Part shown: in pieces, positions 1 through 64,000 of the stretch
Layout of the letters: each line of letters starts with the position of its first letter
How positions within the stretch are numbered: position 1 is the first letter of the stretch
Source: a virus
Lineage: Duplodnaviria; Caudoviricetes
Direction: 5' to 3' (one strand)
Length of the DNA stretch: 64,000 nt
IMG/VR virus record: IMGVR_UViG_3300027759_003166
Position numbers and translations under genes: made by a program
The notes under the pieces: generated by a model
What the model was told of the DNA's origin: nothing
What the model saw: only the letters and a program-made list of their open reading frames with translations
The model's database searches: none

Positions 1-281
1 AACTTTTCAGCATCCCCACGACTCTTAAATTGCCAACGATCATATGCAATCCTTTGACAGTTGGGCCAAGTTGATAATTGTTCCGTGGCCCAAAAAATAC
101 TTGCATCAAACTCTTTTGAATCCAAATTCCAATCATCATAAATTAGAATTCGAAATTTTCCCGTTATGTCCGGGATCAAATCAATCATAAACTTAGGCTG
201 ACCGTATTCTGCAATGTCTTTATACTTGGCGTACTCCGGTTCAAGTTGCTTGAGCATATGTTTCCACGGATCAGCGGTCAT
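1..281 (-). CDS. Hypothetical protein, runs off the window end; resembles the W..E.F..RW.F...DA..F small-protein family at 45.9-47.1 kb
   Basis: Manual translation from ATG 279-281: MTADPWKHML...FWATEQLSTWPNCQRIAYDRWQFKSRGDAEK; no stop before position 1. Confidence 0.65.
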   Translation of the reverse strand, partial: MTADPWKHMLKQLEPEYAKYKDIAEYGQPKFMIDLIPDITGKFRILIYDDWNLDSKEFDASIFWATEQLSTWPNCQRIAYDRWQFKSRGDAEK

Positions 282-763
282 GCCTTCTTTTTCTTATAGT
301 AAGGACGACGGGCTTTATTAGGTTTTGTTACCAACGGACCATGTTCGCCGTCCTTCTGAGATTGTTCAAGGGCAGCATGAATAGCATCTGGGCTAACTTC
401 ATCCTCATCTGCCATATGTTCTTCAAACCTATCAGTCTCTTCGTTTAATTCTTCATCATCAGAAATAACGACCACTCCAGTCCTTCCTAACATTTTGTGT
501 GCAGCATCAGGGTTACTAAATGCATCTCTAATGCTACCAACGTGTCCATCTTTAGTTTGACTAATAGTATGCCAAGTTCGAATCTCAAGCAACATCTCTA
601 TTTCTGTAGGAATACCAATAACATAATGTGGCTCTTTATTAAATCCATCATAGTCAATGGTAAACACTTTAAGTATTGTACCTTGTGTGGATTTGACATT
701 ATCTCTGCTAATACCGTAAATCCAAACGGTATCGCCTACATTATATTTTTTCTTAACAGTCAT
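278..763 (-). CDS. Hypothetical phage protein with acidic middle and basic tail
   Basis: 161-aa ORF abutting its neighbours. Confidence 0.7.
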   Translation of the reverse strand: MTVKKKYNVGDTVWIYGISRDNVKSTQGTILKVFTIDYDGFNKEPHYVIGIPTEIEMLLEIRTWHTISQTKDGHVGSIRDAFSNPDAAHKMLGRTGVVVISDDEELNEETDRFEEHMADEDEVSPDAIHAALEQSQKDGEHGPLVTKPNKARRPYYKKKKA

Positions 764-933
764 AGTTTATCAGGGCGAGCCTGCTCTTTGCTTTTAACGT
801 CAAGAAGACCAGTAATAAATTTAATAGCCTTGCGATCGGTATCATAAACGTATTCTTGATCTTCATCATCGTCATTACGCAAAGTAACGATAACACCGTT
901 TTTAACTTTGCGTATTTCAATAGATTCAAACAT
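760..933 (-). CDS. Small hypothetical protein (57 aa)
   Basis: Manual translation MFESIEIRKVKNGVIVTLRNDDDEDQEYVY...; its stop overlaps the next ATG. Confidence 0.65.
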   Translation of the reverse strand: MFESIEIRKVKNGVIVTLRNDDDEDQEYVYDTDRKAIKFITGLLDVKSKEQARPDKL

Positions 934-947
934 AAGAATCCTTTCTT

Positions 948-1775
948 TTATTGTTGCGGGACACTCAAATTATAGTTAAAGTGGAAAATACCAATGTGTG
1001 CAATTTCGCGGCTTAGTTCTTGATCACACCACAACTGATATCCTGCCTTCTGTGCTTGTTGACAGAAGAAAATGTCTTCACCAATTTCGAGATTTAAATG
1101 AGGAATGTATTCTTGTAGGTAATGTGGTTGTGGAATCTTTTCATAAACTTCACGTTTGCACAATACCATACCATGTGGTAATACATCAATTAATTCCATT
1201 GCAGGACTATTGTCTGTAGTTTGGAATTCTTGGAATTGGCCAGCGCCACCCATCATACCTGTAAAGTTAGGATTGGGGAAACGACGACGACGATAGTTTG
1301 CACCAACAATGGGTACATTACGGGACAATAGACGCATAGGTGCATCAATGGGGAATTTCATATCGCTGTCAACCCACCAAATATAATCAAAGTCTGATTT
1401 CATAAAGATGTCAACTAGATTACGACGAGCAATAGTAATTACTGATCCAATGTTAAAAGCACAATTAATCTTAATGCCATTGGCAACCATATTAGCACAA
1501 GCCATGGCAAGATGTTGTGCAAATTCTGCATTAACCATTTCCATAGCAGGGACTGCAACCATGATACTTGGACGTTGTCCTCCCTGCATTGGAGCAGGTC
1601 TTGGTTGTCCTTGATTCATAAATGATCGTTGCATATTAGTAGCAGCATTACCAACAGGTGTGTTACGACTTGGGATATTTAATTTAGTCTTTCCGCCTGT
1701 AGCAGGACCATTTGCAACGGAAGGTTCAGCAGTAGGTGCTGTACGACTTGGAATGTTTAATTTACCTTTTTTCAT
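948..1775 (-). CDS. GT-A fold glycosyltransferase-like protein with a disordered N-terminal extension
   Basis: ITIARRNLV...WWVDSDM (DxD) motif and GEDIFFC; N-terminus repeats K(G/T)KLNIPSR twice. Confidence 0.7.
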   Translation of the reverse strand: MKKGKLNIPSRTAPTAEPSVANGPATGGKTKLNIPSRNTPVGNAATNMQRSFMNQGQPRPAPMQGGQRPSIMVAVPAMEMVNAEFAQHLAMACANMVANGIKINCAFNIGSVITIARRNLVDIFMKSDFDYIWWVDSDMKFPIDAPMRLLSRNVPIVGANYRRRRFPNPNFTGMMGGAGQFQEFQTTDNSPAMELIDVLPHGMVLCKREVYEKIPQPHYLQEYIPHLNLEIGEDIFFCQQAQKAGYQLWCDQELSREIAHIGIFHFNYNLSVPQQ

Positions 1776-1800
1776 TTTTTTCCTTATATGTTATTAGGTT

Positions 1801-1833
1801 TTATCGTGGAGCGAATTCTTGTTGTAGTTTGAT
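1801..1833 (-). pseudogene. Orphaned original 3' end of folE (IKLQQEFAPR-stop)
   Basis: Reverse complement reads ATC AAA CTA CAA CAA GAA TTC GCT CCA CGA TAA, a natural continuation of ...KKEFFDN; separated from the body by about 750 bp. Confidence 0.7.
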
Positions 1834-1904
1834 GCCGCTATTTTAACAGCATCCTTTTTAATATTTAACATAAATAAAGTATACACTAAAATTTCTTAAA
1901 GTCA

Positions 1905-2573
1905 ATGTTTTTAGATAACAAATACACAAAAATTTATTATAAATTAATCAATAATGCATTATTGCGAAATCATGTTAAACTACCACATGATGGATTTCAA
2001 GTACATCATATAATACCAAAGTGTATTGGTGGAACCGATAATAAATCAAATCTCGTAACATTACATTTTAAAGAACATAGGGTATGTCATTGTTTATTAA
2101 TCAAAATGCAAATCACTAAATCTGCAGAAATTAAAATGCGACATGCTTATGGTTTTTTTAACAAAAGTAGTCGGTACAATGGACCTAGATATAAACGAGG
2201 TAAGGACAACATTTTCTCCAACCCTAAGATTATTGAGCAAGTTCGAAGTAGAATGATACATAATAATCCTATGAAAAATTCTGCTATACAAGAAAAACGG
2301 TTAGTATCGTGGAAATCTAATCGTGCCGCTAAAAACTTTATACCTCCAAGAATACTTAAAGATAAATTTATTACACCATTTGGTATATTTAAAACTAAAA
2401 AAGAAATACAGAAAGTTTTAAACATACCTGAATGGACTTTAAATACCATCTACAATAATTTAGATTCTTTTCCTATATCAAATGGAAGAAGTAGTAAAAA
2501 GATTGCACATTTAAATATTGATATAAACAAGACTTGGAAAGATAATGGATTTGACTTACTTACCGTTTCTTGA
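1905..2573 (+). mobile_element. Free-standing HNH homing endonuclease inserted antisense into the folE 3' end
   Basis: HHIIPKCIGGTDNKSNLVTLHFKEHRVCH HNH motif; upstream CATAAATA late-type box at 1869-1876. Confidence 0.85.
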
Positions 2574-3350
2574 TTGAAGTAATATATTATCAAAGAACTC
2601 TTTTTTTGTTCCTTTATCAGTATTAAACGCACCTTTAAGTACAGTAGTTTGAGTTAAAGAACTATGTGCCATTATGCCTCTATTGGTGCAGCACCCATGT
2701 TCGGCTTCGAGATAAACAGCTACGTTTTCGCTGTCTGTGGCTTTCATGATTTCACGAGCAATGTCGTTACAAAGTTCTTCTTGTAGAGTACCGCGTCTAG
2801 CACACCATTGTGCGATGCGTGTATACTTACTTAATCCTATTAACTTCTGCGCGGCCAAGATTCCGATATAGGCAACGCCACTAACAGGTTGATGATGATG
2901 ACTACACATTGATTTAAGTTCACTACGAACTACCAACATTCCTTCATACCGTTCATCGCTGTCATTTGGAAATGCAGTTGCATCAGGTGCCGTCTCATAT
3001 CTACCTGCCATAATTTCATTGAAATACATCTTGGCCAAACGACGAGCAGTGCCTTTACTATTAGGATCATTCTCTCGATCAATAAGCAATGTATCCAATA
3101 CAGTTTCAAATGCTTCTGTGGCTTCGTTAATCAAGTGTTCCTTGTCAGATTCTGCAATATAGTCACTGATATTGTCACCAGCCCAAAATCTTTTACCGTC
3201 AAGACGCATACGGCTACGTAACGCCTCGCTCAAATACTTGCCAGGACTATCTTTCTTAGCAAATAATTTATGCCCGTCAACTGGCACATACTCTTGTGCC
3301 GTAATTCCATTTATAGTTGGATCAGGTTTAAATGTTCTATTTTCACTCAA
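2556..3350 (-). CDS. folE: GTP cyclohydrolase I
   Basis: SMCSHHHQP, GLSKYTRI, RGTLQE and EHGCCTNRG motifs. Confidence 0.95.
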   Translation of the reverse strand: MSENRTFKPDPTINGITAQEYVPVDGHKLFAKKDSPGKYLSEALRSRMRLDGKRFWAGDNISDYIAESDKEHLINEATEAFETVLDTLLIDRENDPNSKGTARRLAKMYFNEIMAGRYETAPDATAFPNDSDERYEGMLVVRSELKSMCSHHHQPVSGVAYIGILAAQKLIGLSKYTRIAQWCARRGTLQEELCNDIAREIMKATDSENVAVYLEAEHGCCTNRGIMAHSSLTQTTVLKGAFNTDKGTKKEFFDNILLQSRNGK

Positions 3351-3381
3351 TTATATTCTCCAGTACAGTTATAATACACGA

Positions 3382-4236
3382 TTATTTAGATTCTGTCAAC
3401 CTAAGTAAAGTATTTTTCTTAACTGCCGCATCCAGAACATTCATTACTATCTCATGTTTTTCTGCGTACTTGAGTAATGCGCTGGTATCTTTAGGGAAAC
3501 ACGCTCCACCGAATCCATAATTACCATCTGGCCCAGGTACTTGCATATGGCTAGATCCAATTCGTCGATCCTGTGTAATCATGTACGCAACTTGATTAAA
3601 ATCTACACCGGTCTTTGAACATAGTGTTTCGAGTTCATTCATAAACACAACCTTAGTAGCCATAAATGTATTGATCGCATATTTGGCCATTGCGGCTTCG
3701 GCAATTGTACAATGCTGTATTCTTTTTAAGTTCTTTTGGGATAATTGTATAATACGGTCTGCTTCTCTTATGTAAGCAGGGACTCTTCCACCGATAAAAA
3801 CAAACTCACCATTTGCGTAATCTTTAACGGCATGGGCCGCAGTTAAAAATTCTGGAGCATGGATTAGATTTGGATGCTGTATATTCTGTGCTTCATACCA
3901 ATCAGGTGGTGCTGTACATTTACTAATGATAACACCTGTATATCCACGTCTATGTAACTCATTTAGTATCCCTCCTAATATGCTTGTATCACAGGTACCG
4001 TCGTCGTCTTGAGGAGTTGGTACGCATACAAATATACCACTACACTTCATTAAATCTTGATATGTAGCGTTATGTCCTTTAGCAGGATCCATAACAAAGA
4101 GTTCTGCGTCCATTTCTAAAGCATTCGCAATGGCACCGCCTACAAAGCCAAAGCCTATAATTCCAATTTTTTCCATACGATTATTTTTAAAGATTATTTT
4201 AGCACCGCCCATGGTGCCTGGCATGTTCAAAGTCAT
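3382..4236 (-). CDS. UDP-glucose/GDP-mannose dehydrogenase family protein (probable start 4176)
   Basis: IGIIGFGFVG Rossmann motif, CVPTP, APEFL, FGGACFPKD. Confidence 0.9.
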   Translation of the reverse strand: MTLNMPGTMGGAKIIFKNNRMEKIGIIGFGFVGGAIANALEMDAELFVMDPAKGHNATYQDLMKCSGIFVCVPTPQDDDGTCDTSILGGILNELHRRGYTGVIISKCTAPPDWYEAQNIQHPNLIHAPEFLTAAHAVKDYANGEFVFIGGRVPAYIREADRIIQLSQKNLKRIQHCTIAEAAMAKYAINTFMATKVVFMNELETLCSKTGVDFNQVAYMITQDRRIGSSHMQVPGPDGNYGFGGACFPKDTSALLKYAEKHEIVMNVLDAAVKKNTLLRLTESK

Positions 4237-4267
4237 GCTATCATTATAGCATACTATTTAACTTAGA

Positions 4268-5002
4268 TCAATAGCAGATCCAATCTTTATTGCGATATGG
4301 TTTGCCAATAGCGGCATTTGGGAGATATTGTAAAACTTTCTTCTTTACTTTTTTAATAATTGGATGATTGTGGTCGTGATCAAATGCTTTAAGATACATA
4401 AACCATTCATCATATCTTACTCGTTTATTTTTCTGATCAATGTTTAAATGCCTAACAACATCCTTGGTACTCTTATATTTGTCTAGTAGATCACAGGCAA
4501 TATTAAAACCGTAAGCATCTATTTCATCACTGTTGCCCAAATAACTTTGTTCTAATCTTTTAGATGCTCTACGTGCGGTACTTGGATAATCTGGCAAGTC
4601 TTTAAACTCCCGTCTGCGGAATTGTCGCATATGGATAATCTCATGCAGTATGGTATCTGCAATTACCAAACATATTCTATAAAATTTACGTGTATTGATT
4701 TTTAAGTATATGTCCTTGGGATTGTATAATAATGAAACTTCTATACACGGTTTATCATTTTGATCATGCAAACTATAGTAGCATCCTCCGATCATAACTG
4801 AATTAGTATCTGCCTTGTCATATTTTGATTTGGCTATACGTAATGGAATGTATTTTTTTAAATGCCTATAGATCATACCGTGGAATTGATTAACGGTTAA
4901 CTGTTGATTTATTATCTTTGGAGCCAGTGCCCAAATAAAACCAGCAATACCATGACGATTCACTGATGACCAATCAAACTCTGATCTACTTGCCATAGAC
5001 AT
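4268..5002 (-). CDS. Hypothetical protein with an HEXXH zincin-like motif
   Basis: ILHEIIHMRQ ... YLGNSDEIDAY. Confidence 0.6.
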   Translation of the reverse strand: MSMASRSEFDWSSVNRHGIAGFIWALAPKIINQQLTVNQFHGMIYRHLKKYIPLRIAKSKYDKADTNSVMIGGCYYSLHDQNDKPCIEVSLLYNPKDIYLKINTRKFYRICLVIADTILHEIIHMRQFRRREFKDLPDYPSTARRASKRLEQSYLGNSDEIDAYGFNIACDLLDKYKSTKDVVRHLNIDQKNKRVRYDEWFMYLKAFDHDHNHPIIKKVKKKVLQYLPNAAIGKPYRNKDWICY

Positions 5003-5074
5003 CCTTTATTGTACATCAGTATTTATTAGGTTGTTAAATACATTCGGGTCAAACCAATTAACTATATTAATATT

Positions 5075-5413
5075 ATGAATTACTGGTCAAGAGAACAAAC
5101 TAAAGCGTGGATTACACAATTAGAAGATCGTTTAGAAGATATTGCAGAGTATCTTGAAAAAACAGAAATATGGTGTGATGAAAATGGTATAGACGATGAT
5201 CGAGTAGTATTCATGTGTATGTTCCTCACTTGTATTTGGGTTAGCCAACTACGCGGTGAAGAAATTACCTATGTTGAACTCATGGAAATGTTAGGTGTAG
5301 ATGAATTAGAAGTAGGCGAAGAAAAATTCTATGAATTAGACGATCAATATGCCGGACTTACTCACAAAGAATTATTAGTTGAAGCTGTATCAAATTTTGA
5401 TCCAGAGGATTAA
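5075..5413 (+). CDS. Hypothetical acidic protein
   Basis: 112-aa ORF on the opposite strand to its neighbours. Confidence 0.6.
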
Positions 5414-5739
5414 ACAGAAAAGCTAGATCCACAACCACAAGTGGATTGAGCATTAGGATTTTTAATTATAAAATTTGATCCCATGAGTTCTTCTTTGTAA
5501 TCTATTGTAGCACCTTGTAAGTATTGCATACTTATAGCATCTACCAACACGGTCATGCCTGGTTTTTTAATTACAAAATCGTCTTCATTTTTTTCTTCGT
5601 CAAGAGTGAACCCATAATTAAATCCACTGCATCCGCCACCTTGTACAAAAGTTCTTAACATTATTTTTGGATTATTTTCTTCTGCAAGAATATCTGCAAT
5701 TTTAAGTATTGCAGAGTTAGTGATTTCAATTTGATCCAT
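5410..5739 (-). CDS. erpA: A-type Fe-S carrier, ErpA-like
   Basis: [11 protein letters not shown] and CGCGSSF motifs. Confidence 0.85.
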
Positions 5740-6106
5740 GCTTGCTCCTATAATCAGTTATCGCCGCCTTGATTGCATCTTCTGCAAGTATGCTGCAATG
5801 TATCTTAACTGGAGGGAGGACTAATTCTTCAGCAATTTTTGAATTAGTAATTGTTCCTGCTTGGTCAAGAGTTTTGCCTTTAATCCATTCAGTAACAAGG
5901 CTTGAGCTGGCAATTGCACTTCCACAGCCGTATGTTTTAAACCTTGCATCTGTAATGATTCCGTCTTCTACTTTTATTTGTAATTTCATTACATCCCCAC
6001 ACGCAGGTGCTCCTACCATACCTGTACCTATAGAATCATCTATATCAAACTTACCCACATTACGAGGGTTTTCATAATGATCAATTACAATATCCGAGTA
6101 TGCCAT
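5726..6106 (-). CDS. iscU: Fe-S scaffold IscU (start refined to ATG 6106)
   Basis: [50 protein letters not shown]. Confidence 0.95.
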
Positions 6107-6107
6107 A

Positions 6108-6434
6108 TTAAATCCTAAAACTTTCTCCACAGCCGCAACGATCGCGTTCCTGTGGATTGTTAAAGTCAAACCCTTCATTGAGTCCTTGTTTTTTCCAGTC
6201 TATTTCAAGACCGTTTAGATAAACAGAATCTCTCCCATTTACCCAAACTGTTACTCCATGACTATCGTATTTAAACCAGTCGCGAGTAACCGGTGCTTGA
6301 TCTATATATTCTAATACATAGGCCAATCCCGAGCAACCTGTAGTTCGAACACCAACTTTAAGTCCTATGCCCTTGCCACGTTTAACTAATTGTTGTTTGA
6401 CTTTATTTGATGCTTGTTCAGTCAATGTGATCAT
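6108..6434 (-). CDS. iscA: A-type Fe-S carrier IscA
   Basis: GVRTTGCSGLAY and CGCGESF motifs. Confidence 0.9.
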   Translation of the reverse strand: MITLTEQASNKVKQQLVKRGKGIGLKVGVRTTGCSGLAYVLEYIDQAPVTRDWFKYDSHGVTVWVNGRDSVYLNGLEIDWKKQGLNEGFDFNNPQERDRCGCGESFRI

Positions 6435-6436
6435 TT

Positions 6437-6685
6437 TTAGCTGTAGTCTCTGACTGTGCCACCATGACGAACACTTTTCATCTTCTTACCTTTTAGACGT
6501 ACCCCCGATCCATCAACGCCTTGCTTGCCTGTACCTGCTGTATGTTCGCTGTCATGTGCTAATAAACCATGGCTTACACATTGAGCATATCTAACATTGC
6601 TTAGACGTGAATGCCCAACGGAGCATTGACTGGCTGTAGGAGTAGCTAGATCTTTTTCGGTAAGTAGTTCTATAATTCGCATCAA
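6437..6685 (-). CDS. Hypothetical protein with an MRIIELLTE leader, possible internal virion protein
   Basis: 82-aa ORF with an I/L-x-E N-terminal signature. Confidence 0.55.
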   Translation of the reverse strand: MMRIIELLTEKDLATPTASQCSVGHSRLSNVRYAQCVSHGLLAHDSEHTAGTGKQGVDGSGVRLKGKKMKSVRHGGTVRDYS

Positions 6686-6692
6686 GTATTTA

Positions 6693-7019
6693 TTATTTGA
6701 AAAGGATTAATCCCATAATCAATGTTTGAGCAGCAAATCCTAAGCAAATTGTAGCAATATACAGGAAATTACGTTCAATTAAGCTCTTAAAGAACAAAGT
6801 AAGCAATCCACTCCAGACAAATACCATAAGATCTACAGGTGGTAGCTTGTCACTTTGCGCCATTAGTACAGCTAAAAGCGTGGGAATACTGGCAAAATGT
6901 AGCAGAATAATAGTTACCCAACCCAATGTGTGGGCACTCATATGGCCGAGATGATCTCGGAAAAATACATAAATTTTATTAGGTACACTTCCAACCATCT
7001 CTAAAAATTCTAATTTCAT
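6693..7019 (-). CDS. Hypothetical membrane protein
   Basis: Three hydrophobic segments. Confidence 0.65.
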   Translation of the reverse strand: MKLEFLEMVGSVPNKIYVFFRDHLGHMSAHTLGWVTIILLHFASIPTLLAVLMAQSDKLPPVDLMVFVWSGLLTLFFKSLIERNFLYIATICLGFAAQTLIMGLILFK

Positions 7020-7028
7020 TTTGCTTCC

Positions 7029-7595
7029 TTACTTGTAAAAAATGTGATGTCCAATTTTAGCCACTTGCTCTTTCTTCCAACCAGGATTAATATAATCCGC
7101 ATGGTAGTATAGAGCATTCTTCAAACTAGGTAAACGATAGTCTTCCAGTAGAACCTTTTGAGCAGCAATCATACTTTCGTTATAGTTAGCACGATTAGTA
7201 GGTCTGAATGCTACTTCTCTATCGCATACCCAAGAGAATTGGCATACTACTTTTTCGTAGAATACATTCTTCTGATAAATGACCTTACAAACGTCGCCAG
7301 GAAACTGGCTGCTGTTTACACGGTTCATGGTCACTTGAGCTACAGCGACTTTGCCTTCAAATGGCTCGCTGCCTGCTTCGTGATATATATTTTTAGCAAG
7401 ACACCCTAATTGGCGTTCTCGCATTTCGGCAGTAACCTGTGCTGTTGTGGTTACTCCCACACGGGAAAATTTGTCTGTTACTGCCCAATGTAGCAGCATT
7501 ATACTACTAAGAAATGCTATTGCCATTAACGTAATGTTAAGAATCTTAGCAGCCGATGTACCAGTCTGTTCCCTGTCTAGCGCAATAGTAGTCAT
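7029..7595 (-). CDS. Cell wall hydrolase, SleB/Hydrolase_2 family
   Basis: CLAKNIYHEAGSE...AVAQVTMNRV...QFSW...YYHADY..P.W...IGHHIFY; N-terminal TM segment. Confidence 0.9.
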   Translation of the reverse strand: MTTIALDREQTGTSAAKILNITLMAIAFLSSIMLLHWAVTDKFSRVGVTTTAQVTAEMRERQLGCLAKNIYHEAGSEPFEGKVAVAQVTMNRVNSSQFPGDVCKVIYQKNVFYEKVVCQFSWVCDREVAFRPTNRANYNESMIAAQKVLLEDYRLPSLKNALYYHADYINPGWKKEQVAKIGHHIFYK

Positions 7596-7671
7596 TTAGA
7601 CCTCCTTTTCGTTAGCGGTTAAGTAGTTATCAATAAGTTATTAGTATAAACTATTAATATAATGATGTCAA

Positions 7672-7884
7672 CTATTTGTTTATCCTCATTATCTGCCAAT
7701 TGTTACTGTTGCCTTTAACACCATCGTCGTAGAGTAATTCAACATTACCCCAGAAACTTTCTTCACCATCATAACTTAGACGTTGTTGTATTACAGTGGC
7801 TTCCATTTTAAGTGGTGCTACCCAGACTCTTTCACCAGGTTTCCAAATTGGACCATTTCCGTTGCTATCAACTTCTTTATCCAT
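7672..7884 (-). CDS. Hypothetical protein
   Basis: 70-aa ORF with upstream AAGG. Confidence 0.55.
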   Translation of the reverse strand: MDKEVDSNGNGPIWKPGERVWVAPLKMEATVIQQRLSYDGEESFWGNVELLYDDGVKGNSNNWQIMRINK

Positions 7885-8016
7885 ATTAAATCCTTATGTT
7901 AGAAGTACAAACGTGTTTTTGAGTTACAATAACTTCTGGAATAGTTACTTGGCTCAATAGCAAAAGCCAAAGGAATGTACTAACTCCAAATCCAATTAAG
8001 TATTCTTTATATTTGC

Positions 8017-8220
8017 TCATTCTTCTATTCCAAAATGTTCTTTAATCATTCTAACCATATAGGGTCTATCAGGTGATATTCGAACTACTATTGCAGTACA
8101 TTCGTTGACCACTAATTCTGTAAATTTTAAAATATCAAATGGGTGATTGCGGTCGTAGATGTGAGCATTAATTTTAAATCCACATTGATCAGCAATTTCT
8201 CTAATGCGTTCTTCATTCAT
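8017..8220 (-). CDS. Hypothetical protein (MNERI..HFG.E family)
   Basis: Paralog of 8220-8408 and 47148-47324. Confidence 0.65.
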   Translation of the reverse strand: MNEERIREIADQCGFKINAHIYDRNHPFDILKFTELVVNECTAIVVRISPDRPYMVRMIKEHFGIEE

Positions 8221-8408
8221 TATTCAACACCAAAATGTTTTTTTATTTTCTTTTCAAGAGCTGTATATGTTAAAAACCGTCCATCATTGTTAATAATGGT
8301 TGCACATTCCTGAACAATCAACCTGGCAAATTTTTCATGGTTAAAATTAAGACCAAATTCTGTGTGTTCCCAGCATTGTGGAGCAAGTTCTTTAATTCGT
8401 TCATTCAT
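8220..8408 (-). CDS. Hypothetical protein (MNERI..HFG.E family)
   Basis: PQCWEH.EFGLNFN..KFA.LIV is shared with 47148-47324. Confidence 0.7.
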   Translation of the reverse strand: MNERIKELAPQCWEHTEFGLNFNHEKFARLIVQECATIINNDGRFLTYTALEKKIKKHFGVE

Positions 8409-8420
8409 TTTAATGCCTTG

Positions 8421-9011
8421 TTACATGGTAGGGCCATTGCCATTTTTAAATCCAATGGTTCCACCTTCTTCAATAATACGTTTCTTTACATCTTCAAATA
8501 ATATAGGCGCAAAGTCAGTTTGCTCCACGCATACACAATGATATCGGACATCAATGACAGGTGTGGCAAATTCTCCAGAAGCTGGTCCAGGTTTCATTAC
8601 TCTGTTGGCATGAGTATGCCCGTGTACATTTACACCAAACCTACCTAACGATTCTGTGTGTAATGGGATATGACTAAAAATCATTCCTTCAACTACGTGA
8701 TAGGCACGTAATTCACGGAAGTACTTACGATACTCATCATCTGGAAAGATATCGTGATTGCCGCGGATTAACACCTTGTCGCCGTTTAATCTAGACATAG
8801 TGGGTAAGTGCTTTCGGTTCATAACCACATCGCCTAAGTGATATACTTTATCTTTGGGACCAACACGGTCATTCCAGGCCTTAATCATGGCTTCGTCCAT
8901 TTCTTCAGGACTATCCCAGGGCCTTAATTTGGTCACACCGTCATTCCGTGTGAAATGACATACGCCCTTGTGTCCAAAGTGAGTGTCACTAACTAAAAAT
9001 ACTGCTGGCAT
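8421..9011 (-). CDS. Calcineurin-like metallophosphoesterase
   Basis: SDTHFGH, YHLGD, RGNHD, SHIP and HGHTH motifs. Confidence 0.9.
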   Translation of the reverse strand: MPAVFLVSDTHFGHKGVCHFTRNDGVTKLRPWDSPEEMDEAMIKAWNDRVGPKDKVYHLGDVVMNRKHLPTMSRLNGDKVLIRGNHDIFPDDEYRKYFRELRAYHVVEGMIFSHIPLHTESLGRFGVNVHGHTHANRVMKPGPASGEFATPVIDVRYHCVCVEQTDFAPILFEDVKKRIIEEGGTIGFKNGNGPTM

Positions 9012-9271
9012 TATACGTGCTCCTTTTTAACTCTACCAATACGGCTTGATTTATTCCAATCATAGATAACGCCGTCTGGACATTTACCGTCATTTATGGA
9101 ATCTACTCCAAACATACCGCAGACTTGAAAGTCTGGCCCTGTGATTGTTACGAACCCTCCCCAGTCTTTGGCGAAGCGCATTGCTTGATCTAGAGTATCA
9201 CACTCGTGGAGTTTGTTTCCTATTTTACTTATTACTTTATACATGCCGTAATTATACAGCAGTTTTACCAA
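9011..9271 (-). CDS. Hypothetical protein
   Basis: ORF coupled to its neighbours. Confidence 0.55.
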   Translation of the reverse strand: MVKLLYNYGMYKVISKIGNKLHECDTLDQAMRFAKDWGGFVTITGPDFQVCGMFGVDSINDGKCPDGVIYDWNKSSRIGRVKKEHV

Positions 9272-9275
9272 CTTG

Positions 9276-9512
9276 TCAAGTCTTTGAGCTCATTTTAAGC
9301 AGGTAAAGAGTTACTTCTGGACCATCAACAATTACTACATCGTTGGGATATTTGTTAACACCGTTATACCATATACTGTGCTCGCCTACTTCCCAAACTC
9401 TAACCATTATCTTGTTGAGTTTCTTTACAGTACCAAATTCCAAACTATTACGGTATGGATAACAGACAGCATCGCCAACTTTGATAATGCGTCCTAATTT
9501 ATCTTTATGCAT
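9276..9512 (-). CDS. Hypothetical protein
   Basis: DKLGRIIKVGDAV start typical of small phage SH3-like proteins. Confidence 0.6.
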   Translation of the reverse strand: MHKDKLGRIIKVGDAVCYPYRNSLEFGTVKKLNKIMVRVWEVGEHSIWYNGVNKYPNDVVIVDGPEVTLYLLKMSSKT

Positions 9513-9966
9513 ACCAAATTTCCTTGAAGCCTTCTTCCAAAGTTGGTTCTTCCCAATTACTAATCATATCGTCGATAACATTCTTTGGAATATGTTTTCC
9601 AGGCCGACTACTTAGCCGTACATCTAATTCATCACGTGGGGGTGTTCGAAATACTACAGCAATAGTATAGTACTCAGGCAACATTCGAATCTTCTTTAAA
9701 CGTGAATATATTGTAGTGCTGGTTTGATCCCAAACAATATCTCGCCCTGCTTCACAAGCATGAGCAACATCACCTACCATATACTCCACGCATTTGGGCA
9801 TAACTTCATTAAAGACTTCGCTATAAGTTTTACCCATATTCTTAGCATATTCTTCAACGTAGCGATCTGTGCTGATGTATGCAGCTTCTTGCAACCATTC
9901 TTGATCGCAATGCCACGAACTTTTACCAGAACATGGCACTCCAACTAACATATACAATTTTGGCAT
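9505..9966 (-). CDS. P-loop kinase (AAA_33 / polynucleotide-kinase-like)
   Basis: LVGVPCSGKSS Walker A, ISTD, VWDQT, EEPTLEEGF. Confidence 0.85.
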   Translation of the reverse strand: MPKLYMLVGVPCSGKSSWHCDQEWLQEAAYISTDRYVEEYAKNMGKTYSEVFNEVMPKCVEYMVGDVAHACEAGRDIVWDQTSTTIYSRLKKIRMLPEYYTIAVVFRTPPRDELDVRLSSRPGKHIPKNVIDDMISNWEEPTLEEGFKEIWYA

Positions 9967-10079
9967 TACTTAACTTCTACAATATGATATTTTGAATAAG
10001 GATAGTTTTCATGTAACCATTCTAACAATCCAGGCTCATAGGGTAACTTAATGTCACCACGCAGGTTAGTAATGTACAT
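9966..10079 (-). CDS. Small hypothetical protein (37 aa)
   Basis: Manual translation MYITNLRGDIKLPYEPGLLEWLHENYPYSKYHIVEVK; overlaps the adjacent start and stop. Confidence 0.55.
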   Translation of the reverse strand: MYITNLRGDIKLPYEPGLLEWLHENYPYSKYHIVEVK

Positions 10080-10312
10080 TATACTATTCGACCAGTTACA
10101 TTATAAATTAAATCGTCCAATTGACGTTGATAGTCTTTACTGTTTCGGCGAAGCATCCAAATCTGTTCTACTAGTTCTTTACTATCATATATACCAGTAC
10201 CATTCATGCCCTGCCCACGATCTTCTAATTCCTCAATCAGATCCTCTGTTTCAAAATCTGTAAGATCAACCTCTACTTCAACTTCGGTATAAACGGTTTT
10301 ATACTTGCTCAT
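10079..10312 (-). CDS. Hypothetical protein
   Basis: 77-aa acidic ORF. Confidence 0.65.
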   Translation of the reverse strand: MSKYKTVYTEVEVEVDLTDFETEDLIEELEDRGQGMNGTGIYDSKELVEQIWMLRRNSKDYQRQLDDLIYNVTGRIV

Positions 10313-10472
10313 TGTTTGCCTCTTTCTTTATCATATCTAATGCGTAATTAAACCAACCAGTGAATCCTATAATCCAAGCTGATACTTCGTGATGATCCCA
10401 ATGCCACCATATCATTATAGCAGAGAATATAGTGATTGCAATTGCGACATATTTAAAAATTTTATCTACCAT
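10299..10472 (-). CDS. Small membrane protein (57 aa)
   Basis: Manual translation MVDKIFKYVAIAITIFSAIMIWWHWDHHEVSAWIIGFTGWFNYALDM... Confidence 0.55.
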   Translation of the reverse strand: MVDKIFKYVAIAITIFSAIMIWWHWDHHEVSAWIIGFTGWFNYALDMIKKEANNEQV

Positions 10473-10473
10473 A

Positions 10474-10671
10474 TTAAGCCATCCTATCTACGTTTTGTCC
10501 CGGACGATTCATTCGTCGATTCATTTCAATTCGTTTTTCTTCAGTGTCTTTTTGAACTTCTTTAGCATGACGTTGTTGTTGTAACATTTCGGCATGTCTT
10601 CGATCATCATTTATAATTTGTTGATGATGTTTATATTGGATTGCCTGTGCATTAAGTTTGCTAACATTCAT
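10474..10671 (-). CDS. Hypothetical protein
   Basis: 65-aa ORF just downstream of a promoter with AAAGGA SD. Confidence 0.6.
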   Translation of the reverse strand: MNVSKLNAQAIQYKHHQQIINDDRRHAEMLQQQRHAKEVQKDTEEKRIEMNRRMNRPGQNVDRMA

Positions 10672-10697
10672 AGTTTATGTCCTTTAAACATACTTAT

Positions 10698-10726
10698 ATT
10701 ATACAGTCAAAAAAAAACCCTGTCAA
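10698..10726 (-). promoter_or_regulatory. Sigma70 promoter
   Basis: TTGACA-17 bp-TATAAT. Confidence 0.85.
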
Positions 10727-10741
10727 CCTAAGTTGGCAGGG
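10709..10741 (-). terminator. Intrinsic terminator of the vWA gene, overlapping the next promoter
   Basis: CCCUGCCAAC/GUUGACAGGG stem, 4-nt loop, 9 U. Confidence 0.8.
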
Positions 10742-10765
10742 TTCAAAGTCATATTACTATAACTA

Positions 10766-12187
10766 TTACAGATCGTAGCGCGGAACTAGTACAGTCTTAC
10801 GCATGATGCCTTCTGGAGTGAATTGTTCAACATCCGCACCTAGCAAGCTAGCCATGATTGCTGGACTAAATCCACTTACAAGAGCGGCACCGCTCTTATC
10901 TGCCGCAACTGGTACGTTACCAGAACTGTTTAGGTTCCAGAAAACAACCTGTGGACAAGTGTATCCGGCTGCTTCAAACTTGCGTTCGATCATTTCCATC
11001 GCACTGTCATCGTGGCGAACACAGGCGTTAAATTGCATGTCGCTCAAGATCAAAACCATTGCTGGCATATCACTTTGAGGAGCATTGCCCTTAACTGCTA
11101 CACTTAGAATCTTTTCAAATGCTGCATGTAGATTTGTGCTCATACCCCAGTCGCTCTTGACCATTTGATTCATCTTTTGGACAATGTCGCCCCGAAGAGT
11201 CATCAATTGTGGCTTGTCACTGAATGTCAAGAAAGTGTCCTTGAACACACCCTTGTTCTTATCAGCCAAGTACAAGCCAAGGCTAACAGAAATATCCATA
11301 CAGGTAACACTACCCTTACCGCCCGCCGCACAACTCATAGAGCCGCTTACGTCTACTAGTGGTAGGATGCTAGCATCTCCAACGTAGTTTGGCAAGGCGT
11401 TCCATTGTGCAGTGATGTGATCCAATTCTGTCTTAGACAAAGTCGGACGCATGTATGCGTAAGCATTAACCAGTCCCTTCAACACATCGTGTGGGAAAAT
11501 AGCGTTAGCATTAACCTTCACACCTGCTTCGCCCTTGACCAGTGCAGCCACGTACTCAGCAAACTTAGGAGTGTGACGTCCAAAAGCCTTCTTGTAGTTA
11601 CGTGATGCCACGCTAGGTACGTGGTTGAAGTTGATGTTGTCCCAGTCATTGGCACACATTTGTGTTTCAACAACCTTGGTCAAAGCCACAAGACTCTTAC
11701 GGTAGAACTTTGGGCTCATACCGAAGAACTCACGGACTTCTGCTGCGATCTTGCCCTTACGTGGAGTCCACTTGGCAGCAAGGCCGTTACGAGCACGTAG
11801 AGCATCGCCCAACATGGTGTAAGCAGCAGCCTTCAATACAGGAGTAGTGAAGACAAAGATGTCATCCCAACGACCTACTTCAGGTACCTTCTTCAGCAAA
11901 GCCAAAGCGGCATCTGGGTCAGTCTTTTCTAGATGTACCAGAATTGAACGGAACAATTCCCGTTCGCCCGCTCCACCACGGACATCACGTGCCCATTGTG
12001 CGATACGTAGAGCCAAGTCGAAGTTTTCAACATAGGCCGCAGTAAATGCGGGTACAATGTTCTTACCACGGCTTGCGCCGATGTTGTAGAACAGATCAAC
12101 ACACTTGTTAGCGGTTGATTCACAAGCCTTCATACCATTAGCGGTACGGGCTTCTTGGTTAGCGATTGCGGTTACGAATGCGTTCAT
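10766..12187 (-). CDS. TROVE/Ro60-like protein with a C-terminal vWA domain (DUF2828 type)
   Basis: ARDVRGGAGER, VGRWDD, AAKWTPR; MIDAS DVSGSM; LILSDMQF; VVFWNL. Confidence 0.85.
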   Translation of the reverse strand: MNAFVTAIANQEARTANGMKACESTANKCVDLFYNIGASRGKNIVPAFTAAYVENFDLALRIAQWARDVRGGAGERELFRSILVHLEKTDPDAALALLKKVPEVGRWDDIFVFTTPVLKAAAYTMLGDALRARNGLAAKWTPRKGKIAAEVREFFGMSPKFYRKSLVALTKVVETQMCANDWDNINFNHVPSVASRNYKKAFGRHTPKFAEYVAALVKGEAGVKVNANAIFPHDVLKGLVNAYAYMRPTLSKTELDHITAQWNALPNYVGDASILPLVDVSGSMSCAAGGKGSVTCMDISVSLGLYLADKNKGVFKDTFLTFSDKPQLMTLRGDIVQKMNQMVKSDWGMSTNLHAAFEKILSVAVKGNAPQSDMPAMVLILSDMQFNACVRHDDSAMEMIERKFEAAGYTCPQVVFWNLNSSGNVPVAADKSGAALVSGFSPAIMASLLGADVEQFTPEGIMRKTVLVPRYDL

Positions 12188-12201
12188 TTTAATTTACCTT
12201 T

Positions 12202-12257
12202 CAGAATGTATTTTATTTTCGATATAATTGAAATATAAGATTGCTGTTAACATTCTA
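12202..12257 (-). ncRNA. Family-A structured RNA A1 (in the vWA 5' UTR)
   Basis: UAGAAUGU/ACAUUCUG stem, UAACAGCAA, AUAU-UUCAAUU-AUAU T-loop hairpin. Confidence 0.65.
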
Positions 12258-12265
12258 TTATTCAA

Positions 12266-12370
12266 CAGGATAGTTGTGCCACTTTTTACTGATGTAGCCA
12301 ACAGTTTGATAGGCTGTGAAGTTATCTCTGCCCATCAGTTCATGTAATATGAGTTGCTGAACCTATCCTA
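12266..12370 (-). ncRNA. Family-A structured RNA A2
   Basis: UAGGAUAG/CUAUCCUG stem, UUCAGCAA, internal ACUGAUG/CAUCAGU helix. Confidence 0.65.
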
Positions 12371-12403
12371 AAACTTACTAACAAGTTTCCTTGCTATGTA
12401 TAT

Positions 12404-12432
12404 ATTGTATAACAAAACTCAAGTCTTGTCAA
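12404..12432 (-). promoter_or_regulatory. Sigma70 promoter for the vWA gene
   Basis: TTGACA-17 bp-TACAAT. Confidence 0.8.
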
Positions 12433-12447
12433 TACAATTTGGAAAAG

Positions 12448-12526
12448 CAGGATACCATTATTTTTGGAATTGAACCAAATATCGCATGAAGCGAATTAAC
12501 CAAAGGTTATTGCTGTTAGTATCCTA
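12448..12526 (-). ncRNA. Family-A structured RNA A3 (cloverleaf-like interior)
   Basis: UAGGAUAC/GUAUCCUG stem, UAACAGCAA, three hairpins including UUUGG-UUCAAUU-CCAAA. Confidence 0.7.
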
Positions 12527-12530
12527 AAAT

Positions 12531-12609
12531 TGGATGCGGAGGATGGATTCGAACCACCGATCTGAAGCTTATGAGACTTCCGGGGACGACCAGACTCCCC
12601 CACTCCGCT
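12531..12609 (-). tRNA. trnM: tRNA-Met(CAU), initiator-like
   Basis: Loop CUCAUAA; 1:72 mismatch; R11:Y24; encoded CCA. Confidence 0.8.
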
Positions 12610-12665
12610 GTATTTGGGACACACTACTTTGCCTATTTTACGCCGTGTGCCATGGCGAGATCTTT

Positions 12666-12926
12666 TTATCCAGTACGGTGGATCAAATGATAACCAAACT
12701 GAGTTTGTACAGGTTGACTAATGGCGCCAATTGGAGTTGCCAATGTAGCATCTTCAAATGGTTTAACCATCATGCCTGGTCCAAAATCTCCAAGGTCTCC
12801 GCCGTTGGCTTTACTAGGACATGAACTATATTTCTGTGCCAATTGACCAAAATTTGAAGTATCGGCTTCGGCCAAAATGGCATGTGCTTGTTCTACTGAA
12901 TTTACTAAAATATGACTTGCTTTCAT
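12666..12926 (-). CDS. ppiC: Parvulin peptidyl-prolyl isomerase (start refined to 12926)
   Basis: MKASHILV...FGQLAQKYSSCPSKANGGDLG.F.PGMMVKPFE...TQFGYHLI. Confidence 0.9.
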   Translation of the reverse strand: MKASHILVNSVEQAHAILAEADTSNFGQLAQKYSSCPSKANGGDLGDFGPGMMVKPFEDATLATPIGAISQPVQTQFGYHLIHRTG

Positions 12927-12946
12927 TTTTTCCTCTTTATAAAAAT

Positions 12947-13020
12947 TGGTCTCGGTAGCAGGAATCGAACCTACGCTCCTGCGTCCCAAACGCAGAGTGA
13001 TACCATTTCACCATACCGAG
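12947..13020 (-). tRNA. trnP: tRNA-Pro(UGG)
   Basis: CUGCG-UUUGGGA-CGCAG anticodon arm, CCA. Confidence 0.95.
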
Positions 13021-13025
13021 AATAA

Positions 13026-13107
13026 ACTGGTGGGCAGGACTTGAACCTGCTTCGTCTTGCGACTACCGAGTATGTTTCAACTCCGCCTTTCCCCTTTCAG
13101 GCCAGTT
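13026..13107 (-). ncRNA. Degenerate tRNA-like element
   Basis: Perfect T arm GCAGG-UUCAAGU-CCUGC, GUC-GCAA-GAC variable arm, 8-nt loop, AACUGG/CCAGUU closing stem; no normal acceptor end. Confidence 0.5.
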
Positions 13108-13348
13108 AATCTTTTTTCTTCCTTAACTTCATTCCAACAAACGTGCCACAAAATGCGCCAAGACATGCTGGAATAAGCAGCATATGATCACTAGTATAGT
13201 TGATTACTGCAATACTTGCAATGAAAAAAACTACCACTGACCATACGCTTGATTTAAGTACTTCATCATTTTGTACTGCTCGTAGATAATATGTATAAAA
13301 CACATCAGTGAAAAACAGTGCGAAAAATGTTGTTATGTATTCAATCAT
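13106..13348 (-). CDS. Small membrane protein
   Basis: Three hydrophobic segments and a basic tail. Confidence 0.7.
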   Translation of the reverse strand: MIEYITTFFALFFTDVFYTYYLRAVQNDEVLKSSVWSVVVFFIASIAVINYTSDHMLLIPACLGAFCGTFVGMKLRKKKD

Positions 13349-13355
13349 AAATGTT

Positions 13356-13431
13356 TGGTAGGACGTGACGGGTTCGAACCGCCGACAGCCTGAATGTAAA
13401 TCAGGAACTCTACCAACTGAGTTAACGTCCT
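13356..13431 (-). tRNA. trnV: tRNA-Val(UAC)
   Basis: CCUGA-UUUACAU-UCAGG, CCA. Confidence 0.95.
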
Positions 13432-13472
13432 ATATTTGGTCTAACTAAAGTTTTATTTAATAAATATTTTCC

Positions 13473-13751
13473 ATGCTACAAAAAAAAGAACGCATACCAT
13501 TAAATCTACGCCGTAGAGTCATTGAACGCGATGGCTTCTATTGTGTCTATTGCGATGATGATCTCCGCGATGGTGAAATACACATGGATCATGTTATTCC
13601 AGAATCTCGTGGAGGCGAAACGTCATACAATAATCTTCAGGTAACTTGTAGAAAATGTAACCTGGCTAAAGGTACATTGTCCGAAGATGAATTTACTCGA
13701 AAGCTCAGAACACGAGCACTAAACATATTGAATAGAATTGGAGCGGGATAG
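13473..13751 (+). CDS. HNH endonuclease, antisense within the tRNA array
   Basis: CVYC...HMDHVIPESRGG....NLQVTCRKCNLAKG; ATAAATA box upstream. Confidence 0.9.
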   Translation: MLQKKERIPLNLRRRVIERDGFYCVYCDDDLRDGEIHMDHVIPESRGGETSYNNLQVTCRKCNLAKGTLSEDEFTRKLRTRALNILNRIGAG

Positions 13752-13812
13752 GAGAATCAAACTCCTGACCGAGGATTGGAAATCCGCTATTTTATCATTA
13801 AACTAATCCCGC
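13739..13812 (-). tRNA. trnG: tRNA-Gly(UCC)
   Basis: Loop UUUCCAA, GCGGGAU acceptor, CCA; T loop UUUGAUU. Confidence 0.85.
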
Positions 13813-13818
13813 ACAAAT

Positions 13819-13962
13819 TGGTGGAGAACATTTTTGAGGTATCCCCTATGAAGCAGATCACTGCTCACCTGTTACATTGCTGTCGTGTACTATTACCTGC
13901 CCTAAGGATTAGGTACCTACCTTAGCGACTCATACCGGCGAACGTAACCTCGCCTCTGTTCC
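13819..13962 (-). ncRNA. 144-nt multi-hairpin RNA ending in CCACCA and containing ACAGCAA
   Basis: GGAACA/UGUUCU and GAGG/CCUC closing helices plus four internal hairpins; begins directly after the tRNA-Thr CCA. Confidence 0.6.
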
Positions 13963-14045
13963 TGGTGCTGGAAGTGAGACTCGAACTCACGGAGGTTTCC
14001 CGACGGCTTACAAAACCGTTGCAATTGCCACTATGCGACTCCAGC
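13963..14045 (-). tRNA. trnT: tRNA-Thr(UGU) with a long variable arm
   Basis: ACGGU-UUUGUAA-GCCGU; 12-nt variable region CGGGAAACCUCC; G1-C72, C2-G71, A73. Confidence 0.8.
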
Positions 14046-14053
14046 TTTATTTA

Positions 14054-14230
14054 CTATCCACCTTGTTCACTATCTCGAACTTGTGATTGTTGTTCTTCAA
14101 CTAACCTAAATGCTTCATCTTCATTTTGAGCATCCTCAACTTCACGCGGATCAGGTTTGCGGAAGATAGCATCATAGTTTGAGCTAAACTTATTCAAGTC
14201 AGTTGGTCGTTGTCTTGAACCTTTGCTCAT
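14054..14230 (-). CDS. Small hypothetical protein (58 aa)
   Basis: Manual translation MSKGSRQRPTDLNKFSSNYDAIFRK...; GGAAGG SD. Confidence 0.65.
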   Translation of the reverse strand: MSKGSRQRPTDLNKFSSNYDAIFRKPDPREVEDAQNEDEAFRLVEEQQSQVRDSEQGG

Positions 14231-14231
14231 A

Positions 14232-14456
14232 TCAACGTACCTTCCTTAGGTAATCACGTCCAATATGTCCTGCTTCAATTTCTTGTAGAGCTGTGACAAT
14301 ATGGCTGTTAGGTGAAATGACCATTTTTCTATTACCACGGCCTTGCTTCAACTCACGTGCTCGAACAGCAGCGATTAAAACTAGATCAAATCTGTTGCCA
14401 ACATTGGCCACACATTTTTCTGTATCCACGGAATTAACAAAATCTGGAGTTTTCAT
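14232..14456 (-). CDS. rpoZ: RNA polymerase omega subunit homolog
   Basis: VGNRFDLVLIAAVRARELKQG...IVTALQEIEAG matches the omega signature. Confidence 0.9.
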   Translation of the reverse strand: MKTPDFVNSVDTEKCVANVGNRFDLVLIAAVRARELKQGRGNRKMVISPNSHIVTALQEIEAGHIGRDYLRKVR

Positions 14457-14629
14457 TATTCACCTCGGTTATTACGTTCTTTGGAACTTTTGACAATGGT
14501 ATTACCCATTACTTGAGATTCGATCATCATGTGACGAAATCCGTCTCGTTGATCTTGATCTTTAAAAGGCATCAAGGCCAGGAAACGTTTAGCCTGTTTA
14601 CTCAAACGAAATGCTGCGTTAGTTTTCAT
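14456..14629 (-). CDS. Small basic hypothetical protein (57 aa)
   Basis: Manual translation MKTNAAFRLSKQAKRFLALMPFKDQDQRDGFRHMMIESQV...; AAGGA SD. Confidence 0.6.
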   Translation of the reverse strand: MKTNAAFRLSKQAKRFLALMPFKDQDQRDGFRHMMIESQVMGNTIVKSSKERNNRGE

Positions 14630-14652
14630 ACTTTCCTTTTATTAAAAAACTT

Positions 14653-14736
14653 TGGTGCCCCAGGTCGGACTCGAACCGACACGCCTTTCGACACGAGCTT
14701 CTAAGGCTCGCATGGCTACCATTACATCACCGGGGC
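14653..14736 (-). tRNA. trnL: tRNA-Leu(UAG)
   Basis: CGAGC-CUUAGAA-GCUCG, long variable arm. Confidence 0.95.
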
Positions 14737-14779
14737 ATACTCTTACTATACAATCTATTTTACAGACTGTCAACTATTA

Positions 14780-14854
14780 TGGTGCGACGTGTTGGGAACG
14801 ATCCAACGGCCAAGAAATTATGAGTTTCCTGCTCTACCACTGAGCTAACGTCGC
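14780..14854 (-). tRNA. tRNA(CAU), elongator Met or Ile2
   Basis: Loop CUCAUAA; atypical T loop AUCGUUC. Confidence 0.8.
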
Positions 14855-14863
14855 ACTATTCTT

Positions 14864-14938
14864 TGGTCCGGCGTGCAGGAATCGAACCCACGTTTAGGGA
14901 GTAGAAATCCCCTGTATTTTCCACTATACGAACGCCAG
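14864..14938 (-). tRNA. trnR: tRNA-Arg(UCU)
   Basis: Loop UUUCUAC, CCA. Confidence 0.9.
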
Positions 14939-14945
14939 GAAATCG

Positions 14946-15033
14946 CATATAGAAACACACTGATGTCCTGTAGCTTTAACAGGCCCTAGACTTTTTCAAG
15001 TCTCGCAGTCACACTTCAATGTATTTTTATATA
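14946..15033 (-). ncRNA. Family-B long-stem RNA B1
   Basis: UAUAUAAAAAUACAUUGA/UCAGUGUGUUUCUAUAUG 18-bp stem; two internal hairpins. Confidence 0.65.
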
Positions 15034-15034
15034 C

Positions 15035-15155
15035 CATATTAAAACATACTCCCAACAAGTGTCTTACGCTTGTTGTACCGTGTGCTATGCACATTCTCCG
15101 TATCAAAGGACTCCCTCGGGTTAGGGCAACATAGACGAAAGTATGTTTTAATATG
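15035..15155 (-). ncRNA. Family-B long-stem RNA B2
   Basis: Perfect 16-bp CAUAUUAAAACAUACU/AGUAUGUUUUAAUAUG stem; three internal hairpins; starts at the tRNA-Leu CCA. Confidence 0.65.
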
Positions 15156-15239
15156 GTGCGACTGGCCGGACTCGAACCGGCACGCCCAAGAGCGAGGGAT
15201 TTTAAATCCCTTGCGGCTACCAAATTACGCCACAGTCGC
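15154..15239 (-). tRNA. trnL: tRNA-Leu(UAA)
   Basis: AGGGA-UUUAAAA-UCCCU, long variable arm. Confidence 0.95.
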
Positions 15240-15292
15240 AAAATACTTTTTAACTTTTAAAGAACAGTGTTAATTGCTTAACGTATGCATAT

Positions 15293-15321
15293 AGTATAAC
15301 ATCATTTACTCTATGTGTCAA
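15293..15321 (-). promoter_or_regulatory. Internal sigma70 promoter followed by a boxA-like sequence
   Basis: TTGACA-17 bp-TATACT; downstream TGTTCTTTAAAA at about 15256-15267. Confidence 0.7.
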
Positions 15322-15322
15322 G

Positions 15323-15396
15323 TGGTTCTCCTAACAAGAATCGAACTTGTAATTGCACTTTACCGAAGTGCTGGTATGCCATTTACCTATAGGAGA
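15323..15396 (-). tRNA. trnT: tRNA-Thr(GGU), atypical C33
   Basis: GCACU-UCGGUAA-AGUGC, C2-G71, CCA. Confidence 0.7.
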
Positions 15397-15400
15397 GTAT

Positions 15401-15475
15401 TGGCGGGCCTTGAGAGGATCGAACTCCCACCCTCGGTTTCGAAGACCGAGATGATATCCATTTCACCAAAGGCCC
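15401..15475 (-). tRNA. trnR: tRNA-Arg(UCG)
   Basis: UCGGU-CUUCGAA-ACCGA. Confidence 0.9.
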
Positions 15476-15551
15476 TGGTGGTAGAGGTGGGACTCGAACC
15501 CACGATCTTTTCCGTATGAAGGAACTGCATTAGCCGCTATGCTACTCTACC
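15476..15551 (-). tRNA. tRNA(CAU), probably Ile2 (lysidine) or Met
   Basis: Loop UUCAUAC, CCA. Confidence 0.8.
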
Positions 15552-15554
15552 ATA

Positions 15555-16217
15555 TTATTTTCTAATACAAATTAGATCACTTTCACCAAAGGGATGCGGA
15601 TCTCTTGTTTTAAGAAATTCTGTTTCAAACCCTTGTTGATGGATCCATGATTCAAGATCACTTTTTGGAGCGTGACCCTTATAGTAAGGTTTTAATGCAG
15701 CTTCTGTATGCATTAGTTTAACATCATCGATGAATTTCCCCATACCTTGCAATGCTTTTAATTCATTACCTTGTACATCCATCCAAACAGCATCTACCTT
15801 ATCGACACCAATTTCTGTTAAAACATCATCTATACGTCTTGCTCTAATGCCGGATAATTTTTGAAAGGTACATGGTCTGTGTCCATTCTGCCATCCTGCA
15901 TCTAAGAAATCCTCTGCTGGTTCTAAAATAGAGGATGCACCAACATTTTCATTAACTATCCAAAAATCTACAATATCTTCTTTATCATTACAGGCATATT
16001 CATATACCTCAATGTTAGGATAATTTTTTCCTGCTGCTACACAAATAGGAAACTGATTAGGATTTGGTTCAAATGCAATTATTCTAGTATTAGGAAATGC
16101 CTCAGACATCTGTACACTTTCTTCTAGGTCTCTGCTACCTACATCTAAAATAACTTGTGGGCCTTGATTTCCATAAATTTCTTTTAGTTGTTCTATAAAA
16201 TCACCTGCTACTGCCAT
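15555..16217 (-). CDS. FkbM family methyltransferase
   Basis: ILDVGS, AFEPNP, VWMDVQGNELKALQG. Confidence 0.85.
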   Translation of the reverse strand: MAVAGDFIEQLKEIYGNQGPQVILDVGSRDLEESVQMSEAFPNTRIIAFEPNPNQFPICVAAGKNYPNIEVYEYACNDKEDIVDFWIVNENVGASSILEPAEDFLDAGWQNGHRPCTFQKLSGIRARRIDDVLTEIGVDKVDAVWMDVQGNELKALQGMGKFIDDVKLMHTEAALKPYYKGHAPKSDLESWIHQQGFETEFLKTRDPHPFGESDLICIRK

Positions 16218-16289
16218 AATATTTCTCCATTAAAAGTTTATTATACTGGATATTATTTAATAGTCAACCGTTATCATAGACTGGGTAAT

Positions 16290-16365
16290 TGGTGCAACCT
16301 CCAGGGATCGAACCTGGGACGCCAAACTCTTCAGGCTTGCGCTCTACCAACTGAGCTAAGGTTGC
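16290..16365 (-). tRNA. trnF: tRNA-Phe(GAA)
   Basis: Loop CUGAAGA, CCA. Confidence 0.95.
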
Positions 16366-16386
16366 AAATTATGTTAGAGAAACAAT

Positions 16387-17007
16387 CTATGCTCTTATAA
16401 GTTTAAAAAATTGATTATCACCGCTATTATGACATCCATCAAAAATAAAATGAGTATTCCAATCACCGATGCGATGACTTACATGTCTATACATTGGGTG
16501 CATATCATAATTGTCTCTATAAGGACAAAGATTTTCTCTATTAATTGCTTCAATAAATTGAAATAAGTATTTTTTAGGAAACGCATATAATGCATCTCCT
16601 ACAAACCGATCATTGGTCCAAAATGGTTCAATTTCTTTAAAAAGGAAATTAAATTTATTATAGTCTATATTCCAAGTGTTAACTGGAGTATTGAAATGAA
16701 TATCATATCTAGTAGCAATAATAAAATCTAAATCTTCGTAGATCAATTCTTCCATACTACGCTTATAGGTAGTACGAATCTGACTTCCTTGATATGGGAT
16801 AATAACAGCCTTAGATGCATTGTAATGCTCTATCATTCCTGTTAGTTCAGGATGTGGATATGTTGTGAGATAAACCCCTGCATTAGGAATAACATTAATA
16901 AGTTTTTCTTTTATGTTATCTTTTGCCAGCTTCCAATCTCGATCAGCTTTGGCTGTTCCTACTGCCTGTCCCCACGCGGCACCTGTTAATACTATTCCTA
17001 TTTTCAT
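16387..17007 (-). CDS. Hypothetical glycosyltransferase-associated protein (MKI.....G...R.D family)
   Basis: Similar to 26457, 27843 and 34551; YDxII..RxD motif. Confidence 0.6.
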   Translation of the reverse strand: MKIGIVLTGAAWGQAVGTAKADRDWKLAKDNIKEKLINVIPNAGVYLTTYPHPELTGMIEHYNASKAVIIPYQGSQIRTTYKRSMEELIYEDLDFIIATRYDIHFNTPVNTWNIDYNKFNFLFKEIEPFWTNDRFVGDALYAFPKKYLFQFIEAINRENLCPYRDNYDMHPMYRHVSHRIGDWNTHFIFDGCHNSGDNQFFKLIRA

Positions 17008-17019
17008 TTATGTTTAATC

Positions 17020-17095
17020 TGGAGCGGGTGATCGGAGTCGAACCGACGACAATCACGTTGGCAACGTGGCGCTCTACCAGCTGAGCTACACCCGC
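17020..17095 (-). tRNA. trnG: tRNA-Gly(GCC)
   Basis: Loop UUGCCAA. Confidence 0.95.
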
Positions 17096-17118
17096 ATAAT
17101 TTTATTTACTATCTTAGT

Positions 17119-17196
17119 TGGAGTGCCGGGTCGGATTTGAACCGACGGTTTGACAGTTTTGCAGACTGTTGCGTTGGGCCTCTCCGCCACCGACAC
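17119..17196 (-). tRNA. trnC: tRNA-Cys(GCA)
   Basis: ACAGU-CUGCAAA-ACUGU, U73. Confidence 0.95.
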
Positions 17197-17203
17197 ACTT
17201 ATT

Positions 17204-17278
17204 TGGCGGGCCGCCTAGGACTCGAACCCAGACTTAACAGATTTGGAATCTGCGGTGCAGCCATTACACTAACGACCC
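17204..17278 (-). tRNA. trnW: tRNA-Trp(CCA)
   Basis: Loop UUCCAAA, G73. Confidence 0.9.
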
Positions 17279-17461
17279 TTTTTTCTTTTGAGGAAGTCCA
17301 CCTTTGGACCACTCTGTATTTTCGTATATTGCTAACTCATCTTTTGATATTCGTTTAGCAATAATACCATTGTTTATTAATATTGTTCCTATATTAGCCT
17401 CTGCTACTAGGGATACATATATTTGTTTTATGCAGGTTCTACAAGAAAATTCTTGTACCAT
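17264..17461 (-). CDS. Hypothetical protein
   Basis: 65-aa ORF with a CxxC motif; overlaps neighbours slightly. Confidence 0.4.
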   Translation of the reverse strand: MVQEFSCRTCIKQIYVSLVAEANIGTILINNGIIAKRISKDELAIYENTEWSKGGLPQKKKGSLV

Positions 17462-18087
17462 TCTGCTTCTGTTAACATTTCAACAATTTTATAATTATTA
17501 TTGTTTATCCAACTGTCAAACTCATTGAGATTTGAATTACTCACTTCTACAAACAATAAAGGTCTACATCTTGCTATAGTATCAGCAAGTCCAATGAGTA
17601 CATCCATTTCCATGCCTTCTACATCAATTTTAATCAAATCAATTTTTTTATTATAAAATAAGGCATCGCCTGGTACTTGAGGAATACCCGATATCATCCC
17701 TTGATCTTTTAAACTTGTTGCACCTAAATTATCGTTAAACATTTCTCGAATGCCTGAAAACCCAAATCTAGAACCCATTGCTAGACCTAGAAAATCTATG
17801 TTAACGGATTTGCAATAATTCAATGCTATATTTTGTAATAGTAATTTATAGCTCTGTGCTATTGGCTCAATGACAATTATTTCTTTTGGATTCAGATACC
17901 AATCAAAAAATATAGTGTGATTACCCACATTTGCCCCAACATCTACAATTGTAAGATCTGGAGGAATATATTTTATTAGTTTATCCAATTCATCTCGTTC
18001 ATAAAATTCACATTTAAGATGATGACGTTGAATAGTATCATTACCATTATCTACCATAAATTTTAATTTTCTCATATATGCTTTCAT
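17428..18087 (-). CDS. FkbM family methyltransferase
   Basis: VDVGANVGNHT, IEP, IKIDVEGMEMDVLIG. Confidence 0.9.
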   Translation of the reverse strand: MKAYMRKLKFMVDNGNDTIQRHHLKCEFYERDELDKLIKYIPPDLTIVDVGANVGNHTIFFDWYLNPKEIIVIEPIAQSYKLLLQNIALNYCKSVNIDFLGLAMGSRFGFSGIREMFNDNLGATSLKDQGMISGIPQVPGDALFYNKKIDLIKIDVEGMEMDVLIGLADTIARCRPLLFVEVSNSNLNEFDSWINNNNYKIVEMLTEAEWYKNFLVEPA

Positions 18088-18092
18088 TTATT

Positions 18093-18182
18093 TGGCGGAA
18101 CGACTGAGACTCGAACTCAGAAACCCTCTTTCGAGAGTCGATGGATTAGCAATCCACTCCAATACCATTATGGGACCGTTCC
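18093..18182 (-). tRNA. trnS: tRNA-Ser(GCU)
   Basis: Loop UUGCUAA, long variable arm, G73. Confidence 0.95.
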
Positions 18183-18190
18183 TTAATTCT

Positions 18191-18303
18191 TGGTGCAACC
18201 GGTAGGTCTCGAACCTACAAAGGCGTTGTCTAGGACTTTGCCCCATCACCGGCTTTTCTTTTCAGAAGAAGCGGCAGGTCTGCCATATTCCACTCACGGT
18301 CGC
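18191..18303 (-). ncRNA. 113-nt tRNA-like RNA without a canonical anticodon loop
   Basis: GCGACCG/CGGUUGC-ACCA acceptor, T arm GUAGG-UUCGAGA-CCUAC, Leu-type D region, extended GAAA-capped hairpin and an extra hairpin. Confidence 0.7.
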
Positions 18304-18318
18304 AAGTATATTATATAC

Positions 18319-19056
18319 TTATTCGCCCGCTGTGTCAACTGATTTTACGTGAGCAAGTTCTTTGTTGATAAAGTCCCAAGCTCTTTGCAGTAACCTCTTG
18401 TAGTGAGGATTATCCGTTTTTTCTGGATATATGTCTGCTATATGTTTAACTTCAAATGCTCTATTTAGATATGCTGTCATTTTTGTTCTAAATGCTGCTG
18501 GATCTAAATGAGACAATTTAGGTATCACTGGCGAGATAAAATGTAATGCTTCAATAAAACGTGCATTAATTTCTGCCGGTTGTGCTCTATAAGCGGTATC
18601 TGGATCTTCCCGATCTGCTGGATTTCTTGCTGTACTATAACGTGTACTTTGATTAGCCCTATCCGACGATTTAAAATCGTCCATGGCGTGTCTTAGTTCG
18701 TGTGCAATAATAGTACGCATACGGTTAGAGGACAAGTAATCAGCATTTAAAGATATTGCCTTTTCTGCAGGATCCCATTCACCTAAGTGTGAGTCTGCTC
18801 CTGTTGCTCGTCCATTTAATCTACGTGCTAGATCTACAATAGCTTCATCTGAGGATATTGCCAAACGTATTCTATCCACGGCAGGAATTGGAGTGTCAAA
18901 TAGATCTCCAATGCGTCCAATATGTATTACGCCTGTTTCATCGTAGTCTAACTCTGTATCAGCGTATTGCTGTAGATAATCGTAGATAGTATCAGCAAGG
19001 CTCATAACAGCACGATCTTCTTCAGCAGTTTCAACTAGTAGTTCATGTATTCGCAT
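18319..19056 (-). CDS. Hypothetical zincin-like protein with an MRIHELLVE leader
   Basis: IIAHELRHAMD (HEXXH) and Y...PAEINAR. Confidence 0.65.
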   Translation of the reverse strand: MRIHELLVETAEEDRAVMSLADTIYDYLQQYADTELDYDETGVIHIGRIGDLFDTPIPAVDRIRLAISSDEAIVDLARRLNGRATGADSHLGEWDPAEKAISLNADYLSSNRMRTIIAHELRHAMDDFKSSDRANQSTRYSTARNPADREDPDTAYRAQPAEINARFIEALHFISPVIPKLSHLDPAAFRTKMTAYLNRAFEVKHIADIYPEKTDNPHYKRLLQRAWDFINKELAHVKSVDTAGE

Positions 19057-19068
19057 CTACTTATTTAG

Positions 19069-19156
19069 TGGAGGAAGATGTGAGATTCGAACTCACGGTC
19101 CCTTTCGAGACGACAGTTTTCAAGACTGTTGGTTTAAACCACTCACCCAATCTTCC
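19069..19156 (-). tRNA. trnS: tRNA-Ser(UGA)
   Basis: ACAGU-CUUGAAA-ACUGU, long variable arm. Confidence 0.95.
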
Positions 19157-19164
19157 TTATGTGT

Positions 19165-19239
19165 TGGTGCGTCCGGATGGAATCGAACCACCATTACTAA
19201 GTTCGTAGCCTAGAGTATTCTCCATTATACTACGGACGC
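19165..19239 (-). tRNA. trnR: tRNA-Arg(ACG)
   Basis: Loop CUACGAA. Confidence 0.9.
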
Positions 19240-19246
19240 TTTAATT

Positions 19247-19320
19247 TGGTCCTCTCGACAAGAATCGAACTTGTAATGACCGGTTATCAGCCGATTGTTA
19301 TACCATTTAACTACAAGAGG
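19247..19320 (-). tRNA. trnI: tRNA-Ile(GAU)
   Basis: Loop CUGAUAA. Confidence 0.9.
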
Positions 19321-19326
19321 ATTTCG

Positions 19327-19405
19327 TGGTTGATTTCATCCTGAGCCACCCACTCTATTATACTATGTATAACGTGGGGCTTTGCTACACGACCAGGATC
19401 TGCTC
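19327..19405 (-). ncRNA. 79-nt long-hairpin RNA candidate ending in CCA
   Basis: AUCCUG/CAGGAU, CCCAC/GUGGG and GUUAUAC/GUAUAAU nested helices between tRNA-His and tRNA-Ile. Confidence 0.4.
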
Positions 19406-19482
19406 TGGGGTAACCAATGGGGAACGATCCCATTCTATCACTTTCACAGAGTGAGGTGCTAAACCTTTACACTATGGTCACC
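19406..19482 (-). tRNA. trnH: tRNA-His(GUG)
   Basis: Loop CUGUGAA, G-1:C73; atypical T loop AUCGUUC. Confidence 0.9.
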
Positions 19483-19576
19483 ATATAAAAATACATTCCA
19501 AAAACTTCCGATTAGTTATGTCGGTCATAACGTTTATACAGGATAACTAATTCCTGCAGGAATGTATTTTTATATA
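19482..19576 (-). ncRNA. Family-B long-stem RNA B3
   Basis: UAUAUAAAAAUACAUUCC/GGAAUGUAUUUUUAUAUG stem; possible internal pseudoknot (UUAGUUAU/AUAACUAA). Confidence 0.65.
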
Positions 19577-19580
19577 ATAC

Positions 19581-19659
19581 CATATAGAAACACATTGCTT
19601 CTGTCTCCAAGGACTTCTGATGGACTAGGTCACAGCCTAGGACAATGTGTTTTTATATG
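19581..19659 (-). ncRNA. Family-B long-stem RNA B4
   Basis: CAUAUAAAAACACAUUG/CAAUGUGUUUCUAUAUG; starts at the tRNA-Lys CCA. Confidence 0.65.
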
Positions 19660-19732
19660 GTAGGGGCACCCGGACTCGAACCGGGATAGATCGGGTAAAA
19701 GCCGACTATTCTAGCCTTTGAATTATACCCCC
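19658..19732 (-). tRNA. trnK: tRNA-Lys(UUU)
   Basis: Loop CUUUUAC. Confidence 0.9.
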
Positions 19733-19735
19733 ATA

Positions 19736-19810
19736 TGGTCCACAGCCCCAGAATCGAACTGGGCTCTCTCGGCTTAAGAGGCCGGACTTCGCCAGCAAAG
19801 TTTGCTGTGG
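19736..19810 (-). tRNA. trnK: tRNA-Lys(CUU), atypical core
   Basis: Loop CUCUUAA; A at position 8; compressed D/anticodon junction. Confidence 0.7.
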
Positions 19811-19872
19811 ATGGATTCGTAAATATTTTCTTTTACGTGCCATCCAGGACCATACGGGGGTCTAGGATGACA

Positions 19873-19896
19873 CTATCGTTTCGCTGAACGTTTCAT
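19873..19896 (-). CDS. 7-aa mini-ORF MKRSAKR
   Basis: AAGGAGA SD upstream; followed by a UGUCAUCC/GGAUGGCA hairpin. Confidence 0.4.
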   Translation of the reverse strand: MKRSAKR

Positions 19897-19908
19897 GTCG
19901 TTCTCCTT

Positions 19909-19971
19909 TTAAAGTTTTCTCATAATAAAATACAGAGCACAAAATATAATTACTATCAATAGTAAGACCAT
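19909..19971 (-). CDS. 20-aa hydrophobic peptide MVLLLIVIIFCALYFIMRKL
   Basis: AAGGAG SD; single TM segment plus basic tail. Confidence 0.5.
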   Translation of the reverse strand: MVLLLIVIIFCALYFIMRKL

Positions 19972-19991
19972 AATATGCTCCTTGGTGTGGT

Positions 19992-20066
19992 TGGCAGGGA
20001 CTGAAGGTAACGCTCCTTCTCACCCAGTTTCAAAGACTGGTATCTGCTCTTATCGATTTAATCCCT
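19992..20066 (-). tRNA. trnQ: tRNA-Gln(UUG), atypical
   Basis: CCAGU-CUUUGAA-ACUGG, G73; T loop AGCGUUA, A8. Confidence 0.75.
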
Positions 20067-20162
20067 ATGTTATCTAACTCTTGTTTTGTTAATACAGATA
20101 TTTTTAATTCCGGATGTTGAGTTATTTCCCCTGCCAAACAACACAATGCCCCAACAATAAAA

Positions 20163-20218
20163 CAGGATGCTTATTTTTCAATTAAAAGTTGAATTTAAAA
20201 TTTGCTGTTCGCATCCTA
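20163..20218 (-). ncRNA. Family-A structured RNA A4
   Basis: UAGGAUGC/GCAUCCUG, GAACAGCAA, UUAAA-UUCAACU-UUUAA. Confidence 0.7.
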
Positions 20219-20222
20219 AAAG

Positions 20223-20297
20223 TGGCTCCCTCGGGAAGGATCGAACTTCCGACCAATTGGTTAACAGCCAACTGCTCTACCTCTGAGCTACAAGGGA
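20223..20297 (-). tRNA. trnN: tRNA-Asn(GUU)
   Basis: Loop CUGUUAA, G73. Confidence 0.95.
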
Positions 20298-20305
20298 ATA
20301 ATAAA

Positions 20306-20516
20306 TTTGTAAGTAGTTCCGCCCATATTATCGGAACCATTCACCTTATTATACAAGGCCGGCAAGGTCTCGGTACGTTACTTGGGAGTCCTCCAAATGA
20401 TACGCCAATTGTATACTAGTCTTCCGACCAGCCGGGCATCGAACCCGCATCCTTTTACTGTTTCAGTTGTTCGAACGAACCTAGACAGCGTGACTTCTCT
20501 TGCTAACACTTACAAA
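20306..20516 (-). ncRNA. YrlA-like Y RNA candidate (211 nt) with a permuted tRNA-mimic domain
   Basis: UUUGUAAGU/ACUUACAAA terminal stem; T arm, then loop-closed acceptor stem, then D arm at 20398-20448. Confidence 0.65.
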
Positions 20517-20519
20517 ACT

Positions 20520-20594
20520 TGGAGTCGCATACGGGTTTCGATCCCGTCTAGTCACCTTGAAAGGGTGATGACCTCGCCAGAAGTCTAATGCGAC
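20520..20594 (-). tRNA. trnE: tRNA-Glu(UUC)
   Basis: UCACC-CUUUCAA-GGUGA; T loop AUCGAAA. Confidence 0.85.
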
Positions 20595-20603
20595 ATAATA
20601 AAA

Positions 20604-20663
20604 CAGGATAGCATTTTTTTTCATTAACGTTGAAAGTTTTTTGAGTTTGCTGTTGCTATCCTA
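20604..20663 (-). ncRNA. Family-A structured RNA A5
   Basis: UAGGAUAGC/GCUAUCCUG, AACAGCAA, AAC-UUUCAAC-GUU hairpin. Confidence 0.7.
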
Positions 20664-20668
20664 AAACT

Positions 20669-20715
20669 TGGTGGATAACAGATGCCGACCGTAAGGTATA
20701 AGCACCCGCTTCTCC
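20669..20715 (-). ncRNA. 47-nt minihelix-like RNA with an ACCA end
   Basis: GGAGAA/UUAUCC-ACCA plus GGGUGC/GCAUCU helix; no D or T arm. Confidence 0.45.
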
Positions 20716-20721
20716 ATAATT

Positions 20722-20798
20722 TGGCGCCCCGGACGGGAATCGAACCCGTGACCTCAACCGTGACAGGGTTGCGTGATAAACCGCTACACTACCGGAGC
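20722..20798 (-). tRNA. trnD: tRNA-Asp(GUC)
   Basis: CAACC-CUGUCAC-GGUUG, G73. Confidence 0.95.
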
Positions 20799-20804
20799 TA
20801 AACT

Positions 20805-20880
20805 TGGTGGAGGATAACGGATTCGAACCGTTTGCTCCTGGTTGCAAACCAGGTGTGTTAGCCAAGTATACCAATCCCCC
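20805..20880 (-). tRNA. trnA: tRNA-Ala(UGC)
   Basis: Loop UUUGCAA, G3-U70. Confidence 0.95.
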
Positions 20881-20885
20881 GAATA

Positions 20886-20971
20886 TGGTGGAGGCGGATG
20901 GATTCGAACCACCGTGCTTTTTACGGGCAAGATTTACAGTCTTGTGCAATCAACCTCTCTGCCACGCCTCC
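20886..20971 (-). tRNA. trnY: tRNA-Tyr(GUA)
   Basis: CAAGA-CUGUAAA-UCUUG, long variable arm. Confidence 0.95.
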
Positions 20972-20979
20972 AAAATTGT

Positions 20980-21035
20980 TACACACTCCCGCTACGCTTT
21001 TTGACGCGATTCAAAGTCGCGAAAGAGAATGTGTA
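20980..21035 (-). ncRNA. Family-B-like short element B6
   Basis: UACACAUUCUC/GGGAGUGUGUA 11-bp stem with a CGCGA/UCGCG hairpin inside. Confidence 0.45.
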
Positions 21036-21135
21036 TATTAAAACATACTAATGAAATTGCACTACCTCAGTTTCACGCTGAGTTACCAGTAGTCACGGAG
21101 GCATTGTCCTCCTGCAAATAGTATGCTTTAATATG
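21034..21135 (-). ncRNA. Family-B long-stem RNA B5
   Basis: CAUAUUAAAGCAUACUA/UAGUAUGUUUUAAUAUA; internal GGAGG/CCUCC, ACUAC/GUAGU and CUCAG/CUGAG helices. Confidence 0.65.
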
Positions 21136-21239
21136 ACGAATTTTTTTATCTACAAGAAGATAATCCATCCTCGTCACCGCCCGTTTACCCCATGTTTATA
21201 GTGCAGGGTGTGGTCCTCGTTACCACATATTCACACTCG

Positions 21240-21274
21240 AAAAGCAAAAACCCCAGGGTGTTTAGTCCTAGGGT
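21240..21274 (-). terminator. Attenuator terminator upstream of the tRNA operon
   Basis: ACCCUAGG/CCUGGGGU stem followed by UUUUGCUUUU. Confidence 0.8.
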
Positions 21275-21299
21275 CCTTTGGAGTTAGTGTGTAGTTGTA

Positions 21300-21443
21300 T
21301 TACACTCTGGTCTCCTGGGACCCCTGGCTAATATAGCCCTCTGGTGTGCGATCATTAGATAGACTATCAAACGCCAACCAGCATGAGGGCATCTGCCCTA
21401 ATTTGGCTATCGTATGTTTATAGTTTCTAACTGCTGATTGCAT
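21300..21443 (-). CDS. 47-aa leader peptide containing all 20 amino acids
   Basis: MQSAVRNYKHTIAKLGQMPSCWLAFDSLSNDRTPEGYISQGSQETRV; codons 39-42 are complementary to the terminator 5' strand. Confidence 0.7.
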   Translation of the reverse strand: MQSAVRNYKHTIAKLGQMPSCWLAFDSLSNDRTPEGYISQGSQETRV

Positions 21444-21500
21444 TTTACTTTCCAATTTACCTTTAAATTACTACACGGCATTATTGCTGTGTATGTATGA

Positions 21501-21529
21501 ATTATACATTTATTTAGCCTCGCTGTCAA
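21501..21529 (-). promoter_or_regulatory. Proximal sigma70 promoter of the tRNA operon
   Basis: TTGACA-17 bp-TATAAT, followed by ACATACACAGCAA. Confidence 0.9.
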
Positions 21530-21585
21530 CCTGTTTTTGCCTTTTTGAACAAAATATTTTGACTTTGTTGCTGTGTATGTGACTA

Positions 21586-21614
21586 ATTGTATAGTGATTG
21601 TGTTACCCTGTCAA
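21586..21614 (-). promoter_or_regulatory. Distal sigma70 promoter of the tRNA operon
   Basis: TTGACA-17 bp-TACAAT, followed by ACATACACAGCAA. Confidence 0.85.
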
Positions 21615-21724
21615 CTAGTTTGTTGTATTTTTACAACAGAAGATTTGTCCAAACTGTGTTTCAGTTCTTGACTTTGTTAGGGCAACTGTGTTTAAATAAG
21701 TGCTACTATAACTATAAGGAACGT

Positions 21725-22510
21725 ATGGCAAGAGACCTACTAGTAATTTTACGTAGCTGTACCATTGTACACGCTGCCAGCAACTCAACCAGATACATCA
21801 ATGTTTCTAAACACGAATTAGTCAAACACTGTATCAGCAGTTTGGTTAATAGCATCAATCAAGTAACTAATCATAATATTCGACTAGTTGTCTTAGATGA
21901 TCATAGCAGCCCCGAAGCTGTAGATGATATTAAAACCATAATTGGGCATTGTAAGTTTCCCACAGAATTTATACCTGTGTTAGATGGAACAGGCAATGGA
22001 CATACAATGAAATGTGTCTATGATCAGGTAGAACAGAATTGTACAGATCTATGGTATCACATTGAAGATGACTATCTACACGTACCAGAGGCTATTCAAG
22101 ATATGATCGATTCGGTGGATCAATTTGAATCCAACACAGGTAAATTAGTTGCTATTAATCCTCACGATGACATATGGAGGTATACAAAACAAATTTATCA
22201 TAGTATACTGTTACTTGGTCCATACAGACATTATAGGACAGTTCAACATACTACCTATACTTGTTTGGCCAGCCGTAACCTGTATAATCGTTACCGTAAT
22301 ATTTTCCAAGATTTGGTTAAACTTACTATTAACAAGGAAGGTTGGGTCGAGGACCGGTCAATAAATCAAATTTGGCAACAACCAGATGTTATGTTATTCA
22401 GTCCAATACCTGGTCTAGGATTTCATATTATGGATGAAAGCGGCAAGGATCCTTATTTTGATATTGACGCATTATGGAACAGTGTTCCTAAACTATGGAG
22501 AAAAGAATGA
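21725..22510 (+). CDS. GT-A fold glycosyltransferase (start refined to 21725)
   Basis: VVLDDHSS, GNG, YHIEDDYLH; AAGGA SD. Confidence 0.8.
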   Translation: MARDLLVILRSCTIVHAASNSTRYINVSKHELVKHCISSLVNSINQVTNHNIRLVVLDDHSSPEAVDDIKTIIGHCKFPTEFIPVLDGTGNGHTMKCVYDQVEQNCTDLWYHIEDDYLHVPEAIQDMIDSVDQFESNTGKLVAINPHDDIWRYTKQIYHSILLLGPYRHYRTVQHTTYTCLASRNLYNRYRNIFQDLVKLTINKEGWVEDRSINQIWQQPDVMLFSPIPGLGFHIMDESGKDPYFDIDALWNSVPKLWRKE

Positions 22511-23349
22511 AAGTATATGACTGTTTTACATTTTTCAATGAGTTAGATCTATTAGAAGTGCGTTTAAACGAACTTTATAATAGCGTAGATTATTTTGTCA
22601 TTGCTGAGGCTAATATGAGTCACAGTGGCAAACCCAAAGAATATGTATTAGAACAAAATTGGGAAAGATTTAAACCTTTCCACGATAAGATACGTTATCT
22701 TAAGATTGATGACTTTCCTGTAACCAACAATAGTTGGGTACGTGAGAAGTTTCAACGTGATGCTCTTAAGCGTGGAATCACTGATAAACAAGCAGATGAT
22801 TTGATCATAATTAGTGATCTTGACGAAATTCCACGTGGAGATATTATAGAATTGATCAAAGAAGATGAGAACAAATATGAACGTTATGTATTATGTGTTC
22901 CATTATTTAGATACAAGTTTAATTTCTTAAAATGGCATCACCCTGTGATCAATCAACAAATGATTGTAACTAGGGCTCACGTATTCACTAACCCTGAAAA
23001 AGAACGTGATTTTACTCATGCCTGGCTACCACCCGCGCCCGATGTTGTTTATCTACATCATGCTGGTTGGCACTTTAGCTACTTAGGTGATGATAAGAAT
23101 GCAGTACATAAATTACAAAACTTTGCTCATACAGAACAAAATATACCTGAAATTGTTGATGTGTTCAATATTGATCGAATGATAGAAGAAAAATGTGGAC
23201 CAAATCCTGCTGACATTGAAAAGTTTGAATACGTTCAACTTGATGATTATTTTCCTAAATGTGTAGTTGATAATCAAGAAAAATACAAAGATTTAATTAT
23301 TCCAAACGCTACTATACCAATCTTTAAATTCTATCCGGAGGACGTATAA
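22507..23349 (+). CDS. GT17 (beta-1,4-GlcNAc transferase-like) glycosyltransferase
   Basis: YDCFTFFNELDLLEVRL...E.FQR...ISDLDEIP...GWHFSY. Confidence 0.9.
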   Translation: MKVYDCFTFFNELDLLEVRLNELYNSVDYFVIAEANMSHSGKPKEYVLEQNWERFKPFHDKIRYLKIDDFPVTNNSWVREKFQRDALKRGITDKQADDLIIISDLDEIPRGDIIELIKEDENKYERYVLCVPLFRYKFNFLKWHHPVINQQMIVTRAHVFTNPEKERDFTHAWLPPAPDVVYLHHAGWHFSYLGDDKNAVHKLQNFAHTEQNIPEIVDVFNIDRMIEEKCGPNPADIEKFEYVQLDDYFPKCVVDNQEKYKDLIIPNATIPIFKFYPEDV

Positions 23350-24233
23350 TGAAAGTTTATGATATGTTTTCATTCTATAATGAATTTGAAATTTTAGAAA
23401 TAAGATTAAAAGAATTATGGGATACAGTAGATTATTTTGTATTAGTTGAGTCTAACACTACTTTTACAGGATTACCCAAGGAATACTTCTTTGAAAATAA
23501 TAAAGAAAGATTTGCTCCATATTTAGAAAAAATTCGTCATATTAAACTTGATGACTCAATTGAGGAACAACGCAGAGTATTGCCTGGGCAAATAGATGAT
23601 ACCTGGGTACGTGAAAAATATCAACGTTACATAGCTTATAAAGAGCTATCAGATGTTTCTCCTGAGGATCTTTTGATAATCAGTGATTGTGATGAAATAC
23701 CACGTGCTGACATGATTGAAATGATCAAGGAGGATGAAAACGATTATGATCGTTATATCATATATATAGCTCAATTTAATTACAAAATTAACTATATGAA
23801 AATACAACATCCTAGTAGCCATCCTGCAATTATAACTGTTAGAGGTCGTGTATTTACAAATCCTCAACAAGAAAGAGAATATTCATTCTATTGGAACCCA
23901 AAACCAAATAATACAATATCAGTACATCATGGCGGCTGGCACTTTACCTATTTTGGTAATGAAGATCATTGTTTGAACAAAATTAAAAGTTTTGCTCATA
24001 CTGAACAAAATGTTGGAAAAATTGTTGATGAATATAATATTTCATGGATGATTCGAAACAAATACGGTCATGAAGGAATTAATAGTAAGCATAACGAAAG
24101 ATTTGAGTATGTATTAGTTGATGACTATTTTCCTAAATGCATAACAGAAAATTTAGATAAGTGGGATCATATGATCATACCAGATGCGGTGTTCAGAGTT
24201 GATGACCTTTACAGAGAAAATGAAAAATATTAA
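23349..24233 (+). CDS. GT17 glycosyltransferase, paralog 2
   Basis: Same motifs (SDCDEIP, GGWHFTY). Confidence 0.9.
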   Translation: MKVYDMFSFYNEFEILEIRLKELWDTVDYFVLVESNTTFTGLPKEYFFENNKERFAPYLEKIRHIKLDDSIEEQRRVLPGQIDDTWVREKYQRYIAYKELSDVSPEDLLIISDCDEIPRADMIEMIKEDENDYDRYIIYIAQFNYKINYMKIQHPSSHPAIITVRGRVFTNPQQEREYSFYWNPKPNNTISVHHGGWHFTYFGNEDHCLNKIKSFAHTEQNVGKIVDEYNISWMIRNKYGHEGINSKHNERFEYVLVDDYFPKCITENLDKWDHMIIPDAVFRVDDLYRENEKY

Positions 24234-24975
24234 TATGACTAATTTAAGAACACCTCCAACTGCTAAACCCCATAATCCAACATCCGATCAAGAAACATCA
24301 ATTAAATTTGCTGGTGAATGGGATTCTGAACTAGCGGTTAAAATTCAAAATGCATGGTTTAGTTCAATTTCTATGGAATTCAAATTACCAGAATGGGTTC
24401 GTTATATGGATGGTGCCAGTGGAAAAAAATATAGATATTTTATTAACAACATGATTCAATCCCTGGACGATGCTAGATATTTAGAAATTGGGACCTGGGC
24501 AGGATCGACTGCATGTTCTGCTCTATATGGAAACAAGGTTAAAACAACCTGTGTTGATAATTGGGCAGAGTTCGGCGGCCCAAAAGATTTATTCTTTTCA
24601 AATATAGACAAATTAAAATCTCCAGACATTGATTTTTCTTTTATAGAAAATGATTTTAATCTTATAGATTATACATCTATAGGAAAATTTAACGTGTATA
24701 TGTATGATGGAGCTCATTCTGAAGAAAATCAATACAACGGAGTTGCTAGGGTATTACCTGCATTAGATGACACCTTCTTACTGGTTGTTGATGATTGGAA
24801 TTGGAATGCTGTTAGATCAGGAACACTTAATGCTATTAACGATAAAAATCTCAGCATAGTATGCAGTATAGAAATTCGAACAATGCAACAAGAGGTATGG
24901 TGGGCTCCTGATATTTTAGGATCCGACAGCGACTGGCATAATGGATACTTTATAGCATTAATTAAAAAAGGATAA
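24184..24975 (+). CDS. Class I SAM methyltransferase (Methyltransf_24-like)
   Basis: YLEIGTWAGST, YMYDGAH, VVDDWNW. Confidence 0.85.
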   Translation: MRCSELMTFTEKMKNINMTNLRTPPTAKPHNPTSDQETSIKFAGEWDSELAVKIQNAWFSSISMEFKLPEWVRYMDGASGKKYRYFINNMIQSLDDARYLEIGTWAGSTACSALYGNKVKTTCVDNWAEFGGPKDLFFSNIDKLKSPDIDFSFIENDFNLIDYTSIGKFNVYMYDGAHSEENQYNGVARVLPALDDTFLLVVDDWNWNAVRSGTLNAINDKNLSIVCSIEIRTMQQEVWWAPDILGSDSDWHNGYFIALIKKG

Positions 24976-24977
24976 CA

Positions 24978-25757
24978 ATGACAACATTTTCACATTCAGG
25001 AACTACAGGTGATACATTTTGTGCCTTAGTAATTCCAAAAATATTTGGCGAAGGAGAAGTATATCTCAAGTTGAATAACCTAGAACATGTAATAAACACT
25101 AAATTAGGGTGGAGCAATAAAGGAAATCGGCATGAAGGTCGTATGACTGAAAATGATTATGAAGTAATGCGTGAATTAATTTTACATCAAAAATACATTA
25201 CTAAATTTGAAATTTGGAATGGTCAAGGAATTGATTATGAATTAGAAGATGCATACGATCATTTAGAGACAGGATTCTTTCCTAGAAATTTTAGCAATCA
25301 ATATGCATTAGCTGCCGGAATAGATCCTAAGAAGCATGAAAAAGAATTACAAATGCTTCCGTGGTTGGAGTGCCGAGAGCCCCGTAAATTTCCTGGAAGA
25401 CCTATTGTTATACATCGTAGTCCTAATTACCAAGAAGGTAATCCAGTAGATAGCCCACATTGGAGAAAAATTATAGATCGAGGTTTAGCAGATCAAGCGG
25501 TATTTGTAGGCGCTGATAGCGATCACGATTACTTTGAAAATCTTTACAAAATACGTGTACCTTATTATAGAACTCCAGACTGGATGGAATTAGCCCGTGT
25601 AATACAAGGTAGTGAACTTATGATTACTAGCATGGGAGGTCCAAGTGCTTTATGTTTATGTCTTGGAAAAACAATGATGCTAGAACCTCGCAAAAATGAA
25701 CCACACGAAAGATTAGAAATCAACTATCCTCTCAGAGTTAATATACAATATTTTTAA
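24978..25757 (+). CDS. GT-B/GT9-like hypothetical protein
   Basis: FSHSGTTGD, VFVG, ARVIQGSELMI pattern. Confidence 0.55.
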   Translation: MTTFSHSGTTGDTFCALVIPKIFGEGEVYLKLNNLEHVINTKLGWSNKGNRHEGRMTENDYEVMRELILHQKYITKFEIWNGQGIDYELEDAYDHLETGFFPRNFSNQYALAAGIDPKKHEKELQMLPWLECREPRKFPGRPIVIHRSPNYQEGNPVDSPHWRKIIDRGLADQAVFVGADSDHDYFENLYKIRVPYYRTPDWMELARVIQGSELMITSMGGPSALCLCLGKTMMLEPRKNEPHERLEINYPLRVNIQYF

Positions 25758-25767
25758 AAGGTAAATT

Positions 25768-26433
25768 ATGACAATAGAAATTAAATGGACAGGTGATTTA
25801 AATTCTCCAGATGGAGAAAAATTAATCGATGCCTTTAAACAAGCATATAGAATGAATCATAAATTATCTGATTTTGTATTGAATATGCGTGGAATGAGCG
25901 GTAAAAAATATAGAGTATTAATTAACACATTGATTGAAAACACGTCTGATGTTAGATATTTAGAAATAGGATCTTATAAAGGATCAACCGCTTGTGCAGC
26001 AATCTATGGCAATGATGCAAAATTATCTTGTATTGATACATTCATATGGAGCTCTAGTCAAGAGCTAAAAGATAACATTGCTCTGGCTTCAACTAAAAAT
26101 GTAGATTTTAAATTATTTGAGCAAGATTTTAGAACCATTGACTATTCTAACATTGGAAAATATAATGTATATATGTACGACGGCCCTCACGATGAGAGAG
26201 ATCAGTTTGACGGAATTTTAATTGCACAACCAGCTTTGGAAGATAAATTTTTATTAATAGTTGATGATTGGAATGGGTCTCACGTGCAGAACGGTACAAT
26301 AAATGCCATGAAATATCTAGGGTTAAATGTGTTAGCAAGCGTGGAGATTTTTTCACCCAACGAACCAATCACAGATGAAAAAAGTGATTGGCATTTTGGA
26401 TATTTCATAGGTTACGTTGAAAAATCTCAGTAA
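25768..26433 (+). CDS. Class I SAM methyltransferase, paralog of 24184
   Basis: YLEIGSYKGST, YMYDGPH, IVDDWN. Confidence 0.85.
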   Translation: MTIEIKWTGDLNSPDGEKLIDAFKQAYRMNHKLSDFVLNMRGMSGKKYRVLINTLIENTSDVRYLEIGSYKGSTACAAIYGNDAKLSCIDTFIWSSSQELKDNIALASTKNVDFKLFEQDFRTIDYSNIGKYNVYMYDGPHDERDQFDGILIAQPALEDKFLLIVDDWNGSHVQNGTINAMKYLGLNVLASVEIFSPNEPITDEKSDWHFGYFIGYVEKSQ

Positions 26434-26456
26434 CCAATTCATTAAACTTTTACAGA

Positions 26457-27176
26457 ATGAAAATAGCAATAATAATATGTGGACAGCCTAGGTTTACTGA
26501 TGATTTTAAAAACACCTTAACTAATCTTAAAGGTTATACTCATGCCGATTGGTTTTGTTATTTCACAGGCAACAATCAAGGAATCCCATCTAATAAACTT
26601 CCTTCAGAGTTTTGGAGAGAAATTACTGATACAAAATTAGCAGCAAATACTCTTCAATCTATGTTACCACCGACTAATTTTATTAGATCATTTGAATTGT
26701 CTGATAGTGACTATATTGAACTACCAAAAGAACCTCTAGAAGTTCCTACGCCTGCTTATAAAATGTGGTATAATTTATTTCAAGTTAATCAACTTCGACT
26801 TAACTATGAAAAACAAAATAACATTATATACGATATGGTTGTACGCATACGTCCTGATGCAGGGTTAGTAGATGAAGTAGATCTAAATAATCTAATGGAA
26901 CATATTAATCACTCGGTAATAACTCCTATAAACAAAATTGCAGGACACCTTAACCTTAGTCCCGACTCTCCTCAAATGTGTGATTGTCTTGCTATTGCTT
27001 CTCCAGAAAATATGAATATATATTGTGATATGATTCACGACGCTCATAACAATTTCTTTACTCAAACTAGGTATACTTGGCATACAGAAAGTGCTCATGC
27101 ATTACATTTAAAAAATCATAATGTTACTATAACACCGTGTAATTTTAAAATATCAATACGCGGTGATGCTAATTAA
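26457..27176 (+). CDS. Hypothetical glycosyltransferase-associated protein
   Basis: MKIAIIICGQPR...YDMVVRIRPD. Confidence 0.65.
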   Translation: MKIAIIICGQPRFTDDFKNTLTNLKGYTHADWFCYFTGNNQGIPSNKLPSEFWREITDTKLAANTLQSMLPPTNFIRSFELSDSDYIELPKEPLEVPTPAYKMWYNLFQVNQLRLNYEKQNNIIYDMVVRIRPDAGLVDEVDLNNLMEHINHSVITPINKIAGHLNLSPDSPQMCDCLAIASPENMNIYCDMIHDAHNNFFTQTRYTWHTESAHALHLKNHNVTITPCNFKISIRGDAN

Positions 27177-27219
27177 GCATCCAATAAATATTCAGATTAT
27201 TAAATAGAAAGACAATAAA

Positions 27220-27846
27220 ATGCCAAATACAATATACATTGATAGTACATACTGCCCTACAGATTTATGTCTTATTGGATCAGACTGTAATACCGATAAG
27301 GCTCCCTACTCTTTAAACAGTGTTTGTTCAAAAGCACGAAAGGGATATACCGCAGTTTACGAGCTATTATTTTCATCTATGCGAAACAAAGAAATTAATT
27401 TTTGTGAGATAGGAATAGAGGCTGGCGCATCAGTTCAGATGTGGGAACAATATTTCTCTAAGGCTAATTTATTTGCATTTGAATATGATGAGAATAAAAT
27501 TGAATTATGTAAAAAATTAGCACCTAACACTAATTTTTTAAAAACTGATGTATCAAATGAACAAATCTTACATCAAACATTTAAAGATACAGATAAAATG
27601 TTTGACATAATTATTGATGATTCAAATCACCATCAACCGGATCAACTTAAAATAATAAAAGTATCTGTTGATTATTTAAAGCCTGGTGGTATACTAATTA
27701 TTGAAGATATTTACAGAGAGTATACAGAAGATATTTTTGATTCAGTTATTGGTGATGAGTGGGCATTTAAAGCATTTATTATTTGTGATCATCAAAACAG
27801 AAGCGGGCATGACAATGATAAAATATGGGTAGGTATTAAAAAATGA
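27220..27846 (+). CDS. SAM methyltransferase
   Basis: CEIGIEAGAS, DIIIDDSNH, LKPGGILIIED. Confidence 0.85.
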   Translation: MPNTIYIDSTYCPTDLCLIGSDCNTDKAPYSLNSVCSKARKGYTAVYELLFSSMRNKEINFCEIGIEAGASVQMWEQYFSKANLFAFEYDENKIELCKKLAPNTNFLKTDVSNEQILHQTFKDTDKMFDIIIDDSNHHQPDQLKIIKVSVDYLKPGGILIIEDIYREYTEDIFDSVIGDEWAFKAFIICDHQNRSGHDNDKIWVGIKK

Positions 27847-28610
27847 AAGTAGCATTGGTAACTGGGGGACTTCCTAGATTCACAGTTGACTTTGTAAAGT
27901 TAATGAATCAATTAAAAGGATTTGACTCTGCTGATATTTACATGACATTATGGTCCACTGACTGGGCGATATCAGCAGAAGAGGCCAGGGCTAAAATAGA
28001 AAAAATATTACCACCTCAATATAATCTAGCTAAAATAACCATCGTTGATCAACCAGAATATGAACTACCACCTCATTCTACAAATTTGTCACCACCAGTT
28101 GATTCAAAATATATAACATGGTGGTATAAGCGTTTATATCTAGGATCTCTTGGACTTTCCTGGGCACATGATCTTATAGATAAAGAATACGACGCTGTTG
28201 TTGTATTTAGATTAGATGTTTCTGCAGATAGGGAGATTGATCTAAGTACCTATGATTTTTCAAATAAACAATTAATATGTTCTAACAATGGACATTCTGG
28301 ATTTCCAGATTATAAAATCAATGATCAATTAGTGTTTGGTTCTCAGGAATCTATAAAACTTTTATGTGACATGGGAAAAAATGTTAAAGAATTAGTTCCT
28401 TTATCTGATCCACAGTGGTCAAAAACAGATATAATAGATGGATCTGTATGGACCTGGAGCAGAGAGTGTTTAATAGGGTATTACATGAAACAAGTTGATG
28501 TACCGTTGATATATGGTAATTTTAATGTAGTAATGAACTCTCAAGGTAGATCACGATTTACGGATAAACATTTTCATCATCCTGTTTCAATAGATCCTAC
28601 AGAAATTTAA
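27843..28610 (+). CDS. Hypothetical glycosyltransferase-associated protein
   Basis: MKVALVTGGLPRF...YDAVVVFRLD. Confidence 0.65.
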   Translation: MKVALVTGGLPRFTVDFVKLMNQLKGFDSADIYMTLWSTDWAISAEEARAKIEKILPPQYNLAKITIVDQPEYELPPHSTNLSPPVDSKYITWWYKRLYLGSLGLSWAHDLIDKEYDAVVVFRLDVSADREIDLSTYDFSNKQLICSNNGHSGFPDYKINDQLVFGSQESIKLLCDMGKNVKELVPLSDPQWSKTDIIDGSVWTWSRECLIGYYMKQVDVPLIYGNFNVVMNSQGRSRFTDKHFHHPVSIDPTEI

Positions 28611-28615
28611 AAATT

Positions 28616-29338
28616 ATGAATATATTAATACCTATGGCAGGATTAGGGTCGAGATTTTTGACCAAAGGTTTTCATCAACCTAAACCATTAATTGATGTAA
28701 ACGGTACTCCTATGATTATAAGAGCAATAGAAAGTCTTGGTATCGATAATGCCAGATACTTATTTGTTATATCAAAAAATGAATATTCAGAAAGTGTTAA
28801 AAAAGAAATTTCAAAATATGTAAATTGTAATTTCATTGAAATTAATTATATTACAGAAGGACCTGCCTGTTCTGCATTATTGTTCAAAGATCAAATTAAC
28901 AACGATGATGAATTAATTATTGCCAACTGTGATCAAATTATGGAATGGAGTGCAGATTTATTTTTATTAAATGTTCGGCAATACGATGGTGCAGTAGTAA
29001 CCTATCACGAAACAACTGATAAAAATAGTTATGCTAAGGTTAATAAACAAGGTCAGGTTATAGAGATACAAGAAAAAAATGTAATAAGTAATATATCATT
29101 AAACGGAATACATTATTGGAAAAATGGTAGCTACTTTGTTGATAGCGCTCAAGAAATGATCGATGATGATTATAGGGCTCCTAATGGAGAATTCTATGTT
29201 GGACCATCGTACAATTATATGATTAAAAACAGATTAACAGTAGGTATATATCATATACCTAATCAGATGCATCACCCAGTGGGTGTACCAGACGATTTAG
29301 AAAAATTTATTAAATATGAAAATTCAAAAATTAGATAA
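28616..29338 (+). CDS. Sugar nucleotidyltransferase
   Basis: IPMAGLGSRF...PKPLI, TEGPACS, IANCDQ. Confidence 0.9.
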   Translation: MNILIPMAGLGSRFLTKGFHQPKPLIDVNGTPMIIRAIESLGIDNARYLFVISKNEYSESVKKEISKYVNCNFIEINYITEGPACSALLFKDQINNDDELIIANCDQIMEWSADLFLLNVRQYDGAVVTYHETTDKNSYAKVNKQGQVIEIQEKNVISNISLNGIHYWKNGSYFVDSAQEMIDDDYRAPNGEFYVGPSYNYMIKNRLTVGIYHIPNQMHHPVGVPDDLEKFIKYENSKIR

Positions 29339-29639
29339 CATGTGGAGAGGATGGTTTATTGGCAACTTTGAACCAACTGTATTAAAAACTAAAGACTTTG
29401 AAGTAGGTATATTAACACACAAGAAAGATGAAGTATGGCCAGAACATTATCATGCCATTGCTACAGAATATAATGTATTAATAAGCGGGCACATGACAGT
29501 ATGTGGAGAAGAACTACATTCTGGAGATATTTTTATTATAGAACCCAACGAAATAGCAAGACCTGTGTTCCATGAAGATTGTATAATAGTATGTGTAAAA
29601 ACACCAAGTGTACCAAAGGATAAGTATGAAGTTTTTTAG
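29316..29639 (+). CDS. Cupin-fold protein
   Basis: GWFIGNFEP, HYHAIATEYN. Confidence 0.75.
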   Translation: MKIQKLDNMWRGWFIGNFEPTVLKTKDFEVGILTHKKDEVWPEHYHAIATEYNVLISGHMTVCGEELHSGDIFIIEPNEIARPVFHEDCIIVCVKTPSVPKDKYEVF

Positions 29640-30819
29640 AAACAGAGAAGAAATAGATATAAACAAATACTTCATAGCAACATATGTTATGAAATCGTCA
29701 ACTTCACTTAAAGATGCTGCGTGGAATCTTGCTATAGGTCAAAGTGTAGGAAATCCTAGTGTTCGTAATGAATGGGAAACTGATGACTTATTTGAAAATC
29801 ACAGTTGTATCATTTTAGGTGATGAAAGCTATATGTCCACACAGATCTCGGGTATTGTAGAAATTGCATTTCCTGTAGCAAACATTGATTGGGATACAGA
29901 CGGAATTAGTCAACTTCTTTGCCACCTGATGGGAGGACAAGTTGATATTGATATTATTAAAAAATGTCGTTTGATAAAACTTGAATTGCCAAACAATGTT
30001 ACTCAGCATTTTTTAGGTCCTAAATTTGGAATTACAGGTTTTAGACAATTCACAGGACAATACAATAAACCATTATTTGGTGGTATCATTAAACCAAAGA
30101 TTGGAGTTTCTCCAGAAGTATTGCTAGAAATGGTTAAGCAAATGGTCGATGGTGGAGTTGATTTTATTAAAGAAGATGAAATCATGAGCAATCCCGTATG
30201 TGCTCCATTGGAACATAGGGTAGACATGATTGCTAACTATCTAGCCAAACAAAGTCGTAAAGTTGTATTCTGTCACACCATTAATGCAGATCCACATATT
30301 ATTATAGACCGTGTTAAGCGTGTACATGAGTTAGGTGGTAATGGAGTTCACGTTAATGTGTTTAGTGGAATTGGTGTGTATAATAGTATTCGCAAATTAG
30401 ATCTACCTTTATATCTACATTATCAAAGTAGCGGAGCGAAATTACTAACTGATGTAAATCACAGGTTTAGTATTAGTTGGCCAGTAATGTGCCAGTTAGC
30501 AACACTAATGGGTGTTGATACTATACAAACTGGCATGGTTGGAGGATATAGTAATGATGATCCAGTGGAGATTAAAGAATGTTTAGAAATATTAAGAGCA
30601 GGTAATACTGTGCCTGCACTTAGTTGTGGAATGCATCCCGGATTAGTTAATAAGGTCACCGAACTTGCAGGGTTAGATTATTTGGCCAATGCAGGTGGAG
30701 CAGTTCATGGTCACCCTGGCGGTACAGTTGCAGGTGCGCGAGCCATGAGACAAGCAATAGATAAAACGCATAATACAGAATATGATCAAGCAATTAACAA
30801 ATGGGGATTAATAATATGA
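29626..30819 (+). CDS. RuBisCO-like protein (form IV; start refined to 29626)
   Basis: GGIIKPKIG, GVDFIKEDE, PALSCG, AGGAVHGHPGG; residues equivalent to R295, H327 and K334 are absent. Confidence 0.9.
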   Translation: MKFFRNREEIDINKYFIATYVMKSSTSLKDAAWNLAIGQSVGNPSVRNEWETDDLFENHSCIILGDESYMSTQISGIVEIAFPVANIDWDTDGISQLLCHLMGGQVDIDIIKKCRLIKLELPNNVTQHFLGPKFGITGFRQFTGQYNKPLFGGIIKPKIGVSPEVLLEMVKQMVDGGVDFIKEDEIMSNPVCAPLEHRVDMIANYLAKQSRKVVFCHTINADPHIIIDRVKRVHELGGNGVHVNVFSGIGVYNSIRKLDLPLYLHYQSSGAKLLTDVNHRFSISWPVMCQLATLMGVDTIQTGMVGGYSNDDPVEIKECLEILRAGNTVPALSCGMHPGLVNKVTELAGLDYLANAGGAVHGHPGGTVAGARAMRQAIDKTHNTEYDQAINKWGLII

Positions 30820-31661
30820 GAATTATTGATAATTTCTTATTTCATAATGAGTTTGATCTTTTAGAGATTCGATTAAGTACACATTATGATTATGTGGATC
30901 AATTTACCATTGTAGAATGCAATCATACATTCACTGGTATACATAAAGGATTTAATCTAATTGAACAAAAAGAAAGATATGCTCCTTGGTGGGATAAGGT
31001 TAACTTAGTACAACCGGATAAGCCGCCTCACAATGATTCCTGGAATGCAGAACATTGGATGCGTAATCATTTCCAAACACAATGGGACAACTTAACCAAA
31101 GATGATGTTGTTATTATTGCTGACTTAGATGAAATAATTCGACCAGAAGCATTACAATTTATTAGAGAAACGGATTATGATTTTTATAAATTAGGAATGC
31201 CATTCTTTAATTTAAAATTTAATTATCTAAATTTAGTTCCTCATAATCCGTGGCCATCCGTTAAAGCATTTCGAGGATACTATGTTGAAGGAATGGATGG
31301 TATGAGAAATGTACATAGTGTTCCAGGAGGACGGCAAGTAGATCTACATCACTCAGGATGGCATTTTAGTTACCTCGGAGATGAAGAATATTGCAGGAAT
31401 AAATTACGCAGTTTTTCTCATAGTGAATGGAATCTTCCACATATTACTGATAATTTTAATGTTTCAAAAGCTATAGAAAATGGCCAAGATATTTTAGCAA
31501 GGCCTGGTTTTGTTTTTTGTCCAGTTAAACTTGATAATTATTTTCCAAAATATATTATTGATAATAAAGAAAAATTCAAAAATTACATATTACAAGATGG
31601 TGAAAAATCTGTATTAGACCATATACCCGGAAACGTACCGCAAGTATTATCCGTATTTTAA
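30816..31661 (+). CDS. GT17 glycosyltransferase, paralog 3
   Basis: FHNEFDLLEIRL, IADLDEI, GWHFSY. Confidence 0.85.
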   Translation: MRIIDNFLFHNEFDLLEIRLSTHYDYVDQFTIVECNHTFTGIHKGFNLIEQKERYAPWWDKVNLVQPDKPPHNDSWNAEHWMRNHFQTQWDNLTKDDVVIIADLDEIIRPEALQFIRETDYDFYKLGMPFFNLKFNYLNLVPHNPWPSVKAFRGYYVEGMDGMRNVHSVPGGRQVDLHHSGWHFSYLGDEEYCRNKLRSFSHSEWNLPHITDNFNVSKAIENGQDILARPGFVFCPVKLDNYFPKYIIDNKEKFKNYILQDGEKSVLDHIPGNVPQVLSVF

Positions 31662-31683
31662 AAATTTATAAAGGAAAATAATA

Positions 31684-32295
31684 ATGCAATGGGAACAAGA
31701 TTTAATTAGAGATATTCGTACAGGTACTGATTATGATAACAAAGATGGCGATGGTGGAATACCACATCCCGATATGAGTCGGTGGCCTTGGAGAGAAGTT
31801 ACCGAAGATAACAGAGTTGCCTTTACTGAAAGATTTTTAAAAGTTCGAGATAATTGCCAATCTGTACTTGAAATAGGAGTTTGTAATAATCTTGATGAAT
31901 CAATAACGTATAGATTTTTAGAAAATAAAAAACCAGAAACAATTTATTTTGGCATTGATATTCTAGACAAATCTTTCTTAAATGATACTACAAAAAATAT
32001 ATATACAATTCAGGGCTCTAGTAGTCAAGTAGAAGAAAATATAGAAAAAATGAAATCACTAGGTGTTAAAGAATTTGGTTTTATTTTTATTGATGGGTGG
32101 CATAGTATTAATCAATGTTTAATTGATTGGGAATATACTAAATTATTAGCACCTAACGGTATTGTAGGATTTCATGATACTTCTGTACATCCAGGGCCTT
32201 ACCATTTTATAAAGGCATTAAACAAAGATATATGGGAAGTAGAAGAAAATGTATGTACCAGCGACTGGGGTATAGGATTTGCTCGCAAAAAATAA
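31684..32295 (+). CDS. SAM methyltransferase-like protein
   Basis: VLEIGV, IFIDGWHS, GIVGFHDT. Confidence 0.75.
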   Translation: MQWEQDLIRDIRTGTDYDNKDGDGGIPHPDMSRWPWREVTEDNRVAFTERFLKVRDNCQSVLEIGVCNNLDESITYRFLENKKPETIYFGIDILDKSFLNDTTKNIYTIQGSSSQVEENIEKMKSLGVKEFGFIFIDGWHSINQCLIDWEYTKLLAPNGIVGFHDTSVHPGPYHFIKALNKDIWEVEENVCTSDWGIGFARKK

Positions 32296-32308
32296 TATTA
32301 GATAATCT

Positions 32309-33187
32309 ATGAATATTTTATTATTAGGAGATTCACATACCGATATACTTGTTGGAACCATCCCTAACAGATTTGAAATGGGACAATGCCACTCATCGGT
32401 ATTTACATTGCATAGATTTATGAATCAAGATGATTTAGATCTTTGGTCTAATCTTGAACCATGGTTGCAGAAAAATTCTAACAATAAATCTTCATTAATT
32501 ATCACAGGTGGAGAAATTGATGTAAGAGCACATTTCTGGAGACATATTCCTAGATTATATACTGAACCTAAAGACATAATAAATTATATCTCAAATAAAG
32601 CATTAAAATTTTATCAGGCGTTATGTTTGATACAAGAAAAATATCAATTAGAAAAAATTGTTATTTGGGGTGCACCTGTTGCTGGTGAACGTGCTGACTA
32701 TAATTATCACGTTCCTTTTGTTGGATCTTCACAAACTAGAAATATATTAATACATTTATGGAATAAATCTTTATTAGAATGTATTAATAATGATTCTAAG
32801 ATTTCTTTTGCAACTGCATATTATAATTTTATTGATACTATTAATTATAACACAACCCCAAACCCTTCGCCAGATGGCGTACATTGGGATTATGGGCATG
32901 GATCATTTGGTCCAATGTGTTGTAATCAATTAATATTCCCTGCATTAAATGGTGGGTCAATGTTAGATGATAATTTTAATATTATGAAAGATGATCAATT
33001 TGGAATTACAGAATCATTTTCAAATGGTATTCAAAAATATGACACCTGGGCACGTACTGACCAACTTACTAGCAATATAGATGAAAGGACAGTTTTAATT
33101 AATAATACTTCGTATTCATGGATAAAAGCTGACCAGCGATCATTATTGCCAGAACAATATAAAGAACTCACAATACAAAAAATATGA
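32309..33187 (+). CDS. SGNH/GDSL-like hypothetical protein
   Basis: LLGDSH, GGEID.R, DGVH. Confidence 0.6.
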   Translation: MNILLLGDSHTDILVGTIPNRFEMGQCHSSVFTLHRFMNQDDLDLWSNLEPWLQKNSNNKSSLIITGGEIDVRAHFWRHIPRLYTEPKDIINYISNKALKFYQALCLIQEKYQLEKIVIWGAPVAGERADYNYHVPFVGSSQTRNILIHLWNKSLLECINNDSKISFATAYYNFIDTINYNTTPNPSPDGVHWDYGHGSFGPMCCNQLIFPALNGGSMLDDNFNIMKDDQFGITESFSNGIQKYDTWARTDQLTSNIDERTVLINNTSYSWIKADQRSLLPEQYKELTIQKI

Positions 33188-34554
33188 ACAAACTTATTAT
33201 ATTTGACCTCGATGGAGTATTGATCGAAAGTAGAGAATTACATTATCAAAGTCTAAATGATGCTTTAAAAAGTATAGACCCTAAATATGTCATCTCTCGT
33301 GATGAACATTTATCAATTTATGATGGATTAAACACCACACGTAAATTACAGTTATTATCTGAATCAAAACAATTACCCATAGAATACCATGATATGGTTT
33401 GGCAACGTAAACAATTAGCCACATTTGAATTGATAAAAGAATTTCCTATAGATAAAAAATTAGTAGATATATTTTCAAAACTTAAATCTACAGGATATTC
33501 AATTGCTGTTGCAAGTAACAGTATTAGGGAAACCGTTAAACTTAGTTTATTAAAAATTGGTGTAATGGAATATGTTGATTACTACGTTAGTAATCAAGAT
33601 GTAGTACATCCTAAACCATATCCAGAAATGTATTGGCAATGTATGATAGCAATGAAAGCATTGCCTAAAGATACACTAATTATTGAAGATAGTCATATTG
33701 GTAGACAAGCAGCAATAGATAGCGGTGCTATATTATTGGCTGTAGAAAACTCCTACGATGTAACATGGGAAAAAATTAATTCAAGATTACAACATATGAA
33801 TTCTCAGATGACATCAACTACTATACCTTGGAAGGATAGTAGATTAAATGTATTAGTACCAATGGCCGGTGCAGGAAGTAGATTTGCTCAACAAGGTTAT
33901 ACATTTCCAAAACCGTTAATTGAAGTTAATGGTAAACCTATGATACAAGTAGTTGTAGAAAATTTAAATATAGAAGCGCATTATATTTTTATTGTTCAAC
34001 AAGATCATTATGAAAAATATAATCTTAAATATCTTCTCAATCTTATAGCACCCGGGTGCGATATTGTACAAGTTAATGGTATTACAGAAGGTGCAGCATG
34101 TAGCACATTATTAGCCAAAGATTATATTAATAATGATTCTCCTTTAGTAATGGCCAATAGTGATCAATACGTTGAATGGAACAGCAATGAATGTATGTAT
34201 TCTTTTAGTGCCGACGAGATTGACGGAGGCATAGTTACATTTGAAGCCACACATCCTAAATGGAGTTACGCATTAGTAGGTGATGACGGGTTTGTTAAAG
34301 AAGTTGCAGAAAAGAAAGTAATTAGTAACGAGGCAACTGTGGGAATTTATTATTGGAAGAAAGGCAGTGACTACGTTAAGTATGCTGAAGAAATGATTGA
34401 TAAAAATATCAGAGTCAATAATGAATTTTATGTATGCCCTGTCTTTAATCAAGCCATTGAAGACAATAAGAGAATTAAAATTAAACGTGTTAATCGTATG
34501 TGGGGTATTGGTACTCCCGAAGATCTTGATAATTTTTTAAAGAATCATAAATGA
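33184..34554 (+). CDS. HAD phosphatase fused to a nucleotidyltransferase
   Basis: FDLDGVL, KPYPE, IEDS, then PMAGAGSRF...PKPLI. Confidence 0.9.
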   Translation: MNKLIIFDLDGVLIESRELHYQSLNDALKSIDPKYVISRDEHLSIYDGLNTTRKLQLLSESKQLPIEYHDMVWQRKQLATFELIKEFPIDKKLVDIFSKLKSTGYSIAVASNSIRETVKLSLLKIGVMEYVDYYVSNQDVVHPKPYPEMYWQCMIAMKALPKDTLIIEDSHIGRQAAIDSGAILLAVENSYDVTWEKINSRLQHMNSQMTSTTIPWKDSRLNVLVPMAGAGSRFAQQGYTFPKPLIEVNGKPMIQVVVENLNIEAHYIFIVQQDHYEKYNLKYLLNLIAPGCDIVQVNGITEGAACSTLLAKDYINNDSPLVMANSDQYVEWNSNECMYSFSADEIDGGIVTFEATHPKWSYALVGDDGFVKEVAEKKVISNEATVGIYYWKKGSDYVKYAEEMIDKNIRVNNEFYVCPVFNQAIEDNKRIKIKRVNRMWGIGTPEDLDNFLKNHK

Positions 34555-35306
34555 AAACAGCTTTATTATTATCTGGGCATGCCAGATTTTGTGCCGAGTT
34601 TGATATGCAAATAGATAACTTAAAGAATAGTCATATAGATTGGTTTGTAGTATTGTGGACCAGACGGTATGGTGATGGATCGGAGAGAAATGAATTAATG
34701 CCTCCTAGTTGGCAAGCAACGACTGCCGAAGAAGCTAGAACTATAATAGAATCTAAACTTCCACCGGGCCATAGACTTGCACACATAGAATTAGTAGACC
34801 CTACGGAATTTCCACCTTTAACCAAACAATATAAACGAATAGACTGTACTGTAGAAAACTTATTTCAACAATATTGGATGTTAAAAAAGTGTGATCAAGC
34901 AAGACTACAATCAGGAAATAATTATGATTTAGTTATTCGATCCAGACCTGATATAGGTATAGATGCTTCCTTGGATCTTGTTCGTGTGCATAATTTTTTA
35001 GAACAAAATCCAAATTATATAATAACTCCTAGTAATCATAGAAATTGTGGATTTAACGATATGTTTGCAATAGGATTACCTAATACAATAAAAACTTATT
35101 GTGAAGCAGTTGATCATATTGATCATTTTAATCTTAATCTTAATGTACAATTACATTCTGAATTGATGATTTCTACTATATTAGGATCGCAAGGTTTGCA
35201 GTGGCCAATGACTAATTTTAAAGTTTCGTTAAGAAAAATGGGTACAGGCAGCGATGTTGCTGAGGATAATGATCCGTTTATTCCTTATTTTGGAAAGTGG
35301 GCTTAA
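34551..35306 (+). CDS. Hypothetical glycosyltransferase-associated protein
   Basis: MKTALLLSGHARF...YDLVIRSRPD. Confidence 0.65.
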   Translation: MKTALLLSGHARFCAEFDMQIDNLKNSHIDWFVVLWTRRYGDGSERNELMPPSWQATTAEEARTIIESKLPPGHRLAHIELVDPTEFPPLTKQYKRIDCTVENLFQQYWMLKKCDQARLQSGNNYDLVIRSRPDIGIDASLDLVRVHNFLEQNPNYIITPSNHRNCGFNDMFAIGLPNTIKTYCEAVDHIDHFNLNLNVQLHSELMISTILGSQGLQWPMTNFKVSLRKMGTGSDVAEDNDPFIPYFGKWA

Positions 35307-35307
35307 T

Positions 35308-35745
35308 ATGAAAATAATTGCACATAGAGGGCTAGTAAATGGTCCTGACAGTAACCTAGAAAATCTTCCCGGGCAAATACTCTTAAGTTTGCAAGCAGGA
35401 TATGATTGTGAAATCGATGTTAGATATATTGATGGTAAATGGATGTTAGGACATGATAATCCAGATTACGAAATACCATTTGAGTTTTTAGAACAACCGG
35501 GTCTTTGGATACACGCCAAGAACCTCAAAGCTCTATATGAGCTAGGTAAAACAAATTTAGTTTACTTCTGGCATCAAGAAGATGATTTTACATTAACCAG
35601 CAACGGTTATATTTGGACCTATCCTGGAAGAATTTTAACAGATAAGAGTATTATGGTTTTGCCTGAATGGGAAGATAAAACATTAAGCAATGTAAAAGAT
35701 TGCTATGGTGTTTGTACAGACTTTGTTAATCTATTGCGCCATTAA
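35308..35745 (+). CDS. Glycerophosphodiester phosphodiesterase-like protein (start refined)
   Basis: IIAHRG, EN, CEIDV, LGHD, WIHAKN, GVCTD. Confidence 0.8.
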   Translation: MKIIAHRGLVNGPDSNLENLPGQILLSLQAGYDCEIDVRYIDGKWMLGHDNPDYEIPFEFLEQPGLWIHAKNLKALYELGKTNLVYFWHQEDDFTLTSNGYIWTYPGRILTDKSIMVLPEWEDKTLSNVKDCYGVCTDFVNLLRH

Positions 35746-36387
35746 TTTATTGGCAAATTTTAGTAATAGTTTATGATGTGTGCCATCATGCCAATGTGGT
35801 ACCATCCTTCGATAACTGTCATACCAAAACTTTTCACTTTCTGGATGACATCCAATTAACCCAAGATTGTTTTGTATTATAGCCATGGGTTCGCCATTTG
35901 AGTAAGTAGCAATTGTTTCATACTTTTTGTTATTACCTACAAACGTACATCCATCATTGAAGAACATTTTCTCATCCCGGTTATTCCAGGTTACCGGCAT
36001 TGCTTTGGTATGTGGACGTCTTGTACAAGCTGTGGGTCTTTTGTAGTATTGTACAGCATCAGCACCTTCTAACAAATTGAAGTAATGGCTACCTGCCCAA
36101 TATGCACCCATACATATTCCAAGATATTTTCCACCGCGATTAACAAATTCTTGTATAGGATCGCCATTGATTCTAAGTAAGTAGTCGTAGCTATCAGAAT
36201 TACCAAACCCGCCTGGAAATGCCAGCATATCCACATCGTCGAAGAAGCTGTATTCTAACTCGTGTTTGGTAAAGATTTTAAAATTGTAGTGAGATTTAAG
36301 TGAATTGATTATACCGTTGCCTGATTGTATGCTACACATCGGCTGATGCAGGAACAAAGCTATAGTGGGTTTTACCATACAATTCAC
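35731..36387 (-). CDS. BPL_N-type glutamine-amidotransferase-like protein
   Basis: FPGG.G, YLGICMGAY, GCHPE. Confidence 0.8.
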   Translation of the reverse strand: MNCMVKPTIALFLHQPMCSIQSGNGIINSLKSHYNFKIFTKHELEYSFFDDVDMLAFPGGFGNSDSYDYLLRINGDPIQEFVNRGGKYLGICMGAYWAGSHYFNLLEGADAVQYYKRPTACTRRPHTKAMPVTWNNRDEKMFFNDGCTFVGNNKKYETIATYSNGEPMAIIQNNLGLIGCHPESEKFWYDSYRRMVPHWHDGTHHKLLLKFANKLMAQ

Positions 36388-36412
36388 CTTTATATACTAC
36401 TATTTAGCAATA

Positions 36413-36433
36413 GAAAAGAGCCTTGCGGCTCTT
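36413..36433 (-). terminator. Intrinsic terminator
   Basis: AAGAGCC-GCAA-GGCUCUU followed by U residues. Confidence 0.65.
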
Positions 36434-36515
36434 TATACTGGTTACGAGGGTCCAGCGACACTCTATTTTGTGCCCGATTTAAAAAGACTTCCAAAGAAAC
36501 TTCGGAAGCCAGATA

Positions 36516-37160
36516 TTACTTCCCCAATAGGCCATCAACCTTTGCTTCAGCAACATTCAAACGTGCTTCGATAGCGTCCAATGCTGGATCAGCTGGAGCA
36601 GAAACTGCTTCAACTATGTCAGCGTGAACTTCAGGAGCAACTTCTTCACCTGTAGCTGTGGCAATAACCTGAGCAACTGCTGCTGCTACTTCATCTGCTA
36701 CTTCTGGTGCTGGAGTTGGCATTTCGGCAACTGCGTCTAGAATAGCGGCTGTGATTGCAACTGAATCAACAACAACTTCTGGCTCTGCTGTAACAACTGC
36801 CATAACTGCTGCGGAAACAATATCAGCAACTTCTGAGTGCTCAACTAACTCTGATTCTACCTGTGCTGTAATTACATCAGCAACAATGTCAGCTGCTTCT
36901 GCGTGGTCAGCACTTGGGGAAAGTGCAACTACATCTTCAACTTCTACAGGTGCGTCACCGGCTGGTGCTGCAACGATAGCATCGATGTGCTCTTGAGTGT
37001 GAACAGCGATCAAATGATCAACTTGAACTTCAACAATGGATAATCTTGCGTCTAATTCTTCAATGCTTGTGGCATTGTCTGTATTAACTTCGGTACCAGT
37101 TAGTGTTGCTAACTTGGCTTCTACGGCTACTAATCTCGCGGCTAAGTCTTCGAATCTCAT
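36516..37160 (-). CDS. Very acidic Ala/Val/Glu-rich protein with three short coiled-coil repeats
   Basis: LAARLVAVEAKL / LDARLSIVEVQV / IEARLNVAEAKV; AAAGGAG SD. Confidence 0.75.
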   Translation of the reverse strand: MRFEDLAARLVAVEAKLATLTGTEVNTDNATSIEELDARLSIVEVQVDHLIAVHTQEHIDAIVAAPAGDAPVEVEDVVALSPSADHAEAADIVADVITAQVESELVEHSEVADIVSAAVMAVVTAEPEVVVDSVAITAAILDAVAEMPTPAPEVADEVAAAVAQVIATATGEEVAPEVHADIVEAVSAPADPALDAIEARLNVAEAKVDGLLGK

Positions 37161-37240
37161 GGGTTGCTCCTTTTTATGAGTGTATGTACCATTCTGGCAC
37201 GTAATTATTTAAGCATAATAATATTACGCTATTATTACAA

Positions 37241-37951
37241 TTAATCCCAATACTTGCTATTGTCTAAGCTATCCCAATATTGTTTATTGTTGCGATTGAT
37301 AAAATTCTTTACTAGATATTTGGTCATTCCCATATACCCCATCTTTTTGAATCTACGACTATCTTGTCCAAAGTGATGTTTAACTATTCTAAACTTTCTT
37401 GGACTATACTTTCTAGATAAAAAGTAGTCTTCTGAAGTCGAGAACTGTTCAGGAAACCCGCCATATTCTTCAAACTTATCTCTACGTGTTAGCATAAATG
37501 CTCCAACTGCAAAAGGAGAGATGAATTTTAATATATGATTGATGCCATTAAAAATCATAAACCCAAGCATTGCTCTTTTGTCATTGTCATAACACTTGAT
37601 GTTTAGTCCTATTAAATCTAAGTTCTTGGATTCAATCTCATTAACTGCATCACGAATAACTGTGTCATTAAAGAAACGAACATCGGCGTCAATGAATAAG
37701 ATGTATGGAGTAGTGGCTAGTTTTGCACCATTGTTCTTAGCAATTGATACAGGCCCGCCATCAATAACTTCGACATTTAAGTTACCCTTCATCAATTGAA
37801 TAACTTCACGGGTATTATCTGTAGAACAATCTGCAATAATGATTCTAGTGCTACCTATCATTTGATTGCGTAAATGCAGCAATAGATATGGAATATAGTT
37901 TTCCTCATTTTTGCAAGGAATTACAATAGTAATTTTATCACTGAATATCAT
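37241..37951 (-). CDS. GT2 glycosyltransferase
   Basis: IVIPCKNEE, ADCSTD, FIDAD, SED. Confidence 0.9.
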   Translation of the reverse strand: MIFSDKITIVIPCKNEENYIPYLLLHLRNQMIGSTRIIIADCSTDNTREVIQLMKGNLNVEVIDGGPVSIAKNNGAKLATTPYILFIDADVRFFNDTVIRDAVNEIESKNLDLIGLNIKCYDNDKRAMLGFMIFNGINHILKFISPFAVGAFMLTRRDKFEEYGGFPEQFSTSEDYFLSRKYSPRKFRIVKHHFGQDSRRFKKMGYMGMTKYLVKNFINRNNKQYWDSLDNSKYWD

Positions 37952-38699
37952 TGTTTTTCTCCTTAGCCCACGTAACTATTTCCCAACGTCCGTCATGATG
38001 TTCCACCAGTGCTGTACAACTTTCTACCCAGTCACCATCGTTCATATATTTAATACCATCGATGTCTTTGATCTCAGCATGGTGGATGTGTCCACAGATT
38101 ACGCCATCAAACCCACGCTTCTTACAATATGCAGCAAGATTCTTTTCAAAGTGGAATATAAAGTCCACTGCTTTCTTTACTCTTGTTTTGAGATATTGAC
38201 TAAGACTAAAGTACCCAAAACCAAAGCGATGGCGTATCCAATTGTATTTGCTATTAAGCGATAAAATAACATCATATGCTTTGTCTCCTAAAAAACTTAT
38301 CCAGGGTGCTAGTCTGGTTATACCGTCAAACATATCTCCGTGTACTACAAGATAGTGTTTACCGTCGGCACCTATATGTTCTATTTGATTATGTATCTCA
38401 ACGAGTCCAAAACTGAACCCATATGGAATCATAGGTCTTAAAAATTCGTCGTGATTGCCTGCAATATAAACAACACGAGTACCGCGTTTAGCATGACCGA
38501 GAACACGACGGACCACATTAGTGTGGCTCTGTTTCCACCGCCATTTGTTTTGTTGAATTCTCCAGGCATCAATTATATCTCCTACAAGGTATAGTGTGTC
38601 ACAAGAGTTATGTTTAAGAAAATTGTTAAGCTGCTCTGCTTTACAATCTCTTGTACCGAGATGAACGTCGCTAACGAAGATGGATCGGTATGTCTTCAT
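37938..38699 (-). CDS. UDP-2,3-diacylglucosamine diphosphatase-like (LpxH family)
   Basis: SDVHLG, VGDIID, AGNHDE, VHGD, CGHIH, NDGDWVE. Confidence 0.85.
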   Translation of the reverse strand: MKTYRSIFVSDVHLGTRDCKAEQLNNFLKHNSCDTLYLVGDIIDAWRIQQNKWRWKQSHTNVVRRVLGHAKRGTRVVYIAGNHDEFLRPMIPYGFSFGLVEIHNQIEHIGADGKHYLVVHGDMFDGITRLAPWISFLGDKAYDVILSLNSKYNWIRHRFGFGYFSLSQYLKTRVKKAVDFIFHFEKNLAAYCKKRGFDGVICGHIHHAEIKDIDGIKYMNDGDWVESCTALVEHHDGRWEIVTWAKEKNNDIQ

Positions 38700-38743
38700 A
38701 CCAATATTTACTAGTGTAATTAATTTTTAATATTACAATAGTA

Positions 38744-39058
38744 TTACAAATTTAGTTTTTTCTTATCAAGATTCAATACTTTAGATTCGTCACCTACACC
38801 TAATACACAACCAACACCTGGAGTAAATTGTATGAGTGTCCAAGTACCTGATTCTTTATTAATCAATAACATAAACTTAGTCTTTTCTTCGGAGCCACCC
38901 CATACAGGTACTTCTTTATAGTCGCCGTTCATTAACTCGTTGACTATTTTTTTAGTATCGTCGCAGACCAAAGTTTTTTCTATTTTAAATGATGTAGACT
39001 GTGCTGTTGCCACTGTTGTTAATAATGTGGCAACCAGTATGGTTATCAATTTTTTCAT
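38744..39058 (-). CDS. Secreted hypothetical protein
   Basis: Signal peptide MKKLITILVATLLTTVATA. Confidence 0.7.
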   Translation of the reverse strand: MKKLITILVATLLTTVATAQSTSFKIEKTLVCDDTKKIVNELMNGDYKEVPVWGGSEEKTKFMLLINKESGTWTLIQFTPGVGCVLGVGDESKVLNLDKKKLNL

Positions 39059-40731
39059 TATACGCCTTCTGGTGGAATTTCTTGACCCATTGGTATTTTA
39101 GCACCAATTTGTTTTGTTTGATTTTGTATGCCAGCAGGAACCGGTGCTTTAGTTTTAGTAGGTGCTACTGGTTGGGTAGGTGATACTTCTGGTTGAGCAG
39201 GTGTGGGAGGTTGTTGTTCTACTTTTTCAATATAATTTGCAATGTCAGAAATATCTTTTAGTAAGCCGCCCATTGCGGTCATATTTCTAACTGTGCCGTC
39301 TTTAAATTGAGATTTTAATTCTACTAACTTATTACCAGCATCTTTTCTACCTGCTGGAACAAATCTTTTACCAATAGTTCCTACAGGATATCCATAAATT
39401 GAAATAATATGTGCCTTACCATCCATATTTTCAACAACAACTAATTGTAATTGTCTCATTGCTTTTTCAAATTCTGGACCAAAACTTAATTCTCTAAATG
39501 CTTTCTTGTCATCAGGATCAAGAATAACCATTTCAACACCCTCTTCTTTTCTTGTAAGGTGTTGTAATAATCCCTGATATATATCTTCAACCAACCCCGG
39601 TTGATCAGATCTTGCTTTTGCTTTTAGAGTTTTGGCTGCATCTTGGTAAGCAGCAAACATTCCGCTATTAAAATTGTGTTGTTTTTCCTCGTCTGATCCA
39701 CGAGCTCCTTTTGCAATTTCATAAAAGTATTTTTTAATTGTCGGAGATAGTGCAACATTAAATGAACCAAAGAACTCAGTAACATGTTCAAAATTAGCAC
39801 CAACCACTTGTCCAAACTGTGCCACATCGCCTGCCTTAATACTTAATAGGCGTTTAGCAAGAGGTTGCCCATCAACTAAAATTTTTAAATCAACTTTAGT
39901 TGTACTTTGATTTGCTTTTTCTCCACCGTCACTGATAACATCTACCCTGTTGTTTCTTGGATCATCCTGGGCTACTTTTATTGCATCCGCAACACGTTTA
40001 GAAGTATTAGCATATTCTACAGCAATTCTTGCTCTTCTTTCTATTAAGTCTATAGATTCCTGGGGCACTTTATAATCTTGTAGAGTTTTACGACCTTCGC
40101 CTAACCAAGCATAAAAGATTTTTTTATCTAAAAAAGGAATAGACACTTTAAATTCAAGTGTATCTTTGCCTGCCGCAACACTAATAACTCCACCATTTTG
40201 AGCTAGTTGTTTGCCCATATCTGCTAAGTTTTTTTCAGTAATGTTACCACCATTACTAACAAATTTAGCCGCTACAGCACATCCTATTAAGGCTTCTGAT
40301 ACATTGCCCATATTGGGTTTTATTTCGCCTTTAATTTTTTCATCTTTATAGATGTTGTTTAATCTTACATTATCAACTACTTCTCCCGTTGGTTCGTTGG
40401 TGTCGTCATCTACAACATTAACTGAAAATAAAACATTGGACCAATTATCAGTTTTTAATGCACGTTTAATACTTGCTTTTAATGTGTTTGGGTCAGCAAT
40501 TGTTCCTAAAAAGTTTGTTCCCGGGTTAGGAGCAATTCCTTTCTGTTTATTTGCAGGTCTAAACCCAGTATTAAAAGCATATACTTGTCCGGGTGACATA
40601 CCGTCTCCTATATTGTCAAGGAACGGATTTAAATATTTTTCTATGGTTCTCGGAGCCGTCCAGTCTTTGCCTTGCATAAGACCTTCAAGTACGGATGACT
40701 TTGATTCGGTGATAAACTCTCTTGCTCTCAT
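39058..40731 (-). CDS. Large hypothetical protein with an MRAREFITE leader; possible PD-(D/E)xK nuclease core
   Basis: E...TTKVDL...LSIKAG; Pro-rich tail. Confidence 0.6.
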   Translation of the reverse strand: MRAREFITESKSSVLEGLMQGKDWTAPRTIEKYLNPFLDNIGDGMSPGQVYAFNTGFRPANKQKGIAPNPGTNFLGTIADPNTLKASIKRALKTDNWSNVLFSVNVVDDDTNEPTGEVVDNVRLNNIYKDEKIKGEIKPNMGNVSEALIGCAVAAKFVSNGGNITEKNLADMGKQLAQNGGVISVAAGKDTLEFKVSIPFLDKKIFYAWLGEGRKTLQDYKVPQESIDLIERRARIAVEYANTSKRVADAIKVAQDDPRNNRVDVISDGGEKANQSTTKVDLKILVDGQPLAKRLLSIKAGDVAQFGQVVGANFEHVTEFFGSFNVALSPTIKKYFYEIAKGARGSDEEKQHNFNSGMFAAYQDAAKTLKAKARSDQPGLVEDIYQGLLQHLTRKEEGVEMVILDPDDKKAFRELSFGPEFEKAMRQLQLVVVENMDGKAHIISIYGYPVGTIGKRFVPAGRKDAGNKLVELKSQFKDGTVRNMTAMGGLLKDISDIANYIEKVEQQPPTPAQPEVSPTQPVAPTKTKAPVPAGIQNQTKQIGAKIPMGQEIPPEGV

Positions 40732-40741
40732 AATAGTATAT

Positions 40742-41413
40742 TTATACTACTTCTGGAAACAATACTTCACGTACAAATCTCTTGATAACAGGTTCTGCCA
40801 CACCCATGCTAACCATACTGCGTATAACATGTGGATTCTGCTTTTGATAGTGACAATAACGATTCTGCGCCATATGATAATCCGCTGCATCTTGCTGCGT
40901 ATTTCCTACGTTTTTTACATAATAATCTAAACTATCCAGGGCTAATTGACATAAATCGTCGAGTTCTTTGCCTTCTTGTACATTACCCGCAGCAACCATG
41001 TTATCGCTAAAGATGTTACGTGCCCATTCTGGAAGTTCTCTAGACTTTTGCCATCCGTATTTTTTAGTCTCAATACCAAACCAACGCATCATGTCATGGT
41101 TAGAATCACCTGCCGAACTGAAATCACAGAAAGCACCTGTGATCTTATTAGGGCCACATACAGCATCAAATCCCCAAATTGGACTTGGATCGTTAAAATG
41201 TGGGAATATGGTACAATGTAATATATAGATTTTGTGAGTTTCTCTATTATCTACAATTTCTATATGTGCTCTACGATAACGCGGACTTGACCAAAGTTGA
41301 TTATGCCAGTTATAGTCTGTGCCCACGGTGCTATCTATAGGTTCACCTGTAGTATTGAATCGATCTTCAATCTGTTTGGCTAATTGCTCAATTTTGTTCC
41401 AAACTACTGTCAT
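40742..41413 (-). CDS. Ferredoxin-dependent bilin reductase (PcyA/PcyX-like)
   Basis: RRAHIEIVD, ILHCTIFP, PIWGFDAVCG, FSDNM, YCHYQKQNPH. Confidence 0.85.
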   Translation of the reverse strand: MTVVWNKIEQLAKQIEDRFNTTGEPIDSTVGTDYNWHNQLWSSPRYRRAHIEIVDNRETHKIYILHCTIFPHFNDPSPIWGFDAVCGPNKITGAFCDFSSAGDSNHDMMRWFGIETKKYGWQKSRELPEWARNIFSDNMVAAGNVQEGKELDDLCQLALDSLDYYVKNVGNTQQDAADYHMAQNRYCHYQKQNPHVIRSMVSMGVAEPVIKRFVREVLFPEVV

Positions 41414-41933
41414 ATGATTCCATTATTTTAATTGCCCATTCAAAGGCTATATTGGCTTCAACAGCCATATCGTCTGACAACATGGTACGTACAGTTTTAA
41501 TTAACTCGGCACGATCTTCAAACTCTAAATGTGTATGTGGTGCTTCAACAATCTTCTTGATCATTTGTCCACCATGCAAGTCACCCATATGCCATGTATA
41601 AAGATGTGCCATAACACGAGTAGGATCACCTAATGTTCGTATATAACTAACATACTCTTTGGTCACTTCTTTATAGGTATTGAAACTGCCTACAGGTTTA
41701 TCCATGGATTCGTAGTCATCCATGATTAATCCTGCACGTTCAAAGCCCGGCGGCAATGCATTTAACAATCCTGCTTTACGAGCAGCATGTTCAATTTCTT
41801 TATACCAAAGTTGTTTTTGATATGTAAAGTCTACCCATACATCATAGGGTAGAGTTTTGGCAAATACCGCTTTCATAAAAAGGGTATCTTCCGCTTTTTG
41901 ATGTTTATCAGCGGTTAAATCTTTTAGGCTCAT
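41388..41933 (-). CDS. Heme oxygenase
   Basis: LKDLTADKHQKAE, HLYTWHMGDLHGGQMIKK. Confidence 0.9.
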   Translation of the reverse strand: MSLKDLTADKHQKAEDTLFMKAVFAKTLPYDVWVDFTYQKQLWYKEIEHAARKAGLLNALPPGFERAGLIMDDYESMDKPVGSFNTYKEVTKEYVSYIRTLGDPTRVMAHLYTWHMGDLHGGQMIKKIVEAPHTHLEFEDRAELIKTVRTMLSDDMAVEANIAFEWAIKIMESYDSSLEQN

Positions 41934-41942
41934 AGTAGTTCC

Positions 41943-42248
41943 TTATTCGGGTTCTACTTTAATTATCAAAGGATACCCCTGTGCTCTGGCTAAATTGGTT
42001 CCGTCAACAGCTTTTTGTTCTGCTACTTCAAAACTATAAATTCCTGCCACAGCACTACCTTTATTATGTATTGCCAGAGTTAATGCAATAGCAGACTTTT
42101 CATTATGCTTGAATATTGACACAAGCATGGCAATTACAAATTCCACAGAAGTTTGATCATCATTACACACAATGACTTTATACTTGCTGGGTTCTTTAAG
42201 TTTGGCAGTAGTCTTAGACTTTTTGTCTACAATGATATCAGTGGTCAT
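41943..42248 (-). CDS. clpS: N-end-rule adaptor ClpS
   Basis: YKVIVCNDDQTSVEFVI, IHNKGSAVAG, YPL. Confidence 0.9.
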   Translation of the reverse strand: MTTDIIVDKKSKTTAKLKEPSKYKVIVCNDDQTSVEFVIAMLVSIFKHNEKSAIALTLAIHNKGSAVAGIYSFEVAEQKAVDGTNLARAQGYPLIIKVEPE

Positions 42249-42259
42249 AATCTTATTTT

Positions 42260-42280
42260 ATAGAGGGGGCCGAAGCCCCC
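42260..42280 (-). terminator. Intrinsic terminator after hsp20
   Basis: GGGGGC-UUCG-GCCCCC. Confidence 0.75.
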
Positions 42281-42285
42281 AAACT

Positions 42286-42720
42286 TTATTCGCCCTTGAG
42301 TTTAAGGACACGTGGTTTCAAAGCATCAGGAACGATACGCTTTAATTTAATGGTAAGCACACCATTCTTGATAGTTCCATCTCCAACTTCCATATGTTCA
42401 GCTAATGTCCAGCTACGTGTAAAGTCTCGGAATGCAAGTCCACGATGTAAAAATTCAGCAGTTACATCATTGCTTTTATCTCGAATGCCTTTGACAATGA
42501 GTTGATTTTGATCAATCTCAACTGTAACTTCGTCCTTAGCAAACCCTGTAACAGCAATTTCAATCTCGTAAGAGGTGTCGTCGTGTTTAATAATGTTGTA
42601 AGGGGGATAGTTGTCTTTAAGTTGATTTGCAAAACGATGTTCAAAATCTTCAAACATTGTATCAAATCCCAGAAGTGCTCTGTTGAGAGCGTTGGTGTCG
42701 AAACGAGTTAATTGTGTCAT
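42286..42720 (-). CDS. Small heat shock protein, Hsp20/IbpA family
   Basis: YPPYNII, EIAVTGF, FLHRGLA.RDF, GVLTIKL. Confidence 0.9.
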   Translation of the reverse strand: MTQLTRFDTNALNRALLGFDTMFEDFEHRFANQLKDNYPPYNIIKHDDTSYEIEIAVTGFAKDEVTVEIDQNQLIVKGIRDKSNDVTAEFLHRGLAFRDFTRSWTLAEHMEVGDGTIKNGVLTIKLKRIVPDALKPRVLKLKGE

Positions 42721-42795
42721 AATTTTTCTCCTTTAAAAGTAAGACAATTTTGGGCACTATGCCCTAAAGTGGGACCCTTAATAGGTGTCCCACAA
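42721..42795 (-). promoter_or_regulatory. Three-hairpin 5' UTR, ROSE-like RNA thermometer candidate (hsp20)
   Basis: GGGCA-UAG-UGCCC hairpin, then UCUUACUU paired over AAGGAGA. Confidence 0.6.
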
Positions 42796-42804
42796 TATTA
42801 TTTA

Positions 42805-44706
42805 TTATACAGTCTCTTGAACGTCGGCTGCAACCACGCCATCTTCCGCATCTTTTTTAGCCTGTTCTTCAGCTTTTTTAGCTGCTTCTTCGGCTTCGTG
42901 CTTCTTGGCTGTAATTGGACCCATTGCTTGATAAAGTTTTGGAACGCTGTCTTGAATGATTTTAGGATCATCACCTTTGATAGCATCACGAATTGCCTGT
43001 GCTGCATCGTCGGCATTGGCCTTTTCTTCTTCAGTAACTTGATCACCAAACTTATCAATATCTGCTTGGAATTCATTTAGGGTAGATTCTGCGCTATTAC
43101 GTGCTTCAATAAGCTCACGTAGTTTCTTATCTGATTCGGCATTAGCTTCGGCGTCTTGAACCATACGTTCAATTTCGTCTTTGCTAAGTCCGCTATCGGA
43201 TTTGATAGTGATCTTATTTTCTTGGCCGGTGCCTTGATCCTTGGCACTAATATTCATAATACCATTGGCGTCAATATCCAAAGTAACTTCAATTTGCGGA
43301 GTACCTTTACGTGCTGGAGGAATTCCACTTAATTTAAATTCACCAAGCAATTTATTGTATTGAACAAAATCACGCTCTCCCTGGAATACTTTAATATCCA
43401 CAGCAGGTTGATTGTCTTCGGCTGTACTAAACACTTGACTATGTTTGGTAGGAATGGTTGTATTCTTTTGAATCAACTTAGCCATTACACCGCCCTGTGT
43501 TTCAATACCAAGACTTAGTGGAGTAACGTCCAGCAATAGAACGTCTGTACGTCCACCACCTAATACGTCACCCTGGATAGCAGCACCAGCGGCAACTGCT
43601 TCGTCTGGGTTAACATCCTTACGTGGTGCCTTGCCGAATAGTTTCTCAACTGTTTCGATAACCTTAGGCATACGTGTCATACCACCGACTAAGATAACTT
43701 CGTCGATGTCGCTGGCAGTAACACCTGCATCTGCCATAGCAGTTTTGCAAGGCTCAATACTACGTTGGATCAACTCGTCAACAAGCTGTTCCAACTTCGC
43801 ACGAGTGATCTTAACATTCATATGTTTAGGACCACTTGCGTCTGCTGTGATGTAAGGCAAGTTAACATCTGTTTGTGCTGAACTTGACAATTCAATCTTA
43901 GCTTTCTCAGCAGCTTCTTTCAAACGCTGGAGTGCCAACATATCCTTCTTAAGATCAACGCCGTTGTCTTTCTTGAATTCATCGACCAAGAAATCCATAA
44001 TACGTTGGTCAAAGTCTTCACCACCTAAGAATGTATCACCGTTAGTAGATAGAACTTCAATTTGTTTGTCGCCATCAACGTTGGCAATTTCAATAATAGA
44101 TACGTCAAATGTACCACCACCTAGGTCATAGACAGCAATCTTACGATCACGCTTGTCTGCTTTATCCATACCATAGGCAAGAGCAGCGGCAGTTGGTTCG
44201 TTGATAATACGTAGAACTTCAAGTCCTGCGATTTTACCAGCATCTTTAGTTGCTTGACGTTGCTGGTCATTGAAGTAAGCAGGTACGGTAATAACTGCCT
44301 GTGTAACTTCATGTCCAAGATAGTCTTCAGCTGTGAGTTTCATCTTACGAAGAACTTCGGCTGAAATTTGTGGAGGGGCAAGTTCTTGATCATTTGCACT
44401 AACCCAAGCATCACCATTGCTGGCTTCGATGATTTTGTAGGGCATTAGATCAATGTCCTTCTGCACAGCTTGTTCTTTAAACTTACGTCCAATTAGACGC
44501 TTGGCTGCATAGATTGTATTTTTTGGATTAGTAACTGCCTGGCGTTTTGCACTGGCACCTACAAGGATTTCATCGTTAGCATAGGCAATAATACTAGGAG
44601 TAGTTCTTGCACCTTCGCTGTTTTCGATTACTTTGGGGATACCGTTTTCAATAACGGCTACACATGAATTGGTTGTACCGAGATCGATACCGATTACTTT
44701 ACTCAT
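42805..44706 (-). CDS. dnaK: Chaperone DnaK (Hsp70)
   Basis: [34 protein letters not shown]. Confidence 0.98.
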
Positions 44707-44778
44707 TATTTCTCCTTTGATTAAGTAAGATTTTTTTGGGCACTATGCCCGATAAGATATCCAATATAGGTATATCGT
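44707..44778 (-). promoter_or_regulatory. Three-hairpin 5' UTR, ROSE-like RNA thermometer candidate (dnaK)
   Basis: Same GGGCAUAGUGCCC and UCUUACUU/AAGGAGA as the hsp20 UTR. Confidence 0.6.
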
Positions 44779-44800
44779 GCATTTATTTATTATAGATAGA

Positions 44801-45079
44801 TCATGTATCTGTGTCAACATGATCGGCAGCTTTTGCTACATTTTTCATTATTTCTATATATTTTTTACTACTCTGCTCCGAATCAAAATTGGATATCCTT
44901 TGTTCACCTAATGTTTTTAACATTGGATGAATTAACTTTTCTGTGATCCTACGACTCATATTTTCTAAAACCGTGTCTATGTCTTCGCCCTGGGCAATTT
45001 TTTGCATAGCACGACCTGTTTCAAACATTTGAACACGACCGGCCCATGACTCCATAGACTCACCGGGTTTAATTTTCAT
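44801..45079 (-). CDS. Stand-alone protein resembling the glutamyl-tRNA reductase C-terminal dimerisation domain
   Basis: AMQKIAQGEDIDTVLENMSRRITEKLIHP resembles the HemA tail A..L..G.D...+...L...LT.+L+H.P. Confidence 0.6.
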   Translation of the reverse strand: MKIKPGESMESWAGRVQMFETGRAMQKIAQGEDIDTVLENMSRRITEKLIHPMLKTLGEQRISNFDSEQSSKKYIEIMKNVAKAADHVDTDT

Positions 45080-45885
45080 TACAAATCAAATACCAATGTA
45101 CTAGTAATCTTAGGGGTAGGCATAGGTTCCACATCCATACTTAGTAGATCACCTACCACACGGCTGCGATTCTTGACATTGGTTTGCCCGAGAACAACTA
45201 CTCCAAATAATTCTTTATTCTTTTCCACTAGCATAAGCACACAGCGTCCTGCCGGATTGGTAAATCCAGTTTTGCTGATTAGAATATTATCGTAGACGAA
45301 TATATCCGGATTGGTATTTCGTATATTAATATGAATTACTTTTTTACCTCGAGGAATATTCAATACAGCATTACGTTCGTTGGCTATTTTTCTAATCACT
45401 GGTTCGTCTTTGATTTTATACAAGAACTCAATAAGTTCACGGGCTGTACTCTTATTACCTTCTTTAAGACCTGTGCTATCTACAATTGTAGTATTTTCTA
45501 ATGTAATATCTTTGACATAGTTATTGACATCTGACAAGAATTTATCAAAGCCGCCCGGATGATGATAGGCTAATGTTTCTGCTGCTCTGTTATCACTGCT
45601 GATTATCATTGATCGCATTAGATCCATACGAGTCATGTATACACCTCTGGGTACATGACCTTTGCTCCGACCGTCAACAAATATCTTCTCGTTAAGATCC
45701 GCACCACTACGTATCACAGTTATAGCTGTGAATAATTTTGTAATGCTGGCAATGCTGCGTACTTCCATATGGTTGTATCTCACAGCATACATGGCTGCGT
45801 TATAATCATAAAGGGCATAGGATCCAGTTTCTCCGTATGCCGACAAGGACATTAACATTGAAAGTATAATAAAGAGTTTTTTCAT
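45079..45885 (-). CDS. Peptidase S11, D-Ala-D-Ala endo/carboxypeptidase (PBP7-like)
   Basis: Signal peptide; SITK (SxxK), SDN and KTG motifs. Confidence 0.9.
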   Translation of the reverse strand: MKKLFIILSMLMSLSAYGETGSYALYDYNAAMYAVRYNHMEVRSIASITKLFTAITVIRSGADLNEKIFVDGRSKGHVPRGVYMTRMDLMRSMIISSDNRAAETLAYHHPGGFDKFLSDVNNYVKDITLENTTIVDSTGLKEGNKSTARELIEFLYKIKDEPVIRKIANERNAVLNIPRGKKVIHINIRNTNPDIFVYDNILISKTGFTNPAGRCVLMLVEKNKELFGVVVLGQTNVKNRSRVVGDLLSMDVEPMPTPKITSTLVFDL

Positions 45886-46097
45886 ATTGAGTATTTAAGT
45901 GCAAAAAAAGTAGCGAATTTTTCAGTATTGAATGCAAAGATAGCATGTCGAGGCCTAGGTGAGTCTGTTATAGTAAATTCAGTAGAGCTCACATAAGTAA
46001 ACTCAAAGTCTATACCTTGTATCATACCTTGCTGTCTAAGTTCTCTAACTATTTCCATAGTTCTTTGGGCATCTATGTATAAGGTAACGGTCTTCAA
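45882..46097 (-). CDS. Small paralog-family protein 1
   Basis: Ends ...KFATFFALKYS. Confidence 0.6.
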   Translation of the reverse strand: MKTVTLYIDAQRTMEIVRELRQQGMIQGIDFEFTYVSSTEFTITDSPRPRHAIFAFNTEKFATFFALKYSI

Positions 46098-46390
46098 GAG
46101 TACCTCAATATAAACATAGTCGCATCTTTTTCATCTTTGAAATAGAATTTTTTATCCTTCTCAAACCAACGTGCGCCACTCTTGCCGAAGTGTTCTCTAC
46201 ACCAAGCCAGAGCAGGAGTGACTATATCATCGTATTTGTTCTTATCAGTAACAGGCAGTGATACCCAATGATATTCGCCAAGCCAACTTTTGGCCGTGCC
46301 TTTCTTCATTGGTGTAAGTTCAGGCTCCAATGTGACACCATTAAATGGGCTTGTATTAAAAACAGGAATTGTTGTTGCCATTATGACCAC
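46094..46390 (-). CDS. Small paralog-family protein 2
   Basis: WCREHFG...KDEKDATMFILRYS. Confidence 0.65.
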   Translation of the reverse strand: MVIMATTIPVFNTSPFNGVTLEPELTPMKKGTAKSWLGEYHWVSLPVTDKNKYDDIVTPALAWCREHFGKSGARWFEKDKKFYFKDEKDATMFILRYS

Positions 46391-46608
46391 CTTAATATAA
46401 ACATAGTGTAATCTTTATCTTCGTTCCAAATACACCATTCAAAATCATCATCAACTAAAATATTAAATTTACCTAACAATTCTCTTGATACCGCCCTAGT
46501 TCTTTTTTCTTGCGGCAATTCCATCATATCAGACACTAATGGGTCCAATTGCCTTAGTAGCCTTGAAAAATTATTTAGTTCATGATATGGAGTTTTAATC
46601 ATGACCAC
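46381..46608 (-). CDS. Small paralog-family protein 3
   Basis: Ends ...EDKDYTMFILRWS. Confidence 0.65.
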   Translation of the reverse strand: MVMIKTPYHELNNFSRLLRQLDPLVSDMMELPQEKRTRAVSRELLGKFNILVDDDFEWCIWNEDKDYTMFILRWS

Positions 46609-46916
46609 CTCAATATAAACATAGTACGATCACGTTCTTCACAGAACCAATACTTACGATCACTGCCAACCCAACGAGCATTTTCTTTGAGCCAATCAGA
46701 TTCTCCCATAGTATCCGCCATCCACTCACCCATCTCATACCACTCTCCGGAATCGTAGTTGTATGGTCGAACCCAATAGGGCCATTTAGGTTGATTATCA
46801 GCATAGCCAGTTTCAAGGCGTTTCATGTTGATTTCGTTTATCCATTCGTCGGCCATGTCGGATATCCATCTATCTTTGGCCATAGCACGTTTCTTAAGCA
46901 TTAAATATTTTCCCAA
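46599..46916 (-). CDS. Small paralog-family protein 4
   Basis: Ends ...EERDRTMFILRWS. Confidence 0.65.
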   Translation of the reverse strand: MGKYLMLKKRAMAKDRWISDMADEWINEINMKRLETGYADNQPKWPYWVRPYNYDSGEWYEMGEWMADTMGESDWLKENARWVGSDRKYWFCEERDRTMFILRWS

Positions 46917-47148
46917 CGTGTTCTACAGTGAGATCATCGTTGGGCACAATAGGAGCGTTCCACATCAAGGCCATTAGCAATGCGTCTTTATTGCTTTTGA
47001 AAACAAAATCCATATAGTTGACATTGGCATGACTTTGGAATCTATCACCAGGCAAGCCAAAATGTTCAATAGCCCATGCACATACGTCGTTCCATTGTTC
47101 CGAGTTTCCAAAATCTCGACTCCATGATATGCGTACTGTACTTGACAT
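46894..47148 (-). CDS. Small paralog-family protein 5
   Basis: WAIEHFG...FKSNKDALLMALMW. Confidence 0.65.
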   Translation of the reverse strand: MSSTVRISWSRDFGNSEQWNDVCAWAIEHFGLPGDRFQSHANVNYMDFVFKSNKDALLMALMWNAPIVPNDDLTVEHVGKIFNA

Positions 47149-47324
47149 TATTCAACTCCGAAATGTTGTTTAATCAAATCCGAAGCAAGGAATGGTTCTG
47201 CGGTATCGGCAATCTCGGCACATTTGAGAACAATCAACTCAGCAAACTTTTGGTAATTGAAGTTAAGTCCAAATTCATTGTGTTCCCAACATTGGGGTTC
47301 AATTTCTTTGATTCGATTGTTCAT
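47148..47324 (-). CDS. Small hypothetical protein (58 aa), paralog of 8220-8408
   Basis: Manual translation MNNRIKEIEPQCWEHNEFGLNFNYQKFAELIVLKCA...IKQHFGVE. Confidence 0.7.
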   Translation of the reverse strand: MNNRIKEIEPQCWEHNEFGLNFNYQKFAELIVLKCAEIADTAEPFLASDLIKQHFGVE

Positions 47325-47418
47325 TCTATATATCTCCTAGAATCTTCATTAGAGCGATAACACATATATAATACTCCTACAATATATCCAATTAAAAATC
47401 CAAAGAATAAATCCCAGG

Positions 47419-47766
47419 TCATTTTGTTTTCCTACGTTTAAGCATTTTTTGATATTGCTCTTCAGTTAATGAATGGCTAGTATCACAATCACCATTTGGA
47501 TCTAAGGTACGACCGCAATGACAAGACCCATTCATATCTATTAATCGTGTCATACCTTTCATTGGTACTGATACAATATATCTAATTTGTTCTTCTACTC
47601 TAAGAGGTAGATCAGAATGTACAAGTACATTATCTTCAACTTGTCTTATAACCATTCCAACTATGGGCACTTTGTTTAATCGAGCAAATACTCTATCTCC
47701 ATAGTTGTATTTGGGTTTAGGCAAGTGTGCATCTCTTTGTAGAAATTGATCAGTTTGTGTTACCAT
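47419..47766 (-). CDS. Hypothetical protein with a C-terminal CDGSH-like metal-binding motif
   Basis: CHCGRTLDPNGDCDTSH. Confidence 0.55.
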   Translation of the reverse strand: MVTQTDQFLQRDAHLPKPKYNYGDRVFARLNKVPIVGMVIRQVEDNVLVHSDLPLRVEEQIRYIVSVPMKGMTRLIDMNGSCHCGRTLDPNGDCDTSHSLTEEQYQKMLKRRKTK

Positions 47767-47773
47767 ATCATTC

Positions 47774-48169
47774 TTAATACAAAACAGGTTCTACTGTATG
47801 CTCACCTTTTAGGGCCATCCATACTTCTTCTTTTTCAGTGAATACAAGCCCGCGGTTTTCTAAAATAGGTCGACGCATAGCCGATGTTATATCACACCAT
47901 GCATCTACGTTAGCATAACTGCCATATGCTACCGTTGGACAGCATTCGTTGATCCAACCAGCCAAATTCTTAAATGCCTCAATACTATTAGAAGGATGGC
48001 TACTACGCATAGCACCTAAAAAGTCATTGGCTAATACAGCAGTAAAAAAACTGCCAGATGGATATCCATAGACCAAATAGTTAGCAATGGTATCGGCAAA
48101 TTCTCTAGGAACATCCCACCGTTCGAATGTTTCGTACAAACGATTTCGACTATAAACAGTTATATTCAT
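47774..48169 (-). CDS. Hypothetical protein (start refined to 48169)
   Basis: YLVYGYPSGSFFTAVLANDF. Confidence 0.65.
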   Translation of the reverse strand: MNITVYSRNRLYETFERWDVPREFADTIANYLVYGYPSGSFFTAVLANDFLGAMRSSHPSNSIEAFKNLAGWINECCPTVAYGSYANVDAWCDITSAMRRPILENRGLVFTEKEEVWMALKGEHTVEPVLY

Positions 48170-48170
48170 A

Positions 48171-48986
48171 CTACACCTCAAAGTAAAAGTCAGGTTTAAA
48201 ACCACTGGTATCTTCGTGTCCAATGTAGCCACGTGGATTACTAACCACTCGTGTATTACCAATCATATAGTCAACTGGATCGTGCATATGGCCATGAACA
48301 AAGTATTTGATGTTAGGAAAATCTAAAATCATTTCACTTAGGTCGCTGGTGTATCCCCCATTCATAGTTTGATCGTTCTTATATTTGTCATTGATACTTG
48401 CATAACTAGGACCGTGATGAGTAATGACAACAAAGGGTTTGTCACGATTCATTTCCAATACGGTTTTAAAGTATTGTTTAGTCTTAAAATGTACCCCAGC
48501 AGTATGCTCAGGTGTTAGTTTATGATACACATCTTTAGCAGGATAATGATTAGTTATAAGTTTGTAATCATTCATGAACTGCTTGAGAGTAAATGCTGTA
48601 ATGCTATCACCTTTGTTAAGGTCGGTCCATAGCGTAGCACCCATAAACATAACACCCTTGTAATTAACAACTTCGTTTTCTAACAAGGTAACATTCTTAG
48701 GTAGGATGCTTTTTAGCTCATCATAGGTTTTATCAAACCGATTGTGATAATGCTCATGATTACCAAGCACCATAAACACTTGGTCATACTTGGCACACTC
48801 CCATTTGAAGAACTCGGAACACCGGAATTCTTCAATAGGAGTATCTTGTACTAGTTTAGTGCTGTGGTGATGCTTGCGGATGCTACGTGCCTCGGCAATA
48901 TCTCCGGCCAAGATGAGTACCTCACCACCGGGAAGTTCTTGGTAGCCGAATTCTAAATGTAGATCTGATACTAAACTGACTCTCAT
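48171..48986 (-). CDS. Metallophosphoesterase
   Basis: SDLHLE, AGDI, GNHE, THH, HGHMH, NPRGY. Confidence 0.9.
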   Translation of the reverse strand: MRVSLVSDLHLEFGYQELPGGEVLILAGDIAEARSIRKHHHSTKLVQDTPIEEFRCSEFFKWECAKYDQVFMVLGNHEHYHNRFDKTYDELKSILPKNVTLLENEVVNYKGVMFMGATLWTDLNKGDSITAFTLKQFMNDYKLITNHYPAKDVYHKLTPEHTAGVHFKTKQYFKTVLEMNRDKPFVVITHHGPSYASINDKYKNDQTMNGGYTSDLSEMILDFPNIKYFVHGHMHDPVDYMIGNTRVVSNPRGYIGHEDTSGFKPDFYFEV

Positions 48987-49348
48987 GTTATCTTGACCTG
49001 ATTTTTTACTCGATCACTATATAATTTATGCCCACGTTCTCTAATCAGATCAGCAGTCTCTTGTGGGTGTTCCTCCCACTGTTCTCTCCAAAACGCTTCA
49101 TCCATTCCTTCAGTACAATCAATGGCATAGATTTCATAATGACGTTGCGGATTAAATCTAGCCCGCAATAACAAATTTTTAACAATGCTATTAAGAGGGT
49201 TTGGAATACGCGGTTGATCCCTTAACAATCGCATGGTATTTTCTTGATCGTGAAACTCATATTGACTAATGGGTACAATAGAGTCAATGCCCAAATGATC
49301 CCAAGTAAAGATGAATGCGTTCTTTGTTGCCATACTGATATTATACAC
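48983..49348 (-). CDS. Hypothetical protein
   Basis: 121-aa coupled ORF. Confidence 0.6.
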   Translation of the reverse strand: MYNISMATKNAFIFTWDHLGIDSIVPISQYEFHDQENTMRLLRDQPRIPNPLNSIVKNLLLRARFNPQRHYEIYAIDCTEGMDEAFWREQWEEHPQETADLIRERGHKLYSDRVKNQVKIT

Positions 49349-49406
49349 TAAACTGGTAAATTTGTCAAGTGGTTTTCAAACCGTTAAATAGTTAAAAGGA
49401 TTGATA

Positions 49407-49826
49407 ATGGAAAAGATTAAGAAAGCACTTTGGTTTACAGCGGGTATTTTATTTTTAGGGTTAGCCTATATTGGTATGGTTGTGCCCGGAATTCCATGGT
49501 CTACCCCATCCTTACTTGCTACCTACTGCTTTGCTCGCAGCAGTAAAAAGTTTCATGATTATATGTTAAATCATAAGTTATTTGGTCCATTCATCAAAGA
49601 TTGGCAAGCAGGCAGTGTATTTCCATCTAGAGCCAAATGGTTCATGTTTATAAGCATGGATGTTAGTTTGGTTATTTTTTGGTTCGCTACACAGAATTGG
49701 AAAGCCACAATAGGCATGGGTATATTCTTTGCACTAGTTATACTATGGGCAAGTAGATTGCCAGGTAGTAGGGAAGAAAGTGATAGAAGAAAAGCCGCAG
49801 GTGAGAAGTTAGGATGGTTTGGTTAA
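49407..49826 (+). CDS. YbaN/DUF454 inner-membrane protein
   Basis: GMVVPGIPWSTPSLLATYCFARSSKKFH...HKLFGPFI.DW. Confidence 0.85.
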   Translation: MEKIKKALWFTAGILFLGLAYIGMVVPGIPWSTPSLLATYCFARSSKKFHDYMLNHKLFGPFIKDWQAGSVFPSRAKWFMFISMDVSLVIFWFATQNWKATIGMGIFFALVILWASRLPGSREESDRRKAAGEKLGWFG

Positions 49827-50575
49827 AGCCGTTGTTCATAATGTACTTCTGCCCATTTAAAATTGTTCCAGGGAGAGTTTATTGCCATTGAAGTTTTTTC
49901 ACGTATATCGTGAAAGAACAATTTAGCATCAGTTTGTACGCTATCAACTAAACAATGGAAACTACTAGGTACGCAATGTATTTCTTCAGCACATTGAATT
50001 AATTTAGTAAACTGCATCATATCATCAGTAATGCCTTCCTTAATTTCAATAATTTTTATATCTTCTCTTAATCCTTGATGCTTTCTAAATTCATTAATGT
50101 TTATAGGAATACCTTCTGGGTTATCTCCTGTATACCTATGCACTAAAATATAAGGCTGGCCGTTGCTAAGAGATTGATATAGTTCTTCTGATCCTGCTAT
50201 GTATTTAGGTAATCTAAAATTTGAATATCTTAATTCAAAGGATAATTCATAGTTTGAATAATGTTGTATATCCCACATAGGGATAATCTGATAACTTCTT
50301 ATATTACTTTGTACAAGAGGTATTGCTAGTAATCTAGAAAGTCCATGCGCTTTGGCATATTGAGCATGATGCTCTTCTATAGGTTCTAGTGCAACTACTT
50401 TTATGTTAGGATGATCTTGATACAATGTTTTTGTAGTTTTGTAGAAACTTGGTCGTGCAGGGAGATGTAATTCCTGGCATCTATCAGCATAATGATTTAT
50501 CATACCGCTTTGTACAAAGCTATCACCTAATCCAACTGATCCTAGAAAAAATAATCTATCAAATATCTTTATCAT
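49823..50575 (-). CDS. Hypothetical, glycosyltransferase-like protein
   Basis: GLGDSF...AEEIHCVPSSFHCLVD. Confidence 0.55.
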   Translation of the reverse strand: MIKIFDRLFFLGSVGLGDSFVQSGMINHYADRCQELHLPARPSFYKTTKTLYQDHPNIKVVALEPIEEHHAQYAKAHGLSRLLAIPLVQSNIRSYQIIPMWDIQHYSNYELSFELRYSNFRLPKYIAGSEELYQSLSNGQPYILVHRYTGDNPEGIPININEFRKHQGLREDIKIIEIKEGITDDMMQFTKLIQCAEEIHCVPSSFHCLVDSVQTDAKLFFHDIREKTSMAINSPWNNFKWAEVHYEQRL

Positions 50576-51105
50576 TAACGTTCTCTGATATTTAATTTAC
50601 GATACATATTTTGTACACCCACTGCCTGACGGATAGCATCTTCCAACGCATCGTGTTTCCCACCTGTGGGCATATCTGGATCAAAACCAAGATCAAACAA
50701 TGTTCGTGTATCACGCAATTGCCAAAAGTTCCAGGGCAACGGTTTGTTTAAAGAACGATAAATGTGTTCAAGTATAACCAAATCGAAGGTAGCACCATGG
50801 CTCCAGAAGGCGCTACAGCCCCACGCAAACTTATGAAACTGATTAATAGCATCTACTAAAGGAACACGATTGTCTGAACTAAATGCTTCTTCCATAATAG
50901 CAGGATCTTGTTTTGACCACCACTCAATGGTCAGGGGATCTACTTCTCTATTTAGAGCATCTTGGTCATCGATGTTGATACGGAAATAGATCTTATCTGA
51001 ATAACCTGTTCCATATGGATTGAAGTGTACTGCTCCTAATGTAAGGACAACAGCGTTTGGAGAAACTGCCATTGTTTCTAAGTCGACCATAAGGTGCTTT
51101 GCCAT
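50575..51105 (-). CDS. DEDDh 3'-5' exonuclease (exodeoxyribonuclease VIII-like)
   Basis: MVDLET, WSHGATFD, RDTRT, HDALEDA. Confidence 0.9.
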   Translation of the reverse strand: MAKHLMVDLETMAVSPNAVVLTLGAVHFNPYGTGYSDKIYFRINIDDQDALNREVDPLTIEWWSKQDPAIMEEAFSSDNRVPLVDAINQFHKFAWGCSAFWSHGATFDLVILEHIYRSLNKPLPWNFWQLRDTRTLFDLGFDPDMPTGGKHDALEDAIRQAVGVQNMYRKLNIRER

Positions 51106-51142
51106 AATTGCTTTCTATTAAATTACTATTTTACATTAAAAA

Positions 51143-51709
51143 TTAATCTTTGTCAATAACAAGATGCTTAAAATAATCAAAGTGTTTTTCCAGTGTCCAT
51201 GCTTTAGGATCAACTGTAGTTCCATCATGTGTTTCAAAATTAGCCTTAAACACATTTGAATAACGTAAAAAAGGCAACCACATATCTGGTGTATGACTAG
51301 ACCATCCTGCTTCTTTTAACTCATGATGTTTACTACGGCTCAAACGTACAGTAGGTGCATTGAGTGCCTGATCTGTAGTAATTACTCCTGCCAACAATAA
51401 ATCTCTAATACGAGAGGCAGGAATAAGATGTTCAAAGTCGGTGTCGTCGTCAGCACCAATTTCGTGATAGTGAGCCATCATTCCATCACGCTGTTTAATA
51501 CAGTATTCATGATATCGTCGTAGATAGTAGTCAATATCATTACGAACTTCTCGCAGCCATTGTTGATCATTTTTAATTGTCTGATATTCTATTACCAAAC
51601 GATTTAAATGATCGGAGCAATGACGAGCTACTGTTTTATAAGTAGCGGCAGTGCGTTTAGTCTTACCATACACAGGCGGTGTAAAGTTTTCAAGTGCTTC
51701 TTTAAGCAT
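51143..51709 (-). CDS. Hypothetical protein
   Basis: 188-aa ORF with DFEHLIP. Confidence 0.6.
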   Translation of the reverse strand: MLKEALENFTPPVYGKTKRTAATYKTVARHCSDHLNRLVIEYQTIKNDQQWLREVRNDIDYYLRRYHEYCIKQRDGMMAHYHEIGADDDTDFEHLIPASRIRDLLLAGVITTDQALNAPTVRLSRSKHHELKEAGWSSHTPDMWLPFLRYSNVFKANFETHDGTTVDPKAWTLEKHFDYFKHLVIDKD

Positions 51710-52769
51710 TTACTTCATCCACAGCTTTTTCAGGAATCAATCCTTCAGCAATATTGCCTTCGATAATACCCATTGTAGAACCAGCGCCGTGGAATGGTAA
51801 GTTCAATGTGCCGCCTGAAAATACATAGATTTCACGCAAGAAGTTACTCATTGCTTCTGGAGCACTCCAACTTGCACCTGGGCGAACATGTGCCCATTGC
51901 ACTTTGGACTTAGAGTGAATCAATGCTGAACTCTTATAAGTTCCTTTAATAGTAGTTAAAACTTCCTTCATCCATCCTATGGGCAACGGTGATGTTTCTG
52001 CTTTTGCTAATTTGTACAATTCCAATAGTCCAATATAAACACCTTGATCAATTTCTTCCTGCAAAGGAAATACTGATTTAATAGAATTTAAAATTTCTAA
52101 TAGAACTTTCCCTTTTTCATCAACTTCGATGCCCTTCTGTGCATACTTGAAGTGACTAAAGAAGTAGTCATTACTACCCCGCAGATTATCGCTAGCACGG
52201 CTACCTTTGTCTTGAAGATCAATTTTAGCGGCATCAAATTGGTCTTGCATGGTTTTAGCACTAACAACCTTTTTATCTCGGCTACCATTTTTATAACGCA
52301 CCAACGCATTACGATGCAGGTCGCCGGGTGTTAATCGTTTAACACCAGTATCGTTAAGCAATTCAAATGCATAGCTGGCAAAATTAGGATCGTCGGTTTC
52401 TACTACAGCACACGGTACTTCTGTGAAACCTAGCAATCCTGCTGCAATTGTACGATGTTGTGCATCATACAAATAAGTATGTGGACGGTTAATAATACGA
52501 CATGCAGATCCGGTAGAACAGATACGCGGATCCCATTTCCTCATAATATTAATAATGTGTTTATGTATCACATCACGTTGAACTTCATAGTCAATCCAAA
52601 GATCTTCAATTTTGATCATTGCACTAACAGGAAATTTATGTGATAATGCCTGAGCACGAGCTCGCCATGCATTGAGGTCTTTTTGAGTCACACCATAGTG
52701 TGCTTTGAGTTGTTTTTCAACTTCAGAAATTACATCCGTAAGTTTACGTGTGAGTCGTTTAGCTGCCAT
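51702..52769 (-). CDS. ParB/Srx-like N-terminal domain protein (start refined to 52769)
   Basis: LWIDYEVQR...YLYDAQHRTIAA...VPCAV. Confidence 0.65.
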   Translation of the reverse strand: MAAKRLTRKLTDVISEVEKQLKAHYGVTQKDLNAWRARAQALSHKFPVSAMIKIEDLWIDYEVQRDVIHKHIINIMRKWDPRICSTGSACRIINRPHTYLYDAQHRTIAAGLLGFTEVPCAVVETDDPNFASYAFELLNDTGVKRLTPGDLHRNALVRYKNGSRDKKVVSAKTMQDQFDAAKIDLQDKGSRASDNLRGSNDYFFSHFKYAQKGIEVDEKGKVLLEILNSIKSVFPLQEEIDQGVYIGLLELYKLAKAETSPLPIGWMKEVLTTIKGTYKSSALIHSKSKVQWAHVRPGASWSAPEAMSNFLREIYVFSGGTLNLPFHGAGSTMGIIEGNIAEGLIPEKAVDEVNA

Positions 52770-52875
52770 TTTAAGTTTCCTTTTTACCGGACACAATGCC
52801 GGATTGGTTAAAAATATAACTCAACTATTTAAGTTATGTATATATTATAGCAAGGTTTTACCTCTATGTCAACCT

Positions 52876-53109
52876 TTAATACATCTTTTTGGGTAATTGC
52901 TGGTCACGTAGCTTTTTACGCCAGCGGGCTTTGGCTGCACCTTTGGCTCTTTTTCGGACAGTTGTAGGTTTTTCGTAGAATTCTTTGGCTCGATAGTCGT
53001 CCAAAAGTCCAGAATCTTCCACCTTTTGTTTTAGTTTTCTTAATGCTACGGCTATGGGTAGATCGCCAACAATAACTTTATTTCCGAATACTCTATTTGG
53101 TTTGCTCAT
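52876..53109 (-). CDS. rpsU: Ribosomal protein bS21 (start refined to 53109)
   Basis: [15 protein letters not shown]...[12 protein letters not shown]. Confidence 0.9.
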
Positions 53110-54325
53110 TTTTATTCTTATCAAAAATCATAATGGCCGACTCGCCATTCACAGTATTCTTACTTATCCGAATTAATGATAAACCGCGTTCTACAAGTTC
53201 AACAGCGTCAAATTGATAGGGCAATAATATCTTTTCAATGATATTTTTCAATCCACGAGCATTAGTTTTAAGTTCTTTAGCCTTGGCAGCAATTTCCTTT
53301 AGTGCATCTTTCTCAAATTCTAATTTAATACTGTCTAATTTAAACATATATTGATATTGTTTAACTGGACTGTTCTTTGTTTCTAATAAAATTTCTACAA
53401 GTTGTTCTTCTGTAAGTTCATCTACATTAATAATAAGTCCAAAGCGTCCAACAAATTCAGGTATCAACCCATATTTAATTAAGTCTTTAGTATTCAAATC
53501 TTTATAAACAGCATTGCTATCTTCCTTGGTGTCTACATTAGCATGAAATCCCACTGATCTGGCATCTGTACGTTGTTTAATAATTTTATCAATGCCCACA
53601 AATGCACCGCCACAAATAAACAATATACCGCGTGTATCAATCTCCTGCATTTCACCACCAGGATGTTTACGTTTACTAGTAGCAGGTATACGCATAATGC
53701 TACCTTCAATCATTTTTAACAATGCTTGCTGTACACCTTCGCCGCTAACATCTCTGGTAATACTAGTGCTTTCACCTTTCTTGGCAATTTTATCAATTTC
53801 ATCAATGTAAACAATACCACGAGAGGCTTTTTCAAGATCTCCATCTGCTTCACTGATTAAACGTGTAAGAATACTTTCTACATCATCACCAACATATCCC
53901 GCTTCAGTGATACCAGTAGCATCACAAATAGCAAAGGGAAGATCTAAGTAATCGGCGATCTTACGTGCCATCATAGTTTTGCCACATCCTGTAGGACCTA
54001 GCATAAGCACATTAGTCTTTTCAATCTCTATATCGGGACTAGGATTGTTAATACGTTTGAAGTGTTGACTAACTGCTACACTAAGAGCAATCTTAGCATC
54101 TTCTTGTCCTATTACATAGTCGTCAAGATAATCTTTAATCTTAACAGGATTTAATAGTTTGGCCTGTTCGGTTGGCGCTTTGATTTTTTCATCAACTAAA
54201 ATGTCATTGCAGAGATTAACACAGTCATTGCATATGGCTGCGTGTTCACCTACAATTAATTTTTCAACATCTTCTTTACTTTTTCCGCAAAAGTCACAGG
54301 AGTGATGATCTTTAAGTTTTGTCAT
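53093..54325 (-). CDS. clpX: ATP-dependent Clp protease ATPase subunit ClpX
   Basis: CDFCGK zinc finger, [36 protein letters not shown]. Confidence 0.97.
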
Positions 54326-54707
54326 TAAATGCTTTCTCTAAGAATGTTTCTATGTTAGTAATTCTATTTTGATTAATGTAATGGCATATTGCCGATACAT
54401 TTTCATCTGTGGTTTTGTAGTAAGTATTTTTCTTACCTAATATATAACCATTCAAAACAGAGCTAACGTTATTTAACTCATCCAAGTTAATATACTTATA
54501 TTCGGCAACAGCCATGGCATGAAAAAACCATGTTAGTTCAGTCTCCCCGGAATAGAAATATATGTTAATATTTTCTTTAATATCAGCAGTGGCTAACCAA
54601 CGACTAACAGCCTCTTGGTCTTCCTCACTTAGATGTATGAATAGAATACTATAGGATTCATTTTCAAAAACATCCGGGGGCGTGATAAGCGTAATCTTAC
54701 CTTCCAT
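54312..54707 (-). CDS. Hypothetical protein
   Basis: ITLITPPD start, coupled ORF. Confidence 0.6.
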   Translation of the reverse strand: MEGKITLITPPDVFENESYSILFIHLSEEDQEAVSRWLATADIKENINIYFYSGETELTWFFHAMAVAEYKYINLDELNNVSSVLNGYILGKKNTYYKTTDENVSAICHYINQNRITNIETFLEKAFNDKT

Positions 54708-55954
54708 TATACTCGTGCTCTGACTTCATCAGCAATATCAACTGGAACGTGATGCATACTAACTTCTTTATTTTTTACACGATTTACCCATTGATTTATA
54801 ATCAATTCACGTTTACGTTCTTCGCTAACTTCGGCATATTCGGTTTGTGTAATTGTATTAGACCAAACACTACTTTCTTTCTGTTCTTCATTTTGAACAT
54901 ATCCGTCTGTTACTGTTTCAGTTAATGATACATCGTTAGGCTCAATTACCTGTGTTATACCACATTCTGTATTAGGACAATGTAATCCAATGTTAGGAGC
55001 ATCTACTAATTCAGTACCACACTTGCTACAATTAATAGGTTCAAATTCTGTACCTTCAGTAACCTTTACAGCTGGCATAGGAACATAAGGCACTGGTTCT
55101 TCTTTAACTTCTGTCTTGGGCATTCTAAGCCCAACAATGGTGCCATTGCTATCTTTAAGTACACCCGGTTTGCCTTCGCGTTCTCTGAAATCTTGAAAAC
55201 TCATTTGGCTGGCCAACAATAGAATAACTGCTAACGGATCAAATACAACAATCAATGTAATGATAACCCAGGTAACTGCTTTCTCTAAAATAGTTTCATC
55301 AGTGCTGCCATAAAAGAAAGCGGCTATATATTTTATCGGTCCAACCTCTGCCTCCACTTTTCTAACCTCGGCGGCAATAGGCGCACGTTCATTGTTAAGT
55401 TCCGCGATAGACTTCTGCGACTGTAGTATTTCATTTTGAAGGCGAGTACGTTCTTTCTGCTGGGACTTTCGCATAGCCACAGCTTTTTCGGCACCCGTTT
55501 CTGTTGTTGAGCGGCCCAATACTTGGTCCACTCCCTCATCCATTTGTTTAAGTGCCTTGCGGTTTGCTTCAATATTCTCTTTTTCGGTTTTAATTTTTTC
55601 ATCATATATTGCAATTTTACTTGTAACATCCCCACTGACTAGATTTTGATCACTATGTGCTTTACTAAGGAATCCAAAGATACCCATACTAGTGATAATC
55701 ATTAATACTACAATAGCTGTAAAGAGATATGTTTTGATCAGTAGTGGAGCAGTCTTCCAATTTTGTTTAAGCCATACTGTGGCCACCAACTTACTAACCT
55801 CTAAGGTAGTTCCCATAATAATAATAGGAACAACGGCGGCGGCGAAAATAGCTGTAAGTCCTACCACGCTATAGTAGACTGCCACTGCTGAAATACTTAG
55901 ACCACTTAGTAGTGCGAGATATGCTATAAATTTTTCGTTAAGTGTTGGTTTCAT
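54707..55954 (-). CDS. Membrane-anchored coiled-coil protein
   Basis: Three N-terminal TM segments, coiled coil, EVGPIKYIA, IVVFDPLAV. Confidence 0.75.
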   Translation of the reverse strand: MKPTLNEKFIAYLALLSGLSISAVAVYYSVVGLTAIFAAAVVPIIIMGTTLEVSKLVATVWLKQNWKTAPLLIKTYLFTAIVVLMIITSMGIFGFLSKAHSDQNLVSGDVTSKIAIYDEKIKTEKENIEANRKALKQMDEGVDQVLGRSTTETGAEKAVAMRKSQQKERTRLQNEILQSQKSIAELNNERAPIAAEVRKVEAEVGPIKYIAAFFYGSTDETILEKAVTWVIITLIVVFDPLAVILLLASQMSFQDFREREGKPGVLKDSNGTIVGLRMPKTEVKEEPVPYVPMPAVKVTEGTEFEPINCSKCGTELVDAPNIGLHCPNTECGITQVIEPNDVSLTETVTDGYVQNEEQKESSVWSNTITQTEYAEVSEERKRELIINQWVNRVKNKEVSMHHVPVDIADEVRARV

Positions 55955-55962
55955 AAGAATAT

Positions 55963-56355
55963 TTACCGTCGCATCCTTGAAATGTCAATGGCCTCTTCGT
56001 CACTAAACACCGGAACAGCATTGCTCTTATGCATAGTAGCAATACCTTTAACCTTGGTACCAGTATATACCTTAGCTGGTGCCAATGTAGCAACACCTAG
56101 TCCACTATTAAGACTAGGGATATGTTTGGTGTTAGTACGACCCACTGGTGTCTCAAGTTTATATACGAGAGGTTCAGCCGCCATGGCACGCCGACGTTTG
56201 CGTTCCTCTTGTTCTACACCTTGACGTTTGAGAAGGTCTTTCCATCCAGCATCTAACTCACGTGCTCGTTGAGCTTCAGCAGCATTACGGAATTTAAACT
56301 TGCCCTTCTTCTTTCCAGTCGTGGTCAAGGCAGGGCCACATAGGTGCATAGACAT
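55963..56355 (-). CDS. Conserved phage hypothetical protein
   Basis: YTGTKVKGIATMHKSNAVPVF motif. Confidence 0.75.
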   Translation of the reverse strand: MSMHLCGPALTTTGKKKGKFKFRNAAEAQRARELDAGWKDLLKRQGVEQEERKRRRAMAAEPLVYKLETPVGRTNTKHIPSLNSGLGVATLAPAKVYTGTKVKGIATMHKSNAVPVFSDEEAIDISRMRR

Positions 56356-56669
56356 TATGCTACTTCTTTAGTAGTTAACGTTTGTAATGATCGTTGTTCA
56401 ACAGCACGCCAGTTTTCTTTAGTAAGACCAGTGAATCGAAGAATAGTACCATTGGTTGCAATCTTGAAACTACCAGCGACAACCCAGATCTGAAAACCAG
56501 TAGAATCAACTCCTGCAAGTTTTCGAACCACGCCGTTGACTTCACCAGACGCTGTATCACGTCCACGATTCCAATGATAGGTACTTTTATTACCTTTCCA
56601 TCTTTGAGAATCACCAGAAGATTCTGTACAAAATTGGGCCAGTGATTGCATAGTAAGTTCTGAGGACAT
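56355..56669 (-). CDS. Hypothetical protein
   Basis: 104-aa coupled ORF downstream of a promoter-like region. Confidence 0.6.
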   Translation of the reverse strand: MSSELTMQSLAQFCTESSGDSQRWKGNKSTYHWNRGRDTASGEVNGVVRKLAGVDSTGFQIWVVAGSFKIATNGTILRFTGLTKENWRAVEQRSLQTLTTKEVA

Positions 56670-56740
56670 AATAACTCCTTTGTTGATATGTTATTATTAT
56701 ACGGTAATTCCACTCAAAGAGCAAGTGTAGATTTTACCAA

Positions 56741-56763
56741 AAGAAAAGGCCCCGAAGGGCCTT
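56741..56763 (-). terminator. Intrinsic terminator after the porin gene
   Basis: AAGGCCC-UUCG-GGGCCUU followed by U tract. Confidence 0.8.
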
Positions 56764-56784
56764 GGTTACAATTCTAATTTTGGA

Positions 56785-57672
56785 TTAGAAATTGTATTCT
56801 AGACCAGCACCATAACGTGTGGTATCTGTAGCGGAGCTCTCTTTAACATAGCGAGCAAGTACTTTGGTGTTTTTGCCCAAAGCATAATTTGCACCTAAGT
56901 TATAAGACTTAAGAGGACCATTCTCACCATAGCTTGCCATAGCAACTAAAGTTGGAGTTACTGTTTGGTTTAGACCAACACTCTTACCTTGGTTTGCTAC
57001 ATTGGCTACTTTGCTATCGGAATATAATCCAAATACAGTTGTACCAGTTTTGGCAAGACTAAACTTAGCACCATAAACATCAGTTGTGCTAGTTACGCCG
57101 TTGTCAAAACGAGCCCAGGTAGCAGCAACAGGTCCAGTGGAATAAACCAAACTAGCAGTGTATGGATTTGGAGTACCAGCTATTTCACTGTTAGATAGTT
57201 CATACTTACCAACCAGTCCCTGAACAAGTGTAGCAGATACAAATACTGTATTGCTCAAACGTGCTCCTTGATAGGAGTGAATAGCTGCGGCGCTGGAACC
57301 ATACAAATCTCCACCCATGGCATCAAAGCCGTCAATGGATTTAGTTAGAGCGGTTTTGTCACGGCCAAGCCCAATTGATCCTGTCTTGTTTGATAGGCCA
57401 ACAAGTGCTGCGCGATCTCCAAGTGTGCTAGCTGCTGGAGCATCTACACCTACATTGGTTTCAACTGTAACGAATGCAGTTAAACCATTGCCAATGTTGT
57501 CAGAGGCTTTGATACCAATCCGGCTTTTGTCATTGACCATAGATGTTACAGATGCTGCTGTGCCAACAGTAGATGATTCTTCATAGACACGAGCCATTCC
57601 ATAAACGGAGACATCGGCCTGGGCGAATCCCATTAGGCCGATTGATAATGCAAATATTGCAAGTTTTTTCAT
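56785..57672 (-). CDS. Gram-negative general porin
   Basis: Signal peptide, VSVYG, SRIGIKASDNIGNGL, C-terminal GLEYNF. Confidence 0.9.
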   Translation of the reverse strand: MKKLAIFALSIGLMGFAQADVSVYGMARVYEESSTVGTAASVTSMVNDKSRIGIKASDNIGNGLTAFVTVETNVGVDAPAASTLGDRAALVGLSNKTGSIGLGRDKTALTKSIDGFDAMGGDLYGSSAAAIHSYQGARLSNTVFVSATLVQGLVGKYELSNSEIAGTPNPYTASLVYSTGPVAATWARFDNGVTSTTDVYGAKFSLAKTGTTVFGLYSDSKVANVANQGKSVGLNQTVTPTLVAMASYGENGPLKSYNLGANYALGKNTKVLARYVKESSATDTTRYGAGLEYNF

Positions 57673-57761
57673 ATTAAATTTCCTTTAGTTTTGTATAGTC
57701 TAGAAGACATACTATATTATGTATCTCTTTGAGACAAAGGTCAAGAAAAAAGGCTATCAAA

Positions 57762-58028
57762 TTAGCCTTTTTCCTCAGTTTGTACCTCACGATACCGATG
57801 TATGGCCTTTAAACGAGCCAATGCCAAACGTACAGTAATGTAGTCTGATAACTCATCTTCACCAATGTGATGACATTTATCATCACATGGTATTAGACTT
57901 GGACGACGATATGCAACATGAAAATCAATGTCATCATATCCATCATCGTCGCCGTCGTCTATTTCAGATGGATTACTTCTTTGCAGGCTCAGTAGTTTTT
58001 GCTGCGTCCTTGGTAGCAGGCGCTTCAC
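57762..58028 (-). CDS. Hypothetical protein (start uncertain)
   Basis: Overlaps 57973-58215 at its 5' end. Confidence 0.4.
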   Translation of the reverse strand: MKRLLPRTQQKLLSLQRSNPSEIDDGDDDGYDDIDFHVAYRRPSLIPCDDKCHHIGEDELSDYITVRLALARLKAIHRYREVQTEEKG

Positions 58029-58215
58029 TTTTGACAGGCGTAGCTTCTGCTTTCTTTTCTACTTTCTTCTCATCCTTCTTTGCAGGTGCTGCTGGAGTAG
58101 CAGGAGCAGTTGCGGCCACAGCTGGTGTAGCAGGTGCTGCTGGAGTCTTAGCAGGCTCAGTAGCAAAAGCAGATACGGCAACAAGGCCAGCAATTAGAGT
58201 TAAGATTGATTTCAT
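57973..58215 (-). CDS. Small secreted Ala/Pro/Lys-rich protein
   Basis: Signal peptide and low-complexity tail; AAAGGA SD. Confidence 0.8.
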   Translation of the reverse strand: MKSILTLIAGLVAVSAFATEPAKTPAAPATPAVAATAPATPAAPAKKDEKKVEKKAEATPVKSEAPATKDAAKTTEPAKK

Positions 58216-58306
58216 GATAAGTTTCCTTTTGGTTAATGTACAGAAATTATTTGCTGTACATATATATAACGCGGTAGCTCAAAGGAAAGTTTACAAGATT
58301 ATAAAA

Positions 58307-58441
58307 TTATATTTTCAATTCTTCGTAATCGTCTTTACTTACACCACAGTCTGGACAGCAGAAGTTATCATCTAAATCTTCCCATTTACCTTCAGTTTCT
58401 TCATCGTGGACATGGCCACATACTAAACAAACGTGTTCCAT
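58307..58441 (-). CDS. Rubredoxin (44 aa, absent from the ORF track)
   Basis: Manual translation MEHVCLVCGHVHDEETEGKWEDLDDNFCCPDCGVSKDDYEELKI. Confidence 0.9.
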   Translation of the reverse strand: MEHVCLVCGHVHDEETEGKWEDLDDNFCCPDCGVSKDDYEELKI

Positions 58442-58890
58442 TATAGTTTCTCCAATACTTCTTGATATGCTGCTGCGTGACGTTGCTCGACTTTTTGTAA
58501 TGCTGCAAAACGCTTTTCTGCTCTGGAAAGAATTACAGCAAATTCTTTAGCGTGTTGTTTGCTTTCGTCAATTTGCTCAGATATTGTTTCTAATATAGTT
58601 AATGTTCCTTCGATTATAGCATCCTTTTTAAACTCTGGATACATTACTGTATACTCATAAGTTTCTCCTTCGATGGCTTTTTCCAAACATTCTCTAGTAC
58701 TTGGTTTACCAATAAGTAATTCCAAATGACTCCAGGCGTGTAGCAATTCTTGATCTGCTGTATGTTCAAAGTGTTTAGCAACATCCTCAAACCCTTCTTC
58801 GCGGGCAATTTTGGCAAAATAACGATATTTGATATGTGCCTGGCTTTCTCCTGACAAAGCACTTTCAAGATTTTTTAATGTAACTGACAT
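58441..58890 (-). CDS. Rubrerythrin (ferritin-like domain only)
   Basis: NLESALSGESQAHIKYRYFA, ELLHA, GETYEYTVMYPEF, EKQHA. Confidence 0.9.
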   Translation of the reverse strand: MSVTLKNLESALSGESQAHIKYRYFAKIAREEGFEDVAKHFEHTADQELLHAWSHLELLIGKPSTRECLEKAIEGETYEYTVMYPEFKKDAIIEGTLTILETISEQIDESKQHAKEFAVILSRAEKRFAALQKVEQRHAAAYQEVLEKL

Positions 58891-58989
58891 TGTGTGTCTC
58901 CTTGTAAAATTATATTGTACTTTTATTTAATACAGAAATCAACTATAAAACAATATTTTTCAATTGTAATTTCCTATTATGATTATAGG

Positions 58990-59013
58990 ATAAAGAAACC
59001 CGCCGAAGCGGGT
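58990..59013 (-). terminator. Terminator after the tmRNA gene
   Basis: ACCCGC-UUCG-GCGGGU followed by UUCUUU. Confidence 0.85.
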
Positions 59014-59014
59014 C

Positions 59015-59270
59015 CTTGGTTGTTTTGGTAATAAGGTATTTCCTACCTCACCTTAGCCTCAAGCGGCTATGGAATATAAACTATCGTTTGCCTTTAGTTT
59101 GATTTGCTTGATTTACGGTCATCGCCTACCGAGTTGCCGTCGCTGACTATTTGCCCAATCGATTACCAGAGCACCCCCACCTAAATATAAATTATACACT
59201 TAGGTGGAGGTGGCCGGATTCGAACCGGCGTCTTGAACACATCATCTTTGAAGGGATTACAACTATTCTT
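59015..59270 (-). ncRNA. ssrA: Circularly permuted (two-piece) tmRNA; tag peptide (A)ANDSLYSIAA
   Basis: T arm and CACCUCC-ACC first (to 59203), then an intervening hairpin, then GGGGGUG (59178); G3-U70; tag frame 59091-59059. The 5' boundary is approximate. Confidence 0.9.
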
Positions 59271-59274
59271 TTAT

Positions 59275-59589
59275 TTAACGCTGAAAGCAATTACGCTCAC
59301 GATAAATTTGTCCATCTGGAGTCTGGATCTCTTTCCAATCAGTACAAACAGTTGTGGGTTGTTGAACAATCACAGGACGTTGAACAACTACCGGTTGTTG
59401 TTGCACTACGGTTTGAGGTTGATTAGCATTGGCAATAACGGCTCCTGCAATTCCACCGAGTATCAACGGACCTACCCAATCATTGTTGCGTTCAACAATG
59501 ACAGTACGTTCTGGATAACGATGATGCCATTGGGCGTTTGCTGCCGTGGCTGCTACCAACATAGTAATTACCAATACAAGTTTTTTCAT
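59275..59589 (-). CDS. Secreted glycine-zipper-like protein
   Basis: Signal peptide; WVGPLILGGIAGAVIA. Confidence 0.75.
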   Translation of the reverse strand: MKKLVLVITMLVAATAANAQWHHRYPERTVIVERNNDWVGPLILGGIAGAVIANANQPQTVVQQQPVVVQRPVIVQQPTTVCTDWKEIQTPDGQIYRERNCFQR

Positions 59590-59644
59590 TTCTATCTCCT
59601 GTTAGTTAAATAACGCCTTAGAACACTGTTGTGTTGACATAATT

Positions 59645-60286
59645 TTACTTGTTTGCTAGAGGATTGTCAATAGCTTTCTGTATCTTTTGGTCAAGTTCCT
59701 TCTTCAATGTTTCCACATCTTTGGTAACTTCTTTCTTTAATGCCTGTGTTTCACTACTAATTTCTCTACGTGCTTGAGCCATTTCAGTTCGGACAGCATT
59801 AGCTTCTGCACGGGCTTTGTCCAAATCTTCTCTAACACCTTTACGCATTTCACGCATTTCCCCTTCGGAATCACGTTGGGCTGCTTTAACAAAACGTTCA
59901 ACTTGCTCGGTTACACTTTCGTTTCTGCGTAGATCACTCTTTAAGTCATTTTTAATATCACGTGTATATCCATTTGCTTCTGTAACTGAATCTTCTGCTT
60001 TCTTAATCTTTTGATCAAGTATGGATATACGTTTATCAAACTCAGTTAGGTCTGGTGCTGAATATTCAGATATCTTTTTCTTCATACCCACATAGTCTTT
60101 ATAGACTTCAAAGGCTCCGTAAAGCCCCCCCAGTATAGATGATACAATAGTAAATGCCACCATTAGTTTTGCTGGTGTAAATTCATAACCACCAATACTA
60201 ATAACAGTATCTTTACTAGCATACTTTTTTGCTGCTGCTTCAAGTTCGTCAACTTTGGCATCTACACTTTTAATTTCTTCTGTCAT
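59645..60286 (-). CDS. Membrane-anchored coiled-coil protein
   Basis: One TM segment followed by heptad repeats. Confidence 0.7.
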   Translation of the reverse strand: MTEEIKSVDAKVDELEAAAKKYASKDTVISIGGYEFTPAKLMVAFTIVSSILGGLYGAFEVYKDYVGMKKKISEYSAPDLTEFDKRISILDQKIKKAEDSVTEANGYTRDIKNDLKSDLRRNESVTEQVERFVKAAQRDSEGEMREMRKGVREDLDKARAEANAVRTEMAQARREISSETQALKKEVTKDVETLKKELDQKIQKAIDNPLANK

Positions 60287-60297
60287 TTTTATTCTCC

Positions 60298-62769
60298 TTA
60301 TTTGTATTGCATATCAATCATTTGTTTATGCAAACTATCACTACTCATTTGTCTTAATGCTCTTGCATTATCAACCACTGTTTGTCCCTTATAAACTTCC
60401 TTGGGTTCATAAAAGGCTGCATCCCTTAATGCAACACTATATACTTCAAACCCTTTTGGTTGTAGGGCCATTGATGCAATATCAACGCTGCCTGCTAGAT
60501 CATTCGGTTGTACATTTCTATTAACTGTGCTGGTTTGTTGTTGTATATTTTCTTGCATCATTTCAAAACGTTGTTGCATTAAATCTGATAGTGGACTACC
60601 TGCACGAGCATTTCCAAAACTGGCTATTTGTATTGCAGGTACTTCTACTTCATTTACTTTTGTTTCATTACGTAGTTGATATGTAGAAGCAGATTGTGCA
60701 GTTGGTTGTGTATTGGCAGAACTTGCTACATTGAATAAGTTAAGTCCAATTGGGTTATTTTTTCCAATAACTAATCCAGTACCACTATTAGTTTGGGTAA
60801 CACTTTCTGGTATTGGCGGTGCAGGCGGTTTTAACATACTTGAACTGCCTGCAGATGTATCTTGTTGTTGAACATTGATATTAGATGACATCATTGATAA
60901 TGTAATTACTCCAGAGGCTGCTTGTTGTACTTGTTGAGTTTCCTGTACTTGTTGTGTGGCACGATAAGAATTATTTGATTGTCCTTGTTGACCAGACGAC
61001 TGATTAACCTGTTGCGTTTGTTGCATTGTTGTCTGTGATGTTCCTATAGATGCTTGAGTTGATTGGCTAGAAAACTGTGCTGCGGCCGCTGCACTATTAG
61101 CACTCATATCATTTAATGATGCAATGGCTGCGGCTGCCGTAGCCTGTGATTGCTGTGTAGATCCTTCTACTATTCTAGCAGCATTTTGTACCGCCATCTG
61201 TTGTGTGGCCTTATCTCTCTCCTGCGCAGCCCTTGCTACATTTAATGCAGCACCTGGCGTCATTCTAGGACCATCTGCTCTACTTGGACCTGCTTGTTGT
61301 GACCCAGAACTTGTAGGTGGTGCAGACTGTGCTGTCTGTGGAGGACCGCCTGCAGGTTGTGGAGTTGTAGGTGCTGGTCCTGCTTGTTGTGGACTAGGCT
61401 GTGCTGGATTATCTTGTGCTACCACTGGATTCTGATTTGGATCTTGTCCAGTACTTGCCGACTGTTGTTGCGGTGATTGCTGGGCGGGTTGCTGTTGTGC
61501 TTGTTGTTGTGCAGGATCAGGACTTGCTAATGCTGGGGCGCTGGCACTTGCTACAGTTGAACCTAAGATCATATTTTTAGCATAGGCAACGGCATAACCA
61601 GGGCAAGTGGTACTTGACAAAGGATTAGTCACACACGGGTCTGGTTTATAAAGAGCATTAACATACATATTTTGAATTGCCGCATTACCCGATGTACTAG
61701 CACCTAGTGTAAAATTACCTAATGATAATGAATTTGTTGTACTGGCAAGTAAGAACTGATATGAAACATTTTCAGCAGTATTAGGAGTACTTCTACTTTG
61801 TGTGGCAGTATAAATTACATCATTGCTACTGTTGGTTAATCGTACTCTCATAGTAGCATTCGGATTGTTAGTTAAGTAGGCGCCGCAGGTAAAAGCATTA
61901 TCCCAACTTACACATTCGTTGGTCCTTGTACCATTGCCTAAACTATAATTATAACCATAGTTGAAACCGTATACTTCAACACCTGCTCCAGAACTTTTAA
62001 GTGCTGTATTGATAGCAAATGAATTGTAAACTATATCACCGTTGGACATTAAATTTGAATTTACTAAATTACCACTAGTGACTACGCTACTAAATCCTGA
62101 GCAATTAGGACTGTATGCAGGATTAAGACTACAAGGATCAACTCGATATTTCAAACTAAAACTAACGTTGGTAATTTCTGGACCATAATTACCAGCCCAA
62201 AAGTTATTGTCCTTACCAACAAAGCCAACTCGTGCATTGCTATAGTTTGTAGCCGCTATAGGATTGGCAAATGTTTCACTAAAGTTGAAATCAGTCCAGT
62301 TGTATTTGGCGTTAGTATGACTTAGGTAATCATATGCGGCAACCTGGGTACCGGCGGTATTATAAAACTTAACATAAGCATCTAAATAATCTTGCCTACC
62401 GTCATCCCAGCCGTTGCCGTTTTTAGCACGAAATCCAAAATTAAAACCACTTAGTTGTACTCCACTACCACCTGCGGCCAATGCTCGATTTATATTAACA
62501 ACTTGATTTAAGTCTATTTGACCATAACTGAAATTGATACTGCCGTCGGGTCTAACACTGGGATTAGGGCCGCAATTGCCAGGTTGGCCAGCCTGGAAAC
62601 ATATTTGACTAACGTACACACCATTGTTCCAAATGCTGGTTGTATCTGTAGGTGTAGTACCGGTATTGATTAAATTACCGGTAGTAGGATCAACAGTTTG
62701 GGCTTTAGAATGACTTATAAACGATAGCGCCAAGCAAAGCACCAAGGCCCATTTTAGTATACGTGTCAT
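60298..62769 (-). CDS. Large secreted protein: two beta-rich domains with CxxxPxxSxxC linkers, then a Gln/Ser/Ala-rich region
   Basis: Signal peptide; DPCSLNPAYSPNC and DPCVTNPLSSTTC repeats. Confidence 0.75.
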   Translation of the reverse strand: MTRILKWALVLCLALSFISHSKAQTVDPTTGNLINTGTTPTDTTSIWNNGVYVSQICFQAGQPGNCGPNPSVRPDGSINFSYGQIDLNQVVNINRALAAGGSGVQLSGFNFGFRAKNGNGWDDGRQDYLDAYVKFYNTAGTQVAAYDYLSHTNAKYNWTDFNFSETFANPIAATNYSNARVGFVGKDNNFWAGNYGPEITNVSFSLKYRVDPCSLNPAYSPNCSGFSSVVTSGNLVNSNLMSNGDIVYNSFAINTALKSSGAGVEVYGFNYGYNYSLGNGTRTNECVSWDNAFTCGAYLTNNPNATMRVRLTNSSNDVIYTATQSRSTPNTAENVSYQFLLASTTNSLSLGNFTLGASTSGNAAIQNMYVNALYKPDPCVTNPLSSTTCPGYAVAYAKNMILGSTVASASAPALASPDPAQQQAQQQPAQQSPQQQSASTGQDPNQNPVVAQDNPAQPSPQQAGPAPTTPQPAGGPPQTAQSAPPTSSGSQQAGPSRADGPRMTPGAALNVARAAQERDKATQQMAVQNAARIVEGSTQQSQATAAAAIASLNDMSANSAAAAAQFSSQSTQASIGTSQTTMQQTQQVNQSSGQQGQSNNSYRATQQVQETQQVQQAASGVITLSMMSSNINVQQQDTSAGSSSMLKPPAPPIPESVTQTNSGTGLVIGKNNPIGLNLFNVASSANTQPTAQSASTYQLRNETKVNEVEVPAIQIASFGNARAGSPLSDLMQQRFEMMQENIQQQTSTVNRNVQPNDLAGSVDIASMALQPKGFEVYSVALRDAAFYEPKEVYKGQTVVDNARALRQMSSDSLHKQMIDMQYK

Positions 62770-64000
62770 CTATTTTTTCCTCTTCCACTGCTGGAACTTT
62801 TTCTTTGTTTTCTTCCCAGGCTAGTTTGGCTTGTTCGCCAATCTTACCTTCGTATGGGCAAGGTGTTCCTGCTGCCATCATAGCATCAAATATACGACGG
62901 TCTTGACACATAGTAGCCACCGCTGCTACCTTCATACCCATATCATATAATGTTTTGGCCAACTTTAATCTTTCGCAATTCATATCACGTATGGTACCGC
63001 CACCACTTACGCCGAAGATCTGTGTCTGTACACTACCACTGGATCCTGTGGTACATAGATCACCATTGCCGCCACTCATCATTGATGGTGCAACTGCTGT
63101 AGGTGGAGGTTGAATAACACGCTGTGTAATATCACTGGTATTAACATTGTTATTAGTCATTGTACCACTGTTGATATTTTGATTAACATTGTTGTTAGAA
63201 TTGGTGCTAGCACTGGTAGATGAGTTAACATTATTATTATTGTTGGTCATACTACCACTTTGAACGTTGTTGTTAGTCATTGTACCACTGTTGATATTGG
63301 TATTAACATTATTACTAGTTGATGAATTTTGATTAATATTATTATTGTTATTAGTCATCGTACCACTATTAATGTTAGTGTTGGTACTAACATTGGTGTT
63401 GACATTGTTATTGTTATTGGTCATTGTACCAGAATTAATATTGTTGTTGGTATTAACGCTGGTGCTAGAGTTAACATTATTATTGTTATTAGTTGCGGTA
63501 CTTGTACTAGCATTATTATTGTTGTAGGTCATTGTACCAGTATTAACATTATTATTTGTATTAACACTGGTGCTAGCGTTGACATTATTATTGTTGTAGG
63601 TCATTGTACCTGTGTTAACATTGTTGTTGGTATTAACGCTGGTACTGGTACTAACATTGTTATTATTATTGGTCATCGTACCGGTATTAACGTTATTGTT
63701 ATTAAACGTTTGAGTTCCGCTATTAACGTTGTTATTATTGTTGGTATACGTAACTGACCCTGACATAACATTATTGTTGTTATTGTTATTGGTCATTGTA
63801 CCCGTATTAACATTATTATTGTTATTGGTATTAACACTAGTGCTACCAACTGTGGTTTGGTTAATATTGGTTATGGTACCACTATTAACGTTATTGGTAT
63901 TAATAGTACTTGTGCTGGTAGATGTACTATTGGTATCTACTAAACTTTTAGAATCGTAACCACCTTGGTTAATTACAGTTTGTGCCCAAACTGTAGATAT
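62705..64000 (-). CDS. Secreted Asn-rich repeat protein, 5' end beyond the window
   Basis: Frame stays open from 63796 to 64000 (...ISTVWAQTVINQGG); GTMT(N/Y)NNNNVN repeats; Cys-rich C-terminal domain. Confidence 0.8.
   Translation of the reverse strand: MSTVWAQTVINQGGYDSKSLVDTNSTSTSTSTINTNNVNSGTITNINQTTVGSTSVNTNNNNNVNTGTMTNNNNNNNVMSGSVTYTNNNNNVNSGTQTFNNNNVNTGTMTNNNNNVSTSTSVNTNNNVNTGTMTYNNNNVNASTSVNTNNNVNTGTMTYNNNNASTSTATNNNNNVNSSTSVNTNNNINSGTMTNNNNNVNTNVSTNTNINSGTMTNNNNNINQNSSTSNNVNTNINSGTMTNNNVQSGSMTNNNNNVNSSTSASTNSNNNVNQNINSGTMTNNNVNTSDITQRVIQPPPTAVAPSMMSGGNGDLCTTGSSGSVQTQIFGVSGGGTIRDMNCERLKLAKTLYDMGMKVAAVATMCQDRRIFDAMMAAGTPCPYEGKIGEQAKLAWEENKEKVPAVEEEKIDDTYTKMGLGALLGAIVYKSF

Follow-up and report, generated by a model that had tools for sequence, protein, structure and literature searches.

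The leader described here lies on the minus strand of a 64,000-nt stretch of viral DNA (the whole stretch analysed, hereafter the window), with its promoters, its short open reading frame (ORF), its RNA helices and its terminator all on that strand, ahead of a co-oriented tRNA array (Table 1). The window codes for DnaK, a TROVE/DUF2828 protein, FkbM methyltransferases and a glycosyltransferase block, and on the strength of these encoded proteins it is likely to be part of a giant phage genome. Searches of GenBank phages with the leader DNA, the leader peptide and two neighbouring proteins gave no match except to the tRNA-Tyr gene; near-identical DNA was found across many lake and freshwater metagenomes, and related contigs are numerous among the uncultured phages of IMG/VR. 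We collected IMG/VR relatives via the neighbouring GT2 gene, a gene within the array and the leader peptide itself, and a dozen of them share 70–88% nucleotide identity over the leader. Two homologue sets are used below: a close set of 40 distinct leaders, available as DNA, from related uncultured phage contigs; and a distant set from a profile search of 1.84 billion representatives, which returned 116 small homologues, 112 of them remaining after trimming to the family methionine (each representing a cluster at 50% identity). Exactly one leader occurs in each of five long records, three of which are 97–100% complete at 338–364 kb.

Table 1. Features of the leader, the tRNA array and selected genes in the window (positions in nt of the window; sequences given as RNA where they form helices).
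Feature	Position	Strand	Remarks
Promoter P1 (TTGACA-17-TACAAT)	21614-21586	-	11/12 sigma-70 consensus; kept in relatives
Promoter P2 (TTGACA-17-TATAAT)	21529-21501	-	12/12 sigma-70 consensus; predicted start near 21494; kept in relatives
5'-terminal hairpin of promoter-P2 transcript, ACACAGCA/UGCCGUGU	21472..21493	-	In predicted MFE fold
Leader ORF, 47 codons + UAA, product MQSAVRNYKHTIAKLGQMPSCWLAFDSLSNDRTPEGYISQGSQETRV	21443-21300 (ATG 21443; TAA 21302-21300)	-	20 amino acids, 37 distinct codons
Near-invariant block GAU CGC ACA CCA GAG (DRTPE)	21339..21353	-	Synonymous variation only (GAU CGY ACA CCR GAR) across 40 leaders
Strand A (GGGGUCC, codons 40-42), 5' strand of antiterminator helix P1	21318..21324	-	100% paired with strand B in 37 distinct sequences
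Antiterminator helix P2	GGAG 21315-21312 with CUCC 21283-21280	-	Compensatory changes
Antiterminator helix P3, containing the stop codon	GUGUA 21305-21301 with UACAC 21293-21289	-	Compensatory changes
Strand B GGACCCUAGG, common to antiterminator helix P1 and terminator	21267..21276	-	A:B overlaps terminator at 21274-21270
Intrinsic terminator, ACCCUAGG with CCUGGGGU (strand C), tail UUUUGCUUUU	21274-21267 with 21257-21250; tail to 21240	-	8-bp G+C-rich stem, 9-nt loop
tRNA array, co-oriented, 28 tRNAs, 19 amino acids, interspersed genes	20971 (tRNA-Tyr) to 12531	-	Default ARAGORN; Rfam confirms 27
Candidate tRNA-Gln(UUG), atypical	19992-20066	-	Relaxed ARAGORN threshold only; not found by Rfam
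Consensus-like sigma-70 promoters within array	18338-18310, 16267-16240, 15321-15293, 14773-14745, 12432-12404	-	11-12 of 12 matches
Two FkbM-type methyltransferases	15555-16217, 17428-18087	-	Inside tRNA array
TROVE/DUF2828 (Ro60-like) protein	10766-12187	-	Just beyond distal tRNA array end
Full-length DnaK/Hsp70 homologue	42805-44706	-	Elsewhere in window

An initial reading made from the sequence alone (the sequence-only reading) had placed tandem promoters upstream of the 47-codon ORF, and this held at the sigma-70 matches listed in Table 1. The ORF begins 51 nt past the predicted start of promoter P2. As judged by eye, the stem of the predicted 5'-terminal hairpin is maintained in relatives with altered sequence; it is absent from relatives with a near-leaderless mRNA, which is predicted in seven cases (L050, L051, L058, L059, L060, L061, L072) where the -10 box lies ~10 nt upstream of the ATG. 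One lake metatranscriptome run yielded a single 275-nt contig identical to 21214–21488, the only coverage across the 1.3 kb compared, which spans approximately from the predicted start of promoter P2 (it begins at 21488) to just beyond the terminator. At most this hints at leader expression, since an assembled contig does not establish where an RNA starts or stops, and the RNA library may have contained residual DNA. Two further RNA runs, X16 and X17, covered the entire stretch and its flanks and were uninformative on transcripts. As a separate observation on the minus strand, the A-rich ribosome-binding region GAAAGUAAAA (21447–21456) pairs in the MFE fold with the terminator U-tail UUUUUGCUUUUC (21240–21250), and the window and L018 differ there by compensatory changes (G-C to A-U, U-G to C-G) seen by eye only. 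Such a pairing, resting on a predicted fold and these by-eye changes, might conceivably hide the start site in terminated RNA; it would not apply to the near-leaderless relatives.

The sequence-only reading had also described the downstream operon as encoding tRNAs for all 20 amino acids, and this held in part. Default ARAGORN finds 19 amino acids represented in the window, and glutamine has only the atypical candidate of Table 1, which combines a 7-bp acceptor stem, a 5-bp anticodon stem and an encoded CCA with a non-canonical T loop and a weak, atypical D arm; the arrays behind the leader in the five long records hold 26–41 tRNAs on one strand and cover all 20. Across relatives, co-oriented tRNAs start 270–1240 nt after the leader ORF in 36 of 39, the remaining three having no tRNA in the available DNA, two of them truncated by contig ends. 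No promoter-like site was found on the minus strand between the terminator and 18338, and therefore the first 12 tRNAs, Tyr to Ser(UGA) (20971–19069), depend on read-through. None of the five promoters inside the array has a leader ORF behind it. These internal promoters could express distal tRNAs independently, and it is possible that the switch is not the sole control there; dependence of the whole array on the switch is inferred.

Several other elements accompany the junction between leader and array. A second conserved non-coding element, ACGAGGACC...AAACGGGCGGUGACGAGGAUGG...UAUUAAAGCA (21125–21237, minus strand), is situated between the terminator and tRNA-Tyr; almost every relative retains it, and Rfam gives no match to it. 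A small ORF intervenes between the terminator and this element in many relatives. A variable insert (20985–21135, minus strand) is flanked by the conserved arms UAUUAAAGCA and UGUUUUAAUAUACACA, its interior being wholly different among relatives, and by analogy it resembles a cassette in a long-stem RNA. Relatives including L001, L032 and L056 carry, 67–90 nt past the leader stop, a conserved ORF of 50–58 amino acids with its own Shine-Dalgarno sequence. This post-terminator ORF, with the motif ..EW..HTLTPEQ..KLI..K.ERA, is absent from the window, and we infer that its expression would require read-through.

Comparison of the 40 distinct close leaders revealed several marks of a maintained reading frame: firstly, all complete homologues share the same ATG and the same stop position; secondly, ORF lengths range from 43 to 55 codons, with 10 different lengths and every indel frame-preserving; thirdly, the other two frames are closed, with means of 2.2 and 4.4 stops; and fourthly, 39% of single-base codon differences are synonymous as against 23% expected. 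Entropy per codon position is almost flat (0.98/0.91/1.02), so that classical coding periodicity is weak, a pattern that may reflect a variable peptide part in which residue identity matters little, together with constraints acting on the RNA. A more divergent leader in L007 (1611–1814, minus strand) has 67 codons, a distinct N-terminal half, NRTPE replacing DRTPE and no Trp, and retains the switch RNA. The ORF is conserved as an ORF; that it is translated is an inference.

These observations bear on a first rival explanation, that the leader is an untranslated structured small RNA with an incidental open frame. In its favour, the predicted MFE over the 523-nt leader has z = -4.7, and several blocks are strongly conserved in nucleotides. 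Against it stand the frame kept open across ten ORF lengths with start and stop in place and the other frames closed, the excess of synonymous changes, and the lack both of an Rfam match and of a robust consensus helix in codons 9–36, and we consider it all but excluded. An Rfam search of 20972–21500 with E up to 1 gave no family match, only a chance mir-644 hit on the opposite strand, and RNAalifold over codons 9–36 gave only six weak pairs; a short GGC/GCC hairpin in codons 16–20 shows covariation by eye only. With no match to RF00230, the specifier loop and T-box sequence of a T-box riboswitch were not found in the leader.

The composition of the encoded peptide is unusual. A recount upheld the statement of the sequence-only reading that the first 26 codons specify 19 amino acids and that all 20 are reached by codon 35, with 37 distinct codons among the 47; the residue completing the set is the Glu of DRTPE. 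Under the amino-acid composition of the window's long ORFs, the probability of all 20 in 35 codons is 0.2%, of at least 19 in 26 codons 0.05%, and of all 20 in 47 codons 3%. Taken alone, the composition of the window leader is thus unusual for a single sequence and not decisive. All 20 amino acids are present in 39 of the 40 close leaders (43–55 codons) and in 82 of the 112 distant ones; a further 28 of the distant leaders have 19, and the 30 incomplete ones lack one or two, most often Cys (13) or Val (7). The contigs with Cys-less leaders are just 2–8 kb long.

Completeness at this level far exceeds every null that we applied. Random peptides with the family composition contain all 20 in 4.7% of cases, those with the window proteome composition in 3.3%, and real 47-residue windows of this window's proteins in 2.1%; when residues were shuffled within alignment columns of the distant set, 23.3 ± 3.8 sequences stayed complete and none of 2000 shuffles gave more than 36, whereas the real set has 82. 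As a control family, the small ORF (41–58 amino acids) found behind the terminator in many relatives contains a mean of 16.6 different amino acids and is complete in 2 of 26 members. Counts of rare residues are under-dispersed while their positions wander: Cys has a mean of 1.05 and a variance of 0.30 spread over 19 columns, His a mean of 1.21 and a variance of 0.22 spread over 14. Cys occurs exactly once, at varying positions, in 38 of the 40 close leaders, and Cys, His, Phe, Tyr and internal Met all shift position yet persist, mostly one each, which we read as a rare residue lost at one site reappearing at another. All 40 close leaders contain an internal Met and both Ser codon boxes, and most contain both Leu boxes, both Arg boxes and AUA plus AUY for Ile. 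Together, the close and distant homologues, the nulls, the column shuffle, the under-dispersion and the control family show that the all-20 composition is under selection. The sequence-only reading had proposed to ask of homologous leaders whether this composition survives sequence drift, and it does, with rare residues relocating.

One part of the peptide behaves differently from the rest. Its core, AKQAG.MPS.W...DRTPE, is strongly conserved, and simple codon sensing does not account for this, which counts against our main reading, as do the incomplete distant leaders, the weak coding periodicity and the promoters inside the array. A nascent-peptide arrest element of the TnaC/SecM type would offer an account: the core from W22 to DRTPE would contact the exit tunnel, a ligand or factor would arrest the ribosome on the stop codon or close to it and so set termination, and the all-20 composition would be secondary. 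The core does keep its amino acids while its codons change synonymously, and DRTPE lies 12–16 residues from the C-terminus, the tunnel-constriction distance with the ribosome at the stop. This distance is that known for TnaC and SecM. No similarity to known arrest peptides was established, and the way rare residues move about within the variable N-terminal portion is left unexplained, so that we find arrest very unlikely as the primary explanation; it could coexist with an attenuator, for example by lengthening occupancy at the stop.

The RNA around the end of the ORF can form two alternative structures. In the window, CCAGGGGUCC (21327–21318, codons 39–42) pairs with strand B (21276–21267) at 9 of 10 positions, one G-U included, and strand B overlaps the 5' strand of the terminator, as the sequence-only reading had stated. 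Within this pairing, strands A and B form a 7-bp helix, P1, of the form NGGGUYC with GRACCCN, in which two pairs covary (G-C/A-U/G-U and C-G/U-A). Helix P1 is the base of a three-tier hairpin, reaching from strand A to strand B, that forms in all homologues with folding energies between -21 and -29 kcal/mol and holds the stop codon in its apical helix, P3, in each of them. Compensatory changes occur in all 11 pairs of helix P2, the short intervening helix and P3, the GGAG/CUCC of P2 being swapped in relatives for UUGG/CCAA, GGG/CCC or UGAA/UUCA. Over the whole antiterminator, 95% of cells are paired and 13 of 18 pairs are compensatory, values reached in 0 of 500 shuffles. The competing terminator is 99% paired in 37 distinct sequences, with compensatory changes in 3 of its 8 pairs; an automated scan missed it solely for its 9-nt loop, the loop limit being 8. 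Both helix statistics rest on a covariance-model alignment of 41 matches, which replaced two MAFFT alignments (A2 and A3) that had strand A out of register.

The strand common to both structures varies in step with both of its partners. The positions A[0]/B[6]/C[3] show the triplets G-C-G, A-U-A, A-U-G, G-U-A and G-U-G, and no mismatch. The covariation that the sequence-only reading had asked for in the antiterminator is therefore present, and extends to the terminator; two mutually exclusive helices that covary and share strand B are thus shown. Its other proposed competing helices, GCCCUC/GAGGGC and GGUC/GACC, gained no support as conserved elements: RNAalifold gave no more than the weak pairs mentioned above, and the GGUC/GACC or GUCC/GGAC hairpin varies. 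The conserved GGAG-like strand that a hairpin of this type would use is better explained as part of antiterminator helix P2. No conserved anti-antiterminator like the 1:2 helix of trp was found, the partners of strand A differing among homologues when the terminator is forced. Over full leaders the two folds differ by a mean of 2.4 kcal/mol, with A:B the minimum-energy fold in 32 of 40; they are nearly isoenergetic because going from one to the other swaps just P1 for the terminator and leaves P2 and P3 in place. Near-equal energies would fit a kinetic switch, an inference from predicted folds.

A referee might prefer an ordinary gene for a small phage protein, ended by its own terminator, in which the hairpin only stabilises the mRNA and the tRNAs are reached by unregulated, leaky read-through. 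The peptide is conserved, it is predicted as a gene in metagenomes, it has 116 small homologues, and small conserved ORFs are common in this region. At a plain 3' end one would not expect a conserved helix that vies with the gene's terminator for strand B and covaries three ways, the all-20 property is selected, and the first 12 tRNAs have no other promoter-like site; we regard this explanation, too, as very unlikely.

The element has four structural hallmarks of a leader-peptide attenuator, namely a leader ORF, an intrinsic terminator, a strand-sharing antiterminator and an overlap between ORF and switch. The correspondence between regulatory codons and gene products takes an unusual form, with leaders containing all 20 amino acids (39/40 and 82/112) and, in five relatives, tRNAs for all 20 behind them. 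We conclude that the element is likely (probability about 0.65) a ribosome-mediated transcription attenuator that heads a phage tRNA array and samples each amino acid mostly once; nothing in this has been shown experimentally. The pan-amino-acid attenuator put forward by the sequence-only reading is in this sense supported by comparison and mechanistically plausible, and its stall-induced read-through and anticodon-nuclease trigger remain inference. The direction of the switch, its physiological trigger and the role of the conserved core are likewise inferred, there being no bench data on translation, termination or the response to tRNAs.

In the mechanism we propose, host RNA polymerase would initiate at the two strong promoters and a ribosome would translate the 47-codon ORF. 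Strands A and B would form the three-tier antiterminator hairpin, with the stop codon at its tip, or else strand B would pair with strand C in the intrinsic terminator. A first ribosome keeping pace would cover strand A, P2 and half of P3 during synthesis of strand C, so that B:C would form and transcription would stop; with the ribosome on the last codons or the stop, strand B would remain free for strand C. A ribosome late at any upstream codon, or absent, would let A capture B before C is made, and polymerase would read through into the tRNA genes, in many relatives reaching a small protein gene first. As no conserved 1:2-type anti-antiterminator was found, an untranslated leader should read through rather than undergo super-attenuation, which is again an inference. 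The outcome would be negative feedback matching phage tRNA synthesis to current decoding capacity for all 20 amino-acid classes.

The geometry behind this scheme also holds its main internal tension. In homologues, strand A starts in codon 36–46 and is followed after 15–34 nt by the stop, which is separated from strand B by 17–30 nt (23 nt in the window), and B-to-C spacing is 19 nt. By the end of DRTPE, 29 of 40 leaders have used every amino acid, and 34 of 40 have done so ahead of strand A; in the exceptions, Val (five leaders) or Cys (one leader) is confined to the tail, which comprises strand A and what follows it. Stalling at a tail Val or Cys should favour termination, which argues against a strict any-codon model. 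The last class added is the Glu of DRTPE, whose single upstream codon lies 9–15 nt before strand A, and we infer that a ribosome stalled on it would only just leave strand A uncovered. The tail-only Val and Cys and this Glu position are the points that fit least well with a strict any-codon model.

A related alternative keeps the attenuator and changes what it senses. Here the signal would be general translation status (ribosome availability, transcription-translation coupling, host shut-off or poisons) and not particular tRNAs; the varied composition would merely be that of an "average" message, and the element would serve to time the tRNA and RNA-repair operon to the stage of infection. The architecture does answer any delay or absence of the lead ribosome, and the seven near-leaderless relatives would make the mode of initiation important. 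Moreover, leader codons are not specially matched to phage anticodons, showing no enrichment over ordinary genes in two genomes (0.80 vs 0.85; 0.85 vs 0.88), a result that also weighs against our main reading. This alternative leaves unexplained why Cys, His and internal Met are kept about once each while changing columns, and why full sets are so much more frequent than expected from composition, and we judge it unlikely.

The attenuator that we favour, sampling individual amino acids, resembles several known systems. Like the leaders of amino-acid operons (trpL, hisL, pheL, thrL, leuL and the multivalent ilvGMEDA), it has a short ORF preceding the regulated genes and a terminator 5' strand that alternatively pairs with a segment overlapping the ORF; in those leaders the position of the ribosome picks the fold and an upstream stall favours read-through, and the phage leader is alike in its proposed mechanism. 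Unlike the trpL and hisL type, it has no runs of regulatory codons and instead carries approximately one codon for each of the 20 amino acids. It also differs from amino-acid operon attenuators in being phage-borne, in preceding tRNAs rather than biosynthetic enzymes, in placing the stop codon in the antiterminator tip, and in lacking a detectable conserved 1:2-type anti-antiterminator. The Bacillus subtilis bmrB-bmrCD leader (PMC4191407) and the mef/mel and msrD leaders (PMC4335068) are ribosome-mediated attenuators sensing translation inhibitors, and in them, as proposed here, generic slowing of the ribosome on a short leader ORF leads to antitermination (PMC4191407, PMC4335068). The signal for those leaders is an antibiotic and their targets are resistance transporters or ABC-F factors, whereas the phage leader heads tRNAs. 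Antibiotic-sensing leaders are not known to have an all-20 composition, to control tRNA genes or to be related in sequence to the phage leader. T-box riboswitches similarly tie tRNA status to a choice between terminator and antiterminator in a leader RNA; they differ from the phage leader in binding one uncharged tRNA directly, untranslated, and in controlling synthetase or amino-acid genes. A full-text literature search of incomplete coverage turned up no account of a leader of this kind, nor of phage tRNA genes controlled by attenuation, and to our knowledge no leader-peptide attenuator senses beyond one amino acid or a small family, or controls anything other than amino-acid supply.

A bolder reading would make the element a phage homeostat for the whole decoding system, with the switch reading the slowest of 20 aminoacyl-tRNA supplies, such that depletion of any host tRNA would turn on the complete phage tRNA set and its RNA-repair neighbours; host anticodon nucleases or infection-induced tRNA decay would, by inference, be examples of triggers. 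We place slightly more weight against this reading than for it, and were it true the element would be a sensor-coupled counter-defence. The attenuator itself, if confirmed, would be the first sensor to gauge decoding capacity in general and residue by residue, as well as the first described feedback control of tRNA genes via translation itself, and would explain how giant phages dose large tRNA sets. It also offers a compact and testable natural reporter of tRNA limitation, and it bears on why phages carry tRNAs at all, whether to match codon usage or to replace tRNAs destroyed by host defences.
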